Source of the DNA: Thermoanaerobaculia bacterium
GTDB lineage: Bacteria > Acidobacteriota > Thermoanaerobaculia > Multivoradales > SZUA-115
Assembly: GCA_044869805.1 (NCBI GenBank)
Contig: JBIOXV010000172.1
Location: forward strand, 14,715-78,714
Length of the DNA: 64,000 bases
Direction of reading: 5' to 3'
Shown here: one piece after another, positions 1 through 64,000 of the stretch
How the letters are laid out: each line of letters opens with the position of its first letter
Position numbering within the stretch: position 1 is the stretch's first letter
Notes under the pieces: model-generated
Databases searched by the model: none
Seen by the model: the letters and a program-made list of their open reading frames with translations, nothing else
Told to the model about the DNA's origin: nothing
Made by a program: the position numbers and the translations under genes

Positions 1-102
1 CTTCAGGGCCTCGTCGGTCTGGCCCGTGCGGCGATGCTCCTCGGCGAGCTTCAGGAAGGCTTGGGAGGCGGGCCGCTCGGAGGCGGGGGCGGCGTCAGGC
101 AT
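1..102 (-). CDS. 5' end of a CDS truncated by the window edge, possibly TPR-like
   Basis: A reverse-strand ATG (cat at 100-102) opens a stop-free frame to base 1. It reads MPDAAPASERPASQAFLKLAEEHRRTGQTDEALK. It is absent from the ORF track because it is truncated. No clear SD. Confidence 0.3.
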   Translation of the reverse strand, partial: MPDAAPASERPASQAFLKLAEEHRRTGQTDEALK

Positions 103-233
103 GGGTGGCGCCCCATGCCTCGGGAATCAGGCCGGTGGTTCGAGAGGTCAGCAAGCACAAAACGGCGGCATTATACCAATGTCCTTGCAGGACAAGGGTT
201 TCGGCTGAAGCGCGGCCAACAGGGTGCCGCGCT

Positions 234-1163
234 TCAGGGGCTGACGGTGACGATCTTGGTGATCGAGCTTTCGCCGATGCTGTTCCTGACGGTCAGGGTC
301 ACCGCGAAGTCGCAGCTCGTGGCCGCGCACTGGTAGCGATGGCTCGGGTTCTGGCTCTGAGAGGTGGAGCCGTCTCCGAAGTCCCAGTCCCAATCCGTGG
401 GCCTGCCGGTGGACTGGTCGTCGAACGCCACTAGCAGGCCGCTGATGTCGGTGTCGAAGTCGGCGATCGGCGGCCGTTGGATCAGGATGGTGCTGGACTC
501 GTTCTGGGTGCTGCCGCCGGAACCGCTGGCCTGCACGGTCACTTCGAATTGGTCGCCCGCGAAAGCGAGCAGGTCCGAGCTCGAGACCGTCAGGGTGTCG
601 CTGCGCTGGCCCTGGTTGTCGGTGTTGCGAAAGGCGCCGCCCGAAGCGAGCGTCCCGATATCGGTCTGGAAGTTCACCGGCACGCCGCTGACCGGCTGCC
701 CCTGGGAATCGCGGACCAGCGCCAGCAGCGTAATGGTGCCGCCAGTCTCGGGAATGCTCGAGGGAGTGGCCTGCAGGCTCACGGCGGCGGCGAGCCTGCC
801 GACCTGCACCGTGACCTCGTTCGACTCGGACGGCCCCGAACGCGCGATGAGCTTCGCCTCGCCCGGGCGTCCGCCGCCGGTCAAGATCGCCGTGGCGACG
901 CCGGCGTCGTCGGTCTCGACGGTCGTGGCGCTCAACTGCCCCAGGGTCGTCGAGAGCAGGACCTGCGTGCCGGGGTTGACCGGCGTGCCGTTTTCGCGCC
1001 GGGCACGGACGGTGATCGTGGAAGTGCCGTTGGCGGCGATCTCGGCCGGGCTGGCAGAAAGCGTGAGCACGGCGCCGGAGGGCGCCACCGGAGTCGCCTT
1101 GTCGCAGGCATAGACCAAGGGCAGCAGGGCCGTCGCAAGCAGCAAAATGCGGGGTGTTTTCAT
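234..1163 (-). CDS. Lipoprotein with tandem bacterial Ig-like (Big_1-type) repeats and a C-terminal PKD domain
   Basis: 309-aa ORF with a signal peptide and lipobox (LPLVYAC). It has repeated Ig-like segments (GTSTITVRA..., GGTITLLALVRD...). The C-terminal PKD signature is WDWDFGDGSTS...HRY...VTLTVRN. ATG at 1161-1163. Confidence 0.8.
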   Translation of the reverse strand: MKTPRILLLATALLPLVYACDKATPVAPSGAVLTLSASPAEIAANGTSTITVRARRENGTPVNPGTQVLLSTTLGQLSATTVETDDAGVATAILTGGGRPGEAKLIARSGPSESNEVTVQVGRLAAAVSLQATPSSIPETGGTITLLALVRDSQGQPVSGVPVNFQTDIGTLASGGAFRNTDNQGQRSDTLTVSSSDLLAFAGDQFEVTVQASGSGGSTQNESSTILIQRPPIADFDTDISGLLVAFDDQSTGRPTDWDWDFGDGSTSQSQNPSHRYQCAATSCDFAVTLTVRNSIGESSITKIVTVSP

Positions 1164-1249
1164 CTCAGGGCGAGTATACGGAGCGGGGCGGCCCCCCGTC
1201 TAGGAGACCGCCCCGAGGTGCGAGGCCGCGAGAGAGGAGAGCGCCGGCG

Positions 1250-3070
1250 CTACGAGCTCTCGCTCGGGTCGTTCGGCCCGGTGCACTGCGGGTCGAGCGC
1301 GTCGATGAAGGTGTCGCTGTCGTTGTCGAAGCCGTCGCTGCACTGCGGCACCGCGGGCGCCACGTCGCCGCGGCAGCTCTGGTCGGCCGGAATGAAGGTG
1401 AAGGCGCCGGTCGCGGTGTTCTCGCACTCGGTCAGCAGGTTGGAGACCGTGACGTCGACCGCGGTGCGCACGAAGCGCATGCCCTCCTGCGCGTCGCCGT
1501 TGTCGTTGCAGGCCTCCTCCTCGAAGTCGGGGATCACGGTGCTGACGGCGATCTGGGTGCCGGCCGCGTTGACCGAGATCACGGACGCGGCGGCGTCGCC
1601 GAACAGCACCCGGACCGGGGCCTCGAAGCCGCTGCCTGAAACCGTCACGTTCACCGAGCCGCCGCTCGCGCCGGTGGCGCTGGGCGGCGACACGCCGGTC
1701 ACCACCAGCGACGGGACGCGGTAGCGGAAGTCGGCGATCGGCGGGCCTTCACCGCCGTTGGTGGTGTCGGAGGCACCGCTGTTGACGTTGATCACCTGGA
1801 CCGGCCCGGTCACGTCGGAGCAGCCGGTGACCACCGGGATCGGAGCGCGGACGCGGATCTCCGAGCCGCTGACATTCAGGACCTGCGCCTGGATGCCGGC
1901 GAGGTTGACGGTCACCGGCGACTCGAAGCCCTGGCCGAAGATGGTCACCGTGGCCTGCGAGTCGAACACCACCTGGTCCGGCGACACCGAGGTGATGACC
2001 ACGCCGGCGCCGTAGCGGAAGGCGCCCTGCGAGATGGTGGTGAAGCCGCTCGACAGGTTGCGCACCAGGATGTTGACGAGCTGGTTCTGGTTGCCCTGGC
2101 CGAAGCCGGTGGCGGACGGCGTGCGCACCACGATCTGGGTCGTGCTGGCGGACTCGACCGTGGCCTCGACGCCGCTGAAGGTGCCGGGCGTCAAGCCGAG
2201 GCCAAAGAGCACCTGCACCGGCGGCTGGAAGCCGGAGCCGGTGATGGTCACCCGGGTGCCGCCCTCGTTGACGCCGGAGGCCGGGGTGACCGAGTTCACC
2301 GTCGGCTGGCTGGTGGTTCCGCCGGGGGTGTAGATGAAGCCGCTGGTGAGCTGGTCGAGCTGCTGGTTGTCCTCGTTCAGATGGATGGTCACCACCACGT
2401 TCACCGGCCGCGTGGTGCCCGCGGGCACGGTCTCGGTCGAGGCCGGGGTCACCACCCGGATGCTGGTCGGGGTCACCGACAGCACCTGCGCCGCCACGCC
2501 GTCGAAGGTCACCCGCACCGGCTCGGCGAAGCCGCCGCCCTGGATGGTGACCACGTCACCGCCGTTCGGGGTGCCCTGGCTCGGCTGCACGAAGGAGATG
2601 AAGAAGGTGGCCTCGCCCTCGATCCGCACGTTGGCCTGGCCGATCGAGCCCTCGAGCCGCGCCTGCACCACGGCGGTGCCGGCGACCACCCCGGGGAAGA
2701 GCAGGGTCTGGGCGTTGCCGTTGACCAGGCTGAGCACGCCCGAGGTGATGCCGCTTCCCAGCGAGCCCAGGTCGCCGAGCGAGGTGCTGATCACCACGGT
2801 CGTGCCGTCGGCCGGCGGCTGGCCGTTGTCGCGGCGCCGCACCTGGATGGTGATCGTCGAGGCGTCGTCGGATCCCGCCGGAAGGGTGGCTGGATCGGCG
2901 ACCACGCTGATCGTGAAGTTGTTGGTTCCGCCGCCGCCACCGCCGCCGGGCGGCGCTGGCTGCTGGGTCGGCTCCGAGGGCGAATCGGTCGAGCAGCCTG
3001 CCACGAGCGCCAGAACGCCCAGGCAGACCACCGCCAGCAGCGGGTTTCGGGTCACAAGGTGGGTCTTCAT
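1250..3070 (-). CDS. Lipoprotein with at least four IPT/TIG repeats and a Cys/Asp-rich C-terminal tail
   Basis: 606-aa ORF with lipobox LVAGC and a poly-Gly linker. The IPT/TIG pattern recurs (VNSVTPASGVNEGGTRVTITGSGF, ITSVSPDQ...VTIFGQGF, VTGVSPPS...VTVSGSGF). The tail is CSDGFDNDSDTFIDALDPQC. SD GGGAGAG lies upstream. Confidence 0.8.
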   Translation of the reverse strand: MKTHLVTRNPLLAVVCLGVLALVAGCSTDSPSEPTQQPAPPGGGGGGGTNNFTISVVADPATLPAGSDDASTITIQVRRRDNGQPPADGTTVVISTSLGDLGSLGSGITSGVLSLVNGNAQTLLFPGVVAGTAVVQARLEGSIGQANVRIEGEATFFISFVQPSQGTPNGGDVVTIQGGGFAEPVRVTFDGVAAQVLSVTPTSIRVVTPASTETVPAGTTRPVNVVVTIHLNEDNQQLDQLTSGFIYTPGGTTSQPTVNSVTPASGVNEGGTRVTITGSGFQPPVQVLFGLGLTPGTFSGVEATVESASTTQIVVRTPSATGFGQGNQNQLVNILVRNLSSGFTTISQGAFRYGAGVVITSVSPDQVVFDSQATVTIFGQGFESPVTVNLAGIQAQVLNVSGSEIRVRAPIPVVTGCSDVTGPVQVINVNSGASDTTNGGEGPPIADFRYRVPSLVVTGVSPPSATGASGGSVNVTVSGSGFEAPVRVLFGDAAASVISVNAAGTQIAVSTVIPDFEEEACNDNGDAQEGMRFVRTAVDVTVSNLLTECENTATGAFTFIPADQSCRGDVAPAVPQCSDGFDNDSDTFIDALDPQCTGPNDPSESS

Positions 3071-3103
3071 TGCTGCTCTCCCTCAAGTCCCTGCACGGGC
3101 CTG

Positions 3104-3649
3104 CTACGGCACGAACTCGACGACGAACGAGGCGGTGTTGGACTTCACGTTGTCACCGGCGAGCGTGCGGCCGAAGAACGTGACGTTGCAGTTGATGCGA
3201 ATGGTGGTCTCCCCGGTCTCCTTGTCGAAACCGCCGTTGATGAACTGGAGATCGGAGAGCGGGACGGTGTCGAGCTGCTCCAGGATGAGGACCGGCAGGT
3301 TGTCGATGGTGTCGGTGCCACCTACCGGCACCGCCCCGAAGATGCCGCCGACGTGGGTGGGCGGGCGGCGGGTGCCGCGATCGGCGCGGGTGTAGACCAC
3401 CTCGAAGGAGCGCAGCTCGATGTCCATCAGGTTGCTGGTCACGCCCGCCGGGTCCTTGGCGAAGTTGCTGAGCGTGAACTCCTCGACCTGCACCGCGGTG
3501 GTGCCGTTGACCGAGACCTGGAACGGCAGCCCGTCGAAGCCGGTGATCGTGAGGATGACGCCGCCTTCGCTCTTGTCGGTGCGATCGTTGCAGCTCGTCG
3601 CCATCGCGGCGAGGGCGATCAACCCCAGAGAGATGAGTGTCTTTCGCAT
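3104..3649 (-). CDS. Small lipoprotein of unknown function directly downstream of pilQ
   Basis: 181-aa ORF with signal peptide and lipobox (AAMATSC). GGAGG lies 12 nt upstream of the ATG. It starts 19 nt after the pilQ stop on the same strand. Confidence 0.75.
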   Translation of the reverse strand: MRKTLISLGLIALAAMATSCNDRTDKSEGGVILTITGFDGLPFQVSVNGTTAVQVEEFTLSNFAKDPAGVTSNLMDIELRSFEVVYTRADRGTRRPPTHVGGIFGAVPVGGTDTIDNLPVLILEQLDTVPLSDLQFINGGFDKETGETTIRINCNVTFFGRTLAGDNVKSNTASFVVEFVP

Positions 3650-3668
3650 GGTGCAGCTACCTCCGAAC

Positions 3669-6203
3669 CTACAGGTTGACCACCCGCGGGGTGATGAAGA
3701 TCAAGAGCTCTTCGTTCTCGTCGGTGCGGCGGCGGTTCTTGAAGATCTCACCGATGATCGGGATATTGGCGAGGCCGGGCACGCGGTCCTGGCCCTGGTC
3801 GCTGGTCACCTTGTAGATGCCGCCGATGACGGTGGTGCCGCCGTCGCGCACGATGACCCGGGTCCGCGCCTCCTTGGTGGCGATCGGCGCGTTGGTGGCG
3901 CCGGCGACGGCGAAGGCGAGCTGCGGCTCGCGCTTCCTGACCTCGAGCTCCATCAGCACCGTGCCCTCGGCGGTCACGTGCGGCGTCACCTGCAGCGCCA
4001 GCGTGGCCTTGACGAACTGGGTGGTGACGGTGTTGTTGGTGATGGTCTGGATCGGGATCTGCAAGCCGCTCTGGATCTCGGCCTCCTCGTTGTTGAGCAC
4101 GGCGACCTTGGGCGCCGAGAGAATGCGGATCAGGCCTTCATTCTCCGCCGCCTGGAGAGCGATGTCCAGGTTGAAGCTGTTGAGGACGTTGCCCAGCGAG
4201 AGGTTGAGGAAGCCGTTCCTGGCGCCGGTGATGAGGTTGACGCCGCCCTGGCCCTCGATGTTGTTGGGGAACACCAGGCCGGTGGTGTTGCCGAAGCGGG
4301 CGCTCGCCTCGCCGCCGACCGACCACTGTACGCCGAGCGAGCGCGTGAAGCGCTTGGTGGTCTCGACGATCCGTGCCTCGATCATCACCTGCGGCTCGGG
4401 GGTGTCGAGCTCGTTGATCACCGCCGTCACGGTGTCCATGTACTCGGGCAGCTCTTTGATGATCAGCGAGTTGGTGCGGGTGTCGACCCACACGCTGCCG
4501 CGCTGCGAAAGGATGCCGCCGCGCACCGCGAGCAGGGCGGCGACTTCTCTCGCCGTGGCGTAGGAGAGCCGCCGCATGATGGTCTTCAGCGGCACCTGCA
4601 GCGCCTTGGCGGCGGCCAGCTCCTGCTGCTCCTTGGCCTCGTCCTTCAGCACCTTGATCGGTGCGATGCGCATCACCGTGCCTTCGAGCTCGTAGCCCAG
4701 GCGGTTGACGCGCAGGATCTGCTCCAGCGCCTGATCCCAGGGCACGTTGTTGAGCTCGACCGTCACCGCGCCCTTGACCTCCGGCTGGACGACGATCGAC
4801 AGCCCCGAGATGGCGGCGAAGCTGCGCAGCGTCTCGACCAGATCGGCGTCGCGCAGGGTCATCGAGATGGTGTCGCCGGAGTAGGTGCGCTCCTGGCCGG
4901 AGACGGTCCGCGAGCCGAAGGTCTTGGTAGTGAAGGTGCGGTCCCCGGGGCCCTCGTCCACCGCCGGCGCCTCCTCCACGGCCCGGGCCGCGTAGGCGCC
5001 GAGGTCGTTGGTCGGCATCGGACGGCGCGGCGGAGGCTCCGCCGCGCGTGGCGCGGCGACCGGCGGCGGAGCGGCGGGCGCCGCGCGCACCACGGCGGGC
5101 GCCGGACGCGCGGGCGCGGCCTCGACCGGCGCCGGCTCCTCGGGGGCCGGTTCGGAGACTGGCACCGGGCGGCTCACCGGCCGTGGGCTCTCGACCACCG
5201 GGCTGGCGGATGCCGGGGAGCCGGGCTCGACGAAGCGCACGGTCAGCCCCGAGGCGGTGCGGTCGATCTCCGGCAGGGCCGGGCCGGTGAGGTCGAAAAC
5301 CACGCGCGAAACCGGCTGCGGGAGGGGCTTGAACTGGGCGGTGCGCACCCGGCGGACCAATCCGCTGCCCACTGGCACGGTGGACGCCGGCGCGGCGTTG
5401 ATCACGCCTTCGAGGTCGATGACGAAGCGCTCCGGGGCCTCGAGGCGGAAGGTCGAGTAGGAGAACTCGCCGTCGCCAGCCACCCTCACGGTGCCGTTGC
5501 CCAGCGCCTCGATCGCTTGCAGGCGGGTGGCGAGCGGGCCGGTTGGCGGCGGCGAGTGATGGGGGTTTTCCAGGGTCCCGAGATCGACGTGCGCGGGGCG
5601 CGGCTCGCTTCCGGCGGTGGGAGTGAGCGCCGTGGGCGCGGGCGCCGCGGGCTCCTCGGGCACCGGCTCGTAGGCCAGCGCGCGGCCGCTCTCGGCCGCC
5701 GGCTGGGCAACCGGGTTGAGCTCGAGGCGCAGCAGGTTGCCGTCGGCGACCAGCGAATGTTCGACCTCGCCGGTGGTCGCCACCGTGAGCCGGGTCAGGG
5801 GGCGGGCGGCATTGCTGTCGCTGTCGACGGCGATCGAGGCGACGAGGCCGCTGCCGGGCAGGCTGGACGGCACTCCGGCGCCGGGCTGGCTGTTCGGAAG
5901 CTCGACCACCAGCTTGCCGTCGTCCGTCCGGTAGCTGGTCCACACCAGGGGCCCGGAAGCGGAGAGGTCCACCCGCATGCCGGGTGCGCCCTCGGCCAGG
6001 TCGATCGACTGGATGGCGATGGGTGGCGGGGTCGCTGGGGCGACGGGAGTCGTCTCCCGTACCGGCGAAGGCGCCGCTGCGGTGGTTGCCACCGACCGGC
6101 TGCCGGAGGAGGAGCACGCCAGCGCGAGGAAGATACCCGTGGCCACCATCAGCGCGATCCAGCGCCGGTTGACGTTGCGTTCGGTTTTCACCAAGTCTCC
6201 CAT
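3669..6203 (-). CDS. pilQ: Type IV pilus secretin PilQ (AMIN repeats plus secretin domain)
   Basis: 844-aa ORF with N-terminal AMIN-like repeats and a Pro/Ala-rich linker. The C-terminal secretin signature is VPGLANIPIIGEIFKNRRRTDENEELLIFITPRVV. It follows pilMNOP. Confidence 0.93.
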   Translation of the reverse strand: MGDLVKTERNVNRRWIALMVATGIFLALACSSSGSRSVATTAAAPSPVRETTPVAPATPPPIAIQSIDLAEGAPGMRVDLSASGPLVWTSYRTDDGKLVVELPNSQPGAGVPSSLPGSGLVASIAVDSDSNAARPLTRLTVATTGEVEHSLVADGNLLRLELNPVAQPAAESGRALAYEPVPEEPAAPAPTALTPTAGSEPRPAHVDLGTLENPHHSPPPTGPLATRLQAIEALGNGTVRVAGDGEFSYSTFRLEAPERFVIDLEGVINAAPASTVPVGSGLVRRVRTAQFKPLPQPVSRVVFDLTGPALPEIDRTASGLTVRFVEPGSPASASPVVESPRPVSRPVPVSEPAPEEPAPVEAAPARPAPAVVRAAPAAPPPVAAPRAAEPPPRRPMPTNDLGAYAARAVEEAPAVDEGPGDRTFTTKTFGSRTVSGQERTYSGDTISMTLRDADLVETLRSFAAISGLSIVVQPEVKGAVTVELNNVPWDQALEQILRVNRLGYELEGTVMRIAPIKVLKDEAKEQQELAAAKALQVPLKTIMRRLSYATAREVAALLAVRGGILSQRGSVWVDTRTNSLIIKELPEYMDTVTAVINELDTPEPQVMIEARIVETTKRFTRSLGVQWSVGGEASARFGNTTGLVFPNNIEGQGGVNLITGARNGFLNLSLGNVLNSFNLDIALQAAENEGLIRILSAPKVAVLNNEEAEIQSGLQIPIQTITNNTVTTQFVKATLALQVTPHVTAEGTVLMELEVRKREPQLAFAVAGATNAPIATKEARTRVIVRDGGTTVIGGIYKVTSDQGQDRVPGLANIPIIGEIFKNRRRTDENEELLIFITPRVVNL

Positions 6204-6243
6204 GACACTCGCCTCTCTTTGCCGGCGCCAGGCTCGCTTCGAG

Positions 6244-6798
6244 CTAGGGGCTGAGGCTCTTGACCACCTCGCGGAACGGCTTCAGGGCTGTTGGGTCCTG
6301 AACGTTTTGCTTGAAGACGATCTCTCTGGCGTTGATCGCGACCACGTCACCGTCGAATAGCTGGTCGCCGACCTTGAGTAGGTAGCTCTTCTTCTCGGAG
6401 GAGTGCACCTGGGCGATGTAGCCGTTGCGGGTCCGGAAGATGCCCGCCAGGACCACCTCGTCGATCATCAAGCCGGGGATGCCCGGCGGCCGTGGCCCCT
6501 TGAACTTGGCTTCGGTGGCGGCGATCTTGAGCGATTTGAACGGATCGCGCCGGCCGCCCGGGTCGTAGCTGTAGCCGCGCCCCGACAGCAGGGCCTCCTC
6601 GCCTTCGAGGATCTCGTCGATGTCCTCGAGCGAGGGCAGCGGCGCCACTACGCCGCTCTCTTCGGTGGTGGTCTCCTCCGGCGCCGCAGTCTCCGCCGGC
6701 TGCTCCTGCGCCGCCCGGGGAAGGACTCCGAAGGCCACCGTGGCGACCACCGCCACGGTGAGCAGCAGGCTGCGGTAGCTCTCGCTCGCTCTACACAT
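6244..6798 (-). CDS. pilP: Pilus assembly protein PilP
   Basis: The C-terminal PilP-like beta domain reads GLMIDEVVLAGIFRTRNGYIAQVHSSEKKSYLLKVGDQLFDGDVVAINAREIVF. I chose the ATG at 6796-6798 (MCRASESY...), which overlaps the pilO stop by 8 nt. The track ORF starts earlier, at 6861. Confidence 0.8.
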   Translation of the reverse strand: MCRASESYRSLLLTVAVVATVAFGVLPRAAQEQPAETAAPEETTTEESGVVAPLPSLEDIDEILEGEEALLSGRGYSYDPGGRRDPFKSLKIAATEAKFKGPRPPGIPGLMIDEVVLAGIFRTRNGYIAQVHSSEKKSYLLKVGDQLFDGDVVAINAREIVFKQNVQDPTALKPFREVVKSLSP

Positions 6799-7483
6799 CG
6801 CCGGCCTTCCTTGCCGCTGCGCCCCGCTTCTTGGCGCCGCCCACTGCGCTGCCGATCTCACCCGCCGCTCCAGCGGCCGAGCGCCCCTGGGCGGCCTCCG
6901 CCTCGGCGCCCTCCTCCTCTTCGTTGTAGAAGAAGGTCTTGGCGATGAAGGCCGCCTGGATCGTCCGCGCGTCCGTCTGCTGCGGCATGGCGGTGATGGT
7001 CAGCTTGTCGATGTTCAAGATGCGCGGGAAACGGCCGATCTTGTCGAAGAACAGCGCCAGGTTGTGGTAGCTGCCCTCGAGCGCGATGTCGATTGGCCAC
7101 TCGCTGTAGAACTCCTTCTTCTGCTCGTTGCCCTCGCGGAACACGTTGAGCGCGAAGTCGCCCTGCTCGGCGAGCGACCGCACCTTGCGCAGCAGCTCCT
7201 GGGTGTTGCGCTTGGCGGGCAGGATGCGCAGCAGCTTCTTGAGCTCGAACTCGAGGCGGCCCACCTCCTCGCGGAACTGCGGCAGGCTCTGGGCGGCGGC
7301 GCGCGCCTCGTCGCGCTTGTCCTCCAGCCGGCGCAGCTCGGCCTTCTGCCGCTTGATCGCCTGCTGCTTCGGCATGGCGAGCTGCCAGTAGCCGGCGCCG
7401 GCCAGGGCAGCGCCGAGGAAGGCGCCGAGCGCCAGCCCATACTGGGGTGACTTGCCGTCGAGGCTGATGCCGAAAAACGCCAC
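6791..7483 (-). CDS. pilO: Pilus assembly protein PilO
   Basis: 230-aa ORF with a TM helix, a coiled coil and a PilO-type C-domain (WPIDIALEGSYHNLALFFDKIGRFPRILNIDKLTI). GTG start. It sits between pilN and pilP. Confidence 0.85.
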   Translation of the reverse strand: MAFFGISLDGKSPQYGLALGAFLGAALAGAGYWQLAMPKQQAIKRQKAELRRLEDKRDEARAAAQSLPQFREEVGRLEFELKKLLRILPAKRNTQELLRKVRSLAEQGDFALNVFREGNEQKKEFYSEWPIDIALEGSYHNLALFFDKIGRFPRILNIDKLTITAMPQQTDARTIQAAFIAKTFFYNEEEEGAEAEAAQGRSAAGAAGEIGSAVGGAKKRGAAARKAGDV

Positions 7484-7495
7484 TGCTGCCTCCGA

Positions 7496-8185
7496 TCAGC
7501 GAGACGGCGAGGTCGACCCCGGCGCCGCCGGCGCCGGGCCGGGCGCTGGCGGCGCGCCCGGCTCACCACCCGCCGGGGGCGCCGCTGGCACGCCGCTCTC
7601 TTCCGACGGGTCGGCCTGCGTCACCGGCCGGTACCCGAACTGGAGAGAGAAGTTGTAGGTGTCTTCCTCGCGCGTGGTTTGCGTGCGCCGCGGCTCCTGG
7701 AACTCGGGCACCCGGTCGAGGTTCTCGATAAAGGCGGCGACGGCGTTGGTGCTGAAGGTCTCGCCGGTGATGCTCACCAGGTTGGAGGTCATGTCGAGCT
7801 TGGTCAGCCACAGCAGCTCGGGCAGGCCGCGCGACACCTCGTCGAGCACGCGCACCGGGCCGCGCTGGTTCGCCTTGAGCTCGGTGATGACCTGGATCTT
7901 GTGCTCGAGCTCGGCCTTCTTGGCCTTGAACTCGGCGACCTCCTCGATGATCGGGGCGAGCTCCTCGAGCTCCTCGTTGACCTCGGCGATCTGGTCGTTG
8001 GTCCTCGCGAGCTCGGAGTAGAGCAGCCACCAGTAGATCCCGAAGCCGGCGACCAGCAGCAGCAGCGCGCCGCCGAACATCCACTTGGCAAGGTCTTCGG
8101 AGCGGAACAGCTTGCCGCTCGTCGCCTTGGCGCGCCGCACCGCGGTCGGGCGCTTGCCCTCGGAAAGCAGGTTGATCTTGATCAT
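7496..8185 (-). CDS. pilN: Pilus assembly protein PilN, with a Pro/Ala-rich C-terminal tail
   Basis: 229-aa ORF starting MIKINLL, with a single TM helix and a coiled coil. It starts 6 nt after the pilM stop. Confidence 0.88.
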   Translation of the reverse strand: MIKINLLSEGKRPTAVRRAKATSGKLFRSEDLAKWMFGGALLLLVAGFGIYWWLLYSELARTNDQIAEVNEELEELAPIIEEVAEFKAKKAELEHKIQVITELKANQRGPVRVLDEVSRGLPELLWLTKLDMTSNLVSITGETFSTNAVAAFIENLDRVPEFQEPRRTQTTREEDTYNFSLQFGYRPVTQADPSEESGVPAAPPAGGEPGAPPAPGPAPAAPGSTSPSR

Positions 8186-8191
8186 GGGTGC

Positions 8192-9250
8192 CTAGTCCCC
8201 TACTTTGCGCACCGCCAAGCCGACCGACACCGCCAGCATGGGGGCGATCGACTGCAGCCACTCGCTCGCGAAGTCCCCCTCCCGGTAGCGAATGCGACGC
8301 AGGGGGTTCATCAGCTCGGTGGGAACCTGGAAGCGGTCGGAGAGCACCTGCTGGAGATTCGGGGTCAGGGCGCAGCCGCCGGAGAGCACCAGCTCGTCGA
8401 CCGGGCCCTCGGAGGCGGTGGCCGAGAAGAAGTCGAAGGTCTTGCGGATCTCCTCGGCCATCTCGGCCGACACCGCGTCGAGCACCGGCTTGGCCTCGGA
8501 GAGGCCGTAGCGGTCGACGGACTCGCCCTTCTTCAGCGCCTCGGCCTGCTCGAAGGAGAGGTTGAACTCGCGCTGCAGCGCCTCGCTGAACTGGTTGCCG
8601 CCGAACGAGATGTCGCGCCAGAAGACGGTCGCGCCGCGGGCCAGGATGTTGATGTTCGTCACCCCGGCGCCCATGTTGATCAGCGCCACCGTCTTCAACA
8701 GGTCGAGGTCGTAGTTGATCTCGTAGGCGTTCTGCACCGCGAAGGCGTCGATGTCGACCAGCACCGGGGCCTTGCCCGTCTGGCTGATCACCGACACGTA
8801 GTCGTTGACCTTGTCGCGCTTGACCGCGACCAGCAGCACTTCCATGTTGTCGCGGCCGGGCTCGCCCTCGGACAGCACCACGTAGTCGAGGCGCACGTCC
8901 TGGATGTCGAAGGGGATGTACTGCTCGGCCTCCCACTGGATGGACTCGGCGAGCTCTTCCGGGGCCATCGCCGGGAGCTGGATCTTCTTGATGATCACCG
9001 AGTGGCCGGAGAGCGAGGTGCCGTAGTTGGTGGCCTTGACCTTGGTCTCGTCGTTGAGCTTGTGGATCGCATCGACGACCAGCGAAGAGTCCATGATCGA
9101 GCCGTCGACGATCGCCTCGGGCGACAGCGGCTCCACCCCCAAGCGCTGGAGGTGGAACTCGCCGGCCTTGCGCTCCTTGACCTCGACGAGCTTGATCGCC
9201 GAGCTGCCGATGTCCAGACCGACCAAGCCCTTGGCGCGTGAGAAGAGCAC
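8192..9250 (-). CDS. pilM: Pilus assembly ATPase-fold protein PilM
   Basis: 352-aa ORF with an actin-like fold signature (GLDIGSSAIKLVEV..., ALINMGAGVTNI). GTG start. First gene of pilMNOPQ. Confidence 0.92.
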   Translation of the reverse strand: MLFSRAKGLVGLDIGSSAIKLVEVKERKAGEFHLQRLGVEPLSPEAIVDGSIMDSSLVVDAIHKLNDETKVKATNYGTSLSGHSVIIKKIQLPAMAPEELAESIQWEAEQYIPFDIQDVRLDYVVLSEGEPGRDNMEVLLVAVKRDKVNDYVSVISQTGKAPVLVDIDAFAVQNAYEINYDLDLLKTVALINMGAGVTNINILARGATVFWRDISFGGNQFSEALQREFNLSFEQAEALKKGESVDRYGLSEAKPVLDAVSAEMAEEIRKTFDFFSATASEGPVDELVLSGGCALTPNLQQVLSDRFQVPTELMNPLRRIRYREGDFASEWLQSIAPMLAVSVGLAVRKVGD

Positions 9251-9385
9251 AGTAGGCCCCCAAAGTCCTGTGGTTACGCCAACTTACAGCGGGATACTTA
9301 AAGCTTGGCTCGAGGCTAACACCAAGAAATATGGGTGTCAAGAGGCAGATGCATCTATGGCCATATAGGCCCACGAGGCAAGTCC

Positions 9386-9415
9386 TTGAACCGACGAGCC
9401 TTGTTCTGTTACGAT
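9386..9415 (+). promoter_or_regulatory. Candidate sigma70-type promoter for rpmB
   Basis: TTGAAC (9386-9391), 18 nt, TACGAT (9410-9415). It lies in the comparatively AT-richer pilM/rpmB intergenic region, about 90 nt upstream of the rpmB ATG. Confidence 0.3.
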
Positions 9416-9507
9416 CCGCGCTCCTGCGCCGGGGCGAGCCATGCCTCGGCCTCCTTCAAGCACTCGTATCACGCACTCGTCGTCAACGCGCTAGGGAGCT
9501 CGAGGCC

Positions 9508-9735
9508 ATGGCCAAGCAATGCGAGATCTGCGGCAAGGGCACCACGTTCGGCCGCAAGATCAGTCACGCCCACAACGTCACCAACCGCAAGATGGAGCCC
9601 AACCTCCAGCGCGTGAAGGCCGTCGTCGACGGCGCCCCGCGCCACATCCGGGTCTGCACCCGCTGCCAGCGCAGCGGCGCCGTCAAGAAGCCGCTGGTGC
9701 GCACCTGGACGCCGGAAGCCTCTCCGGCGACCTAG
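9508..9735 (+). CDS. rpmB: 50S ribosomal protein L28 (Cys-containing zinc-ribbon form)
   Basis: Internal ATG at 9508 with GGGAG upstream. The protein reads MAKQCEICGKGTTFGRKISHAHNVTNRKMEPNLQRVK...CTRCQR, matching the L28 pattern. The track ORF (9331) has a spurious N-terminal extension. Confidence 0.9.
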   Translation: MAKQCEICGKGTTFGRKISHAHNVTNRKMEPNLQRVKAVVDGAPRHIRVCTRCQRSGAVKKPLVRTWTPEASPAT

Positions 9736-9785
9736 AGGCGCACAACGAAACCGTCGCGAGCGGTCGATGCAGCAGGTTTCGGCCG

Positions 9786-12014
9786 CTAGGGCAGGGCCTC
9801 GGCCGAGGCCGTCGCATTCTTCCCCATCCGGCGATCCACCCGCAGCACGCCGGGCACCGCCTGGATCCCCCGCCGCAGCTTCTCGAGGTGCTTGAGGTCG
9901 CGCAGCTCGACCACCACCTGGATCTCGCCGCGGCCGGTCTCCAGGGTGTCGGCATCGATCTGGGTGATGTTGGTGTCGAGCTTGGCGATGGCATCGGTGA
10001 GCTTGGCGAGGATGCCGGGCCGGTCCTCGGTCTCGATCACCAGGCTGATGCGGTAGCGCTCCTCGGCGCTTTTCGCCCAGTCCACCTCGATCTCGCGCTC
10101 CGGATTGAACAGCAGGTTCTTGACGTTCGGGCAGTCGACCGAGTGCACGGAGATGCCGTGGCCACGGGTGACGTAGCCGACGATGCCCTCGCCGGGAAGC
10201 GGGTTGCAGCACTTGGCGAGATAGGCCAGCACGTCGCCGTGGCCCTTGACCTCGATCGGCCCGCCTCGCTGCGGCAGGATGCGGCTGACCACGCGCTGGA
10301 AGCGGCTCTCCTTGGCCGGCGGCTCGGCGAGCTGCTCGGCGGGCAATAGGCGGGCCAGCACCTGGCGCGGCTGCATGCGGCCGAAGCCGATGCGACTGAA
10401 CAGGTCCTCGACCTTGGACAGGCCTTCCTCCACCAACAGCGCATCCAGCGCCGGGTTTTCGAGCAGCTTCTTGTAGCTCGCCCGGTAGCGGCGCGCCTCG
10501 CGCTCCAGCATGCGCTGCCCCAGCTCCATGGCGCGGTTCTTCTGCTGGGCGTTGAGCCACTGGCGGATCTTGGTCTTGGCGCGCGAGGTGGCGACCAGGT
10601 TCAGCCAGTCGCGGCTTGGGGCTCGGTTGGGGTTGGTGATCACCTCCACCATGTCGCCGTTGCCGAGCGGCGTGCGCAGCGGCACCAGCCGGCCGTTGAC
10701 CCGGGCGCCGGCGCAGTGGTGGCCGATGTCGGTGTGCACGCGGTAGGCGAAATCGAGCGGCGTGGCGCCGCGCGGGAACGACATCACGTCGCCCTTGGGA
10801 GTGAAGACGTAGACCTCCTCGGGGTAGAGGTCGACCTTGAGCGAGGTGAGGAAGGTGCGGGGGTCCTGCACCTCCTTCTGCCACTCGAGGAGCTGGCGCA
10901 GCCAGAGGATGTTGCGGTCGGTCGACTCGGGGCCCCTGCCTTCCTTGTAGCGCCAGTGCGCGGCGATGCCTTCCTCGGCCACCAGGTCCATCTCGCGGGT
11001 GCGGATCTGCACTTCGAAAGGCTGGCCGGTGTCGCTGACCACCGTGGTGTGCAGCGACTGGTAGAGGTTGGGCTTCGCCATCGCAATGTAGTCCTTGAAG
11101 CGGCCCGGCACCGGCCGCCAGCTCTGGTGCACCACCCCCAACGCCGCGTAGGTGTCGCGCAGGTTGGGGGTGACGACGCGGAACGCCAGGTAGTCGTAGA
11201 GCTGCGAGATGTCGATCCCCTGGCGTAGCAGCTTGCGGTAGATCGAGTAGTAGCGCTTGACCCGCGAGCTGATCTCGGCCTCGATCCCGGCCTCCTCGAG
11301 CGCCGTCACCAGCCGCCGCCGCAGGCGCTCGATGGCATCGTGGCTGACCTTCATCTTCTCCTTGATCTTGGAGTGCAGCTCGGCGAACTGGTGCGGGTAG
11401 AGGTAGTAGAAGGCGAGGTCCTCGAGGTCGCCCTGCACCCGCGCCATCCCCAAGCGGTGGGCGATGGGGGCGTAGATCTCGAGCGTCTCGCGCGAGATGC
11501 GCCGCCGCTTCTCGGGCGGCAGGTGCTCGAGGGTGAGCAGGTTGTGCAGCCGGTCGGCGAGCTTGATGACGATCACCCGCAGGTCCTTGGCCGAGGCCAG
11601 GATCATCTTGCGGAAGGTCTCGGCCTGCACCTCGTCGCGCCGCACGTAGGCGTGGCGGCCGATCTTGGTCACCCCGTCGACCAGCTCGGCGATCTCCTCG
11701 CCGAAGCGCTCGCGGACCACCTCGCGGGTGGTGAGCGTGTCCTCCAGCACGTCGTGCAGCAGGCCGACGGCGACGCAGGTCTCGTCGAACTTGAGGTCGG
11801 CGAGCAGGTAGGCGACGGAGAGCGGGTGGGTGAAGAACGGCTCGCCGGAGCGGCGGAGCTGGTCCTTGTGCATCGCCTCCGAGAACTCGTAGACGGCGCG
11901 CAGGGCCTGGTGGTCGAACGGCCGCCCTTGGGCCTCCAACCGCTCGAGGACGTCCTCGAAGCGCACCCGCCCCCGCGCCTTGACGGGCGGGGGCGGCAGG
12001 TGATCCGTCTTCAC
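9786..12014 (-). CDS. rel: Bifunctional (p)ppGpp synthetase/hydrolase (RelA/SpoT homolog)
   Basis: 742-aa ORF. It has an HD hydrolase motif (HPLSVAYLL...LLHDVLEDT), a synthetase domain (YIAMAKPNLYQSLHTTV), and TGS and ACT-like C-terminal regions. GTG start. Confidence 0.95.
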   Translation of the reverse strand: MKTDHLPPPPVKARGRVRFEDVLERLEAQGRPFDHQALRAVYEFSEAMHKDQLRRSGEPFFTHPLSVAYLLADLKFDETCVAVGLLHDVLEDTLTTREVVRERFGEEIAELVDGVTKIGRHAYVRRDEVQAETFRKMILASAKDLRVIVIKLADRLHNLLTLEHLPPEKRRRISRETLEIYAPIAHRLGMARVQGDLEDLAFYYLYPHQFAELHSKIKEKMKVSHDAIERLRRRLVTALEEAGIEAEISSRVKRYYSIYRKLLRQGIDISQLYDYLAFRVVTPNLRDTYAALGVVHQSWRPVPGRFKDYIAMAKPNLYQSLHTTVVSDTGQPFEVQIRTREMDLVAEEGIAAHWRYKEGRGPESTDRNILWLRQLLEWQKEVQDPRTFLTSLKVDLYPEEVYVFTPKGDVMSFPRGATPLDFAYRVHTDIGHHCAGARVNGRLVPLRTPLGNGDMVEVITNPNRAPSRDWLNLVATSRAKTKIRQWLNAQQKNRAMELGQRMLEREARRYRASYKKLLENPALDALLVEEGLSKVEDLFSRIGFGRMQPRQVLARLLPAEQLAEPPAKESRFQRVVSRILPQRGGPIEVKGHGDVLAYLAKCCNPLPGEGIVGYVTRGHGISVHSVDCPNVKNLLFNPEREIEVDWAKSAEERYRISLVIETEDRPGILAKLTDAIAKLDTNITQIDADTLETGRGEIQVVVELRDLKHLEKLRRGIQAVPGVLRVDRRMGKNATASAEALP

Positions 12015-12037
12015 ATTCGGGAATTATAAGGGCGGCG

Positions 12038-14575
12038 TCAGGCCCGCTTGGCCGCGGCCCGCTCGTCGGTACGCAGCGCGCGCGCCTCGCGGCCGAAGAA
12101 TTTCTCCCACAGCAGAGCGAAGGGGCTCGCGATGTAGATCGAGGAGTAGGTGCCGACGATCACGCCGACGAAGAGGATGAAGGCGAAGCCGCGCAGCACC
12201 TCGCCGCCCCACAGCATCAGCGCCAGGCAGGCGGTCATGGTGGTGCCGCCGGTGAGGATGGTCCGTGACAGCGTTTGGTTGAGGCTCAGGTTCATGGTGT
12301 CGACGAGCGGCGTGCGGCGCGAGCGCCGCATGTTCTCGCGCACGCGGTCGAACACCACCACCGTGTCGTTGACCGAGTAGCCGACCAGGGTGAGGAAGGC
12401 GGCGATGGTCGTCAGGTTGAACTCGAAGCCGAAGATGGCGAACAGGCCCACCGTCACCAGCACGTCGTGGACGGCCGCCATCAGGGCACCGACCCCGAAG
12501 CGCAGCTCGAAGCGGATCCAGATGTAGACCAGCATCCCGAGCAGCGAGGAGATCACCGCCAGGATACCCTTGCGGCGCAGCTCCGAGCCCACCTGCGGGC
12601 CCACGTTCTCGGTGGACCGCACCTCGAAGTCCGGGTGCTTGGCCTGCAAGGCCGCGACCAGCTCCTTGGCGCTTCCCTCCTCGCTTCCGGGGCGGGTGGG
12701 GGTGCGGATCAGGACCTCGTTCTCCTCCACCCGACCGATGCGCTGGATCTGGGCGTCGCCGAAGCCGGCCTGGCCCAGGACCGAGCGCAGCTCGTCGACC
12801 TGCGGCTGGCTCGGGAAGCGCAGCGTGAGCTGGGTGCCACCCGTGAAGTCGATGCCGAAGTTGAGCTTGCTGGCGCCGAAGATGGCCACCATACCGATGG
12901 CGATGACCACGAAGGAGATCACCACCCAGAACTTGCGGTAGCGCATGAAGTTGAAGTTGGTGGCCGGGAACCGCAGGCCCCAGATCGCCATCTTGCCCTC
13001 GCCCTTCTCGCGCCAGCGGGCCAGGGCGTCGAACAGCCAGCGGCTGAAGAAGACACCGGCGAAGAGCGTGGCCAGGATGCCGAGCGACAGCGTCACCGCG
13101 AAGCCCTTGACCGGCCCGGTGCCGAAGCTGAACAGGAAGAGGGCCGCCACCAGGGTGGTGATGTTGGAGTCCACGATCGAGGACAGCGCCTTGGTGAACC
13201 CGGCATCGATCGACGAGCGCACCGTGCGCCCGGCCTTGAGCTCCTCGCGAATGCGCTCGAAGACCAGCACGTTGGCGTCGAAGGCCATGCCGATGGTGAG
13301 CACGATGCCGGCGATGCCGGGCAGCGTGAGCACGGCGCCGGTGCTCCCCAGAGCGCCAAACAGGAGAACGACGTTGAGCGCCAGCGCCGCCACCGCGTTG
13401 AAGCCGGTCAGCGAGTAGACGGCGAACATGGCGACAATGGTCAGCACGGTGGCGATCACGCCGGCCTCGAGGCCGCGGCGGACGGAGTCGGCGCCCAGCG
13501 AGGCGCCCACGGTGCGCTCCTCTAGATACTGGATGCCGGCCGGCAAGGCTCCGGAGCGCAGCGTGGTCACCAGGTCCTCGACCTCTTGCAGGGTGCGGAT
13601 GCCGGTGATCTGCCCGCGGTCGCTGATCCGCTCCTGAATGGTCGCCACGCTGCGCACCTTGCCATCCAGGATCACGGCCAGCTTGCGGCCCTTGCTCTCG
13701 TTGGTGACCTTGCTGAAGATCCGCGCCCCGTCCTGCGACAGCTCGAAGTGCACGGCCGGGCGCTGGTACTCGTCGGTGCCCACGCGGGCGGTGCGCAGGT
13801 CGCGGCCGGTGATCACCTGGCGCCTCTCCAGCGCCCAGAACCGCTCGTCAACCTGCTTGTCCTGGCTGTCGAAGACCGGCTCCGGAAGCACCTCCACGTT
13901 CTCCGGAGTCGTGCCTCCGAAGAGCGCCGCCAGGGCCTCGCGGCTGGGGGCCGGGTTGCCGCCGCCGGCGGCATCGACCAGCCGGAGCTCGAGGAAGGCC
14001 GTGCTCTTGATCAGGTTCTTGACGCGCTCGGGGTCCTCGACCCCGGGAAGCTGGACGATGATGCGCTCGCTGCCCGGCTGGCGGGCGATCTGGTGCTCGG
14101 CGACGCCGAAGGCATCGACGCGGTTGTTGATGGTCTGTAACGCCTGCTCGACCGCCTGGTTCTTGATCTCCACCCGATTGGCGTCGGTCATCGTGAAGAC
14201 CAGCTTGTCGCCGCGGCGGCTCCTCTCCCAACGCGGGCTGTTGCCGGGCCCGTACTTGAAGAAGTCGTCGTAGATCTCCTCGATCACCGGGTCGCGGTCG
14301 GGGGGCACGCCGGCCGCCTCGAAGCTGGTGTCGCCGATCCGGCGCACCGTGATGCCGGTGACTCCCTTGTTCACCGCCTCGCGGCGCAGCAGCTCCATGT
14401 CCTTCTCGGTCTCGGCGCGCAGCGCGTCCTCGGACTTCACCTGCAGCACCAGGTGCATGCCGCCCTGGAGGTCGAGGCCGCGCTTGATCTTTTCCTTGGG
14501 CGGCAGGGAGTAGAGCAGTGCCACGGCCGTGATGGCCGCGATCAGCGCTCCCCGCCAGACGAGGCTCTTGTTCAT
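12038..14575 (-). CDS. secDF: Fused protein-export membrane protein SecDF
   Basis: 845-aa ORF. The SecD N-terminus (GLDLQGGMHLVLQV) and periplasmic domain are followed by a SecF half (FMRYRKFWVVISFVV...), with 12 TM-like segments. Confidence 0.95.
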   Translation of the reverse strand: MNKSLVWRGALIAAITAVALLYSLPPKEKIKRGLDLQGGMHLVLQVKSEDALRAETEKDMELLRREAVNKGVTGITVRRIGDTSFEAAGVPPDRDPVIEEIYDDFFKYGPGNSPRWERSRRGDKLVFTMTDANRVEIKNQAVEQALQTINNRVDAFGVAEHQIARQPGSERIIVQLPGVEDPERVKNLIKSTAFLELRLVDAAGGGNPAPSREALAALFGGTTPENVEVLPEPVFDSQDKQVDERFWALERRQVITGRDLRTARVGTDEYQRPAVHFELSQDGARIFSKVTNESKGRKLAVILDGKVRSVATIQERISDRGQITGIRTLQEVEDLVTTLRSGALPAGIQYLEERTVGASLGADSVRRGLEAGVIATVLTIVAMFAVYSLTGFNAVAALALNVVLLFGALGSTGAVLTLPGIAGIVLTIGMAFDANVLVFERIREELKAGRTVRSSIDAGFTKALSSIVDSNITTLVAALFLFSFGTGPVKGFAVTLSLGILATLFAGVFFSRWLFDALARWREKGEGKMAIWGLRFPATNFNFMRYRKFWVVISFVVIAIGMVAIFGASKLNFGIDFTGGTQLTLRFPSQPQVDELRSVLGQAGFGDAQIQRIGRVEENEVLIRTPTRPGSEEGSAKELVAALQAKHPDFEVRSTENVGPQVGSELRRKGILAVISSLLGMLVYIWIRFELRFGVGALMAAVHDVLVTVGLFAIFGFEFNLTTIAAFLTLVGYSVNDTVVVFDRVRENMRRSRRTPLVDTMNLSLNQTLSRTILTGGTTMTACLALMLWGGEVLRGFAFILFVGVIVGTYSSIYIASPFALLWEKFFGREARALRTDERAAAKRA

Positions 14576-14589
14576 GATGGGATGCCTTT

Positions 14590-14946
14590 CTACACGCTGA
14601 GCTTGTCGGCGTCCTTCTCGGCGCTGGCCTCGAGGCCGGAGACCGCCGCCTTGGACACCCGCACCCTGACGTTGTCGGCGATCTTCAGCAGCACCACCGG
14701 GCCGTCGACGCTCACCACCTCGCCGTAGAGGCCGCCGTTGGTGACCACCTTGTCGCCCTTCTTCAGGGCCTCGATCAGCCGCTGCAGGTCCTGCTGGCGC
14801 TTGCGCGCCGGCCGCAGCAGAAGGAAGTAGAAGATGAGGAAGATGACCAGAATGGGGGCCAGCGAGACCAGGAACTCGCCCGTCGAGGGCTGCGCCTGCG
14901 CCACCACCGGGATCGAGGCTCGGAAGATCGCGGAAAAGTCGATCAC
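14590..14946 (-). CDS. yajC: Preprotein translocase subunit YajC
   Basis: 118-aa ORF with the YajC signature FYFLLLRPARKRQQ...KGDKVVTNGGLYGEVV. It sits upstream of secDF. Confidence 0.92.
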   Translation of the reverse strand: MIDFSAIFRASIPVVAQAQPSTGEFLVSLAPILVIFLIFYFLLLRPARKRQQDLQRLIEALKKGDKVVTNGGLYGEVVSVDGPVVLLKIADNVRVRVSKAAVSGLEASAEKDADKLSV

Positions 14947-15058
14947 GTGCAGGCTCCTAGTGAATGTGCCGGGGCAGGGCGATCACTCTCTGGTGACGGC
15001 GAAACCCCGACAAAGGACGCGGTCTCGCCGGAGGTCCTTCTCGCGGCAGGTCCTTTGG

Positions 15059-16156
15059 TCAGGGAGTTCTCAAGGCGGGCGCCGCCAGATCGCTTAAGCG
15101 TCCAGACCGGATAGCGTGCCTGAGATCCGCCATGAAGTCAAGGTAATGGTGGAGGTTGTGGACCGTGGCGAGCACCGCTCCGGTGAGCTCGCCGGAGCGC
15201 ACCAGATGGTGCAGGAAAGCGCGGGAGACGCGCCGGCAAACCGGGCAGCCGCAGGCCGGGTCCGGCGGCGCCGGATCGGCCGCGTGGCGGGCGTTCTTGA
15301 TCTTGAGCAGCCCCGAGCGGGTGAACAGCACGCCGTGGCGTGCGTTCCTCGCCGGCAGCACGCAGTCGAAGAGGTCCACTCCCTGGCGCACGGCGTGGAG
15401 GATGTCGTCGGGGTAGCCGACGCCCATCAGGTAGCGGGGCCGCTCGGCGGGCAGCAGCGGCGCCGTCCACTCGACGGCACTGCGGCGATCGATCTCGCCC
15501 TCGCCCACCGAGACGCCGCCGATGGCGTAGCCGTCGAATTCGAGCTCGGAGAGCTCCGCCGCGGCGCGCTCGCGGAGCTCACGGAAGACGCTCCCCTGGA
15601 CGATGCCGAAGAGCCCGCCCGGCGCGCCCGGCCAGGCCTCGCGGGCGCACCGCGCCCAGGCGAGGGTGCGGGCCCAGGAGGCGGCCGCCTCTGCCGCGCT
15701 GACCGGAAAGGGCGGGCACTCGTCGAGCACCATGGCGACGTCCACCCCCAGGCGGAGCTGGGACTGGACCACGCTCTCGGGGGTGAAGCGCAGCGGGCTG
15801 CCGTCGAGGTGGCTGCGGAAGGTCACCCCGCCGTCGTCGACCCGCCGCAGGCCGGCGAGGCTCCACACCTGGAAGCCGCCGCTGTCGGTCAAGATCGGGC
15901 GCTGCCAGCCGGCGAAGCTGTGCAGGCCGCCGAGGCTCTCGATGAGCTCGATGCCGGGGCGCAGCGACAGGTGATAGAGGTTGGCGAGCAGGATCTGCGC
16001 GCCCGCCTGCTCCAGAGCATCGGGCGAGATCCCCTTGACCGCGCCCAGCGTGGCGACCGGCATGAAGGCCGGGGTTTCGACCACGCCGTGCGGAGTCAGG
16101 AGGCGGCCGGCGCGCGCCAGGCCGTCGACCGTGAGGACCTCGAAGCGCAGGGTCAC
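15059..16156 (-). CDS. tgt: tRNA-guanine transglycosylase
   Basis: 365-aa ORF with the N-terminus ARAGRLLTPHGVVETPAFMPV, the motif LTDSGGFQV and a zinc site (CGCPVC...H). The tgt-yajC-secDF order is conserved. Confidence 0.95.
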   Translation of the reverse strand: MTLRFEVLTVDGLARAGRLLTPHGVVETPAFMPVATLGAVKGISPDALEQAGAQILLANLYHLSLRPGIELIESLGGLHSFAGWQRPILTDSGGFQVWSLAGLRRVDDGGVTFRSHLDGSPLRFTPESVVQSQLRLGVDVAMVLDECPPFPVSAAEAAASWARTLAWARCAREAWPGAPGGLFGIVQGSVFRELRERAAAELSELEFDGYAIGGVSVGEGEIDRRSAVEWTAPLLPAERPRYLMGVGYPDDILHAVRQGVDLFDCVLPARNARHGVLFTRSGLLKIKNARHAADPAPPDPACGCPVCRRVSRAFLHHLVRSGELTGAVLATVHNLHHYLDFMADLRHAIRSGRLSDLAAPALRTP

Positions 16157-16181
16157 GATTCAGGCGCGTGCGGCGCTGGGG

Positions 16182-16919
16182 CTACGACGCTCGATCCAGA
16201 TCCACCACCCTGACCTCGACCCCCGGCGGCAGCTTGAGCTCGAAGCGGTCCGGCGGCAGGTCGGCGTTGACCTCGAGGTTCTCGAAGAAGTACTCGGTGA
16301 CCGCGCCGTCTCCGGACTCGTACTTGAGGTGCGTGGGGATGTAGCGCACCGGGTCGATCCACAGGGTGAGCGACTTCAGCCGCTTGGCGACCCGCGCGTA
16401 GCGCGGCGTCATCTCCAGCCGGTACGGGGTCTTGGCGTCCCCGGGAAAAGCGGCGCGCACGTCGAAGTACTCGAGCAGCGTGTCGAGCGAGCCGGTCGCC
16501 CCCAGGTACTTGAGCACCCGCTCGGAGTAACGGCCGATCCGCATCTCGTCGGCGCGCGCCAGGTCGCGGTACCAGGTGGTCATGGTCTTGCCGTGGATCA
16601 GCATGCTGATCGGCCGCGGGCTCTCGTACTCCCAGCGCACGCGGTCGGGCGCGGCGTAGGAGAAGACGCCGCGTGACTCTTCGGGAGCGACCAGGAACTC
16701 GCTCTCCTGCTTCTGGACGAAGCGCGCCTCGAGGGTCTTGACCTTGCCCTGCTCGAGCTTGACACGCTCGACCAGCGCGTCGAGCCGCTCGGTCGCCGAG
16801 AGGCTGGGGTCGCGGGGATCGGGCGGCGCGGCTGGGCCCGGGACGGCGAGCGCCACCGGGGATGCGAGGGCGAGGGCCGCCACCGCGGCAAGGGTCTGCT
16901 CGAGGAACGGGATTCGCAT
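16182..16919 (-). CDS. LolA-like outer-membrane lipoprotein carrier family protein
   Basis: Internal ATG at 16917-16919 (MRIPFLEQTLAAVAALALA... signal peptide). LolA-like core: LEARFVQKQESEF...GVFSYAAPDRVRWEY...TTWY. The upstream 360 aa of the 606-aa track ORF are Arg/Pro/Ala-rich junk. Confidence 0.8.
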   Translation of the reverse strand: MRIPFLEQTLAAVAALALASPVALAVPGPAAPPDPRDPSLSATERLDALVERVKLEQGKVKTLEARFVQKQESEFLVAPEESRGVFSYAAPDRVRWEYESPRPISMLIHGKTMTTWYRDLARADEMRIGRYSERVLKYLGATGSLDTLLEYFDVRAAFPGDAKTPYRLEMTPRYARVAKRLKSLTLWIDPVRYIPTHLKYESGDGAVTEYFFENLEVNADLPPDRFELKLPPGVEVRVVDLDRAS

Positions 16920-17014
16920 AGTCGCGCTAGACAGCACAGCCCGTGCCAGGTGGGCAGCGGGCAAACTCACGAATCGTAGCATGCGCCCAGCCGGTGCCGG
17001 GCGATCCGCCGCCC

Positions 17015-17797
17015 TCAGAAGCCGAAGCCGTCGGCGGCGAGATCCTGCGCAATCGCCTGCAGCAGGGCCTCGCGCCGGTGGTTGATGTAGAAGTGGTCGC
17101 CGGGGAACATGCGCAGGCTGAAGGGACTGCTGCTGTAGACCCGCCAGGCTTCGAGGTGGGCGCGGGAGATCTCGGGGTCGGCGAGACCGCCCCAGGCCGA
17201 GAGCGGGAAGGCCAGGGGCGCCTCCGGCGCCACTTGGTAGGACTCGACCATCTCGAAGTCGGCGCGCAAGGTGGGCAGCAACATCTTCATCAGCTCGGGG
17301 TGTTGCAGGGCCTCCTCGGGCGTGCCGTTGAGCTCGCGCAGGCGGGCGAGGAACTCCTCCTCCGGCAGGCCGGTCATCGGTTCCTTGTCGTCCGGCAGGT
17401 GGGGAGCGCGGCGCGCCGAGGCGAACAGGCGCCGCGGCTGCGGCCCGCCCTCGCGGCGCAGCCAGCGCGCCAGCTCGAAGGCGACGAGCGCTCCCAACGA
17501 GTGACCGAAGAGGGCGAAGGGCCGGTCGAGGAGCGGCAAGAGCGCCGGCCCGGCGCCGGCCACCGCCTCGGCGACGCTCTCGCAGGGTGCCTCGCGGAAG
17601 CGGCTCGCCCTGCCCGGCAGCTCGACGGCGAAGACCTCGATGCCGGCGGGAAGCAGCTCCGACCACCCGCGGTAGATGCCGGAGGCGCCGCCGGCATAGG
17701 GAAAGCAGAACAGCCGCCAACGCGCCTCCGCGGTGGCGTGGCCTGCCGACTTGGGAGGCAGCGGGACGATCCAGGGACTGCGGCTGCTCGAGGGCAT
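17015..17797 (-). CDS. Type II thioesterase (alpha/beta hydrolase, GrsT/TEII-like)
   Basis: It carries RLFCFPYAGGASGIYRGW and the nucleophile motif GHSLGA, with a C-terminal GDHFY. I chose the start at the ATG 17797 (MPSSSRS...). No NRPS or PKS gene is in the window. Confidence 0.8.
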   Translation of the reverse strand: MPSSSRSPWIVPLPPKSAGHATAEARWRLFCFPYAGGASGIYRGWSELLPAGIEVFAVELPGRASRFREAPCESVAEAVAGAGPALLPLLDRPFALFGHSLGALVAFELARWLRREGGPQPRRLFASARRAPHLPDDKEPMTGLPEEEFLARLRELNGTPEEALQHPELMKMLLPTLRADFEMVESYQVAPEAPLAFPLSAWGGLADPEISRAHLEAWRVYSSSPFSLRMFPGDHFYINHRREALLQAIAQDLAADGFGF

Positions 17798-17955
17798 GGC
17801 GGGTTGCGGGACGCGCCGGAGTTTTAACCGAAACGCGCCGCGGGCGCCAGCGGCCGCCACCACCACCGCGGACGTTGACAGTGCCGGGGGTGGGTGCTAG
17901 CTTGCCGCCCTTCGGCCGGCGCGGCGGACGCGGCGAGCTTGTGGAGCTCTTGGAC

Positions 17956-18258
17956 ATGCCTGATCTGGGATCGAAGCACGAGTGCCCCAACTGCGGGATC
18001 AAGTTCTACGACCTCGGCAAGCCCGAGCCGATCTGCCCCAAGTGCGGCGCCAACGTCAAGCACCTCGCTCCCAGCGAGCCTGCGAGCGCCTCGCAAGCGG
18101 CCCGCCGCCGCCGCAAGGCGGAGCTCGCCGCCGAGGATGAGGTCACCGAGGCGGAGGATGCGCCGGGTGCCGACGCCGGCGAGCCCATCCTCGACGCCGA
18201 CGAAGACGAGGAGATCGCCGGCGAGGAGGAAGCCGATCTCGTCGACCTCGAGGACTGA
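17956..18258 (+). CDS. FYDLN_acid-type zinc-ribbon protein (TIGR02300-like) with an acidic tail
   Basis: ATG at 17956. The protein reads MPDLGSKHECPNCGIKFYDLGKPEPICPKCG, followed by a Glu/Asp-rich C-terminus. The track ORF from 17587 has a spurious N-terminus. Confidence 0.8.
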   Translation: MPDLGSKHECPNCGIKFYDLGKPEPICPKCGANVKHLAPSEPASASQAARRRRKAELAAEDEVTEAEDAPGADAGEPILDADEDEEIAGEEEADLVDLED

Positions 18259-18268
18259 CGCCGGGCGG

Positions 18269-18784
18269 GTGCCTTTCGCGCTCGGCCTGGGCGCCAACCT
18301 CGGACCTGCCGAACAGACTCTGCGCCACGCCATCCATTGCCTGGAGCGGGCGCTGGGGCCGCTCACCGTCGGCGGCCTGTACCGCACCCTCCCCCACTCT
18401 TCCATCCCGCAGCCGCCGTTCCTCAACACCGCCGTCGCCGGCGCCACGCGCTTGGCGCCCGAGGAGATCCTCGCCTTGGGCCAGGAGCTCGAGCGCCAGG
18501 CCGGCCGCCTGCCGGGCCCGCGCCACGGGCCGCGCCCGCTCGACGTGGACCTCCTGGTCTACGGCGATCGGGTGCTCGCGGGCCCGCACCTCAACGTTCC
18601 CCATCCGCGCCTGCGCCAACGGCGCTTCGTGCTCGCGCCGCTGGCCGACGCGGCGCCCGAGCTCGCGGTGCCGCCCGACGGCGCGCGGGTGGTGGAGCTG
18701 CTGGCCGCGGTCGGGCAGGAGCGGGAAGTGGAGCGCCTGCCGTGGGCTATCATGCCCGTGCCCGACTCGGACCGGCCGCCGTGA
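18269..18784 (+). CDS. folK: 2-amino-4-hydroxy-6-hydroxymethyldihydropteridine pyrophosphokinase
   Basis: HPPK pattern: LGLGANLG...QPPFLNTAVAG...GPRPLDVDLLVYGD...VPHPRLRQRRFVLAPL. I chose the GTG start at 18269; the start is uncertain. Confidence 0.85.
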   Translation: MPFALGLGANLGPAEQTLRHAIHCLERALGPLTVGGLYRTLPHSSIPQPPFLNTAVAGATRLAPEEILALGQELERQAGRLPGPRHGPRPLDVDLLVYGDRVLAGPHLNVPHPRLRQRRFVLAPLADAAPELAVPPDGARVVELLAAVGQEREVERLPWAIMPVPDSDRPP

Positions 18785-19458
18785 GCTCGACCAGCTATCT
18801 GCCGCTCTTCCCGCTGCCCAACGTGGTGCATTTTCCGGGCACCGATCTGAAGCTCCACGTCTTCGAGCCGCGCTACCGCAAGCTGGTGCGCGACCTGCTC
18901 GAGGTGGCGCCCGAGAGCCGCTTCGTCGGCATGGTGCTGATGAAGCCGGGGGCCAGCAAGCTGGGCGTGCCGGAGGTGTTCCCGGGCGGCACCGCGGGCC
19001 TGCTGGTCGACGTCGAGCTGCTCGCGGACGGCCGCTCCAACATCCTGCTGCACGGCGACTTCCGTTTCGAGATCGAGCGCGAGGTCGACGCCAACCCCTA
19101 CCGGCGGGCCCTGGTGCGGCAGCTCGCCGAGCCACAGCTCGCCGAGGACGACGCCGGCATCCTGACCGTGCGCCGCGGCCTGCTCGAGCTGGTCGGCGCC
19201 CTGGCGGCGGAGATCGGCGACGCCTTCCCGTTGCGGCAAGAGCACTTCGGCGACGCCGCCGAGACGCTGCCCTTCGAGCTGCTGGTCAACCGCATCGCGG
19301 CGGAGATCGACCTGCCGGCGATGACCAAGATCCAGCTCTTGAACGACGCCCTGCCGGAGCGCGCCGTCAGCCTGCTCGACATCCTGCGCAACCGCCGGCA
19401 GGTGCTGGACGTGCTCCGCCCGTTCCGCCATCTGGCCACCGACAGCGAGCTCAATTGA
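18781..19458 (+). CDS. LON substrate-binding (N-terminal) domain protein
   Basis: The GTG at 18781 overlaps the folK stop (GTGA). LPLFPLPNVVHFPGTDLKLHVFEPRYRKLV is typical of the LON N-domain family. Confidence 0.8.
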   Translation: MSSTSYLPLFPLPNVVHFPGTDLKLHVFEPRYRKLVRDLLEVAPESRFVGMVLMKPGASKLGVPEVFPGGTAGLLVDVELLADGRSNILLHGDFRFEIEREVDANPYRRALVRQLAEPQLAEDDAGILTVRRGLLELVGALAAEIGDAFPLRQEHFGDAAETLPFELLVNRIAAEIDLPAMTKIQLLNDALPERAVSLLDILRNRRQVLDVLRPFRHLATDSELN

Positions 19459-20651
19459 GCGTCCTTTCGCTGCGCGACCCGGTGCACGGCTTCATCCGTG
19501 CCGACGAGCTCGAGGCGGCGCTCATCGCCAGCGCGCCGGTGCAGCGGCTGCGCTTCATCCACCAGCTCGGCCTCTCGCACCTGGTCTTCCCCGGCGCCGA
19601 GCACAGCCGCTTCTCGCACGCGGTGGGCGCCATGGCGCTCGCCGGGCGGGTCTACGACCAGCTCGCGGCCAAGGGAGGCGGCCTGCTGCCGGACGACCGC
19701 CGGGCGCCGGAGCGCCGGCTGGTGCGGGCGGCGGCCCTGCTGCACGACATCGGCCACGCGCCCTACAGCCACTCGGCCGAGGAGCTGTTCGAGGAGGAGA
19801 TCGACCACGAGGAGATGACCCGTCGCCTGCTCGCCCTGCCCGAGGTGGAAAGCGCCTTTCGCAGTCACGGCCAGGGCCTGACGCCGGAGCACGTGCTCGC
19901 GCTGCTGGCCGGCGGCGAAGGGCCGACCGGCAGCCTGCTGGCGCAGATCGTTTCCGGCGAGCTCGACGTCGACAAGATGGACTACTTGCTGCGCGACAGC
20001 CTGTACTGCGGCGTGCGCTACGGCAACTACGACCTCGAGCGCCTGCTCGACACCATCGCGCCCCTGGCCGACGCCGAGGCCGGCCGCTGGGGGGTGGGGG
20101 TCGAGGAGGGCGGCGTGCACGCTCTCGAGGCGCTGGTGATGGCGCGCTACTACATGTTCACCCAGGTCTACTTCAACCTCACCAGCAAGGCGCTCGAGCT
20201 GCACTTGAACGAGTGGCTGCTGGCCGAGAACCGCCGTTGGCCGGCCGATCCGCGGGCCTTCCTCGCCGAGGACGACGTCTCGGTGCTGACCGCGATGCGG
20301 CGCTCGCCGAGCGTGCACGCGGCGGCAGTGGTGGAGCGCCGCCACTACCCGCTCGCCTACCAGACGCGGGAACACCTGTCGGCGGCCGACAACTCGCGCT
20401 TCCGCGCCCTGATCGCCGAGCTCTCGGCGGAGCTCGGCGCGGGCAGCCTGCTGATCTCGCACTCCTCGAAGGACTCGCACCGGCTGGGCAAGGCGCGGGT
20501 CCTGGTGCGGCGCCTCGACGGCGCGCTCGAGCCCATGGAACGCGCCAGCCACTTCATCGGCCACCTGCGGCGCATCGACCGCTTCCGGGTCTACACGCCG
20601 CCGGCGCTGGTCGACCAGGTGGCGGCGGCGATCAAGGAGCGCTGGGAGTAG
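19455..20651 (+). CDS. HD-domain phosphohydrolase (SAMHD1/COG1078-like)
   Basis: 398-aa ORF. The TTG start overlaps the upstream stop by 4 nt. It contains RFSHAVG...LLHDIGHAPYSH...DKMDYLLRD. Confidence 0.85.
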   Translation: MSVLSLRDPVHGFIRADELEAALIASAPVQRLRFIHQLGLSHLVFPGAEHSRFSHAVGAMALAGRVYDQLAAKGGGLLPDDRRAPERRLVRAAALLHDIGHAPYSHSAEELFEEEIDHEEMTRRLLALPEVESAFRSHGQGLTPEHVLALLAGGEGPTGSLLAQIVSGELDVDKMDYLLRDSLYCGVRYGNYDLERLLDTIAPLADAEAGRWGVGVEEGGVHALEALVMARYYMFTQVYFNLTSKALELHLNEWLLAENRRWPADPRAFLAEDDVSVLTAMRRSPSVHAAAVVERRHYPLAYQTREHLSAADNSRFRALIAELSAELGAGSLLISHSSKDSHRLGKARVLVRRLDGALEPMERASHFIGHLRRIDRFRVYTPPALVDQVAAAIKERWE

Positions 20652-20699
20652 GGGCGGCCCTCGTGGCCGCCCGTCCGAGGGCAGGCACAAGGCCTGCCC
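20652..20699. terminator. Two tandem GC hairpins between convergent genes (candidate bidirectional terminators)
   Basis: gggcggcc-ctcgt-ggccgccc (20652-20672) and gggcaggc-acaag-gcctgccc (20679-20699). Each has a perfect 8-bp stem. No U-tract. Confidence 0.45.
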
Positions 20700-20752
20700 C
20701 TACAGGGCCAGCAGGTGGCGCCCTCGCCCGGCGCCGGCGTGGTGGGGAACCC

Positions 20753-22336
20753 TCAACCCCAAGGCCACCACTTCTTCCAGCCGCGCGCCTCCCCCTTGCG
20801 CAGCAGCTTCTCCATCTCGTGGCGCTGCCCCGCCGCCGCGGGATCGTCGGCCAGGTTGTAGAGCTCGTCCGGGTCGGCCTGGTGGTCGTAGAGCTCGGCG
20901 CGCTCGCGGCTGCCCCACTCGGTGTACCGGAAGCGCTCGGTGCGCACCGTCCTCGCCAGCTCGTCCTCGCCGTCGCCGATCGAGAGCACGGTGTAGGCCG
21001 GGCGTTCCCAGGCCGCGGCCGGCTGGCGCAGCAGGGGCAGCAGGCTCTTGCCCTCGAGCCCCTCCGGCAGCGGCAGCCCGGCCAGCTCGGACAGCGTCGG
21101 GTAGAGGTCGAGGAGCTCGACCGGCCGCGGGCAACGCGCGCCGGCGGCGATGCCCGGCCCGGTCACCATCAGCGGCACCCGCACCGCCGGCTCGTAGAGC
21201 GCCCCCTTGCCCCACAGGCCGCCGTGCTCGCCGAGCAGGAAGCCGTGGTCGGAGGTCAGCACCACCACCGTGCTCTCCGCCAGGCCCAGCTTGTCCAGCG
21301 CCTCGAGCACCAGCCCGACCTGCGAGTCGACGTAGGACACCGAGGCGTAGTACGAGGCGATCACCCGGCGCTGCTCGTCGGGCGTCATCGACGGGAAGCT
21401 CGCTCGGGTGTGCACGGCGCGCGGCGGCACCGGGGGCGCGCCGGGCGGCGGCGCGATCGGCAGCTCGATCGACTCCGGCGGGTAGAGGGCGAAGAACTTC
21501 TCCGGCGCCTCGAAGGGCAGGTGCGGCCGGTGGAAGCCCAGGGCCATGAAGAACGGCTCCTCGCGGCGCTGCGAGCGCTTGAGCCAGCGCACGGCCTCCT
21601 CGGCCACGTGGTGGTCGCGGAGGTTCAACCTCGCCTCGGCGCCCTCGACCACGATGGGTGAGAGCAGGCGGTTCTCGCCCTCGCCGTCGTCAGCCGCCGG
21701 GTCCTCGTGGCGCTGCGGCGCCGCCCGGCCCTCCTCCCCGGCTCGCGCGGAGGCTCTGGCATTCGGCTCGTCCCGGGCGCTCGGCTCGCGCTTGGCGCCG
21801 GCCTGGGACGCCTCACCCAGCTTGAGCTTGGCGAGCGGCCGGTTGAGCTTGCCGACCACATCCCACTCGATGGCGCCCTCGAAGGCGACGCCGTGCAGGA
21901 TCTTGCCGGCGCGCATGGTCCAGTAGCCATGCTGCCGGAAATGGGTCGGCAGCGAGACGTTCTCCGCCAAGGCACGGGCGGGAGGCGTGCGCATGGAGAG
22001 CACGCCGAGGGTCTGCGGCCGGCGTCCCGCCAGGAACGAGGTCCGCGAGGGATTGCACAGCGGGTACTGGCAGTAGGCGCGCTCGAAGACCACGCCGCGA
22101 GCGGCCAGGCGGTCGACGCTCGGTGTCGAAACCCGCGCGTTGCCGTAGGCGCCGAGCGCGGTGTTGAGGTCGTCGACGACCATCAGCAGCACGTTGGGCC
22201 GCGGCCCGGCGGGCGCCGGCGCGGAGGCCATCTCGCCGCGGCAACCCGAGAGCAGACCACCCAGGGACAGGCAGCCCAGCAGCACCAGGGCCGCGAGCGG
22301 ACCGACACGACAAGCCTTCACTCGGGCCTCTTTCAT
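20753..22336 (-). CDS. Cys-type sulfatase (lipoprotein)
   Basis: 527-aa ORF with lipobox LLSGC. The sulfatase N-terminus reads NVLLMVVDDLN and the FGly motif is CNPSRTSFLAGR. A charged low-complexity insert (EPSARDEPNARASARAGEEGRAAPQRHEDPAADDGEGE) is present. Confidence 0.9.
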   Translation of the reverse strand: MKEARVKACRVGPLAALVLLGCLSLGGLLSGCRGEMASAPAPAGPRPNVLLMVVDDLNTALGAYGNARVSTPSVDRLAARGVVFERAYCQYPLCNPSRTSFLAGRRPQTLGVLSMRTPPARALAENVSLPTHFRQHGYWTMRAGKILHGVAFEGAIEWDVVGKLNRPLAKLKLGEASQAGAKREPSARDEPNARASARAGEEGRAAPQRHEDPAADDGEGENRLLSPIVVEGAEARLNLRDHHVAEEAVRWLKRSQRREEPFFMALGFHRPHLPFEAPEKFFALYPPESIELPIAPPPGAPPVPPRAVHTRASFPSMTPDEQRRVIASYYASVSYVDSQVGLVLEALDKLGLAESTVVVLTSDHGFLLGEHGGLWGKGALYEPAVRVPLMVTGPGIAAGARCPRPVELLDLYPTLSELAGLPLPEGLEGKSLLPLLRQPAAAWERPAYTVLSIGDGEDELARTVRTERFRYTEWGSRERAELYDHQADPDELYNLADDPAAAGQRHEMEKLLRKGEARGWKKWWPWG

Positions 22337-22351
22337 TCGTCAACCCCCAGA

Positions 22352-23236
22352 CTAGCCCGCACAGCGGAACCCCAGGCTGTTGAGGCCACTGTCCGGCGTC
22401 GCCTGGCTGCGCGCCGCCACGCGGTAGCCCGTGCAGTAGTTCTCGCTGCACAGGAACGAGCCGCCGCGGATCGACCGCGCCTCGCCGGTGGCCGGGCCTC
22501 GCGGGTCGTCGCGCGGGCTCTCGGCGTAGTAGCCGGGGTCGTACCAGTCGGCCGTCCATTCCCAGACGTTGCCGGTCATGTCGTAGAGCCCGAGGCCGTT
22601 GGGCGGGAAGCTCTCGACCGGGGCGCGGCTCACGAATCCGTCCTCCCCCTCGTCCCCGAGCGGGAAGCTGCCCTGGTAGACGTTGGTGTGGTGCCTGCCC
22701 TCGGCCAGCAGCTCGTCGCCCCAGCCGTAGGCCCTGCCCTCCAGCCCGCCGCGCGCCGCGAGCTCGAACTCGGCCTCGGTGGGCAGGCGGCCGCCGCGCC
22801 AGCGGCAGAAGGCGACGGCGTCGTTCCAGGAGACCTGCGTCACCGGCTCTCTCTCCTGCGCTCGCCGCCCAGGCCCCTCCGGCTCCCTCCAGCTCGCACC
22901 GTCGACCTTCGTCCACTCGCCACGCTGTGCATCGAAGGCGCCCGACCAGCCGAAGCCCTCGGCCTCGGTCCGGTAGCCGGTAGCCTCGACGAAGCGGGCG
23001 AACTCGCCGACCGTGACCTCGTGGCGGTCGATGGCGAAGGGCTGCAAGCGGACCTCGTGCACCGGGCCTTCGTAGGGAAAGCCTTGGTCCGTGCCCATGT
23101 GGAACGAGCCGCCTGCGATGCGCACCATGGATGCGGTGGCCAGGGATCCCCCGGCGGCCGGCGGCGCCGGGGCGCCGCAGGAGCAGGCGAGCAGCGCAGC
23201 GGTCAGCAGGGCGACGGCAGGGCAGCGGCAGCTCAT
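22352..23236 (-). CDS. Formylglycine-generating enzyme (SUMF1/FGE family, lipoprotein)
   Basis: 294-aa ORF with lipobox LLACSC. It contains HEVTVGEFARFV, GNVWEWTADWY and RGGSF...LGFRCA. Its ATG overlaps the upstream stop (ATGA). Confidence 0.9.
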   Translation of the reverse strand: MSCRCPAVALLTAALLACSCGAPAPPAAGGSLATASMVRIAGGSFHMGTDQGFPYEGPVHEVRLQPFAIDRHEVTVGEFARFVEATGYRTEAEGFGWSGAFDAQRGEWTKVDGASWREPEGPGRRAQEREPVTQVSWNDAVAFCRWRGGRLPTEAEFELAARGGLEGRAYGWGDELLAEGRHHTNVYQGSFPLGDEGEDGFVSRAPVESFPPNGLGLYDMTGNVWEWTADWYDPGYYAESPRDDPRGPATGEARSIRGGSFLCSENYCTGYRVAARSQATPDSGLNSLGFRCAG

Positions 23237-24138
23237 CGCAGCAAGTCCCGGAGCGCCGCTTCGAGGTCGGGGAAGCGGAACGAGAAGCCGAGCTCTGCGA
23301 GGCGTCTGGGTACGGCCCGCTGGCTGACCAGCAGGGCGTCGGCCATCTCGCCCAGCGCCAGCCGCACGGCGAAGGACGGGGCGGGCAGGAGGCTCGGGCG
23401 CCGCAGCACCCGGCCCAGGGTGCGCGCCAGCTCGCGCGCGGTGACGGGCCGGGGTGCGGTCAGGTTGAAGGGGCCGCTCGCGGTCTCGTGCGCGAGCAGG
23501 AAGCGGATGGCGGCAACGTGGTCGGCGACGTGGATCCAGGGCCGCCAGGCATCGGCGCCGCCCACCGTTCCGCCGGCGAAGAGGCGGAACGGCAGCGCCA
23601 GCCGGGGCAGCGCGCCACCCTCCCGCGCCAGCACCATGGCGGTGCGCAGCACGGCGCGCCGCACGCCAAGCGCCTCGACGTCGGCCGTCACCGCCTCCCA
23701 GTCGCGGCAGACCTCGGCCAGGAACCCCGACCCCAGGGGCGAGCCCTCGTCGAGCTCGCGGGCGCCGCCGTCGCCGTAGCAGCCTACCCCCGAAGCCTGC
23801 AGCAGCACCCGCGGCTTCTCCTCCGCCTGCTCCACGGCGGCGAGCACCGCCTCGCCGGAGCGCACGCGGCTGTCGTAGATGCGGCGCTTGCGAGCCGCCG
23901 TCCAGCGGCCGGCGCCGATGTTCTCGCCCGCCAGGTGGACGATCGCCGCGCCGGCCACCAGGTGGCCCCAGCCGGTGGCGGTCTTGGCGTCCCAGCCCAC
24001 GGCCCGCACCCCCGGCGGCAGGGCCCCGGCGGCCGACGGGTCGCGGGTCAGCACCACGACTTCGTGGCCGCCGGCCGCGAGCTCGCGCCGCAGGTGGCTG
24101 CCGATCAGGCCGGTGCCGCCGGTGATGAGAACGCGCAT
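23233..24138 (-). CDS. TIGR01777-type NAD-dependent epimerase/dehydratase (YfcH-like)
   Basis: It begins MRVLITGGTGLIGSHL (Rossmann fold) and has a C-terminal DUF1731-like region (PSFAVRLALGEMADALLVSQR). I chose the start at the ATG 24138. Confidence 0.85.
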   Translation of the reverse strand: MRVLITGGTGLIGSHLRRELAAGGHEVVVLTRDPSAAGALPPGVRAVGWDAKTATGWGHLVAGAAIVHLAGENIGAGRWTAARKRRIYDSRVRSGEAVLAAVEQAEEKPRVLLQASGVGCYGDGGARELDEGSPLGSGFLAEVCRDWEAVTADVEALGVRRAVLRTAMVLAREGGALPRLALPFRLFAGGTVGGADAWRPWIHVADHVAAIRFLLAHETASGPFNLTAPRPVTARELARTLGRVLRRPSLLPAPSFAVRLALGEMADALLVSQRAVPRRLAELGFSFRFPDLEAALRDLLR

Positions 24139-24193
24139 CGAAGAGTTAGAGCGCTGAACGAGGCCACGAGACAAACCGTCGCGAGCGGGTGGC

Positions 24194-25939
24194 TCATACC
24201 ACTGCCAGTTCCTCTTCGAGCTGCTGCCTGCGCTCCAGGTCCGCGTAGTAGCCGCCGCGGGCCACCAGCTCGCCGTGGGTGCCGCGCTCGACGATCCGCC
24301 CCTGCTCGAGCACCACGATCTGGTCCGCCGACTTGACGGTGGACACGCGGTGCGAGACCAGGAACACCGTGCGGCCGGCGAAGATGCGCCGCAGGTTGGC
24401 GAGGATCTTCTCCTCGGTATGGGTGTCGACCGCCGACAGGCAGTCGTCGAGCAGCAGAATACGCGGCCGGCGCAGCAGGGCGCGGGCCAGCGCCACGCGC
24501 TGCTTCTGGCCGCCGGAGAGCGTGATCCCCCGCTCCCCCACCATGGTCTCGAGGCCGCGCGGGAAGCCGGCCAAGTCCTCGTCGAGGCCGGCGAGCAGCG
24601 CCGCCTCGAGCACCTGCTCGTCGCTCGCCTCCGGCACGCCGAGGGCGATGTTGTCGCGCACCGTGGCCGAGAACAGGAAGGTCTCCTGCGGCACCATGCC
24701 GATCGCGGCGCGCAAGGTGGCGAGCGGAAGCTGGCGCACGTCGATGCCGTCCACCGCCAGGGTGGCGGGCGGCGGGTCGATCAGCCGCGGGACGAGCGAC
24801 AGCAGCGTGCTCTTGCCCGAGCCGGTGCGGCCGACGATCGCCACCGTGCTGCCGGCCGGCGCGTCGAGGTCGAGCCCCAAGAGCACCGGCGCTCCCTCGC
24901 CGTAGGCGAAGTCGAGCTCCCGGAAGCGCACCGCGCCGCGAATGGTGTGGCCGGCGAAGGCCTCGCTGCCGGCCAAGTCGGCGATCGCCGGCTCGATCTC
25001 CATCACCTCGCGGATGCGGCCCAGCGAAGCCGTGCCGCGCTCGACCAGGTTCGAGACCCAGCCGACGGCGATCATCGGCCACACCATGCGGCCGAGGAAG
25101 AAGTTGAAGGTCACGAACTCGCCGACGCTGATCGCGCCCTGGCGCACCAGCAGGCCGCCATAGCCGAGCACCACCACGTAGCCCAGGCCGATCAGCCCTT
25201 CGAGCGCCGGCATGAAGGCGGCGTTCCAGCGGATAAGGCTGCGGTTGGCCTCGACGTTGGCGCGGTTGGCGCGGTCGAAGCTCGCCTCCTCGAAGCGCTC
25301 GCGGGCATAGGCGCGCACCACTCGCACCCCGGCCAGGTGCTCCTGCACCCGTGCCGAGAGCGAGGAGAACCGCTCCTGCACGGTGGTGAAGAGCTGGTGG
25401 ATGCGGGTGCCGAACCCGCGCGTGGCCACCGCCGTGAGCGGCATGGTGGCGAGCGCCGCCAGCGCCAGCAGGGGGTGGATTCGCAGCATGAAGAACAGCG
25501 ACCCGAGGCCGGTGAACAACGTGTTGCCGGCGTACATGATCGCCGGCCCGCAGATCATGCGCACCGCCGAGAGATCGTTGGTGGCGCGCGCCATCAGGTC
25601 GCCGGTCTGGCGGTTCTGGAAGAAGGACAACGGCTGCTTCTCGAGGTGGGCGAAAAAGCGGGTGATCATGTCGCGCTCGATCGAACGGCTCATGGTCACC
25701 AGGATCATGCGCTGCAGGTAGGTGAACAGGCCGCGCACCGCCGCCACCCCGATCAGCAGGCCGGCGTAGAGCAGGATCGTGCGACTCGAGAGCTCGGCGG
25801 TGAGCGCGTCCACGGCGCGGCCGAGCAGGATCGGCGAGGCGAGCCCCACCACCGAGGCGGCGAGGATCGCCGCCATGCCCGCGGTGAGCGATCCCCGATA
25901 GCGGCGGAAGTAGGGAAGGAGGTAAGAGAGCTTCTTCAT
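24194..25939 (-). CDS. ABC exporter, fused permease/ATPase (MsbA/multidrug type)
   Basis: Six TM helices precede the NBD, which has Walker A (GRTGSGKST), the signature (LSGGQKQR) and Walker B (ILLLDD). I chose the start at MKKLSYLLPYF (ATG 25939). Confidence 0.9.
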   Translation of the reverse strand: MKKLSYLLPYFRRYRGSLTAGMAAILAASVVGLASPILLGRAVDALTAELSSRTILLYAGLLIGVAAVRGLFTYLQRMILVTMSRSIERDMITRFFAHLEKQPLSFFQNRQTGDLMARATNDLSAVRMICGPAIMYAGNTLFTGLGSLFFMLRIHPLLALAALATMPLTAVATRGFGTRIHQLFTTVQERFSSLSARVQEHLAGVRVVRAYARERFEEASFDRANRANVEANRSLIRWNAAFMPALEGLIGLGYVVVLGYGGLLVRQGAISVGEFVTFNFFLGRMVWPMIAVGWVSNLVERGTASLGRIREVMEIEPAIADLAGSEAFAGHTIRGAVRFRELDFAYGEGAPVLLGLDLDAPAGSTVAIVGRTGSGKSTLLSLVPRLIDPPPATLAVDGIDVRQLPLATLRAAIGMVPQETFLFSATVRDNIALGVPEASDEQVLEAALLAGLDEDLAGFPRGLETMVGERGITLSGGQKQRVALARALLRRPRILLLDDCLSAVDTHTEEKILANLRRIFAGRTVFLVSHRVSTVKSADQIVVLEQGRIVERGTHGELVARGGYYADLERRQQLEEELAVV

Positions 25940-25999
25940 AGGCGAGCCCCGGCGAGACGAGCGCAAAGGATACTACGGTGCCCGGAGTCACCCCGGCAC

Positions 26000-26005
26000 T
26001 ACAAT
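26000..26005 (+). promoter_or_regulatory. -10-like hexamer 8 nt upstream of the selD-fusion ATG (possible leaderless transcript)
   Basis: TACAAT at 26000-26005, then cgccgccg, then the ATG at 26014. No SD is visible. Confidence 0.25.
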
Positions 26006-26013
26006 CGCCGCCG

Positions 26014-28326
26014 ATGCCGGACCCGAGCCGTACCGCGCCGCGTGCGCAGGAGCCCGTCGAGCTGGTGCTGGTCGGCGCCGGCCACTCGCACGTGCAGGTG
26101 CTGCGCTCCTTCGCCATGGAGCCCCCTTCCGGCGCACGGGTCACGCTGGTCGTCGACACGCCGCTCGCCGTCTACTCGGGCATGGTGCCGGGCTTCGTGG
26201 CCGGCCAGTATCGGGCCGCGGAGCTCGAGATCGACGCCGTGCCGCTGGCGCGGCGGGCCGGCGCGAGGGTGATCCTGGCGCGCTGCTCGGGGATCGACCC
26301 GGTGGCGCGGCGCATCGAGCTCGAGGGACGGCCCGCGATCCCCTACGACCTGGCCTCGCTCGACGTCGGCTCCACCGTTGCCGGCCTAGAGCTGCCCGGC
26401 GTCGCGGCCCGCGCCATCCCCACGCGGCCGATCGGCCGCTTCGTGGGCCGGGTGGCCGCGGTGGAGGAGGCGGCGCGGGCCGCGTTCCGGTCGCGGGCGC
26501 CCTTTCGGGTGGTGATAGTGGGCGGCGGCGCCGGCGGCGTGGAGCTCGCTGCCACCATCCGCACCCGGCTGGAGAGCGGGCCGCGCGAGGAAGGCAGCCG
26601 CCTGGAGGTCTTCCTGGTCGACGGCGATGCGCGCCTGCTCCCCGGCTATCCCGAGCGCCTGGCGCGCCGCGTCGAGCGGGCGCTCGCGCGGCGAGGTGTC
26701 CAGCTCCTCACCGGCCGCACGGTGCTCGCGGCCGAGGACGGCGCGGTCCTCCTCGACGACGGCTCGCGCCTGCCTTGCGACGCGCTCCTCTGGGTGACCG
26801 GAGCGGCCAGCTTTCCCCTCTTCCAGCCCTCGGGCCTCGCCACCGACTCGCGGGGTTTCGTGCTCACCCGGCCGACGCTGCAGGTGATCGGCCACGACGA
26901 CCTGTTCGCGGCCGGCGACTGCTCCACGCTTGCCGACTACCCCGCCACCCGCAAGGCCGGTGTGTACGCTGTGCGCCAGGGCCCGGTGCTGACCCGCAAC
27001 CTGCGCGCCGTCCTGGCCGGCGGCCCGGGCGCGCCGCTCGAGCGCTATCGCCCGCAGACCGATTTCCTGACCCTCCTCAACCTGGGGGACGGCACCGCCG
27101 TGGGCGCCAAGTGGGGCCTCTCCTTCGAGGGCCGCTGGATGATGCGGTGGAAGGACTGGATCGACCGCCGCTTCATGCGCCGCTTCCAGATGCTGGCACC
27201 CGACGGGGCGCCCGGGCCGGCGCTGGCCACCATGCCGCCGATGGAGGGCGCCATGGAGCCGGTGTGCGGCGGCTGCGCCGCGAAGCTCTCACAGGACGCC
27301 CTGGCGCGCGCCCTCGGACGCCTCGGAGCGTCGCCGGCCGCGCCCGAGGTGGTGCTCGGTCTCGCCGAGGCCGACGACGCCGCGGCCTTTCGCACCCCGG
27401 GCGGCGAGCTGCTGGTGGCGAGCGTCGACTCCTTCCGCGCCTTCACCGACGACCCCTACCTGGTCGGCCGGGTGGCGGCGGCCAACGCCGTCTCCGACCT
27501 CGAGGCCAAGGGAGTGGCGCCGCGCTGGGCCCTGGCCCTGGTGGCGCTGCCGCTCGCGGCCGGCGAGCGCGAGGCCGAGGAGACGCTCCTCCAGGTGCTC
27601 GCCGGCGCGCGCGCCGCCTTCGACCCGCTGGGCGTGCGCCTGGTGGGCGGCCACACCAGCCGCGCCACCGAGCTGCAGGTGGGCTTCAGCGTGCAGGGGA
27701 TCGCGGCCTCGGAAGGCGAGCTGCTGCGCCGGCACGGCCGGCTCGAGGCCGGCCAGGCCCTGGTCCTCACCCGGCCCCTCGGCACCGGCGTGCTCCTCCA
27801 CGCCGACATGGCCGGTCGGGCGCGCGGGCCGTGGCTCACGGCCGCCCTCGCCTCGATGCTCACCGGCAACGGCACCGCGGCCGGGGTCGCCCGCGAGGCG
27901 GGGGCCACGGCCTCGACCGACGTCACCGGCTTCGGCCTCGCCGGCCACTTGGTGGCGATGCTCGCCGGGAGCGGCCTCGCTGCCCGCCTGGAGCTCGCCT
28001 CGCTGCCCGCCCTGCCCGGCGCCCTCGAGCTCCTGGCCCGCGGCGAGCGCAGCACCTTTCACGACGAGAACGCCCGCCTGCGCCGCGCCCTGGCCATCCC
28101 CGCGGCCGCGGCCGGCGACCCGCGCCTCGAGCTGCTGTTCGATCCCCAGACCGCCGGCGGGCTGTTGCTGGCGCTGCCGGCCGCGGCGGCGCCGGAAGCG
28201 GTCTCCCGCCTGCGCGCCGCAGGCTGTCTCCAGGCGGCCGTGATCGGCGACATCACGCCGGGCAGGGCCGACGGCGCCGTGGCAGAGGTCATCGTCGCGT
28301 CCGTGGCTCGGTCCCCTGCTTCCTGA
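26014..28326 (+). CDS. selD: Fusion of an FAD/NAD(P)-dependent pyridine nucleotide-disulfide oxidoreductase and selenide, water dikinase
   Basis: The N-terminal half has two Rossmann motifs (LVLVGAGHSH, VVIVGGGAGGVE). The C-terminal half is SelD-like: PVCGGCAAKL (Cys/Lys glycine-rich loop), DDAAAF, VAAANAVSDLEAKG, DVTGFGLAGHL and DPQTAGGLL. Confidence 0.88.
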   Translation: MPDPSRTAPRAQEPVELVLVGAGHSHVQVLRSFAMEPPSGARVTLVVDTPLAVYSGMVPGFVAGQYRAAELEIDAVPLARRAGARVILARCSGIDPVARRIELEGRPAIPYDLASLDVGSTVAGLELPGVAARAIPTRPIGRFVGRVAAVEEAARAAFRSRAPFRVVIVGGGAGGVELAATIRTRLESGPREEGSRLEVFLVDGDARLLPGYPERLARRVERALARRGVQLLTGRTVLAAEDGAVLLDDGSRLPCDALLWVTGAASFPLFQPSGLATDSRGFVLTRPTLQVIGHDDLFAAGDCSTLADYPATRKAGVYAVRQGPVLTRNLRAVLAGGPGAPLERYRPQTDFLTLLNLGDGTAVGAKWGLSFEGRWMMRWKDWIDRRFMRRFQMLAPDGAPGPALATMPPMEGAMEPVCGGCAAKLSQDALARALGRLGASPAAPEVVLGLAEADDAAAFRTPGGELLVASVDSFRAFTDDPYLVGRVAAANAVSDLEAKGVAPRWALALVALPLAAGEREAEETLLQVLAGARAAFDPLGVRLVGGHTSRATELQVGFSVQGIAASEGELLRRHGRLEAGQALVLTRPLGTGVLLHADMAGRARGPWLTAALASMLTGNGTAAGVAREAGATASTDVTGFGLAGHLVAMLAGSGLAARLELASLPALPGALELLARGERSTFHDENARLRRALAIPAAAAGDPRLELLFDPQTAGGLLLALPAAAAPEAVSRLRAAGCLQAAVIGDITPGRADGAVAEVIVASVARSPAS

Positions 28327-28338
28327 TCTCTCGCCGCC

Positions 28339-30822
28339 TCAGTCTCCGCGCAGTGCCTCGAGAGGGCTCGAGCCCGCCGCCTGCCGCGCCGGGAGGAGGC
28401 TCGCCAGCAGGGCCACGGCGGCGACCAGAAGCGCCACCGCGGCGAGCGTCGGGGCGTCGGTGGGGCTGATCCCGTAGAGCAGAGCCGCGAGCGCGCGGCT
28501 GGTGGCCACGGCCAGGGCGAGCCCGGCGCCGATGCCGGCCAGAGCGAGGCCCATCCCCTGGCGCAGCACGAGGCGCAGGATGTCGCCGCGGGCTGCTCCC
28601 ACCGCCATGCGGACGCCGATCTCCCGCCGGCGCTGGCCGGCGGTATAGAGCATGAGGCCGTAGATCCCGAGCGCCGCGAGCCCCAAGCCGATGAAGCCGA
28701 GGACGGAGAACAGGACCGCCGCCATGCGAGGCAGGAAAAGGGTGAGCCCGAGGGTGTCCTCGAGAGTCTCGAGGCGGGCGAGCGCTACCTGGGCATCGAC
28801 CTCGTGGATCGCCGTGCGCAGACCGCCGAGCGCCGCCCGCGCCTCGCCATGAGTCCTTGCCACGAGCGTCTCCGAGCCGGTGGTGATCTCGCCGCTCTCG
28901 CCCAGATCGCTCCATCGGCCCTGGTCCAGGGCACGCCAGAGAAACGGTCGGGGAGCCTCGCCGAGGGTGCGGTACTTGCCGTCCCGCACCACGCCCACCA
29001 CCTCGTAGATAGCGCCGTAGGGTGCGCCCCCATCGGCCATCCGCAGCCGCTGCCCCAGCGCCTCTCCCTGCGGCCAGAAGCGTGCCGCGAAGCTCTGGTT
29101 GACCACCGCCACGAGAGGTGCGCCCTCACGGTCGCCGGCCTCGAAGCCACGCCCGCGAAGCACCGGGGTGCGCAGGGTCTCGAAGTAACCGGGGCTCACC
29201 AGGGCGCTGTCCACGGCGGGCCACGCTCCGGCCGGCGGCTCGTCCGGCACCGCCGCTACGCGGTCGTAGCGGATCTCGACGGTGAGCGGCAAGTGGCTCG
29301 CCAGAGCCACGGACTCGATGCCGGGAAGCGAACGCACCCCCTCCGTGAGGCGCGCGAAGAAGTCCTCGGTTTCGGCGCGCGAGAAACCCTGCAGGCGGGG
29401 GGCGACGGTGGCGACGACGACCCCCGAGGGCTCGAAGCCGGGGTCCACGCGATGCGCGTTGGCGAGGCTGCGCGCCGCCAGCCCGGCGTCTACCAGGAGC
29501 ACCAGCGACAGCCCCACCTGCGCCACCACCAGCAGGCCGCCGAGCCGGCGCTGGACACGGCCGCCGGCGCTCGCCCCGCTGCGCAGCATGGTCGCGAGGT
29601 CGCCGCGGGCTGCCGTCCAGGAAGGCGCCAGGCCAAAGAGGAGGGTCGACAGGATCGAGGCAGCCAGGGTGAAGAGCAGGACCCGCCCGTCCAGAGCGAG
29701 ATCGAGCGCGAGGTCCACCGGCACCGGCAAGCGGAGCGCGGTGAAGGCGCGGTTCGAGGTCCAGGCCAGGCCCAGCCCGAGGCCACCGCCGAGGATCGCC
29801 AGCAGCAGGCTCTCGGCCAGGAGCTGGCGCGCCACGGCTGCCGTGCCGGCACCCAGGGCCCGGCGGGTGGCGATCTCGCGCCGCCGCGACAGAGCGCGGG
29901 CCAGGACGAGGTTGGCGACGTTGGTGCTGGCGATCAGCAGCACCAGGCCGATCACCCCCATGACGACGCTCGAGGCGGCGCCCAGCCTGGCGTCGACGCC
30001 GGGCAGGATGCGCACCCGGCTGGCCGGCACGGCCAGGAGCCCGCCTGCCGAACCGGGCGGCTGCTCGCCGATACGCGGCGCGAGGGCCGCGAGCTCGCCC
30101 GTGACCTCCGCCCAGGTCACGCCCGGCTCCCGCCGGCCCATCGCCCACAGCCAGCGGAGCTGGCGGCCGCCTCGCGGCGCACGCCCGGCGCCGGCGAGGT
30201 CGAGCCGTACCCAGACCTCGGGCGCCGCTGCCCGCGCGAGGCCGAAGAACCCGGGAGGAGCGACGCCGACCACCGTGTGGACCTTGCCGTTGAGGCGGAC
30301 AGTCTGGCCCAGGACCCGCGGATCGGCGCCGAACCGCCGCCTCCAGGCGAGGTAGCTCAGCACCGCCTCGTCCCCAGGAGCGCTCTCCGCCGCGCCGGCC
30401 GCCGACTCGGCACCGAAGAAACGGCCCAGGGCAGGCTCCAGCCCGAGCGTCGAGAAGTAGCCGGCGGTGGCCCGCACGCCGAGGACGAGCCGGCTCTCCT
30501 CGCCGCGCTCCAGGGCCATGGGCGCATAGCAGTAGGCGAAGAGGGCGCCGAGCCCCCGCACCGCGCCGCCGAGGTCCAGATACTCGGCCGTCGACAGCGG
30601 CGACGCGGCCATGAGCTCGCCCGGCGACGCGGTGTAGATCGCCACCAGCTCCTCCGGTGCCACCACCGGCAGCGGCCGGAAGAGCGTGGCGTTGACCAGA
30701 CTGAAGACCGCGGCGTTGAGCCCGATGCCGAGCGCCAGGATGGCCACCGCCGCCGCGGCAAAGCCAGGGCTCGCACGGAGCTGGCGGACGGCGCAGCGCA
30801 GGTCGTGTGCGAGGAGGGTCAT
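28339..30822 (-). CDS. ADOP-family duplicated FtsX/MacB-type ABC permease
   Basis: 827-aa ORF. The N-terminus reads LRCAVRQLRASPGFAAAAVAILALGIGLNAAVFSLVNATLFRPLP. Two MacB-periplasmic plus FtsX 4-TM modules follow. No adjacent ATPase gene. Confidence 0.88.
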   Translation of the reverse strand: MTLLAHDLRCAVRQLRASPGFAAAAVAILALGIGLNAAVFSLVNATLFRPLPVVAPEELVAIYTASPGELMAASPLSTAEYLDLGGAVRGLGALFAYCYAPMALERGEESRLVLGVRATAGYFSTLGLEPALGRFFGAESAAGAAESAPGDEAVLSYLAWRRRFGADPRVLGQTVRLNGKVHTVVGVAPPGFFGLARAAAPEVWVRLDLAGAGRAPRGGRQLRWLWAMGRREPGVTWAEVTGELAALAPRIGEQPPGSAGGLLAVPASRVRILPGVDARLGAASSVVMGVIGLVLLIASTNVANLVLARALSRRREIATRRALGAGTAAVARQLLAESLLLAILGGGLGLGLAWTSNRAFTALRLPVPVDLALDLALDGRVLLFTLAASILSTLLFGLAPSWTAARGDLATMLRSGASAGGRVQRRLGGLLVVAQVGLSLVLLVDAGLAARSLANAHRVDPGFEPSGVVVATVAPRLQGFSRAETEDFFARLTEGVRSLPGIESVALASHLPLTVEIRYDRVAAVPDEPPAGAWPAVDSALVSPGYFETLRTPVLRGRGFEAGDREGAPLVAVVNQSFAARFWPQGEALGQRLRMADGGAPYGAIYEVVGVVRDGKYRTLGEAPRPFLWRALDQGRWSDLGESGEITTGSETLVARTHGEARAALGGLRTAIHEVDAQVALARLETLEDTLGLTLFLPRMAAVLFSVLGFIGLGLAALGIYGLMLYTAGQRRREIGVRMAVGAARGDILRLVLRQGMGLALAGIGAGLALAVATSRALAALLYGISPTDAPTLAAVALLVAAVALLASLLPARQAAGSSPLEALRGD

Positions 30823-30871
30823 CGCGGATGCGCCCCCGCGGCAGGGGCAGTGGCCTGAGCTCAGCGCGCCC

Positions 30872-31594
30872 TCAGGCGAGGGCGTGGAAGACCTTCTGCA
30901 CGTCGTCGTCCTGCTCCAGCCGGTCGACCAGCTTCAGCACCTCGGTCGCCTTGTCCTCGGGCAGCTCGACGGGAGTCTGCGGGACGTACTCGGACTCCGC
31001 CGAGAGCGGCGTGATGCCGCGGTCCTCGAGGCCCTTCTGCAGATGGCCGAAGTCGGCGAAGGCACAGCGCAGCACGAGCTGCGGCTCGCCCTTTTCGCCC
31101 GTCGACTCGCCCAGCTCCTCGAGCCCGTGGTCGATCAGCTCGAGCTCCAGCTCCTCGGCGTCGAGGCCGGCCGGGTTCAAGCGGAAGGCTCCCATGCGCT
31201 TGAACAGGAAGCTCACGCTGCCGCTGTTGCCGAGGTTGCCGTTCCCCTTGTTGAAGTGCATCCGCAGGTTGGAGACGGTGCGCGTCGGGTTGTCGGTGGC
31301 GGTCTCGACCAGGATGGGAACGCCGTGGGGGCCGTAGCCCTCGTAGAGGACCTCCTGGTAGTTCTCCGCTTCCTTGCCCGCGGCGCGCTTGATCGCCGCC
31401 TCGACCTTGTCTTTCGGCATGTTGACGGCGCGCGCGTTCTGCACCACGCGCCGCAGCATGGGGTTCGCGGCCGGGTCAGGGCCGCCCGCCTTGACGGCGA
31501 TGGTGATGTCCTTGCCGATCCTGGCGAACTGCTTCGCCATGCGGTCCCAGCGGGCGAACATCACGTGCTTGCGGGTTTCGAAGATACGTCCCAT
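30872..31594 (-). CDS. yebC: YebC/PmpR (TACO1) family transcriptional regulator
   Basis: Internal ATG at 31594. It contains [35 protein letters not shown] and [19 protein letters not shown]. The upstream part of the 523-aa track ORF is low-complexity junk. Confidence 0.88.
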
Positions 31595-31695
31595 GGTCTG
31601 TCCGCGGAGATGGAGGTCCAGGAAGTCCAGAGTGGAGCCGCCCGGGAGCGCCGGGCTGCGGTTTGAAGGCGACGGGCCTTTGTTGCGGGCCGAAT

Positions 31696-32772
31696 CTAGC
31701 TTGAGGGCGGAGGTGGAGTAAAGGGTTCGCCCTCGGCGCCCAGCTCCCGCCGCCGGGCCTCGGCCGGCAGCTCGGCGAGGCGACGCACCCGGGCGAAGAA
31801 GCGACCGAGGTCGCCGGCCTCGCTCGAGAGCAGGGCCTCGAAGCCGGGCACCAGCTCGTGATAAGCGCTGAACGAGGCGAGCCGAGCGTTGTTGAGGCCG
31901 CTCTCGAACCATCCCGCGTACGGCGATCTGCCCCACTCCGCGGCCTTCCGCAGGTGCTCCGCCCTGAGCTCGGCCAGCACCTCCGCCTTGCGGCGGCGTT
32001 TCCAGTCGTCGGCTTCGGCCGCGGCGTAGACGGCGGCCAGCCGCAGTCGCGCCCCCGCCACCAGGCGGGCGACCTCGGCCTCGTGGGACCGCCCGGCACG
32101 GTAGGCCGCGACCTCTTCGCCCCGCCCCCGGGCGGCGAGCCAGCGCTCCACCCCCGCCTGCTCCACGGCGGTGGCGAAGGACTCGTTGAAGGCGGTGTCG
32201 TCGCGCACGTAGACCACCTGGTGCGCGAGCTCGTGGAAGAGCAGGCCGGCGAGGTCGGCATCGGGCAGGGCGAGGAAGGTGTTGAGCACCGGGTCGTCGA
32301 GCCAGCCCAGAGTCGAGAAGGCTGCCACGCCGCCGATATCCACGTCGTGGCCCTGATCGCGCCAGCGCGCCGCGAAGCGCTCGGCCGCCTGGCGCGAGAA
32401 GTAGCCGCGGTAGGTCACGCAGCCGGCGATGGGGAAGCACCACTGCCGCGGCTCGAGCGCCAGCTCCGGCGCCACCACCACCGTCCAGGTCGAGTAGGGT
32501 CGGCCGAGGTCGGCGTAGGAACGGTAGCTGCCGTTGTCCGGCAGCGCCAGCGCCTCGACCGCGAACTCCCGCATCTCCTGCACCACCTGGAGCCGGCCGC
32601 GCAGCTCGGCGTCGACGGCGGGGTCGGCGAGCAGGCGCGCGATCGAGCGCCGCTTGCAGACGATCTCCAGGCCGCCTCGCACCGCCTGCGCGTAGTAGCC
32701 CACGCTGCTGCAGGCGCCGGCCAGGCCGAGGCAGGCGGCGACCACCAGGACGCGGGCGAAGCGTCGGCGCAC
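31696..32772 (-). CDS. Putative aminopeptidase (PF10023/DUF2265-like zinc protease, lipoprotein)
   Basis: 358-aa ORF with lipobox LAGACSS. It contains [12 protein letters not shown]..., TYRGYF and HELAHQ. Confidence 0.8.
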
Positions 32773-32902
32773 GTGGCCGACTCTATCCGCAGCGGGCCTA
32801 CCAACACGGCCGGGACAAGCCCGGCCGCTTCGTCCGGAAGGGGCACGGCTCCGGGGTAGCGGCCGGACCTGTGCCGGCCTTCCTGCACCTCCAGGCCGGC
32901 CT

Positions 32903-33655
32903 TCAGTCAGGCCGGAACAGCTCCGCGGGTGCGTGGACCAACCCGGCGGCGCTCGTCCCCGGATGGCTCGCCAGGTATTCCTCGACCAGCCGGAAGCCCA
33001 GCGCGTAGCCGGTCCAGCGCGGCAGGGCCGGGTCGGTGCCGAAGAACCAGGCGCCGAAGTCGAAGGTCGTGGAGTCGAAGAGCGGCCGCGCCTGGGCCAT
33101 GTAGTGCGGGATCGAGGCTTCGGAGAGGGCGCTGGACCACGGCGGGATCGGTGCGCCCAGGAGCTCCACCGCGAAATGGTCCGCCATTCCCTCGGAGATC
33201 ATGGCCTCGAGCAGCGTCACCCCGTAGCCCGGGCCTCGCCAACGCGCTGCATGGTGCAGCTCGTGGGCGGCGAGCGGCGGCAGGCGATCGGGCAGCACCT
33301 GGGCCAGCGCCGGGAAGGCTGGGTCGGCCACGATCTCGATGGTGAAGGCATTGGGCGTGTAACCGCCGAGACCGTAGCCGGGGATGGAGCGCGCCCGGTC
33401 CGGCGACACCAGGAAGGTGACGCCCCCGACCGGGATCGCCCTCGCGGCGGTCTCGAAGGTGGAGATCAGAAGACCCCGGATCGCCGGCTCGACCGCCGCG
33501 AGCTGGCCGTTGGGGTCGACGACGACGATCGAGCTAGAGCCCGGCGGGTCGCCTGGCTCGGAGGGCGAGCGGCGGTCGCAGGCCGCGGCGGCGAGCCAGA
33601 CGCCGGTGATCCAAAGGGCGGCGAGCGAGGCGAAGGCGGGAGCGCGGCGCTGCAT
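32903..33655 (-). CDS. DUF2268-like predicted Zn-dependent protease (lipoprotein)
   Basis: 250-aa ORF with signal peptide and lipobox (LAAAAC). It carries an HELHH metal-binding-type motif. Confidence 0.7.
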   Translation of the reverse strand: MQRRAPAFASLAALWITGVWLAAAACDRRSPSEPGDPPGSSSIVVVDPNGQLAAVEPAIRGLLISTFETAARAIPVGGVTFLVSPDRARSIPGYGLGGYTPNAFTIEIVADPAFPALAQVLPDRLPPLAAHELHHAARWRGPGYGVTLLEAMISEGMADHFAVELLGAPIPPWSSALSEASIPHYMAQARPLFDSTTFDFGAWFFGTDPALPRWTGYALGFRLVEEYLASHPGTSAAGLVHAPAELFRPD

Positions 33656-33782
33656 ACGGGCCCTCCTTCGGAAAAACGGCGGTCGATCTGGTAAGCGACG
33701 CTTGCAAGTCCTCTGCCGCCGGGTGCTAGCCTGCGCTCCTACTCATGCCCCCCTACCCATGCGTCTCGAGAAGGAGCTCCCG

Positions 33783-35219
33783 ATGAAGGCGCCAGCCGCC
33801 GCCCGGCTCATCGCCGCGGCCTGCTTCCTCTGTTCTTCGGCCCTCGCCGCCGACGGCCCCCCGGCCGCCGCCGCCACTGCGCCGCCGCGCACTCTGCGGC
33901 TCGACTACGTACACGCGGGCAACGCCGGCGAGGAGCGTTTCGCGCTTGAGCGCGTGGTGCTCGAGCCGCTCGCCTGGCCGGGCAATCCCCGCCGGCCGTT
34001 CGACGACACCAACCTCGGCCCCTATCGCTTCGAGGTGATCGACGGCGAGACTGGCCGCCCTCTCTACTCGCGCGGCTTCGCCTCGATCTTCGGCGAGTGG
34101 CAGACCACGGCCGAGGCCAAGGAGCTGTGGCGGGCGTTCTCCGAGTCGGTGCGCTTCCCGGCGCCCGAGAAGCCGGTGCGGATGATCCTCAAGAAGCGCG
34201 ATGCCGGCCAGGCCTTCGTCGAGGTGGCGAGCTTCGCGATCGATCCCGCGAGCCCGTTCATCGACCGCTCGGCGCCGCCGGCCCCGGGGCCGGTGCTCGA
34301 GATCCAGAAGAGCGGCGACCCGGCCGGCAAGGTGGACCTGCTGCTGCTCGGCGACGGCTACACGACGGCCGAGCAGGGCAAGTTCGAGCGCGACGCCCGC
34401 CGCCTGGCCGAGGTGCTGTTCTCGCACTCTCCGTTCAAGGAGCACCGCGGCGACTTCAACGTCTGGGCGCTGGCGCCGGCCGCGGCCGAGAGCGGCGTCT
34501 CGCGCCCCTCGACCGGCGTCCACCTGCGCTCGCCGCTCGGCGCCACCTACGACGCCTTCGGCTCCGAGCGCTACGTGCTCTCCTTCGACAACCGCGCCTT
34601 CCGCGACGTCGCCGCCTTCGCGCCCCACGACTTCGTGGAGATCCTGGTCAACGGCGCCACCTACGGCGGCGGCGGCATCTTCCAGCTCTACGGCACGGTG
34701 GCGGCCGACAGCGCCTGGGCGCCCTACATCTTCGTGCACGAGTTCGGGCACCACTTCGCCGCCCTGGCGGACGAGTACTACACCTCGCCCGTGGCCTACG
34801 AGCCGAAGGGGGACACGGCGCGCGTCGAGCCCTGGGAGAAGAACGTCACGGCCGACCCCCGGGCCGCGAAGTGGAGCGATCTCGCGAGCCCCGGCGTGCC
34901 GCTCGCCACGCCGTGGCGGAAGGCCGAGTTCGAGGCCTTCCAGCGCGACGTCCAGGCCCGGCGCCGGGCGATCCGCGCCGCGCGCCGGCCGGAGGCCGAG
35001 ATGGACGCCCTGTTCCGCGAGGAGCAGGCCCACGCCACCCGCCTGCTGGGCAGCGACGAGCACTCCGGCAAGGTGGGCGCCTTCGAAGGCGCCTCCTACG
35101 AGGCGCAGGGCCTCTACCGGCCGCAGGAGGACTGCACCATGTTCACCCGCGACGAGGTGGGCTTCTGCGCCGTGTGCCGGCGGGCGATCGAAGAGGTGAT
35201 CGACCTGTACACGAAGTAG
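33783..35219 (+). CDS. Peptidase M64 (IgA-peptidase family) metalloprotease, exported
   Basis: The ATG at 33783 is preceded by AAGGAG. It has a signal peptide (MKAPAAARLIAAACFLCSSALA). It contains VDLLLLGDGYT and HEFGHHFAALADEYY. Confidence 0.88.
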   Translation: MKAPAAARLIAAACFLCSSALAADGPPAAAATAPPRTLRLDYVHAGNAGEERFALERVVLEPLAWPGNPRRPFDDTNLGPYRFEVIDGETGRPLYSRGFASIFGEWQTTAEAKELWRAFSESVRFPAPEKPVRMILKKRDAGQAFVEVASFAIDPASPFIDRSAPPAPGPVLEIQKSGDPAGKVDLLLLGDGYTTAEQGKFERDARRLAEVLFSHSPFKEHRGDFNVWALAPAAAESGVSRPSTGVHLRSPLGATYDAFGSERYVLSFDNRAFRDVAAFAPHDFVEILVNGATYGGGGIFQLYGTVAADSAWAPYIFVHEFGHHFAALADEYYTSPVAYEPKGDTARVEPWEKNVTADPRAAKWSDLASPGVPLATPWRKAEFEAFQRDVQARRRAIRAARRPEAEMDALFREEQAHATRLLGSDEHSGKVGAFEGASYEAQGLYRPQEDCTMFTRDEVGFCAVCRRAIEEVIDLYTK

Positions 35220-36232
35220 GGCACGGGGCCACGCCTACAGCCTTCGGGCCGGCCGTCGGCCTCGACGCGCAGGTAGAGCTGGTGCAGCATCTCGACCACT
35301 CGCTCGAAGCGCCGCTGGGCCTCGCCGTGGGTGTCACGGGTCAGGCCGGCGAACTGTCGCGCCTGGAGGCTCCGCCCGCGACCGAGCACCTCGAGCGCCA
35401 GGTCGACGTAGCGAGCGGCGTAGAGGTTGCCCGGCAGGTCGGCGACTTCCTCCTCGGCTAGGCGGCGGGCGAGCTCCGAGATATCGGTGGCCGAGAGCGC
35501 CAGCACCCGTGCCTCGGCTCCGTCCGCCGGCGAGGCCTGCGCCGTGGCCCGGCCCGCCTCCAGGCGCAGCAGCCAGCCTCCCTCGCCCTGCTCCGGCCGT
35601 TCGGCTTCCTCGAGGAGCTGCAGCACCACGGTCTCGCCCGCCAGGCGGCCGTCGGCGACCTTCGCTAGCCCCTCGGCGAGGCTGGCGGCACGCTCACCCT
35701 CGGCGCCGGCGCCCGCGACGGCCGCGAGGACCTCCTCCGCCAGCTCGCGGAGGGCCGCCGATTGGCGACCGCCGGCGAGCTGGAACACCTGCTTCTCGAC
35801 GCCGTCGAGGCGCAGCTTGACCCTGCAGACGAGCTCCAGTGCCAGGGACGGCTCGCCGGGAGCCGGGTCGTCCCGGCCGCCGTAGCGCTCGGCGAGGGAG
35901 GCGAAGCCTTGCTGGCGGAAGGCCTCCAGCAGCAGGCGGATCTCACCGCGCTCGAGAGTGAGCTGGCGTTCCTGGTCCCAGATGGCGACGCCGCTGCCAA
36001 ACACAGTGACCGAGCGCATGCCGGCCTCGCCACCGCACTCCACTTCGATCTCGAGCTCGTCCCAGGACTGTTTCGACAGGGCCTGCTCGAGCGCCCGACT
36101 CAGCGGCTCGTCCACCGCCGGCGGCAGGGCCGTCGGGGAGGTCAGCGCCAAGGGGCGCAGGCGGTCGCCGCAGGCTGCCAGTAGACAGAGGGCCAAGGCA
36201 AAGGCGAGCGCCGTCCCACGGGTTCTGTTCAT
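35114..36232 (-). CDS. Lipoprotein of unknown function with an apparent internal duplication
   Basis: ATG at 36232 (MNRTRGTALAFALALCLLAACGD). Two similar halves are visible by eye. The last ~35 codons are antisense to the M64 gene's 3' end. Confidence 0.6.
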   Translation of the reverse strand: MNRTRGTALAFALALCLLAACGDRLRPLALTSPTALPPAVDEPLSRALEQALSKQSWDELEIEVECGGEAGMRSVTVFGSGVAIWDQERQLTLERGEIRLLLEAFRQQGFASLAERYGGRDDPAPGEPSLALELVCRVKLRLDGVEKQVFQLAGGRQSAALRELAEEVLAAVAGAGAEGERAASLAEGLAKVADGRLAGETVVLQLLEEAERPEQGEGGWLLRLEAGRATAQASPADGAEARVLALSATDISELARRLAEEEVADLPGNLYAARYVDLALEVLGRGRSLQARQFAGLTRDTHGEAQRRFERVVEMLHQLYLRVEADGRPEGCRRGPVPYFVYRSITSSIARRHTAQKPTSSRVNMVQSSCGR

Positions 36233-36416
36233 CCTCGCTCCGAGCCGAGTGGGTCCCGTTTGTACCACGGCCGCCTGCCGGCACACGGGCTGTCCCGGCG
36301 ACGGTGGCAGCCGGCACTCTTAGGACAGGTAATCTTCCGCCATTTTCGCCGGGATCGGCGGGCATCGCCGGCTTGCGATCGCCCGGGCGCCCCGACGAGC
36401 TTAAGTCAAGGAGGCC

Positions 36417-38057
36417 GTGATGAGCTCAGTCCCGAACGGAGCCCGCCTCGCTGTGGCCCTCGCGCTCGTCGGAGCGCTGCCGGCCGTCCCCGCCCTCGCG
36501 GCGTCGCCCGACCATCCCGAGGTCAGCTTCGCCGTGCGGCACGACGTCTCACCGCCGCTCGCCCAGCAGCCGATCCGCCGCCCGCGGGCCGGCCAGCCCG
36601 ATCGGCAGATCCCCCTGCGCGTGCCGCTGGACTTGGCGGCCCGGTATCACCCCACCCCGCCCGCCGCGGACCCGCTGCTCGCGGTGAGCGAGACCTTCGC
36701 GGTCGCCACACCCTCTCCGATCCTCACTTTCGAGGGCCTGTCGGACGACGACAACGCCGCCGTCACCGGCGGCCGGATCGTGCCGCCGGACACCCAGGGC
36801 GACGTGGGCCTCACCCAGTACCTCCAGGCGATCAACCTGATCCTCGCCGTCTACAACAAGGCGACCGGGGCCCGCACCTTCGGCCCGGTGACGGTCGCCT
36901 CGCTGTGGGCCGGCTTCGGGGGCGAATGCGAAACCAACAACGACGGCGATCCCATCGTGCTGTACGACGACGCGGCCGACCGTTGGCTGGTGAGCCAGTT
37001 CGCGATCGCCGCCGACGGCCACCAGTGCATCGCCATCTCCACCACCAACAACCCCGCCGGCTCCTATTTCCGCTACGACTTCGTGGTCAGCCCCGACGCC
37101 TTCAACGACTATCCCAAGCTCGGCGTCTGGCCGGACGGCTACTACATGAGCGCCAACGAGTTCGAGACCAACTTCACCGGCGCCATCGCGGTGGCCTTCG
37201 AGCGCAGCAGGATGCTGCTCGGCCAGCCCGCTCAGATGGTGAAGTTCGGGCCTCTCGCCTGTGGCAGCGAGTGCTTCTTTTCCCTCCAGCCCTCTCACTT
37301 CGAGGGCGGCACGGCGCCGCCGGCCGGCGCGCCCAACACCTTCGTGATGGCCTTCGACGACGAAACCTGGGGAACCGGCTCCAACCCGGACGGCTACCGG
37401 ATCTGGGACTTCACCGTCAACTGGACGAGCCCGGGCAGCTCTAGCTTCATCGTCCGTCCACAGGTCAACGCTCCCGAGTTCGACGCCAACCTGTGCAACT
37501 TCTCGCGGAACTGCATCCGCCAGCCCTCGCCAGGCGAGCGCCTGGACCCGCTGGGTCAGTTCACTATGTTCCGGGCTCAGTACCGAAACTTCGGCACCAG
37601 CGAGCGGATCGTCCTCAACCACACGGTGGACGTGGGCAGCAACCGCGCCGGGGTGCGCTGGACCGAGCTGCGCGACAACGGCAGCGGCTGGGTGCTGCAC
37701 CAGACCGGGACCGTCGCACCCGGCTCCGATTCACGCTGGGTGGGCTCGATCGCCATGGACGGTGACGGCAACATCGCGCTCGGCTACAGCGTCTCGAGCC
37801 AGACCGTCAGGCCCTCGATCCGCTACGCCACGCGCTCGGCGGGAGACCCCTTGGGCACCATGGGCGCGGAGGTGACGCTGCAGGCCGGGGCGGGCGTACA
37901 GCGCCAGTCCTTCAACCGCTGGGGCGACTACTCGACGATGAGCGTCGACCCGGCGGACGACTGCACCTTCTGGTACACGCAGGAGTACTACGCCAACAAC
38001 GGCAGCTTCGACTTCAAGACGCGGATCGGCTCGTTCAAGGTGCCGGGCTGTAGCTGA
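36417..38057 (+). CDS. Secreted protein of unknown function (possibly a sialidase/BNR-like beta-propeller)
   Basis: 546-aa ORF with AAGGAGG upstream and a signal peptide (ALVGALPAVPALAA). The motifs DGDPIVLYD and RWGDYSTMSVDP resemble propeller families. The function call is weak. Confidence 0.7.
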   Translation: MMSSVPNGARLAVALALVGALPAVPALAASPDHPEVSFAVRHDVSPPLAQQPIRRPRAGQPDRQIPLRVPLDLAARYHPTPPAADPLLAVSETFAVATPSPILTFEGLSDDDNAAVTGGRIVPPDTQGDVGLTQYLQAINLILAVYNKATGARTFGPVTVASLWAGFGGECETNNDGDPIVLYDDAADRWLVSQFAIAADGHQCIAISTTNNPAGSYFRYDFVVSPDAFNDYPKLGVWPDGYYMSANEFETNFTGAIAVAFERSRMLLGQPAQMVKFGPLACGSECFFSLQPSHFEGGTAPPAGAPNTFVMAFDDETWGTGSNPDGYRIWDFTVNWTSPGSSSFIVRPQVNAPEFDANLCNFSRNCIRQPSPGERLDPLGQFTMFRAQYRNFGTSERIVLNHTVDVGSNRAGVRWTELRDNGSGWVLHQTGTVAPGSDSRWVGSIAMDGDGNIALGYSVSSQTVRPSIRYATRSAGDPLGTMGAEVTLQAGAGVQRQSFNRWGDYSTMSVDPADDCTFWYTQEYYANNGSFDFKTRIGSFKVPGCS

Positions 38058-39471
38058 GCCCGGCCGATTCCAGCTTCGCCGCCTCCTCCCGCACCACCTG
38101 GTCCGCGGTCAGGCTGGTGCGGGAACTCTTGATGACCGAGAGCTGGTCCAGTAGCCAGGGCGCCGGATCGGCGCCCGTGGCGCGGGCCGTCCTGGCGACG
38201 GCCGCGGCCGCGGCCTTGAGGCAGTTCCTGGGCTCGATGCGATCGAGCTCGTCCCAGAACCAGCCGCAGGAAGAGAACATGCGGTGCCTGAGGCGCTGCG
38301 CCTCGAGGAGATCGCCCAGGCGCGTGACCTCGATGCGCTTGAGCGCGCGCTTCGCAAAGGCGGCCGCCAGCTTGGGCAAGGTCCGCCGGCCGAGTGCCAA
38401 GTCGATCGCGGCCAGCAACAGGCCGTGCGGGTCGTCCACCAGCTCGCCGGCGGCCTGCTGGTAGGCGCGATCGAGATCGACCGCCAAGGCGTTGAGCGCG
38501 GCGCGCAGCGGCGCCTTCCAGTGCGCCTGCGGGGTGCAGTGGCAGAGGTCGCTCCAGCGCGCCACGCCATGGTGACAGCTCCAGGAGCTGGGCTCGACCA
38601 CCTCCATCGACTGGCGCGGCGGGTGCGCGTCGAGGAAGCGGGCGAGGTTGGTGACCTCGAAGCCAGCACGCGACGCGGAGCTCCTCAGCAGGCGGCGCAG
38701 GAAGAGCTGGCGGTCCTTCTGATGGTGGCCGTAGAGCTCGCCGTCGGTGGCGATGAGCAGCAGCCGGTCCTCGCCCTCGGGCTCGAGCCGGGCGCCCAGG
38801 GGCTTGAGCTGCTCGCGGGCGAAGCGGTCGGCGTTGGTGGTGGCGCTGGGGTCGAAGGAGATGCGGCCCGAGAGGCTGCGCACGAAGAAGAAGGCGGCGA
38901 GGCGCCGGCCCTGGGGAAGCTCCACCCAGTAGGGCCGCGTGGGGTCGAGGGTCTGGGTCTTCGCCTGCCAGGGGGCGAGGACCGTGAATTCGATCCCTTG
39001 CTCGGCCGCCACCGCCAGCGTCTCGCGGTCGGCCGCCGTCTCCGGCAGCCACAGGCCGCGGGGCTTCCGACCGAAGCGCCGCTCGAAGTCGGCAACTCCC
39101 CAGGCGATCTCGAGCTCCTTCTCGGCCCGGGTGGCGAGCGGCAGGATGGTGTGGTGGTAGCTCTGGGCGAGCGCTCCGCCGGTGCCCGAGCGGCCGGCTC
39201 CAGATCGCCGGGCGCTCGCCTTGTCGGCGGCGACGATCTTCTTGTGCACGGCGGGGGCCGCGCGCGCCATCCAGGCGAGCAGAGTGGGGCCGAAGTCGAA
39301 GGACAGCAGCTCGTAGTTGCCGGCCTCGGCGTTCGGCCGGTAGCACTCGGCGGTGATCTTCTCGTTGAAGTTGGGATAGGGATCGGCGCCGGGCTCTTCC
39401 GGGATCTCGCCGCTCGCCGGGTCGTCGCGCGGAGGTTGGTAGAAGTGGCCGTGGACGGCGAGGAAGGTCAC
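38035..39471 (-). CDS. Glycoside hydrolase family 57 protein (DUF3536-type)
   Basis: The GTG at 39469-39471 gives VTFLAVHGHFYQPPRDDP... It also contains WLPETAAD and IATDGELYGHH. Only the last 478 aa of the 1151-aa track ORF belong to this gene. Confidence 0.85.
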   Translation of the reverse strand: MTFLAVHGHFYQPPRDDPASGEIPEEPGADPYPNFNEKITAECYRPNAEAGNYELLSFDFGPTLLAWMARAAPAVHKKIVAADKASARRSGAGRSGTGGALAQSYHHTILPLATRAEKELEIAWGVADFERRFGRKPRGLWLPETAADRETLAVAAEQGIEFTVLAPWQAKTQTLDPTRPYWVELPQGRRLAAFFFVRSLSGRISFDPSATTNADRFAREQLKPLGARLEPEGEDRLLLIATDGELYGHHQKDRQLFLRRLLRSSASRAGFEVTNLARFLDAHPPRQSMEVVEPSSWSCHHGVARWSDLCHCTPQAHWKAPLRAALNALAVDLDRAYQQAAGELVDDPHGLLLAAIDLALGRRTLPKLAAAFAKRALKRIEVTRLGDLLEAQRLRHRMFSSCGWFWDELDRIEPRNCLKAAAAAVARTARATGADPAPWLLDQLSVIKSSRTSLTADQVVREEAAKLESAGLSYSPAP

Positions 39472-40688
39472 GCCGCCCGTACCTTGACTCGCTCCCCCAC
39501 CAGCTCGAGCAGGCGCTTGAGCTCGTCGTAATCCGGGTAGCGCAGCCGCACCCAGGCGTTGGCCATGTAGCCCGCCTCCACCGGCTGGGTACGCGAGCCC
39601 ACCGGTGGAAAGTGATAGTCGATGATCCACTCCGCGAGCTCGTGCTCCATCTCCTCGACGCCCTCGTAGGCGACGATCCGCCCGTCGCGGTCCGGCCGCA
39701 GGTTGACGATGCCGGCCGAGAAGCGCCGGCTGGGCACCTGGGTGGTGTGGCCGTGGACGATCGCCGCCGCCCACTCGCGGTAGACGTCCATCTCGTTGGC
39801 GGCGCAGTAGAGGTCCCAGGCGCCCACCCCCGGCGGCCGGCAGCCGATCTCCGAGAACTTGAGGCCCTTGTTGCCGAAGAACCACTCCATGTGGGTGGCC
39901 GAGGTGCCGATCGAGAGCGCCGCGATCACCTGCGTCCCCAGCCGCTTGACCTCGTCGTACCCTGAAGAGTCGATGCGGTTGGTGGCGATGAACATCGGCG
40001 AGACGTGGCGCTCGCGCATCGCGGTCAGCACCCGCGGGTAGTAGTGGGTGATGAACTCGTGGCCTACCTCGCCGCCGGCGGTGATGGTGTCGTAGAAGCC
40101 CTCGTGCCCGTCGATGAACTCCTCGACGGCGACCGAGGCGCCGCGCTCGAAGCCCTGCTCGGCAATCGCCGCCTCGAGCTCGCGCGCGTCGTCGGCGCGC
40201 GTGGTGCCGGCGGCGCCGGCGCCGCTCCTCGGCTTCAAGATCACGGGGAAGCCGACGCGCGCCGCGAAGTCGCGCACCTCCGCGGCCGAGGAAGCCGCCG
40301 CCGACTGCGCGCAGGGGATGCCCTGCTCGCGCAGGAACTCCTTCATCGCCGGCTTGTCGCGGCAGAGGTAGGTGGTCTGGACCGAGGTGCCGGGGATGCC
40401 GCAGGCCTCGCGCACATGCGCCGCGGTCATCACGTGCGCCTCGATGGTGGCTTCGAGGCGATCCACCCAGCCGCGCCGCTGCACGTTGCGCACCGCCTCG
40501 AGCAGGGACTCCTCGTGTACCACCGAGGAGACCTCCTCGTAGTCGTGCAGCATTCGCCTGAGATCGGACGGCAGGGCCGAGGCCGGCACCTCGCCGATCG
40601 CCGTCACCTTGGCCCCCACCTCGGCCAGGCCGCGCACGAACTTGCGCTGGTTGAAGGGGAAGGCGGGCTCCACGAAGACCACGTGCAT
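39468..40688 (-). CDS. ATP-grasp ligase, paralog A (~406 aa, L-amino-acid-ligase-like)
   Basis: ATG at 40688 with GGAG 7 nt upstream. It begins MHVVFVEPAFP and contains VGFPVILKPRSGAGAAGT, VEEFIDGHE and THMEWF...EIGCRPPG. Its stop overlaps the GH57 GTG (GTGA). Confidence 0.85.
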   Translation of the reverse strand: MHVVFVEPAFPFNQRKFVRGLAEVGAKVTAIGEVPASALPSDLRRMLHDYEEVSSVVHEESLLEAVRNVQRRGWVDRLEATIEAHVMTAAHVREACGIPGTSVQTTYLCRDKPAMKEFLREQGIPCAQSAAASSAAEVRDFAARVGFPVILKPRSGAGAAGTTRADDARELEAAIAEQGFERGASVAVEEFIDGHEGFYDTITAGGEVGHEFITHYYPRVLTAMRERHVSPMFIATNRIDSSGYDEVKRLGTQVIAALSIGTSATHMEWFFGNKGLKFSEIGCRPPGVGAWDLYCAANEMDVYREWAAAIVHGHTTQVPSRRFSAGIVNLRPDRDGRIVAYEGVEEMEHELAEWIIDYHFPPVGSRTQPVEAGYMANAWVRLRYPDYDELKRLLELVGERVKVRAA

Positions 40689-40715
40689 GCGGGTTCTCCA
40701 AAGCCGGGAACGCGG

Positions 40716-40724
40716 GGATAATAC
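40716..40724. promoter_or_regulatory. AT-rich core GGATAATAC that can act as a -10 element on both strands of the divergent intergenic region
   Basis: Plus strand: GATAAT (40717-40722) lies 9 nt before the ATG at 40732, with no SD. Minus strand: TATTAT (40718-40723) lies about 30 nt before the ATG at 40688, which does have an SD. Confidence 0.3.
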
Positions 40725-40731
40725 ACCGCCT

Positions 40732-41682
40732 ATGGCGAGGGCTATCGTTCTTCTGGGGCCGCAGCGGCTGCAGCCGACGCTGGTATCGGTGTGCGACGAG
40801 ATGGGCCTTCGGGGTCCCATCGCGGCGGTCACCGCCGGCTGGCAGGAGCGCGAGGCCGAGGTCGAGGAGATGCGGGCGCATCTCAATCGCCCGGTGGTCA
40901 ACCTGATGCTCCACGAGCGGGGCGAGAAGCTCTTCGCCGCCGATCCCAGGCTGGCCGAGAAGTACCGCGAGCGGCAGGACCGCCTGCGCGACCTGCAAGC
41001 GCTCTACCGCCTGCGCCTGGCCCACGCCCTGGCCGCGGCGCGCGAGGTGATGAGCCGCGCCGCCGCTTCGCTTCCCGGGGGCTCGGAGCTGTTCGAGCCC
41101 GAGGTCGAGGCGGCGATCGACGCCGTGCGCGACCTGGACGCGCACCACCTGGCGCGCGTGCGCGAGGTGCACGCGCGCTTCGAGGCCGAGGCGAGGCCCC
41201 TCGAGCGGCCCGCCCTGCTGCGCCACCGGCACGAGCTCGGCCGCCTGCTCGCCGGCTCCACGGCGCTCGCCATCGCCGGCGGCCACGTCGCCGTGCTGCT
41301 CAACCGGCTGCGCCTCTTCGGGGTGCTGGAGCTCGCCGGCGCGCGGCCGATCATCGCCTGGTCGGCCGGCGCCATGGTGCTCGGCGACCGCGTCGTCCTG
41401 TTCCACGACAACCCGCCGCAGGGCGCCGGCAACGCCGAGCTGCTGGAGGCCGGGCTGGGGCTGTTCGCCGACCTGCTGCCCCTGCCGCACGCCGGCAAGC
41501 GCCTAGAGCTCGACGACACCCTGCGCGTCTCGCTCTTCGCCCGTCGCTTCGCCCCCGCCGCCTGCGTGGCCTTGGATCCCCTGGCCCGCGTCTCGCGCCG
41601 CGAGGCCGGCGGCTGGCGGCCGGGCCCCGGCACCCAGGTACTGACCGCCAAGGGAGCCCTGCGGAAGGCCGCTTCGCTATGA
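40732..41682 (+). CDS. Peptidase S51 (peptidase E/cyanophycinase)-like protein with a long helical insert
   Basis: ATG at 40732. It begins MARAIVLLGPQ. It has a GG-turn (LAIAGGHVAVLLNRL) and a nucleophile-type motif (IIAWSAGAMVLG), then LPLPHAG. About 110 aa of helical sequence is inserted. Confidence 0.65.
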   Translation: MARAIVLLGPQRLQPTLVSVCDEMGLRGPIAAVTAGWQEREAEVEEMRAHLNRPVVNLMLHERGEKLFAADPRLAEKYRERQDRLRDLQALYRLRLAHALAAAREVMSRAAASLPGGSELFEPEVEAAIDAVRDLDAHHLARVREVHARFEAEARPLERPALLRHRHELGRLLAGSTALAIAGGHVAVLLNRLRLFGVLELAGARPIIAWSAGAMVLGDRVVLFHDNPPQGAGNAELLEAGLGLFADLLPLPHAGKRLELDDTLRVSLFARRFAPAACVALDPLARVSRREAGGWRPGPGTQVLTAKGALRKAASL

Positions 41683-42815
41683 GCCTGGCGATCCACGAGC
41701 TGCAGCGCAAGAAGCGCATCACCACCAAGGCGGTCGACGACTTCCTGGCCAAGAACGCCTTCCCGCTGGTCGAGGGGCCGAGCGTGACCTTCGTCTATCG
41801 CGGCAAGGCGGACGCCGTGCTGCTCCAGCACTTCATCTACGGGCTGCCCACCTCGCGGCCCTTCAAGCGCATCGACGGCGCCGACCTCTGGTACCTGGTG
41901 ATGGAGCTCCCCGCCAACTCGCGGGTGGAGTACAAGCTGAACGTGGTGAACGGCAAGGATCACCACTGGATCCGCGATCCTTTAAACCCGGTCACCGCCC
42001 GCGACCCGTTCGGCGCCAACTCGGTGGTTCACTCCGCGGGGCACGTGCAGCCGGATTGGACGCTCTTCGACCCGGAGGCCCGCCCCGGCACGATCGAGGA
42101 GCGCGAGATCAAGAGCGAGGCCTTCAAGCGTACCCACGGCTACCGGCTCTACCTGCCGGCACGCTTCAGGACTACCCGGCGCTACCCGCTCCTCGTCCTC
42201 CACGACGGCGACGACTACCTGCGCTTCGCCTCCCTCCAGACGGTGCTCGACAACCTGATCCACCGCATGGAGGTGGCGCCGATCATCGTCGCGCTGATCT
42301 CTTCGCGCGAGCGCCTGACCGAGTACGCGGACGACCCGCGCCACGCGCGCTTCGTGGCCGAGGAGCTGCTGCCCCAGCTCGACCGTACCCTGCCCCTGGA
42401 GCCCTCCCCGGCGGCCCGCGGCCTCGCCGGAGCGAGCTTCGGCGCCGTGGCGTCGCTGGCCACCGCCTGGCGCTACTCCGGGCGCTTCGGCAGGCTGCTC
42501 CTGCAGTCGGGCTCCTTCGCCTTCACCGACATCGGCCACCACAAGCGGGGCCCGGCCTTCGACCCGGTGGTCAAGTTCGTCAACGCCTTCCGCGATCAGC
42601 CGGGGCGGCCGACGGAGAAGGTCTTCGTCTCCTGCGGCACCTACGAGTCGCTGATCTACGAGAACCGCTCGCTCGTCCCGCTGCTGCAGGCCACCGGCAT
42701 GGAGGTCCGCTACGTGGAGGCGCGCGACGGCCACAACTGGGAGAACTGGCGCGACCGCCTGCGCGAGGGCCTCTCGTGGCTGTTCCCCGGGCCACTGTGG
42801 ATGGTGTATGAGTAG
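41679..42815 (+). CDS. Esterase (PF00756/enterochelin-esterase-like) with an N-terminal E-set/CBM48-like beta domain
   Basis: The ATG overlaps the upstream stop (ATGA). The N-domain reads VTFVYRGKADAVLLQ...WYLVMELPANSRVEYKLNVVNG. The hydrolase part contains YPLLVLHDGDDY, GLAGASFGA (GxSxG) and ARDGHNWENW. Confidence 0.8.
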   Translation: MSLAIHELQRKKRITTKAVDDFLAKNAFPLVEGPSVTFVYRGKADAVLLQHFIYGLPTSRPFKRIDGADLWYLVMELPANSRVEYKLNVVNGKDHHWIRDPLNPVTARDPFGANSVVHSAGHVQPDWTLFDPEARPGTIEEREIKSEAFKRTHGYRLYLPARFRTTRRYPLLVLHDGDDYLRFASLQTVLDNLIHRMEVAPIIVALISSRERLTEYADDPRHARFVAEELLPQLDRTLPLEPSPAARGLAGASFGAVASLATAWRYSGRFGRLLLQSGSFAFTDIGHHKRGPAFDPVVKFVNAFRDQPGRPTEKVFVSCGTYESLIYENRSLVPLLQATGMEVRYVEARDGHNWENWRDRLREGLSWLFPGPLWMVYE

Positions 42816-42840
42816 ACCACCTACCGACGAAAGGTAAACC

Positions 42841-44112
42841 ATGGCCACCGTCACCAAGAAGATCGGGCTCTCCCTGGGCGCAGACCTCTGCTGGCCCCTG
42901 TGCTACGAGGAGATCGTCAAGCAGCTCGAGCTGGCGGTGCCGATCGACGGGCACACGGTCGGCGTCGAAGTCGAACGGGTCACTATCGAGCCCTTCAACC
43001 TGCGCCAGCCGGTGAAGTACGACTTGGTGCTCGATCGGCTCACCCACTGGTACCACACCAGCCGCGAGTGGATCAAAAAAGCGGTGCTGATGAACGACCT
43101 CTACGTGCTCAACAACCCGTGGGCCATCCAGTCTATGGAGAAGCACACCACCTACTGCGCCATGATGCGCCTCGGCTTCCCGATCCCCGAGACCTGGATG
43201 CTGCCGCCCAAGGAGTACGAGCCCTCCGACGACCTGCAGGTCACGCTCGAGCGCTACGCGCGGCTCTTCAGCCTGTCCTCGATCGGCGACGAGGTCGGAT
43301 ACCCGATGTTCATGAAGCCGTTCGACGGCGGCGCCTGGAAGGGGGTGCAGCGCATCGAGGACGCCGCCGCCCTGCGCGCGGCCTACGAAGGCAGCGGCAA
43401 GAACATCATGCACCTGCAGAAGGCGGTGGAGGGCTTCGACCTCTTCGTGCGCGGCATCGGCATCGGGCCGCAGGTGCGCTGCGTGCGTTACAACCCGTCG
43501 GCGCCGCTCCATGCGCGCTACGAGGTGGCCTTCAACTTCCTGACCGGCGAGGAGGCCTCCTACCTGCGCGACCAGACGCTGACCATCAACACCTTCTTCG
43601 GCTGGGACTTCAACTCCTGCGAGTCGCTGCGCCAGGGCGGGGTCTTCTACCCTATCGACTTCGCCAACGCCTGCCCCGACTCGCAGGTGACCTCGCTGCA
43701 CTTCCATTTCCCTTGGCTGGTCAAGGCGCAGGTGCGCTGGAGCCTGTTCTGCGCCCTGACCGATCGCAAGATGCGCAAGAACCTGGACTGGGAGCCGTAC
43801 TACCTGATCGCCGACCGCGACGACCTCTCCTTCCGAGAGAAGCTCGCCGCCTACGCCCAGATCGCCGACCAGCGCCTGGACACCGAGCGCTTCCAGGACT
43901 TCTGCAACCGCAATTTGGCGCACCTCGACGAGGTGTCGTGGGAGTTCTTCGGCACCGGCACCGCCAAGGAGGCAGTGCGCAGCAAGGTGGCCGCCCTCTT
44001 CCCGGAGCACGAGATCGAAGAGTTCACCGAGCACTTCTGGGGCCTGATCCAGTTCTGGCGCAAGACCGAGTCCGACCGCATCGGCACGGGGCGAGGGGAG
44101 GAGACGGCGTAG
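42841..44112 (+). CDS. ATP-grasp fold protein, divergent type B (423 aa)
   Basis: It contains VGYPMFMKPFDGGAWKGVQRI, IMHLQKAVEGFDLFVRGIGIG and YPIDFANACP. It is not alignable by eye with paralogs A, C or D outside the core motifs. Confidence 0.75.
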   Translation: MATVTKKIGLSLGADLCWPLCYEEIVKQLELAVPIDGHTVGVEVERVTIEPFNLRQPVKYDLVLDRLTHWYHTSREWIKKAVLMNDLYVLNNPWAIQSMEKHTTYCAMMRLGFPIPETWMLPPKEYEPSDDLQVTLERYARLFSLSSIGDEVGYPMFMKPFDGGAWKGVQRIEDAAALRAAYEGSGKNIMHLQKAVEGFDLFVRGIGIGPQVRCVRYNPSAPLHARYEVAFNFLTGEEASYLRDQTLTINTFFGWDFNSCESLRQGGVFYPIDFANACPDSQVTSLHFHFPWLVKAQVRWSLFCALTDRKMRKNLDWEPYYLIADRDDLSFREKLAAYAQIADQRLDTERFQDFCNRNLAHLDEVSWEFFGTGTAKEAVRSKVAALFPEHEIEEFTEHFWGLIQFWRKTESDRIGTGRGEETA

Positions 44113-44167
44113 GTCGACCTTTCCAAGCTCGCCCGCCTTCGCACTCTGCGACTGGAGACACTTGCCT

Positions 44168-47167
44168 ATGGCCTCTCGCCGCCTGATCTGCCTCGCCTTC
44201 GCTTTCATGGCCGCCGCGGCTCGCGGTGACGACGACCTCGACGCGCGCCTCGCCGAGATCGCCGCCTGCCAGCTCGACACCGCCAAGGCGGTCACCGTCC
44301 GCGGCCTCGCGCTCAACACCGGCATGGCCACCCTCAAGGTGGACACCGGCACCTTCTTCCCCGCCAGCCCGGTGGCCGGCCGGGTGACGGAAGCGGTCTT
44401 CCTGGGCAAGGCGCGGCTGGTGCTCGATCCCCCCGACGAGATCGAGCGCGCGCAGCTCGAGATCTTCACCGGCCGGACGCGCCTCGAGGTGGAGATCTCC
44501 GAGGCCGCTTTCGTGCTCGCCAGTGACCGGGCCGCGGAAGCGGTGTTCAAGCGCTCGCCGGCCGCGGTCGAGCCGGCCCTCGCCAGCCGGGCGACGGAGC
44601 TCTTCGCCACCTGGAAGGCGAGCCCGGAGCGCAAGCAGCTCGACGTCGACGGCGCCATCCTCGCCGACAGCCTCGGCGACGCCTTCGCCCAGGGCTACTT
44701 CGCCGGCTGGTTCCAGAGCGCGGAGCTGGGCAAGTTCCTCTACCTGGTCGAGCCGAGCTCCGTCGAGCAGGTGACGCTCGGGCAGTTCGTGCCCATCGAC
44801 CTCACCAAGAAAGAGAAACGCAAGGCGGCCAAGCTGATCCACCGCGAGCAGCGGCGGGGGCGGCTGATCGGCATCGAGGTCGAGGACCTGGGGCAGTGGG
44901 ATACCTGGGTCTCGGCCTCGCTCCGCGGCGCCGCGGCCGGGCCCACGCCCGGCGATCCCGGCTTCGAGCCCGAGCGCTACGTGGTCGATCTCTCGCTCGC
45001 CGACCGCGACCTCGCGGTCAGCGGCCGGGCGCAGATCCAGCTCCGGGCCACGCTCGGCATCACCCGCATCGTGCACCTCGCCGTCCACTCCGAGCTCGAA
45101 GTGACGAAGGTGCTGGGCGAAGGCGGGGAGGCGCTGCCCTTCCGCCAGACCGGCGGCGAGGTGATGGTCGTGCTGCCGCGGGCGCCGGCGGCGGGAGAGA
45201 CCGCCGTCGTCGAGGCCCACTTCGACGGGGAGCTGCTGGAGAAGGTCGAGGGCGGCGTCTTCCTCCTCGCCGAGACCGTGAACTGGCACCCCCACGCCGG
45301 CGACGTCGACCGTGCCACCTACGACGTGACCTTCCACTGGCCGGGGCGCCTCGAGCTGCTGGCCGGCGGCAAGCGGGTGGGCGGCGGCGCGGAGAAGAGC
45401 GGCCGGCAATGGGAGCGGCGGTCGATCGAGCTGCCGGCCGCGGGGCTCGGCTTCGAGGTCGGCAAGTTCCATCTCACGACCCGCCAGGCCGGGCACGTGG
45501 CGATCCGGCTGGGGATGATGCCTTTCGCCGGCGAGGGCCGCAAAGGAATCGAGGAACGCATCCTCGATGCCGCCAGCCGGTCCCTCACCTACTTCGAGGA
45601 GGCCTTCGGTCCCTACCCGCTCGACGAGCTGATCCTAGTGCTGACCCCGCGCCTCTACTCGCAGGCCCTGCTCGGTTTCGTCACCCTGTCGGCGGTGATG
45701 ATGGCCGAAGACAGCCTCTTGGTCTGGCTGATCGGCCTCGAGGACCCGCGCACGGTGATCGCCCACGAGGTCGCGCACCAGTGGTGGGGCCACCAGGTGG
45801 GCTGGCTGGGCTACCGCGACCAGTGGCTGTCCGAGGCGATGGCCAACTACGCGGCGGTGCTCTTCGCGCGGAACGAGCTCGGCGGCGAGCTGCGCTACGC
45901 CCGCGGCCCCACCTCCGACTGGCAGGCGGCGCTGCTCGAGGAGACCGCGGACGGCCGGCCCATCGAGTCGCTGGGGCCGCTGGTGCTCGGGGCGCGGCTC
46001 TCCTCGAGCCGCGGCGGCGACGCCTATAGCTCGATCGTCTACCGCAAGGGGGCGGTAGTGCTCGACATGCTCGCCCGCCGCTTCGGCGAGCAGGCCTTCC
46101 TCGGCATGCTCAAGAAGACCGCCGAGGTCGCCGCCCACCGCGCCATCTCGACCGAGATCTTCCTCGACGCGCTGGAGCGGCAGTCCGGGGTCGAGCTCGA
46201 CGGCTTCGCCGGCCAGTTCATCTACGGCACCGGCCTGCCGGAGGTGTACTACGACTACACCTTCGCCCAGGCGGAGGGCGGCAAGTGGAAGGTGACCGGC
46301 ACCGCCCGCCAGAGCGCCCCTTACCGCTTCCGGTACCGCGTGGTGGAGAGCGCCGGCGGCTTCGACGTGGGGCGCGAGCGGATCGACCTGGCGCGGGTCG
46401 CCGACTCGGCGCTGATCGTGCCGGTGCAGATCGCGCTGTACGACCCGACGAAGCAGGAGGAGAAGAAGGCGAAGCGCAGCGAGGCGCGCGCGATCGGCAA
46501 CAGTCTGCTCTCGGGCCACATCCTGCTCCGGGGCGAGTCGACGCCCCTCTCCTTCGAGCTCGACCACGAGCCCAAGGAGGTCTGGCTCGACCGCCGGGAG
46601 GAGGTGTTCGGCCGCTTCTTCAACCAGCGTCGGCATCCGAAGCGCATGCTCCTGTACCAGGCGATCGACCTCGCGGCCGCCGGCCGCCGCGAGGAGGCGC
46701 TGGCGCTCGCCGCCCAGGCCCTCGCCGCCGAGACCTTCTCCGGCCCCCGTTACGAGGACTCTCCCGGGCCCGAGGACCTCGAGGCCGAGGCGCAGTCGCT
46801 CGACGGCCAGGTGCACCTCCTGCTCGGCCGCCTCCACCTCGACGCCGGCCGCGACGCCGAGGCGCGCTCGGCGCTGGGCGCGGCGAGAGACCTCCTCGAG
46901 CCCGGCAAGCACCCGTGGCGGAAGGGGGAGATCGACCTGCTGGACGCCCGCCTGGCGCTGCACGAGAAGGACTTCGAGCGCGCCTACCGCCTGCTGCGCA
47001 AGGGGGTGGTCAAGCAGGGCACCATCGAGGGCGCCGAGGGCTCGCTGCTGCTGGCGATCGCGGCCCGCGCCACCGGCCACACCGAGGAAGCGAAGCAGGC
47101 GATCGAGGACGCCAAGCAAGGAGGCGCCGAGGTGGGGGCGCTCACCGCGGCGGCCAAGCCCCGCTGA
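44168..47167 (+). CDS. Exported M1-like gluzincin metalloprotease with a C-terminal helical/TPR-like region
   Basis: It has a signal peptide (MASRRLICLAFAFMAAAARG). It carries HEVAHQWWG-x18-E (WLSEAMANY). I see no GXMEN motif upstream of HEXXH. The helical-repeat tail is about 250 aa. Confidence 0.85.
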   Translation: MASRRLICLAFAFMAAAARGDDDLDARLAEIAACQLDTAKAVTVRGLALNTGMATLKVDTGTFFPASPVAGRVTEAVFLGKARLVLDPPDEIERAQLEIFTGRTRLEVEISEAAFVLASDRAAEAVFKRSPAAVEPALASRATELFATWKASPERKQLDVDGAILADSLGDAFAQGYFAGWFQSAELGKFLYLVEPSSVEQVTLGQFVPIDLTKKEKRKAAKLIHREQRRGRLIGIEVEDLGQWDTWVSASLRGAAAGPTPGDPGFEPERYVVDLSLADRDLAVSGRAQIQLRATLGITRIVHLAVHSELEVTKVLGEGGEALPFRQTGGEVMVVLPRAPAAGETAVVEAHFDGELLEKVEGGVFLLAETVNWHPHAGDVDRATYDVTFHWPGRLELLAGGKRVGGGAEKSGRQWERRSIELPAAGLGFEVGKFHLTTRQAGHVAIRLGMMPFAGEGRKGIEERILDAASRSLTYFEEAFGPYPLDELILVLTPRLYSQALLGFVTLSAVMMAEDSLLVWLIGLEDPRTVIAHEVAHQWWGHQVGWLGYRDQWLSEAMANYAAVLFARNELGGELRYARGPTSDWQAALLEETADGRPIESLGPLVLGARLSSSRGGDAYSSIVYRKGAVVLDMLARRFGEQAFLGMLKKTAEVAAHRAISTEIFLDALERQSGVELDGFAGQFIYGTGLPEVYYDYTFAQAEGGKWKVTGTARQSAPYRFRYRVVESAGGFDVGRERIDLARVADSALIVPVQIALYDPTKQEEKKAKRSEARAIGNSLLSGHILLRGESTPLSFELDHEPKEVWLDRREEVFGRFFNQRRHPKRMLLYQAIDLAAAGRREEALALAAQALAAETFSGPRYEDSPGPEDLEAEAQSLDGQVHLLLGRLHLDAGRDAEARSALGAARDLLEPGKHPWRKGEIDLLDARLALHEKDFERAYRLLRKGVVKQGTIEGAEGSLLLAIAARATGHTEEAKQAIEDAKQGGAEVGALTAAAKPR

Positions 47168-47177
47168 CCGCCGGCCG

Positions 47178-47435
47178 TTACTCGGTCATCCGGCTGCGCC
47201 GGGCCCGATTCTCCAGCATCTCCAGGAACCACGCCTCGGGGGTCGCCACGTCGCGCCAGCGGTAGATCAGCATCGCCACCACGTCGGCGAGGATCACGGC
47301 GGCGGTGTCGGGGTGCACGCCGTAGCGCTGAAACATCTCGATGATGCGCGGCTCGAGGCGCGCGACCAGGGCCTGGATCTCCTTCCACTGACCCGGCTCG
47401 CCGTCCTCTCCGCCGCCGTCATCACCGTCCGACAT
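47178..47435 (-). CDS. Small protein with an acidic Gly/Asp/Glu N-terminal tail, unknown function
   Basis: The ATG at 47435 gives MSDGDDGGGEDGEPGQWKEIQALVARL... (85 aa). It lies downstream of glgA on the same strand. Confidence 0.5.
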   Translation of the reverse strand: MSDGDDGGGEDGEPGQWKEIQALVARLEPRIIEMFQRYGVHPDTAAVILADVVAMLIYRWRDVATPEAWFLEMLENRARRSRMTE

Positions 47436-47441
47436 GGCTTC

Positions 47442-47447
47442 ATTATC
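47442..47447 (-). promoter_or_regulatory. -10-like GATAAT 6 nt upstream of the small-ORF ATG (possible leaderless transcript)
   Basis: The reverse strand reads GATAAT-gaagcc-ATG. No SD. Confidence 0.25.
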
Positions 47448-47488
47448 TACGCGGTCAAGACCGGCCCCCAGGATACGCGGCCGGCGCA

Positions 47489-47509
47489 CGCCGGGATTAC
47501 CGCCCGGCG
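47489..47509 (-). terminator. Hairpin about 20 nt downstream of the glgA stop
   Basis: cgccggg-attaccg-cccggcg, a 7-bp stem. No U-tract. Confidence 0.3.
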
Positions 47510-47528
47510 TAACGCGCCCGGGGCGAGA

Positions 47529-49043
47529 TCAGAAGTGCCCCGCCAGGAGCGCCTCGTACAGTGCCACGTAGCGCTCGATCTGCGACTCCCAGGAGAAGTC
47601 CCGGCTCATGCCGGCGAGCATCAATCGCCGCCAGGCCTCGCGATCCTGGTAGAGGTCGAGCGCCTGGTTCACGGCCCACGCCAGGCCCTCGGGCGTGAAG
47701 TGCTCGAATACGAAGCCGGTGCCACTGCCGTCCCCGGGGTCGAAGGGCTCCACCGTGTCGGCGAGGCCGCCGGTCTTGCGCACCACGGGCGGCGTGCCGT
47801 AGCGCTGGCTGTACATCTGGTTCAAGCCGCAGGGCTCGTAGAGCGAGGGCATGAGGAAGATATCGGCGCCCGCCTCGATCAGATGGGCCAGCGGCTCGCT
47901 GTAACCGCGGTAGAAGACCACGCGGTCGGGGAAGCCGTGCTGCAGCCCGGCGAAGAACTCCTCGTACTTGCGCTCGCCGTTGCCGAGCACCACCAGGCGG
48001 GCGTTGCGTCGCGCCAGCAGGCCCGGCAGGACCTCGAAGAACAGGTCGAAGCCCTTCTGCGCGGTGAGGCGCGACACCACGCCCAAGAGTGGCACCCGCT
48101 CCTCGGCGGCCGAGCCGGGAGCGGCGAGCCCCAGGGAGGCCAGCCCCAGAGAAGCTAGCAAATCGGCCTTGTTGGCGGCCTTGCCGGAGAGGTCGGCCGC
48201 CGAGTAGGGGTGGGGGATGTGGGGGTCGTTCGCCGGGTCCCACTCCTCGGCGTCGATGCCGTTGACGATCCCCACCAGGTGGTCGCCGCGCGCCCGCAGC
48301 ACGCCCTGGAGCCCCATGCCGTAGCGGTCGGTCTGGATCTCCAGGGCGTGGGTGCGCGACACGGTGGTGATGACCCCGGCATAGAGCAGGCCGGTCTTCA
48401 AGAAGTTGATCCGCCCGGCCGCGAGGTCGTCCTGGTAGAGGTAGGAGGCGACCCCCGCGAGCCCCAGCTCGGGCAGCAGGCCGCTGCCGAACACTCCCTG
48501 GTAGCCCACGTTGTGCAGCGTGAGCACGGTCTTGGTGCCGGCGAACAGGCGGTCCCAGGCGTAGACGGTGCGCAGGTAGAGGGGCATCAAGGCGGTGTGC
48601 CAGTCGTGCGCGTGCACGATGTCCGGTGCCCAGCCCATGCGCTGGCAGCACTCGAGCGCCGCCCGCGACAGGAAGGCGAAGCGCAGCGCCTCGTCCGCGT
48701 CCTGCGTGTAGTAGCCCTCGCGGTCGTAGAGCGCCGGGCAGTGGATGAAGTAGAGCGGCGGCCCGCCGCCGTGGGTGCCGACGCCCGGCAGCGGCGCCGT
48801 GTAGGCGGAGAAGGAGAGGTGGCGGTCGCCCACCGAGATCGGCACGTCGCGCAGGAAGGCGACCGGGAAAAACGAGTGCTGCGAGCGATCGATCTTCGAG
48901 TACAGCGGCAGGAAGGCGCGCACGTCGTGCCCGGCGCGGTCGAGGTAGCGGGCGAGCGAGGCGGCGACATCGCCCAGGCCGCCGGTCTTGGCGAACGGGG
49001 TGAGCTCGGAGCTCGCCTGGCAGATGCGCAGCGGCCGGTCCAC
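47529..49043 (-). CDS. glgA: Glycogen synthase (ADP-glucose type, GT5)
   Basis: The GTG at 49041-49043 overlaps the glgC TAG by 1 nt. It contains SSELTPFAKTGGLGDV, HAHDWH, NGID...WDP, and PSLYEPCGLNQMY plus RKTGGLADTV. Only the last 504 aa of the 1172-aa track ORF belong to this gene. Confidence 0.92.
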   Translation of the reverse strand: MDRPLRICQASSELTPFAKTGGLGDVAASLARYLDRAGHDVRAFLPLYSKIDRSQHSFFPVAFLRDVPISVGDRHLSFSAYTAPLPGVGTHGGGPPLYFIHCPALYDREGYYTQDADEALRFAFLSRAALECCQRMGWAPDIVHAHDWHTALMPLYLRTVYAWDRLFAGTKTVLTLHNVGYQGVFGSGLLPELGLAGVASYLYQDDLAAGRINFLKTGLLYAGVITTVSRTHALEIQTDRYGMGLQGVLRARGDHLVGIVNGIDAEEWDPANDPHIPHPYSAADLSGKAANKADLLASLGLASLGLAAPGSAAEERVPLLGVVSRLTAQKGFDLFFEVLPGLLARRNARLVVLGNGERKYEEFFAGLQHGFPDRVVFYRGYSEPLAHLIEAGADIFLMPSLYEPCGLNQMYSQRYGTPPVVRKTGGLADTVEPFDPGDGSGTGFVFEHFTPEGLAWAVNQALDLYQDREAWRRLMLAGMSRDFSWESQIERYVALYEALLAGHF

Positions 49044-50308
49044 TAGACCTCCGTGCCGTCCGGCACCACCGCCCCGGCCGCCACCACGATGATGCCGTCG
49101 CGGATGCACCAGTTGTCGCCGTCGGCGTGGGTCACGCCGCCCGCGTTGACCAGCTTGACGCCGTTGCCGATGCGCACGTCGCGGTCGAGGATGGCGTGCT
49201 TGATCACGCAGTCGCGGCCGATACCGAGCGGGATGTTGCTGCCCGCCGCCTCGTCGGGCTCGAAGAAGTTGGCGCCCATCACCACGCTGTCCTCGACCAC
49301 CGAGCCGGAGCGGATCACCGAGCGCACCCCGAAGATCGAGCGCTGGATCTCGGCGCCGGTGATGATCGAGCCGTCGCACAGCACCGAGTGGTAGACCCGG
49401 CACTCGTTCACCTTCACCCCGGGCAGGAAGCGCGGGTGGGTGAAGATCGGGTAGTCGGGGCTGTAGAGGTTGAGCGGCGGCACCGGCACCGCGAGCTCCA
49501 GGTTCGAGCTGTGGAAGTTGCCGATGGTGCCGATGTCGCGCCAGTAGCCGTCGTAGCCGAAGGCGTAGATCTTCCGCTCGTGGATCGCCTTGGGGATGAT
49601 CTCTTTGCCGAAGTCGTGGTCGTCGGTGCCCACCAGCAGGTCGCGCAGCAGGCCGGGGCGGAAGACGTAGATGCCCATGCTGGCGAGGAGCGCGTCCTCC
49701 TCGGTTTCGAAGCCGAGCTTCTTCAGCGTGGCGGCGTCGGTAATCAGGCGGTCGAGGACCTCCTTCTCGGTCGGCTTCTCCACGAACTCGATGATGCGGC
49801 CGGCGGAGTTGACGCGCATGATCCCCAGGCCTTTGGCCTGTGACCGGGGCACCGCCTTGACCGCCACCGTCATGTCCGCCTTCTTCTGCCGATGGGTGTC
49901 GACGAAGTTCCTCATCTCCATCAGGTAGAGCTGGTCGCCGGACAGCACCAGCACCTCGGAAGGCTGCAGCAGGAGCAGCCGGTCCAGGTTCTGGCGCACG
50001 GCGTCGGCCGTGCCCTGGTACCAGTCGCGGCGCTCGAGGCCCTGCTCGGCGGCCAGGATGTTGACGAAGCCGCGCGAGAAGACGTCGAAGCGATAGGTCT
50101 GCGCGATGTGCTGGTGCAGGCTCGCCGAGTTGAACTGGGTCAAGACGAAGATGCGGGTGATGCCGGCGTGCAGGGAGTTCGAGATCGGCACGTCGATCAG
50201 CCGAAACTTGCCCCCCACCGGCACCGCCGGCTTGGCCCGGCTCTTGGTGAGCGGCCACAGGCGCGCTCCCTGCCCACCCCCCAGGATCGCGGTGACGACG
50301 TTCCTCAT
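49043..50308 (-). CDS. glgC: Glucose-1-phosphate adenylyltransferase
   Basis: 421-aa ORF. It contains ILGGGQGARLWPLTKSRAKPAVPVGGKFRLIDVPISN and a C-terminal left-handed beta-helix. SD GAGAGGGG lies upstream. Confidence 0.95.
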   Translation of the reverse strand: MRNVVTAILGGGQGARLWPLTKSRAKPAVPVGGKFRLIDVPISNSLHAGITRIFVLTQFNSASLHQHIAQTYRFDVFSRGFVNILAAEQGLERRDWYQGTADAVRQNLDRLLLLQPSEVLVLSGDQLYLMEMRNFVDTHRQKKADMTVAVKAVPRSQAKGLGIMRVNSAGRIIEFVEKPTEKEVLDRLITDAATLKKLGFETEEDALLASMGIYVFRPGLLRDLLVGTDDHDFGKEIIPKAIHERKIYAFGYDGYWRDIGTIGNFHSSNLELAVPVPPLNLYSPDYPIFTHPRFLPGVKVNECRVYHSVLCDGSIITGAEIQRSIFGVRSVIRSGSVVEDSVVMGANFFEPDEAAGSNIPLGIGRDCVIKHAILDRDVRIGNGVKLVNAGGVTHADGDNWCIRDGIIVVAAGAVVPDGTEV

Positions 50309-50347
50309 CGGCGCCCCTCTCTTGAAGCCAAGCCTCTGAGGTGGCAG

Positions 50348-50377
50348 ATCTTACTCGCACTCGCCCGCCCGGCCCAA
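50348..50377 (-). promoter_or_regulatory. Candidate promoter for glgC-glgA
   Basis: The reverse strand reads TTGGGC (50372-50377), 18 nt, TAAGAT (50348-50353). It lies 39 nt upstream of the glgC ATG. Confidence 0.25.
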
Positions 50378-50383
50378 GGCCGC

Positions 50384-50389
50384 TATACT
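50384..50389 (+). promoter_or_regulatory. -10-like TATACT 8 nt upstream of the ATP-grasp C start (possible leaderless transcript)
   Basis: TATACT, then ccccgccc, then the GTG at 50398. No SD and no convincing -35. Confidence 0.25.
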
Positions 50390-50397
50390 CCCCGCCC

Positions 50398-51618
50398 GTG
50401 CCGCACGTCGTCTTCGTAGCGCCGTTCCTGATGCCGGCCACGGCGCGCTTCGCGCAGGCCACGGCGAGCCTGCCGGGGGTCAAGGTCGGGCTCATCACCC
50501 AGGACCCGGCGGCCAAGATCCCGCCTTCGCTCGCCGCCTCGATCGCCGCCCACCGGCGGGTGGAGAACGCTTTCGACCCGGTGCGCTTGGCCGATGCGGC
50601 CCGCGACCTCGCGCGCTCGATCGGCGGCCTCGACCGGCTGATGGGGGCCCTGGAGCAGCTCCAGGTGCCGCTCGCCCAGGCGCGCGAGATCCTGGGGGTC
50701 GAGGGCATGCGGGTAGAGGCGGCGAAGAACTTCCGCGACAAGGCGCGCATGAAGACCGTGCTGCGGGAGGCCGGCCTGCCCTGCGCCCGCCACCGGCTGG
50801 CGGCTTCCGCCGAGGAGGCGCGCGACTTCGCGCGCGAGGTCGGCCTGCCGCTGGTGGTCAAGCCCCCGGACGGCGCGGGCGCCAAGGCCACCTTCAGGGT
50901 GGGCACGCCCGAGGCGCTGGAGGAGGCCTTGAAGGTCAACGCGCCGGCGCCCGGCCGCCCGGTGCTGCTCGAGGAGTTCGTCACCGGCGACGAGTACTCT
51001 TTCGAGACCGTTTCGATCGCCGGCCGGCCGGTGTGGTACTCCTCCACCCGCTACCTGCCGACGCCGCTCGAGGCGATGCACAACCCATGGATTCAGTGGT
51101 GCGTGCTGCTGCCTCGGGAGCGCGAGGACCCGCGCTTCGACGACGTCAAGGAAGTGGCTTTCAAGGGGCTCGCGGCGCTGGGCATGGGCACCGGCCTCTC
51201 GCACATGGAGTGGTTTCGGCGCCGCGACGGCTCGCTCGCCATCTCCGAGGTCGCCGCCCGCCCTCCGGGCGCGCAGATCACCACCCTGGTTTCGGTGGCG
51301 CACGAGTTCGACTTCCTCGCCGCCTGGGCACGCCTCATGGTGTTCAGCGAGTTCCATCCGCCGCCGCGCAAGTGGGCCTCCGGCGCCGCCTTCTTCCGCG
51401 GCATGGGCGGGAGCCGCGTCAAGGCCGTGCACGGCCTCGACCAGGCGCAGAAGGAGCTGGGGCCGCTGGTGGTCGAGGCCAAGCTGCCCAAGCCCGGCGC
51501 CCCCAAGTCCGACAGCTACGAGGGCGACGGCTACGCCGTGCTGCGCCACGAGAGCACCGAGACGGTACGGAAGGCGCTGATGCGGCTGGTGGCGCTGGTG
51601 CGCGTCGAATACAACTGA
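50398..51618 (+). CDS. ATP-grasp ligase, paralog C (~406 aa)
   Basis: I chose the GTG at 50398 by alignment with the paralog N-termini (VPHVVFVAPFLMP). It contains VGLPLVVKPPDGAGAKAT, LEEFVTGDE and SHMEWF...EVAARPPG. Confidence 0.82.
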   Translation: MPHVVFVAPFLMPATARFAQATASLPGVKVGLITQDPAAKIPPSLAASIAAHRRVENAFDPVRLADAARDLARSIGGLDRLMGALEQLQVPLAQAREILGVEGMRVEAAKNFRDKARMKTVLREAGLPCARHRLAASAEEARDFAREVGLPLVVKPPDGAGAKATFRVGTPEALEEALKVNAPAPGRPVLLEEFVTGDEYSFETVSIAGRPVWYSSTRYLPTPLEAMHNPWIQWCVLLPREREDPRFDDVKEVAFKGLAALGMGTGLSHMEWFRRRDGSLAISEVAARPPGAQITTLVSVAHEFDFLAAWARLMVFSEFHPPPRKWASGAAFFRGMGGSRVKAVHGLDQAQKELGPLVVEAKLPKPGAPKSDSYEGDGYAVLRHESTETVRKALMRLVALVRVEYN

Positions 51619-51628
51619 GATCCCGTCG

Positions 51629-52846
51629 ATGAACGTGGTGATGATCGCTCCGGCCTACCCGTGGGAGATGACCCTCTTCACCCGCGGGCTGGCGCGGGTG
51701 GGCGCCAAGGTGCTCGGCGTGGGGGACACGCCGGCCGCGGGGCTGTCGCCGATGGTGAAGGAGAGCCTCGCCGCCTACCTGCACGTGCCCTCGCTGTGGG
51801 ACGAGGAGGCAGTGATCGAGGCCGTGCGCCGGCACCCGGCGGCGCGCTCGCTCGACCTCGTGGAATGCCTGTGGGAGCCGGGCATGATCCTCGCCGCCCG
51901 GCTGCGCGAGCGGCTGGGCCTGCCCGGCATGACGGTCGCCGAAACCGTTCCCTTCCGCGACAAGGGGCGAATGAAACAGGTGCTCGACGCCGCCGGCATC
52001 CGCACTCCGCGTCACTTCCGCGCCGCGTCGACCCGCGAGGTGCGCGCCGCGGCCGAACGCATCGGCTTCCCGCTGATCGTCAAGCCGATCGCCGGCGCCG
52101 GCTCCAAGGACACCCATCGGGTCGACGACGACGCGGAGCTCGAGCAGGTCATCGCCAAGGTCCGGCACGTCGAGGAGGTGAGCGTCGAGGAGTACATCGA
52201 GGGCGAGGAGCACACTTTCGACACCATCTGTGCCGACGGCGAGATCCGCTATTTCAACCTCGCCTGGTACCGGCCGCGGCCGCTGCTGCAGCGCACCGTC
52301 GAGTGGATCAGCCCGATGACCGTCACCCTGCGGGACGTGTTCCGCGACGACCTCGCACCGGGCCGAGAGATGGGCCAGGCGGTGCTCGAGGCCCTGGGAT
52401 TCAAGACCGGCTTCACCCACATGGAGTGGTTCCTGAAGCCTGACGGCGAGGCGGTGTTCGGCGAGATCGGCGCCCGCCCGCCCGGCGCGCGCTCGACCGA
52501 GCTGATGAACTACGGCTGCGACATCGACGTCTTCACCGGCTGGGCCGAGGCGGTGTGCCACCGGCGATTCAGCCAGAAGGTGGTGCGCCGCTACAACAGC
52601 GCCGTGATCTTCAAGCGCGCCCAGGGCCAGGGCCGCATCCAGCGCATCGAGGGCCTGGAGCGCCTGCTCGGCCGCTTCGGCGAGGCGATCGTCTCCGTCG
52701 ATCTCCTGCCGATCGGCTCGCCGCGCCGCAACTGGCTCCAGACCCTGCTCTCCGACGGCCACGTCATCCTCCGCCACCCGCACCTACCGACCTGCATCGA
52801 GATGGCGGACACGGTGGCCGAGGAGCTGCAGCTCTACGCTGCCTAG
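51629..52846 (+). CDS. ATP-grasp ligase, paralog D (405 aa)
   Basis: It begins MNVVMIAPAYPWE and contains IGFPLIVKPIAGAGSKDT, VEEYIEGEE and THMEWF...EIGARPPG. It starts 10 nt after paralog C. Confidence 0.85.
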   Translation: MNVVMIAPAYPWEMTLFTRGLARVGAKVLGVGDTPAAGLSPMVKESLAAYLHVPSLWDEEAVIEAVRRHPAARSLDLVECLWEPGMILAARLRERLGLPGMTVAETVPFRDKGRMKQVLDAAGIRTPRHFRAASTREVRAAAERIGFPLIVKPIAGAGSKDTHRVDDDAELEQVIAKVRHVEEVSVEEYIEGEEHTFDTICADGEIRYFNLAWYRPRPLLQRTVEWISPMTVTLRDVFRDDLAPGREMGQAVLEALGFKTGFTHMEWFLKPDGEAVFGEIGARPPGARSTELMNYGCDIDVFTGWAEAVCHRRFSQKVVRRYNSAVIFKRAQGQGRIQRIEGLERLLGRFGEAIVSVDLLPIGSPRRNWLQTLLSDGHVILRHPHLPTCIEMADTVAEELQLYAA

Positions 52847-54420
52847 CGCAGCGCCAGCCGCAGCGCTGCGACCTCCCCCGACAGCTCGTCGGCCACCGCG
52901 ACCGCGACGGCCTCGCTGTCGGCGGCGAGCACGAGCTCCGTGACGTAGCTGAGCCGGCAGGGCTCTGCCTCCATCGTGGGGCGCGTGGCGCGCAGCGCCA
53001 GGCGCTCGACCGGAGAGGCCCTGCCCCCCGGCTCCCTCACCGCCACCGCCAGCGTCAGCCGCGCCTGCTCGCCGCTCGCCGTGGTCTCGAAGCGCACGTG
53101 GTCGCAGGGCAGAGCGAAATCGAGCGGAAACGCGATCGTCCCGGTGCCGCGGGAGACGGCGGGACCGGCGACCGCGGTGAGCCGCAGCGGGTTCTCGCCA
53201 TTGCCCCGCCAGAGCGCCCCCAACGCGTGGGCAGCGGGCGAAGGGCCGGCCTCGGCGAGCGCCACCGTGGACGCGTGGCGTACTTCCAGTCGGGGCCGCG
53301 AGACCTCGACCTTGATCATCGGCGAAGCACCCTCCACGGCTGCCGGCGCCGCGAAGCGCAGCCGGTAGGTGCCGCCGAGCAGCGTCTCCAGCCGTTCCAT
53401 CGCGGCCTGCGGGTGGCCGGCGCGGAGCAGCTCGCCGCCGCTCGACCGGGCGAGCTCCGCGAGATGCGGCTCGAAGAGGGTGCGGCGCTCGAGCGATCCC
53501 GCGAGGCCGCCGCGCAGCTCTGCCGCAGCCGGCTCCACGATCCACGGAAAGAACGTCACCTGCGCCTGGCCGGCCGCGGCGAGCAAAGCAGCGAGGCGGG
53601 GCGGCACGTTTCTTCCCTGGCCCGAGGGCAGCGGCGGCTGCGACACCAGATAGCGCAGCGACGGGCTGTCCTGGGGCGACCCAGGCAACGGGGTCTCCGT
53701 TCCGCTCACCACGCGCACGCTGAAGCTCCTCGGGGCCTCGCTGGTCGAGCGCGGATCGCTGGCGTAGGGCAACCCGCCCGTCACGTAGAGGAGCGCCTTC
53801 GGGCCGGCGAGGTCACCGACCGCCTGGAGCAGGGACTCGAGCCCGTCGAGCGAGGCACGGCTGGCGCGGCGCAGGGCGTCGTCGAGGCTGGCGCGCTCTC
53901 CCAGCGCGACGGGTGCGTGGTCCGGCTGCTCGGGGCTCCGCCTTCGCCACTGCCGGTCGACCTCGACCGCGAGCGCGGTGGCCCGGCGCCCTGAGAGCTC
54001 CGCGAGCCGCAACTGGGCCGTGGAGCCGTCGCGGGCAAGCGGCGCCACCAGCTCGAGGCTGCCGTCGAAGGAGGCGAGGAGCACGCGATCGCCGCGCTGG
54101 GCGCGCGCCGAGGTGAAGCGCGCCAGCGCATCGACCAGGCCCTGAAGGCGGCCGGGGGGCAGAAGCTGGTGATCGACCAGGACGACGAAGGTCTGACTTC
54201 CGCCCGCCGGCTGCTGCAGCTCCTGGACCGGCAGCCCGGCGAGGGAGACGCGGAATTCGGCCGCCTCGAGGTCGGTCACCGGCCGGCCCTGACGGTCGAG
54301 CACCAGGGCGGCGAGCTCGACGCTCGGCAGGAAGGAGTGCGGCGCTCCCTCCTGGGCTATGGCCGCGCCCAGCCACGCGACTCCACTCAGAACGAGACCG
54401 CCGAGCCGGGATGCCTTCAC
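52843..54420 (-). CDS. VWA-domain protein of the acidobacterial VWFA-related type (TIGR03436-like)
   Basis: The GTG at 54420 overlaps the upstream TGA (GTGA). It has a signal peptide (LVLSGVAWLGAAIAQ). The N-terminal pattern is VELAALVLDRQGRPVTDLEAAEFRV...QTFVVLVDH. Confidence 0.7.
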   Translation of the reverse strand: MKASRLGGLVLSGVAWLGAAIAQEGAPHSFLPSVELAALVLDRQGRPVTDLEAAEFRVSLAGLPVQELQQPAGGSQTFVVLVDHQLLPPGRLQGLVDALARFTSARAQRGDRVLLASFDGSLELVAPLARDGSTAQLRLAELSGRRATALAVEVDRQWRRRSPEQPDHAPVALGERASLDDALRRASRASLDGLESLLQAVGDLAGPKALLYVTGGLPYASDPRSTSEAPRSFSVRVVSGTETPLPGSPQDSPSLRYLVSQPPLPSGQGRNVPPRLAALLAAAGQAQVTFFPWIVEPAAAELRGGLAGSLERRTLFEPHLAELARSSGGELLRAGHPQAAMERLETLLGGTYRLRFAAPAAVEGASPMIKVEVSRPRLEVRHASTVALAEAGPSPAAHALGALWRGNGENPLRLTAVAGPAVSRGTGTIAFPLDFALPCDHVRFETTASGEQARLTLAVAVREPGGRASPVERLALRATRPTMEAEPCRLSYVTELVLAADSEAVAVAVADELSGEVAALRLALR

Positions 54421-55046
54421 CAGCGCAAGGTTACTCCGGCCGTGGCATCGGCCTGGTAGAGGTCGCCCCCCACGCTCTGCGGCAGTCCCGTCCACCAGCC
54501 TCGCCCTTCGAAGCGCAGGCTCACGCGCTCGGTGAGCGCGACCTTGAGGCCCAGCCCCAGGCTGGCTGCAGGGTGCTCGCCCTCCGGCCAGGTGTGCAGG
54601 AAGGTGCGGCGCCCCGAGGTCGCGAGGTGCGCCAGCCCCACGGTGGCAGCGGCAAAGGGGCTGAGCCGCTCTCCGGGGCGCTGGTAGACGACCCCGACCT
54701 GGAAGTGGGTGGTGGTAAGCGTGTTTTCGTCGAACACCACCGGCTCGACCGGGAGCGTGTGCGGGTCGTCGACGAAGCCGAGGTCGCTCTCTTGCCGGCT
54801 CACCAAGGCTTCCAGGCCCCATCCGCCACGCAGCTCATGGTCGACGATGAGGCCGAAGGCGGGCCCGGAGTCCGCCGCCACGTTGATGGGGCAAGGCGCC
54901 TGGATCGAGGCGAGGCAGACGACCGACTGGGCGTAGGCGACGTCGCCGTCGCGGTAGGCGACGGAGGGAGTGATCTCGACGCCGTGCGCGGTCGTGGTGC
55001 AGAGTGAGGCGAGAAGCAGGCCGGGAAGGAAGCGGAACCAACGCAT
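54417..55046 (-). CDS. Outer-membrane beta-barrel protein (OmpW/porin-like)
   Basis: The ATG at 55046 is preceded by AAGGAG. It has a signal peptide (MRWFRFLPGLLLASLCTTTAHG), alternating beta-strand patterns and a C-terminal aromatic residue (GVTLRW). Confidence 0.7.
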   Translation of the reverse strand: MRWFRFLPGLLLASLCTTTAHGVEITPSVAYRDGDVAYAQSVVCLASIQAPCPINVAADSGPAFGLIVDHELRGGWGLEALVSRQESDLGFVDDPHTLPVEPVVFDENTLTTTHFQVGVVYQRPGERLSPFAAATVGLAHLATSGRRTFLHTWPEGEHPAASLGLGLKVALTERVSLRFEGRGWWTGLPQSVGGDLYQADATAGVTLRW

Positions 55047-55167
55047 GGGCTCTCCTTTCGCAGAGGGATTGCCTCGTTTGCGGTCCCTCGGGCGCCGAAT
55101 CGTGGGCACCTCCCCTCAAGATCCCGTGCCTCCGCGCAAGTGTTAGGACCAGAACGCGAGCACTGCG

Positions 55168-57789
55168 TCATCGCCAGTCGCCCTGCAGCTCGAATGCGGC
55201 CCAGAACGAGGGGGCGCGCCAGCGAGCGTCGCCCCAGAGGGCGGCGTGGGCGGCCCGCAGCGCCGCCGCCGCGGGCAGGCGTTCGGCGAGCAGGCCGGTG
55301 TAGAAGCGGCCCATGAACGCGGCGGCGGCCTCGTCCGCCACCGGCCACGAGCTGACCAGCACGCGCTCTGCCCCGGCGGCGAGAAAGCCGCCCGGCAGCC
55401 CCACGATGCCCTCGCTCTCCACTTGCTGGCCGAGCGCCGTGCGGCAGGCGGAGAGGGTGACGAGGTCCGCCGCCAGGTCGAGGCGTGCGATCTCGAGCAG
55501 CCGCAGCCAGCCGTCTCGCGGCCGGCCCTGCCGATCGACGAGCGAGAGGGCGAGCCCCGAGACCTCCGGCTGGTGGGCGTCGATCAGGCCATGGGTGGCG
55601 AGGTGCAGGGTGTGGTAGGAGCCGAGCGCGCCGCCGCGCAGGAGCTCGGCATCGGCCTCGAAGTCGAGGGCGACGAAGGCCTCGCCGGCCGGTGGCAGCC
55701 GGGCCAGGATCTCGGCTTCCCGCCGCGTCGCCGGAAGCCGCGGCAGATAGCCAGCCGGTCCGGCCGCCGGCCGGGGCGGCGACAGCCGCGGGTCCGCGGC
55801 GGAGAACACCGGATCGGCGAGGATCGCTAGCGTGCGCCCGGGCTGAGGCCGGCGAGCCGGGCGCTCCCGCAGCGCGGCGAGGACCCCGGCAGAAGGCAGC
55901 GACACCAGCTCTCGGGCGACACCCAGCGGCCGCCGCAGCGAATCGCCCGGCAGCGGCAAAGCCGCGAACGGCAGGTGGGCCAGGGCGCCGTCCGGCACCA
56001 CGACGACGCGAGGCCGGCTGAGCTCGGCGGCCACGGGCCCGAGCAGCAGCTCCGCGAGCGCCGCCGCAGCCACCTCGGCCGGGGCGCGAAAGGCGCGCTC
56101 GTGGCTGCGTGCCAGGAGCTCGTGCAGCCGGACGGCGGCGGGCTCGATCTCGCCTCGGCGAGGGAGCACGGCCACCTGCAGCGAGCCCGGCGTCAGCACC
56201 CACACGTAACTCGCCCGGCGGCCGAGGAAGTACTCGAGGAGGACCGTGTCGCCGTCGAGAAGGCCAGCGGCGCCGGCGTGGTCGAGGGCCGCGGGGCGCA
56301 GGGCCGCGGCCGGCAGGGCTGCTCGCCAAGACGCTTCCGCGTCGCGGTACTCCTCGAGCAGGGCCTCCAGCTCGCGCGCCCGCTCGGACGATTCTCTCTC
56401 CCGCCCGGCCTCGGCCAGCCGGCGTTGCTCGCCGGCCAGGGCGCTTGCCCGGCGCGCGAGAACGGTGAGCGCCTGCGCAGCGGGGTCCTCGTCGTCCCCC
56501 CGGCGCAGCCACAACTGCTCGCGCAGGCTCTGCGCTCGCGCGGCCTCCGCGGCCTCCAGTGCGCGGCCTGCGAAACCCTGCCCCGGCCGCTGCTGCTCGA
56601 GCTCGATCAGCAGCTCCACCAACAGCTCGTAGAGATCGCGCTGCGAGGCCACCCAGGAGGATCGAAGGTCGGGCCGCAGCACCCTGGCCCGGACCGAGCG
56701 CACCAGCGCCAGTGCCTCGTTCACCCTCTCCACGGCGGCCTCGGGCCGGCCGCGGTCGCGCGCCAGGCGCGCCTGCCGGGCGAGGGTGAAGGCCTGCTCC
56801 CAGGGATTCGCAAGGCGCCGCTGCACGGCGAGCGCGGTCGCCAACAGCTCCTCCGCCGCCGCCAGCCGACCCTGCCGGCGTTCGGCCTCTCCGAGGTTGC
56901 CGAGGGTGGCCGCCTCGCCTCGCAGATCGTGCTCCAGGCGCCGCAAATGGAGGGCGGCCTCGAACGCCTTCTTGGCTGCGGCCGGCTCCCCCATCTCGTG
57001 ATGCGCGAGGCCCAGGTTGTTGAGCAGGTCGGCCTCGGCCCGCCGGTCGGCCACGGAGCGATGAATCGCCAGCGCCAGGTCGAACAGCTCGCGCGCCTGC
57101 TTCGCCTCGCCTGACCGCAGCCGGACTCGGCCCAGGTTGTTGAGCGCCGCTGCTTCGCCGGCGCGGTCGCCGAGCTCACGGGTCAGCTTCAGGGCGCCGT
57201 GCAGCTTCTGCTCAGCCGGCAGCCGGCGGCCGAGACCCGTGAGCAGGACTCCGAGGTTGTTGAGCGCGGCGGCCTGGCCTGCCCGGTCGCTCAGCTCCTT
57301 GGTGAGCCACAGCGCTCGGCGGTGGAGCTCGAGGGCTTGCTGCACCTCGCCGAGGTCGGCATAGAGCGTCGCGAGATTGTGGGTGGTCTCGGCCTCCGCC
57401 GCAGGATCGCGCGCGTCCCGGCGCAGCGCCAGCGCCTGCTCGAGCAACTTCACCGCTTCGACGGCGCCGCCTTCCTCGACCGCGAGCAGACCGAGGTTGT
57501 TGAGCACCGCCGCCTCGCCTTGCCGGTGGCCGGCGGCGCGATAGATCTCGAGCGTCCGCTCGTAGATCACCTCGGCTGCCGGCCGATCGCCTCGCTCGGC
57601 CGCGACCTGGGCCTCTCGAAAGAGCTCGGCGGCGAGAGCGATCTCACCGGCCGAAGGCTCCTGGGCCGAAGCGCCTTGGGCCGAAGCAGCTGGGGTCGAA
57701 GCCACTGGGGCCAGGACCGGCAGCGCAAGAAAGACCAGCCACAGGGCGCCAGCGCGGGCCGGGAGAGAGAGCGGCTCCCAGCCGAGCAT
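55168..57789 (-). CDS. Exported TPR-repeat CHAT-domain (caspase-like) protease
   Basis: ATG at 57789 with a signal-like N-terminus (ALWLVFLALPVLAPVAS). It has about 9 TPR units (recurring NNLG...). The C-terminal CHAT domain retains His (TLHLATHG) and Cys (LVTLSACRTA). The 218 N-terminal aa of the track ORF overlap the anti-sigma gene out of frame. Confidence 0.85.
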   Translation of the reverse strand: MLGWEPLSLPARAGALWLVFLALPVLAPVASTPAASAQGASAQEPSAGEIALAAELFREAQVAAERGDRPAAEVIYERTLEIYRAAGHRQGEAAVLNNLGLLAVEEGGAVEAVKLLEQALALRRDARDPAAEAETTHNLATLYADLGEVQQALELHRRALWLTKELSDRAGQAAALNNLGVLLTGLGRRLPAEQKLHGALKLTRELGDRAGEAAALNNLGRVRLRSGEAKQARELFDLALAIHRSVADRRAEADLLNNLGLAHHEMGEPAAAKKAFEAALHLRRLEHDLRGEAATLGNLGEAERRQGRLAAAEELLATALAVQRRLANPWEQAFTLARQARLARDRGRPEAAVERVNEALALVRSVRARVLRPDLRSSWVASQRDLYELLVELLIELEQQRPGQGFAGRALEAAEAARAQSLREQLWLRRGDDEDPAAQALTVLARRASALAGEQRRLAEAGRERESSERARELEALLEEYRDAEASWRAALPAAALRPAALDHAGAAGLLDGDTVLLEYFLGRRASYVWVLTPGSLQVAVLPRRGEIEPAAVRLHELLARSHERAFRAPAEVAAAALAELLLGPVAAELSRPRVVVVPDGALAHLPFAALPLPGDSLRRPLGVARELVSLPSAGVLAALRERPARRPQPGRTLAILADPVFSAADPRLSPPRPAAGPAGYLPRLPATRREAEILARLPPAGEAFVALDFEADAELLRGGALGSYHTLHLATHGLIDAHQPEVSGLALSLVDRQGRPRDGWLRLLEIARLDLAADLVTLSACRTALGQQVESEGIVGLPGGFLAAGAERVLVSSWPVADEAAAAFMGRFYTGLLAERLPAAAALRAAHAALWGDARWRAPSFWAAFELQGDWR

Positions 57790-57818
57790 GGCCAAGGCTG
57801 CCCAGCGCGTCGTCAAGG

Positions 57819-58613
57819 TCAGGGCTCCTCGAAGACGGCGCGATACTCCTCGATCAACGACTCGCTCCCGCCGCGAACGCCCAGCAGGCGGAAGCGCAGC
57901 TCTCCCACGGCGAGGCGCTGCGGCAGGAGCAGCGAGAAGCTCCCGGACTCGCCCGGCTCGACGGCACCCTGCCACAGGGGCTTGCCCGACCTTTCCTCGA
58001 CCGAGAGACGATAGGAGGTGAAGGCCTGGGCGTCGGCGGGCGGCGTGAGCAGGACGGTGACCCAGCGGGCCGCGCGGGGCAGGGAGACGCTCTGCGGCCC
58101 CTCCTCGCCCCGTGGGCGGAAGCTCCCGGGGTAGAGGTCGACGACCGCCGCACCCGCCTGCGGCTCGAACGCCGCACGCAGCCGCGAATTCTCGGAGGCG
58201 AGCGAGAAGGCCCACAGGCCTAGCCCCGCGGCAGCCAGGAAGAGCGCGGCTACAAGGCTCGGCACGAGCCTGTTCGCGAGCTGTCGCCGAGATCCCGGAA
58301 GCGAAGCCGGGGAAGGCGCGGCCGGCGGGAAGGCGCGGGCCACCACGGCGTCGACCGCGGCCGCCAGCGCCTCCGGCTCGAGGTCCACATCCGGCTGAGC
58401 GTCGGCGGCGAGCGCGCGCAGCTCGAGCGCCCGGTCCGTGCACTCGCGGCAGGCGGCGAGGTGGGCCTCGATCTGGTCCCGCTCCGCCGCCGCCAGCTCG
58501 GCCTGGGCGAAGGCTCCGAGCGCAGCGGGCGAGGGATGCTGCTCGGAGCCCTCGGCGAGGAGGGCGAAGGCCTGGTAGAGCTCTGCCTCGGAAAGTGGAT
58601 CTCGCTCGTTCAC
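57819..58613 (-). CDS. Anti-sigma factor (zf-HC2 type, single-pass membrane protein)
   Basis: 264-aa ORF with HLAACRECTD (HxxxCxxC) and a TM segment (LVPSLVAALFLAAAGLGLWAF). The periplasmic domain is about 125 aa. It starts 4 nt after the sigma gene stop. Confidence 0.8.
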   Translation of the reverse strand: MNERDPLSEAELYQAFALLAEGSEQHPSPAALGAFAQAELAAAERDQIEAHLAACRECTDRALELRALAADAQPDVDLEPEALAAAVDAVVARAFPPAAPSPASLPGSRRQLANRLVPSLVAALFLAAAGLGLWAFSLASENSRLRAAFEPQAGAAVVDLYPGSFRPRGEEGPQSVSLPRAARWVTVLLTPPADAQAFTSYRLSVEERSGKPLWQGAVEPGESGSFSLLLPQRLAVGELRFRLLGVRGGSESLIEEYRAVFEEP

Positions 58614-58617
58614 GGCC

Positions 58618-59268
58618 TCATCCTTCGCCTCTTCGGTCCTCGCCGGCGAGCTCGGCCTCGAGCCGCTTCCGCGCCTGGTACAGGTGCGCCTTCACGGTAT
58701 CCACGGTCAGCCCCATGAGGACCGCGATCTCGCCGTAGCTCCTCTCCTGGTACACCCGCAGCGCAAGGCAGGTGCGCATCCGCGCCGGCAGGCGCTCGAT
58801 CGCCTGCCGCAGCCGCTCCCGCCGTTCCTTGGCGAGCGCCTGGCGCAGCGGGTCGTCCGCGAGCGGTGCCCGAGCCACCTCCGCCAAGGCCGATCCCTCC
58901 GGCAGATCCACCATGGCCGTCTCGCCCTGGCGTTTGTGCGCGCGTACGCGGCGCACCGCCTTGCGCAGCACGTTGGCCGCGATCTCGAACAGCCAGGGCT
59001 CGAAGCGCGTGGCCTGGCGGACCTCCGCCAACCCTCTTACGATCCCGAGGAACGTCTGCTGGGTTAGATCGCGCGCCTCCTCGTCGGCGAGGCCCCGCCG
59101 CACGAAGTAGCGGTGCACCGGGCGGTAGTAGGCCTCGACTAAGCGCCGGAAGCTCGCTTCGCGGTCGCTCCCCCGCCGCCACGCGGCGACCAGCCGATCG
59201 ATCTCCTCGCGCTCCAAGCGCCGCCAGTCTATTGCTCTGCCGTGACCGGTCTCTGCAAGTGACCCCAA
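58618..59268 (-). CDS. ECF (sigma-70 family) RNA polymerase sigma factor 1
   Basis: Region 2 reads FRRLVEAYYRPVHRYFVRRGLADEEARDLTQQTFL. Region 4 reads SYGEIAVLMGLTVDTVKAHLYQARKRL. There is no ATG. Candidate TTG starts are at 59268 and 59217, so the start is uncertain. Confidence 0.75.
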   Translation of the reverse strand: MGSLAETGHGRAIDWRRLEREEIDRLVAAWRRGSDREASFRRLVEAYYRPVHRYFVRRGLADEEARDLTQQTFLGIVRGLAEVRQATRFEPWLFEIAANVLRKAVRRVRAHKRQGETAMVDLPEGSALAEVARAPLADDPLRQALAKERRERLRQAIERLPARMRTCLALRVYQERSYGEIAVLMGLTVDTVKAHLYQARKRLEAELAGEDRRGEG

Positions 59269-59274
59269 CGCTCC

Positions 59275-59288
59275 CGCGCCCTGGCGCG
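59275..59288. promoter_or_regulatory. Palindrome CGCGCC-CT-GGCGCG centred between the two divergent ECF sigma genes
   Basis: Perfect 6+6 inverted repeat at 59275-59288. It could be an operator, or a chance event in GC-rich DNA. Confidence 0.2.
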
Positions 59289-59299
59289 TCTTAGAGAGC

Positions 59300-59878
59300 G
59301 TGGAACGAACGGTGGTGCTGGGAGAGCTGACGCTGCGACCGATCGAGGCAGAGGAAGCGGGCGAACGGTTGGAGCGGCTCTTCGACGCCCACCACCAACG
59401 CCTGTTTCGCCTGGCGCGGCGGCTCAGCTCGGACGCCGAGGAGGCCCGCGACCTGGTACAGGAGACCTTCCTGCGCGCGGCGCGGCGGCCGGCGGCGGTC
59501 CCCGAGGGCGAGAGTGGCGGCGAGGCCTGGCTGGTGCGCGTACTGGTCAACCTCTGCCGCGATCGTTACCGGCGCCGCTCCGTGCGCCAGGAGTCGCGGC
59601 CCGCCCTGGCGGTGCCGAGTGCCGTCCAGGACCCGGCGGAGGCGGCCGTGGCCAGGGCGTCGGTGACCGCGGCGCTGGCGCGGCTTCCGGCGCGGCGGCG
59701 GGCCGTGGTGGTGCTCGCCGAGCTCGAGGAGCTGCCGAACGTGGAGGTGGCGCGGCTCCTGGGGATGGCCAAGGTCACCGTGCGCTGGCATCTCGCCGCC
59801 GCGCGCAAGCAGCTCGCCGTGATCCTGCGGCCGGTGCTGAAGGCGCCCGGTGCTCGCATCGAGGAGGTGGAACCATGA
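59300..59878 (+). CDS. ECF (sigma-70 family) RNA polymerase sigma factor 2
   Basis: Region 2 reads LFDAHHQRLFRLARRLSSDAEEARDLVQETFL. Region 4 reads LPNVEVARLLGMAKVTVRWHLAAARKQL. The start is a GTG at 59300; an in-frame TTG further downstream with GAGGAAG upstream is an alternative. Confidence 0.78.
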   Translation: MERTVVLGELTLRPIEAEEAGERLERLFDAHHQRLFRLARRLSSDAEEARDLVQETFLRAARRPAAVPEGESGGEAWLVRVLVNLCRDRYRRRSVRQESRPALAVPSAVQDPAEAAVARASVTAALARLPARRRAVVVLAELEELPNVEVARLLGMAKVTVRWHLAAARKQLAVILRPVLKAPGARIEEVEP

Positions 59879-60465
59879 GCTCGAACCGCAAGCCCGAGAC
59901 GGACCTGACCCGGCTGCTGCGGCGGGGAGACCCGGCCTTGGAAGGCGAAAGTCTGCCGCCCACCGACGTGGCGCGGATGCGCCGCAGCATGCTCGCCGCG
60001 ATCGAGGCGGCGGTCAGGCCACCCTTGCTCCCCTGGCGGCCGGTACTCGCCGCGGCCGGCAGCGTGGCCCTCGTCTTCGCCTTGGGGGTCGCCTGGTGGA
60101 GGCTCGGACCGCCGGCCGGATCGAGAGAAGAGAAGCTGGCCGTCGTAGTCGGCGTACCAGAACCGCCTGGCCAGATGCTTCCCGCCGAGCCGGCAGGCGC
60201 CAGCCGCGGAACCGCGGCGGCGCAGCAGCAGCTCACCCGCAGTGCACCAGCTCCAGGCGCCATCACCCCTGCGTCGCGGCCGGCTCGCAAGCCGCGGCCC
60301 GCTCGGCCGGGTCCCGCTGCCCCGCGGGCGGCGCCGGCCTCCCCGGCGGGGGCCGCGGTCCATGCCGCACGCCAGGTCGAGTTCGAAACCCCGGGCGGGA
60401 CCCGTGTCGTCTGGGTCCTCGACCCTTACTTCTCTCTCCACCCAACGGAGGTTCAAACCCGATGA
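59875..60465 (+). CDS. Single-pass membrane protein, candidate non-canonical anti-sigma factor
   Basis: The ATG overlaps the sigma-2 stop (ATGA) and is preceded by GAGGAGG. It has a TM segment (VLAAAGSVALVFALGVAWW) and a Pro/Ala-rich periplasmic region. No zf-HC2 Cys/His motif. Confidence 0.65.
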   Translation: MSSNRKPETDLTRLLRRGDPALEGESLPPTDVARMRRSMLAAIEAAVRPPLLPWRPVLAAAGSVALVFALGVAWWRLGPPAGSREEKLAVVVGVPEPPGQMLPAEPAGASRGTAAAQQQLTRSAPAPGAITPASRPARKPRPARPGPAAPRAAPASPAGAAVHAARQVEFETPGGTRVVWVLDPYFSLHPTEVQTR

Positions 60466-61238
60466 AGATCCTGCGACTGCCTTGCCGGCCCTGGTCTCTG
60501 CTCGCCCTGGGCCTAGTCTGGGCCGTGGCCCTCGCGCTCCCCATGCCGCTTTCCGCGGCAGAAGGCGGGAAGGTGGATGTCTACGAGCGCGAATACATGC
60601 TGCGCCAGCTCTCGTCGCACGAGGCCGAGGTCCTGCTGTGGGACCAGTGCCCCAAGCCGCCCACCGGAGTGTGCCGTGTGCGCGGCACCGGGCTGCGGGA
60701 CGGCGTGTGGGTCATCGTCGTGTACGCGGACGACGCCACCCACGCCCGCATCGCTCGCGCCCTCGCAGCGCAAGACGTGTTGCCGGCCACCCACGCCTTC
60801 CAGGTGGTCTTGCTCCTCGCCGACCGCCAGACCGGCGGCATCCCCAAGGAGCTGCCTGCCAACACGCAGAAGGCCCTGCAGGATGTGGTGGGCTTCCTGC
60901 CCTTCACCCGCTTCCGCGTGCTCGACTCGGGCTGGGTGCGCACCGCGGGCGACGGCCAGTTGCTGCTGGGAGGCTTGGCCGGCCCACCCATCCAGGTGAC
61001 GCTCGAGCTCGGCCGCCGTGGGGGCGACCAGATGTACATGCAAGGCTTCCAGGTGGCAGCCCCGATCGTGCCGCCGAGCTACGATCCCAAGGACGCGAAG
61101 AACCCGCCGCACTGGCCGATGCGCATCCTGATCAACACCGCCTTCGGGATCAGGCTCGGCGAAACGCTGGTGGTCGGCACCTCGAGGCTCGACGGAGGCG
61201 ACGAGGCGCTGGTAGCGCTGGTGAGCGCCGTGGAGTAA
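60462..61238 (+). CDS. Secreted protein of unknown function (weak resemblance to secretin N-domain modules)
   Basis: The ATG overlaps the upstream stop (ATGA), with GGAG upstream. It has a signal peptide (LLALGLVWAVALALPMPLSAA). Only the last 258 aa of the 462-aa track ORF belong to this gene. Confidence 0.65.
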   Translation: MKILRLPCRPWSLLALGLVWAVALALPMPLSAAEGGKVDVYEREYMLRQLSSHEAEVLLWDQCPKPPTGVCRVRGTGLRDGVWVIVVYADDATHARIARALAAQDVLPATHAFQVVLLLADRQTGGIPKELPANTQKALQDVVGFLPFTRFRVLDSGWVRTAGDGQLLLGGLAGPPIQVTLELGRRGGDQMYMQGFQVAAPIVPPSYDPKDAKNPPHWPMRILINTAFGIRLGETLVVGTSRLDGGDEALVALVSAVE

Positions 61239-61308
61239 GGAGCATGTGCGGCGTGGCCCGCGCGGGCGCTACCCAGCCGTGGGGTAGTCTTCGCGCGGAC
61301 CGCCGACC

Positions 61309-62901
61309 GTGCAGACCGCCAGCGCAGAGCCGATCGCCACAGCCTCATCGCACCCGGATGCCGCCCCCGCACGCTCCCGTCGCGCCGGGATCCTCCTCCA
61401 CCCGACCTCGCTCCCCGGCCCTTTCGGCATCGGTGACCTGGGCCCGGCCGCGGAGGCGTTCCTCGACTGGGCGGCGAGCGCCGGCCAGGGGACCTGGCAG
61501 GTGCTTCCCCTCTCGCCCACGGGCTACGGCAACTCGCCCTACAGTGCGCTGTCTTCGTTCGCCGGCAACCCGCTGCTGATCTCTCCCGAGGCGCTGGAGC
61601 GCGACGGCCTGCTCGACGCGGCGGAGCTCGAGCGGCTGCCGCGGAGCGCCGGCTCCCGCGTCGACTTCCCGGCGGTGCACGCCGCCAAGGCCGCGATACT
61701 CCGCGCCGCGTGGGAGCGCTTCCGTTCGACACCGCCGGCCGGTCTCGGCGACGCCCTCGAGCTTTTCTCCAGCGTCGCCGCGACCGCCGCCTGGCTCGAC
61801 GAATGGTGCCTGTTCGCGGCACTGCGCGACCGCTTCGCCGGCCGGCCCTGGCCGGCCTGGGACCGCGAGCTGGCGCACCGCGAACCCGCGGCCCTGGCGA
61901 CGGCACGCCGCGAGCTCGAGGCGGAGATCGCCTTCCGCCGCTTCGTCCAGTTCCTCTTCTTCCGCCAGTGGCAGGCGATTCGGGAGCGGGCGCGAGTGTT
62001 GGGCATCGAGGTGATGGGCGACCTGCCGATCTACGTGCCGCTCGACAGTGCGGACGTGTGGTCGCGCCAGGACCTGTTCGAGCTCGACGATGGCGGCCGG
62101 TCGCTCGCGGTCTCGGGTGTGCCGCCGGACGCCTTCAGCAGCACGGGCCAGCTCTGGGGCACGCCCATCTACCGCTGGGACCGCCTCCGCGACGAGGAGT
62201 TCGGCTGGTGGGTCGACCGCCTGCGCGCCAGCCTGCGCTTCGCCGATCGCGTGCGGCTCGACCACTTCCGCGGCTTCGAGTCGTACTGGCGCGTGCCGGC
62301 CGAGGCCGAGACCGCGATCGACGGCCGGTGGGAGCCGGGGCCGGGCCTCGGTCTCTTCGAGGCCTTCGAGCGTGGCCTGGGGAGGCCGAACCTGGTCGCG
62401 GAGGATCTGGGGGTGATCACGCCCGAGGTCGAGTCGCTGCTCGAGGCGACCGGCCTGCCGCGCATGAAGGTCTTGCAGTTCGCCTTCTCCGAGGCCGACA
62501 GCAAGCACCTGCCGCACCACCACCTGCCCAAGGCGGTGGCCTACACCGGCACCCACGACAACGACACGGTGCGCGGCTGGTTCTCCGGCCTCGGCCCGGA
62601 GGAGCGACAGAGGGCGCGGGATTACCTGGGGCTGGAAGAGCGAACCGGGAGCGGAGGGGAAAGCGGCATCGAGTGGGCGATGATCCGCGCCGCGTACACC
62701 TCGGTGGCGGAGACCGCCGTGGTGCCGCTCCAGGACGTGCTGGGCCTGGGCAGCGAGGCGCGGATGAACCGGCCGGGAAGGCCGGAGGGCAACTGGTCGT
62801 GGCGGGCGCGGGAAGAGGAGGTCCGCGCCGGGCTCTCCGCACGCCTGCGGCGGCTGGCCGAGATCAGCGGCAGGCTGAGCTCGGCGTCGCGCACCCCCTG
62901 A
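61309..62901 (+). CDS. malQ: 4-alpha-glucanotransferase (amylomaltase, GH77)
   Basis: 530-aa ORF. It contains RRAGILLHPTSLPGPFGIGDLG, YSALSSFAGNPLLISPE, RLDHFRGF, EDLGVITPEV and YTGTHDNDT. Confidence 0.93.
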   Translation: MQTASAEPIATASSHPDAAPARSRRAGILLHPTSLPGPFGIGDLGPAAEAFLDWAASAGQGTWQVLPLSPTGYGNSPYSALSSFAGNPLLISPEALERDGLLDAAELERLPRSAGSRVDFPAVHAAKAAILRAAWERFRSTPPAGLGDALELFSSVAATAAWLDEWCLFAALRDRFAGRPWPAWDRELAHREPAALATARRELEAEIAFRRFVQFLFFRQWQAIRERARVLGIEVMGDLPIYVPLDSADVWSRQDLFELDDGGRSLAVSGVPPDAFSSTGQLWGTPIYRWDRLRDEEFGWWVDRLRASLRFADRVRLDHFRGFESYWRVPAEAETAIDGRWEPGPGLGLFEAFERGLGRPNLVAEDLGVITPEVESLLEATGLPRMKVLQFAFSEADSKHLPHHHLPKAVAYTGTHDNDTVRGWFSGLGPEERQRARDYLGLEERTGSGGESGIEWAMIRAAYTSVAETAVVPLQDVLGLGSEARMNRPGRPEGNWSWRAREEEVRAGLSARLRRLAEISGRLSSASRTP

Positions 62902-62917
62902 GCTGCCGTCGGGCCGC

Positions 62918-63523
62918 TCAGGAGGGGCGCTTCGCGCCCAACAGGCTGCCGAGCACGCCGATGCCGCTCGCCGCCAGGTCGTCGAGCATCGAGCCGTCGC
63001 CGTCGCGGTCGAAGAGCGAGCCCAGGGAGCCCATCAGATCGGGCGCCGCTTCGGTGGCGCGCGTCTGCTCCTTTTCGAGCAGGTCGGAGAGCCCGCCAGC
63101 GTCGAGGTCGCGTCGCCGTTGCAGCTTGCCGAGCGCCGCCATGACGATCGGCGCCAGCAGGGCGAGGATGCGCGCCACCTGAGCGCCGTCGAGGCCCGAG
63201 GAGCGGCCGAGGGTGCTCTCCACGGCATCCCGCTTGCCTCCCAGCACGTGGCCCAGGATGCCGTCACCGAGCGAGAAGTTGCCGCCGCCGAGGAAGCTCC
63301 CCAGGTCGTCGAGCAAGCTGCCGTCGTGATCGCGGTTGAGAGCACCGAGGATCGACGCGGCGTCGCCCGCGCTGGCGTTCCTCGCCAGCGCGCTGACCAG
63401 CATGGGGACCGCGGTCTCGACGACGTTGCGGGTGGCCCCGATGCCGGTGCCGGCCTGCCGGCTGATCTCGGCGACCGTGTCGTCGCCGAGGTGCTGACCC
63501 AAGAGGTCGAAGATCGAGGACAT
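62918..63523 (-). CDS. DUF937 family protein
   Basis: 201-aa ORF beginning MSSIFDLLGQHLG. It has repeated DGS(L/M)LDDL motifs typical of DUF937. Confidence 0.8.
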   Translation of the reverse strand: MSSIFDLLGQHLGDDTVAEISRQAGTGIGATRNVVETAVPMLVSALARNASAGDAASILGALNRDHDGSLLDDLGSFLGGGNFSLGDGILGHVLGGKRDAVESTLGRSSGLDGAQVARILALLAPIVMAALGKLQRRRDLDAGGLSDLLEKEQTRATEAAPDLMGSLGSLFDRDGDGSMLDDLAASGIGVLGSLLGAKRPS

Positions 63524-63578
63524 GCGGTGCTCCTCCTATTGACCGGAGCTCACGATTTTGCCGAGGCGGCGCCAGAGG

Positions 63579-64000
63579 CTAGTGCGGCAAGGGCGGCTGG
63601 GCGGAGATCGAGCGGCCCTTGTGCTCGGCCAGCGGGCTGGCAAAGCCGGCGCAACCGTCGAGCTCGAGCAGGCGCTCGGTCTCGACGATGCGCGGGCGCT
63701 CGGCGAAGCCGTCGCCCGCTGGCACGCGCTCGAGATAGGTCTGTTTCAGACGCCGGTAGTTGGCGCGGCTCGAGAAATGGACTACCAGGCTCTTGCGCGT
63801 CAGTGCCGGCACCTCGGGCGTCGAGCCGCCATGGAGCAGCGAGTGGTGCCAGAGCAGGGCCTCGCCGCGCCGCGGCGTGAAGGGCACCACCGCGAGGTTC
63901 GCGCGCCGCATCTCGGCGCGGTCGAACTCCTCCATGGCGCGGATCTCGGCCTCGCCGTGGCGCTTGTGATCGAAGCGATGCTCGCCTGCCGCGAGCTGGT
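63579..64000 (-). CDS. Phytanoyl-CoA dioxygenase (PhyH) family protein, 5' end beyond the window
   Basis: The frame is open from 64000 (…EHRFDHKRHGEAEIRAMEEFD...). It contains LLWHHSLLHGGS (the distal His of the 2-His-1-carboxylate fold). The stop is at 63579. Confidence 0.75.
   Translation of the reverse strand, partial: QLAAGEHRFDHKRHGEAEIRAMEEFDRAEMRRANLAVVPFTPRRGEALLWHHSLLHGGSTPEVPALTRKSLVVHFSSRANYRRLKQTYLERVPAGDGFAERPRIVETERLLELDGCAGFASPLAEHKGRSISAQPPLPH

Follow-up and report, generated by a model that had tools for sequence, protein, structure and literature searches.

Separate anti-sigma and TPR-CHAT genes beside an RpoE-like ECF sigma factor in a Thermoanaerobaculia bacterium: a proposed split variant of the DdvA-type circuit

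RESULTS

Organization of the gene cluster

The window analysed here, a stretch of 64,000 nucleotides from a Thermoanaerobaculia bacterium, carries a block of five genes, all on the minus strand, as are all the features located below. A first-pass annotation made from the sequence alone had described them as ECF sigma, anti-sigma, TPR-CHAT, outer membrane barrel and VWA genes, and gene calls, translations and profile matches confirmed this observation. The block comprises the genes of the ECF sigma factor (58618-59268, 216 aa from TTG 59268, the start used in that annotation), the anti-sigma factor (57819-58613, 264 aa), the TPR-CHAT protein (55168-57789, 873 aa from ATG 57789), an OMP-like protein (54417-55046, 209 aa) and a VWA-like protein (52843-54420, 525 aa). 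Which start codon the sigma gene uses is uncertain: on identical DNA an independent gene call took TTG 59217, giving 199 aa, and since the orthologue alignment supports this later start it is likely the true one.

The junctions are as first described for the 4-nt gap between sigma and anti-sigma, the 121-nt gap between the TPR-CHAT and OMP genes and the GTGA overlap of the OMP and VWA genes. The 29-nt gap between anti-sigma and TPR-CHAT holds with the ATG start; it shrinks to 2 nt with the TTG 57816 preferred by the gene caller (55168-57816, 882 aa). The tightly packed, co-directional cluster is therefore real. No terminator-like site was found between the five genes, and an ECF-type promoter could be recognized neither ahead of the sigma gene nor ahead of the OMP gene. 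The block is flanked by two ATP-grasp genes, glgC and a GH77 gene (malQ). That it interrupts glucan genes is correct for the window and for L001, a close relative, but not for L002 and L170, where the flanks are unrelated.

Sigma and anti-sigma factors

In profile searches the sigma protein matches Sigma70_r2, Sigma70_r4_2 and TIGR02937 (E=2e-27). It is an ECF (group IV) sigma factor, RpoE/AlgU-like, and its closest solved structures are those of AlgU (6in7) and E. coli RpoE (1or7), both of which are under site-1/site-2 proteolytic control.

As modelled, its neighbour is a single-pass zinc-finger (ZAS-type) anti-sigma factor in which a single transmembrane helix separates the cytoplasmic anti-sigma domain from a predicted periplasmic beta-sandwich. 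The zf-HC2 N-domain claimed for it is present (residues 31-58, E=1e-5, scoring 26 bits and thus above the cutoff of 22.2), with the ZAS motif H-x3-C-x2-C reading HLAACREC in direct translation (QIEAHLAACRECTD, 58434-58475). Besides the helices of the anti-sigma domain, the AlphaFold model displays a transmembrane helix at residues 113-147 and eight strands between residues 156 and 262. The transmembrane segment identified from the translation and this long helix (LVPSLVAALFLAAAGLGLWAF, 58194-58286) contains A122 and W134, conserved in the family alignment. The strands form an Ig-like beta-sandwich (residues 156-262, 57828-58148, pLDDT 78-91), for which Foldseek returned generic Ig/FN3/CBM-like matches only. 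This periplasmic domain is the signature of the anti-sigma family, a large one with 313 clusters at E<=1e-30.

A TPR-CHAT protein with predicted export

The third protein matches Pfam CHAT (residues 574-871, 55177-56070, E=2e-60) and TPR_12 (E=2e-34), as well as TPR_10 and TPR_1. Its AlphaFold model (pLDDT 86.9, pTM 0.85) finds DdvA (8rot_A, E=8e-16) as the top PDB fold match, followed by Csx29 and separase. The predicted catalytic His733 (HLATHG, 55585-55605) and Cys782 (TLSACRTA, 55435-55458) make up the dyad reported earlier in the motifs LHLATHG and TLSACR, which is indeed intact: neither residue varies among 28 homologues or among nine sigma-linked ones, and all sigma-linked members examined show strong conservation of the HxATHG and LSAC+TA motifs. 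In the model a beta-strand immediately precedes each of the two residues, the arrangement known from caspase folds. The array of TPRs (residues 47-367, 56689-57651), delimited by model secondary structure and TPR matches, had been counted as about nine repeats; the model has 16 TPR helices, that is about eight.

A signal-peptide-like N-terminus (57670-57789), with the h-region ALWLVFLALPVLAPVA followed by ASA-QG, is read in the translation, and the model shows no ordered structure for residues 1-43. This previously noted feature is present and conserved: a hydrophobic stretch is found at the N-terminus of 98 of 120 homologues, the orthologue P0002 retains VLFLLALPVLAP, and other signal-like N-termini include a lipobox-like LAAGC in L082 and ASA-QD in L004. 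The protein would thus be an exported caspase-like (clan CD) protease.

Linkage of anti-sigma and TPR-CHAT genes

Among 80 genome loci of TPR-CHAT genes surveyed, 13 have a gene of this anti-sigma family directly upstream, and in 15 sigma and anti-sigma genes lie directly downstream (order CHAT, sigma, anti-sigma); in a few the anti-sigma gene is on the opposite strand. No sigma/anti-sigma neighbour accompanies the gene in 43 loci, including all the cyanobacterial ones, so that this protease family, about half of which lacks the pair, also acts outside the circuit. Distant anti-sigma members adjoining TPR-CHAT match HMM positions 35-260, periplasmic domain included.

Seen from the anti-sigma side, the TPR-CHAT gene adjoins every sampled family member on a long enough contig. 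The order sigma, anti-sigma, TPR-CHAT is found in L163, L164, L165, L167 and L168; in L169 a large TPR homologue is cut by the contig end, and on the P0250 contig a 211-aa gene is followed by a large one of at least 879 aa. Moreover, P0279 (1348 aa) is a natural fusion containing the full anti-sigma factor, TPR and CHAT in this order, with no internal signal peptide. Linkage independent of gene order, together with this fusion, strongly backs the functional coupling of the anti-sigma periplasmic domain to CHAT that the first-pass annotation had suggested; TPR-CHAT is most likely the partner of that domain.

On the sigma side, candidates for linkage are limited to the five closest sigma relatives (E<=1e-32). 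The anti-sigma gene is present in three of them (L084-L086) and the CHAT gene in two (L086 and L087); the gene between sigma and CHAT in L087 matches the anti-sigma family only with an HMM built including that gene. Neither gene was detected in L083, another of the five, and 74 of 75 more distant ECFs are without a nearby CHAT gene. The sigma/anti-sigma/TPR-CHAT module is common in uncultured Acidobacteria-like bacteria.

OMP-like and VWA-like genes

The fourth protein matches OMP_b-brl just under the curated cutoff (27.2 bits against 28.7, E=5e-6), the L001 and L170 orthologues giving the same match. It is a small outer-membrane beta-barrel-like protein, predicted to be exported, with a putative signal peptide ending AHG/VE and a C-terminal Trp. 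The last protein, VWA-like and of acidobacterial type, covers nearly the whole TIGR03436 acidobact_VWFA profile (positions 9-317 of 324, E=5e-15) at 55.8 bits, below the curated cutoff of 81.25, with a weak VWA_2 match. Its MIDAS is degenerate, VLVDHQLLP standing for DxSxS, and none of the four orthologues (window, L001, L002 and L170) retains the serines. Both proteins carry N-terminal hydrophobic, signal-like segments.

L001, L002 and L170 share the order of the five genes, with differing flanks, and the OMP gene is conserved in four loci. The OMP and VWA pair follows the core in one sub-lineage only, in three unrelated genomic contexts; in other lineages its position is taken by C25-like and C14 caspase-like genes. 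Hence sigma, anti-sigma and TPR-CHAT are a conserved core, whereas OMP and VWA, proposed to belong to a single unit with them, are cargo of one sub-lineage. The trans-envelope complex suggested from the OMP and VWA genes is speculation.

DISCUSSION

The closest described counterpart of this module is the M. xanthus DdvS/DdvA system, in which DdvA is an anti-sigma factor fused to a periplasmic TPR-CHAT, proposed by its authors, still as a hypothesis, to work as a site-1 protease (PMC11506125). In both systems a single-pass membrane protein sequesters the ECF sigma factor through an anti-sigma domain that is N-terminal and binds zinc, the TPR-CHAT with its His-Cys dyad lies in the periplasm (as predicted for the window protein), and the proposed logic makes CHAT a sensing site-1 protease ahead of RseP; the window's anti-sigma family even has its own fused member, P0279. 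The exported location of CHAT, first contrasted with cytoplasmic effectors, is consequently not unprecedented, periplasmic TPR-CHAT with an ECF pair having been published in DdvS/DdvA (PMC11506125). Of the initial interpretation, the cluster, the dyad, the signal-like N-terminus and the anti-sigma/CHAT coupling stand, whereas this novelty and the unity of the five genes do not.

The split form, with separate anti-sigma and TPR-CHAT genes, is a new variant of the DdvA-type circuit. The window TPR-CHAT has a gene and a predicted signal peptide of its own, and the anti-sigma factor bears a periplasmic beta-sandwich of about 110 aa where DdvA has a flexible linker and scaffold. The downstream genes (OMP and VWA-like versus a CBASS/CRISPR island) and the phylum (Acidobacteriota-like versus Myxococcota) also differ. 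Sequence-level similarity between the window CHAT and DdvA was undetected, profile searches giving only marginal craspase matches (E~0.1). The parallel may be convergent.

We propose, with about even chances of being right, that TPR-CHAT is both sensor and trans-acting site-1 protease for the anti-sigma factor, as a 'split' counterpart of DdvA. The anti-sigma factor would hold the RpoE-like sigma at the inner membrane. Binding of a periplasmic cue, probably proteinaceous, to the eight-repeat TPR array would activate the His733/Cys782 site, and TPR-CHAT would then make an extramembrane cut in the anti-sigma factor. Further proteolysis, within the membrane (RseP-type) and in the cytoplasm, would release sigma, which could turn on the operon with its OM barrel and VWA-like genes. 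Counting against this proposal are the short juxtamembrane linker, of ~15-20 residues between membrane and beta-sandwich, the ECF-type promoter sought without success for the sigma and OMP genes, and the TPR-CHAT homologues that stand apart from any sigma/anti-sigma pair.

Alternatively, an ordinary envelope-stress sigma/anti-sigma pair might sense its signal otherwise and simply switch on TPR-CHAT, OM barrel and VWA, which together would form an exported machinery for proteolysis or adhesion directed at other substrates (in VWA processing, surface-protein remodelling or attack on competitors, for example). We consider this possible though rather unlikely. The CHAT gene does lie downstream of sigma/anti-sigma, a frequent place of regulon genes in ECF operons, many exported homologues have no such neighbours, and the genes after CHAT, which encode exported proteins or, in sister loci, more clan-CD peptidases, resemble an effector set. 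Yet CHAT is constant while the cargo varies by lineage, and so behaves as part of an invariant sensing core. Its adjacency also survives the flipped order of 15 loci, it co-occurs with the specific anti-sigma periplasmic domain, and P0279 joins the two proteins as in DdvA.

Linkage and fusion fit binding equally well as cleavage, and TPR arrays are protein-binding modules. RseB shields RseA, and TPR-CHAT could in a similar way be a non-catalytic co-sensor or protector bound to the anti-sigma beta-sandwich, until a ligand on the TPR array frees it and leaves the anti-sigma factor open to cutting by some other site-1 protease; in that case the dyad would be retained for another reason or for autoprocessing only. 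The DdvA CHAT is indeed in a resting, incomplete state, and dyad mutation is without effect in unperturbed cells (PMC11506125). We nevertheless find this reading doubtful: the invariant His/Cys and the conserved motifs around them in sigma-linked members argue for selection on catalysis, and the sole demonstrated case, that of Csx29 and Csx30, involves proteolysis (PMC10028731). Chance adjacency, or separate transcription units sharing no function, might be suspected from the 121-nt gap before the OMP gene and from family matches under curated cutoffs for the last two proteins. It is highly improbable in view of the order repeated in three relatives with different flanks, the tight junctions and the absence of terminator-like sites.

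If TPR-CHAT is the site-1 protease, as we favour, the circuit would share with RpoE/RseA/DegS/RseP and AlgU/MucA/AlgW a signal-dependent first cut by a periplasmic protease, in addition to the RpoE/AlgU-like sigma and the single-pass anti-sigma factor with a periplasmic domain. In those systems the site-1 protease is a PDZ-containing serine enzyme, whereas the candidate here belongs to the clan-CD cysteine proteases, would sense through its TPRs and is encoded in the operon itself. The periplasmic domain of the anti-sigma factor differs as well, being an Ig-like sandwich unlike that of RseA.

Control of an ECF-type sigma by a TPR-CHAT through cleavage of its inhibitor, proposed here, has been shown experimentally in the type III-E craspase, where Csx29 cleaves Csx30, inhibitor of the ECF-like CASP-sigma (PMC10028731). 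The overall TPR-CHAT fold is shared (8eey_B, E=5e-15, TM ~0.44-0.52). In contrast to what is proposed for the window system, the craspase is cytoplasmic, Cas7-11-bound and target-RNA-activated, and its inhibitor Csx30 is a soluble protein that bears no relation to ZAS anti-sigma factors. PADLOC returned no match for the five proteins, CRISPR-related or other, and Rfam no CRISPR-related match in the window.

Conserved adjacency of sigma genes and CHAT-domain proteins is also known from ECF54, whose neighbours include carboxypeptidase-regulatory, subtilase and CHAT proteins and for which proteolytic sigma control has been proposed (PMC8999054). ECF54 is described without an anti-sigma factor (PMC8999054), whereas the window system has a dedicated anti-sigma family.

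Organization of the cluster

Translation of the open reading frames places all five genes on the minus strand, at the coordinates proposed by the first-pass annotation: the sigma factor at 58618-59268, the anti-sigma factor at 57819-58613, the TPR-CHAT protein at 55168-57789, a small barrel-like protein (OMP) at 54417-55046 and a VWA-like protein at 52843-54420. The G+C content of the window is about 72%, which makes lists of six-frame ORFs noisy. The same five genes were returned by an independent gene prediction for identical DNA (locus L166), which differed in two starts, TTG 59217 for the sigma factor (199 aa), which the alignment of orthologues also favours, and TTG 57816 for TPR-CHAT (882 aa). 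The 4-nt gap between sigma and anti-sigma genes, the 121-nt gap and the GTGA overlap were all found as first described, whereas the 29-nt gap holds for a CHAT start at 57789 and is reduced to 2 nt with the TTG 57816 start. A scan of positions 52500-59700 revealed no terminator-like site between the five genes.

Properties of the encoded proteins

The sigma factor (199-216 aa) matches Pfam Sigma70_r2 (41 bits) and Sigma70_r4_2 (57 bits) as well as NCBIfam TIGR02937 (95.8 bits, cutoff 42.9, E=2e-27), and its closest solved structures are AlgU and E. coli RpoE. These matches identify it as a member of the ECF (group IV) sigma-70 factors. The anti-sigma factor matches zf-HC2 (26 bits, cutoff 22.2) and carries an H-x3-C-x2-C motif, HLAACREC. 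Its N-terminal zinc motif and the position of its gene directly after that of sigma place it among ZAS (class I) anti-sigma factors, and it is predicted to bind and inhibit the cognate sigma. In its AlphaFold model (pLDDT 71), a helical anti-sigma domain is followed by a single long TM helix at residues 113-147, and residues 156-262 form a beta-sandwich of eight strands. Foldseek matches to this sandwich were generic Ig/FN3-like ones, with no specific fold relative among them; the family alignment is conserved across this periplasmic region.

In the TPR-CHAT protein, Pfam recognizes CHAT (PF12770, E=2e-60), TPR_12 and TPR_10. The AlphaFold model (pLDDT 86.9, pTM 0.85) shows disordered residues 1-43, then 16 TPR helices, that is 8 repeats (residues 47-367) rather than the nine or so initially counted, followed by a helical scaffold and a caspase-like alpha/beta domain. 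The translation displays the catalytic motifs HLATHG at H733 and TLSACR at C782. Both residues are invariant in 28 of 28 homologues and in 9 of 9 sigma-linked homologues, and the claim of an intact His/Cys dyad is therefore borne out; in the model, each of the two comes right after a beta-strand. By its domain, its His/Cys pair and its strand topology, the protein belongs to the CHAT, clan CD caspase-like peptidases, and proteolytic activity is predicted.

The profile matches of the two other proteins are below cutoffs. The OMP-like protein scores 27.2 bits with OMP_b-brl (PF13505), just under the limit of 28.7; it has a signal-like N-terminus and a terminal Trp, both read directly, and its orthologues carry the OMP_b-brl match. 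The VWA-like protein matches 309 of the 324 positions of TIGR03436 (acidobact_VWFA), reaching 55.8 bits (cutoff 81.25). Its MIDAS motif DxSxS is degenerate, and the MIDAS serines are absent from all four VWA proteins compared (window and the homologous loci L001, L002 and L170).

The N-termini of the CHAT, OMP and VWA proteins begin with a hydrophobic stretch, after which comes a motif of small residues, ASA-QG, AHG-VE and AIA-QE, respectively. Such a stretch is present in 98 of 120 TPR-CHAT homologues, and sigma-linked relatives exhibit a classic signal peptide or a lipobox, for example ASA-QD in locus L004 and LAAGC in locus L082. Export of the three proteins is a well-supported prediction from these sequences.

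A conserved three-gene core

Every one of the five genes is present in locus L001 (74% identity), whose flanks match those of the window. L002 (47%) and L170 (44%) also have the five genes in the same order, with sigma truncated in L170 and one additional 161-aa gene in L002; in alignments of the OMP and of the VWA proteins, identity is 27-30%. The gene order on which the first-pass annotation had staked its proposal thus recurs elsewhere. The glucan-gene flanks it had emphasized are shared by the window and L001 but are replaced by others in L002 and L170. Homologues are distributed among Thermoanaerobaculia, Holophagales, Vicinamibacterales and other Acidobacteriota, which together with the TIGR03436 match suggests that the window comes from an Acidobacteriota-like metagenome-assembled genome. 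The conserved core is limited to sigma, anti-sigma and TPR-CHAT, and the genes that follow CHAT vary by lineage, OMP and VWA-like genes being those of the window's sub-lineage. The proposed five-gene operon is therefore present with all its members, but it is an extension, within one sub-lineage, of a core of three genes.

The anti-sigma family is large. When 1.84 billion representatives were searched exhaustively with a profile, 313 clusters were retrieved at E<=1e-30 and 3547 at E<=1e-10, and we reject on this ground the rarity suggested by a word-indexed protein search (6-17 matches). With one exception of 1348 aa, the top 150 representatives are full-length proteins about 250-300 aa long. 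Sampling from the anti-sigma side gave the order sigma, anti-sigma, TPR-CHAT in five loci (L163, L164, L165, L167 and L168) and a large TPR homologue interrupted by the contig end in L169; on the contig of homologue P0250 a 211-aa gene is followed by a large gene, and that of P0286 is too short to reveal neighbours.

From the sigma side, candidates in a metagenome scan were confined to the five closest sigma relatives, with an anti-sigma gene in L084-L086 and a CHAT gene in L086 and L087; neither was detected in L083. In the same scan, 74 of 75 other ECFs had no nearby CHAT gene. From the CHAT side, 80 genome loci were searched with a family HMM, whose matches cover positions 35-260, sandwich included. 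The anti-sigma gene lies directly upstream of CHAT in 13 loci, and in 15 loci CHAT is directly followed by a sigma/anti-sigma pair, while in a few further ones the pair is on the opposite strand or past a second CHAT gene. A phmmer count of about 5 of 80 loci with sigma and anti-sigma was an underestimate in view of these 28 clear and several adjacent cases. The CHAT-first loci include L012, L025, L030, L033, L046, L047, L052, L057, L063, L069 and others; the order CHAT, sigma, anti-sigma is found with many 'long' TPR-CHAT genes (about 1050-1130 aa) that have an extra N-terminal beta-domain. Their partners are an ECF sigma and an anti-sigma factor of the window's family. That the linkage persists when the genes are rearranged points strongly to functional coupling.

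The 1348-aa exception, the metagenomic protein P0279, is the sole fusion among the top 150 representatives. It is a single polypeptide that begins with a complete anti-sigma factor, including its zinc motif, TM helix and sandwich, and continues with a PPC-like beta-domain, TPR and finally CHAT. The PPC-like domain is the one that the long TPR-CHAT proteins carry at their N-terminus. No internal signal peptide was found at the anti-sigma/TPR-CHAT junction, and the TPR-CHAT module is placed C-terminal to the TM helix.

Relation to known sigma factor/TPR-CHAT systems

The closest parallel is the DdvS/DdvA pair of M. xanthus. DdvA is a ZAS anti-sigma factor whose periplasmic part of about 900 residues is a TPR-CHAT module, proposed by its authors to be a signal-activated site-1 protease acting ahead of RseP; their search covered fused forms only (PMC11506125). 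DdvA is also the top Foldseek match of the window TPR-CHAT model (8rot_A, E=8e-16, 20% identity), above Csx29 and separase. Only this fold comparison recovered DdvA. In single-sequence and profile searches of the PDB it was missed, whole-protein queries being swamped by TPR matches, and CHAT-only queries or profiles gave nothing or marginal craspase matches.

Both systems associate an ECF sigma and a single-pass ZAS anti-sigma factor with a TPR-CHAT module, which in the window has a conserved signal-like N-terminus and is predicted to be periplasmic. In the window, however, TPR-CHAT is a separate gene, with a stop codon between and its own predicted signal peptide, and the two CHAT domains have no detectable relation at the sequence level. 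DdvS/DdvA controls a CBASS/CRISPR defence island, whereas the downstream genes here are OMP and VWA-like, with glucan-metabolism flanks; PADLOC gave no defence match for the five window proteins. The coupling of a CHAT protein, presumably exported, to an anti-sigma factor is upheld, but it is not the first of its kind, DdvA being the precedent.

In type III-E craspase, the cytoplasmic TPR-CHAT protease Csx29 was shown to cleave Csx30, an ECF-like sigma inhibitor (Strecker et al., PMC10028731). Craspase operates in the cytoplasm with Cas7-11/gRAMP and a CRISPR array, whereas the signal-like N-terminus of the window protein argues against a cytoplasmic location. A review also notes CHAT proteins, along with carboxypeptidase-regulatory and subtilase proteins, near ECF54 sigmas, which lack anti-sigma factors (PMC8999054); the window, in contrast, has one, and its operon contains no subtilase or carboxypeptidase-like gene. 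CHAT is unmentioned in the main text of the ECF re-classification paper, and in the literature searched we did not find a description of the split sigma/anti-sigma/TPR-CHAT arrangement. The link between ECF sigma and TPR-CHAT, now seen in three forms (cytoplasmic craspase, fused DdvA and split), suggests a recurrent regulatory design.

A possible trans-acting site-1 protease

The best-supported reading of the observed anatomy, conservation, linkage and fusion is a four-step mechanism in which we infer export, catalysis, the identity of the substrate, the proteolytic steps and the regulon. The ZAS anti-sigma factor would keep the RpoE-like sigma at the membrane, and the exported TPR-CHAT would dock on or near its beta-sandwich. 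Capture of a periplasmic cue by the TPR array would render His733/Cys782 active, leading to clipping of the anti-sigma factor. Intramembrane and cytoplasmic proteolysis would then free sigma, with induction of the operon and its lineage-specific cargo.

The main rival holds that CHAT is a mere output of the sigma regulon, encoded beside its regulator like the genes that follow. It is weakened by the invariance of CHAT while cargo varies, by a linkage independent of gene order and by the natural anti-sigma::TPR-CHAT fusion. Alternatively, TPR-CHAT may be a non-catalytic, RseB-like partner of the anti-sigma factor.

Sister lineages carry other cargo. In L163, L164, L165, L168, L087 and L082, the core is followed by a protein of about 475 aa, in most cases with a small ORF ahead of it; the L163 copy, which was scanned, has a Peptidase_C25-like C-terminus. 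Next in L163 comes a caspase-like Peptidase_C14 protein of about 700 aa, which matches the PADLOC 'caspase' model PDLC02987 (E=1e-34), and large uncharacterised genes occupy that slot in L087, L164 and L168. Proteins related to the L163 C14 protein directly follow CHAT in L045 and L073. Up to three clan-CD peptidases are thus encoded per cluster (L163). These cargo regions are located at L163:12229-16034, L168:5883-9551, L164:9341-12424, L087:6531-10011, L045:10604-12637 and L073:11524-13599. If the proposed mechanism is true, sigma of the sister operons would turn on more clan-CD proteases (C25-like and C14 caspase), resulting in an 'extrinsic' caspase cascade that is set off at the envelope and serves defence or programmed cell death; the OMP/VWA version in the window would be a variant whose output is surface remodelling. 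Taken as a whole, a large, mainly Acidobacteriota family combining free exported TPR-CHAT as trans-acting site-1 proteases of a dedicated ECF anti-sigma factor, which would be the first cysteine, caspase-type trigger of regulated intramembrane proteolysis, with a caspase cascade in sister operons is a tentative proposal, which we consider rather unlikely to hold in its entirety.

For DdvA, the role of a periplasmic CHAT as a signal-dependent site-1 protease of its own anti-sigma factor is a hypothesis. Because protease and putative substrate are separate proteins in the split system, binding and cleavage can be tested in trans, and it suits such a test better than fused DdvA. The split arrangement is widespread and uncharacterised: the anti-sigma family amounts to hundreds of 50%-identity clusters, and the association concerns a sizeable share of predicted exported TPR-CHAT proteins in Acidobacteriota. 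To our knowledge, signal transduction in this abundant soil phylum is almost unstudied.

Promoters and neighbouring elements

No sigma-70 consensus was found in 52500-59700, and no common ECF-type -35/-10 motif upstream of the sigma genes compared. TATACT-like (housekeeping-type) -10 boxes are located near the sigma start codons of L045, L050, L073, L082, L086 and L083; they hint at a constitutive promoter instead of, or besides, ECF autoregulation. An intergenic block upstream of the OMP gene is conserved in L002 (8700-8800) and L170 (4005-4075) and reads TCGGAACTACAG...GGATCAG...TCTGA...CGCCGACCCG. Its GGAAC and TCTGA boxes resemble the RpoE -35 and -10 elements but are about 32 nt apart, a spacing unsuitable for an ECF promoter, and we discarded it as such; the block is absent from the 121-nt gap of the window.

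A second ECF module (59300-61238, plus strand) is divergent from the five-gene cluster, the two sigma genes being about 31-94 bp apart. It encodes sigma-2 (start at 59300 or 59312, end at 59878), a 196-aa single-TM-helix protein (59875-60465) and, after an ATGA overlap, a 258-aa signal-peptide protein (60462-61238), the last two without Pfam match. Since it is kept in L001 and absent from L002 and L170, we place it outside the CHAT system. ARAGORN called a 93-nt 'tRNA-Gly(ccc)' at 60311-60403 (plus strand) within the coding region of the 196-aa protein; Rfam reported no tRNA there and no RNA family anywhere in the window, and the call is probably spurious, given the GC-rich sequence. On the other side of the cluster, two tandem ATP-grasp genes (50341-51618 and 51629-52846, plus strand) sit between glgC (49043-50308, minus strand) and the VWA-like gene; the second is convergent with the latter, their stop regions overlapping by 4 nt (52843-52846).
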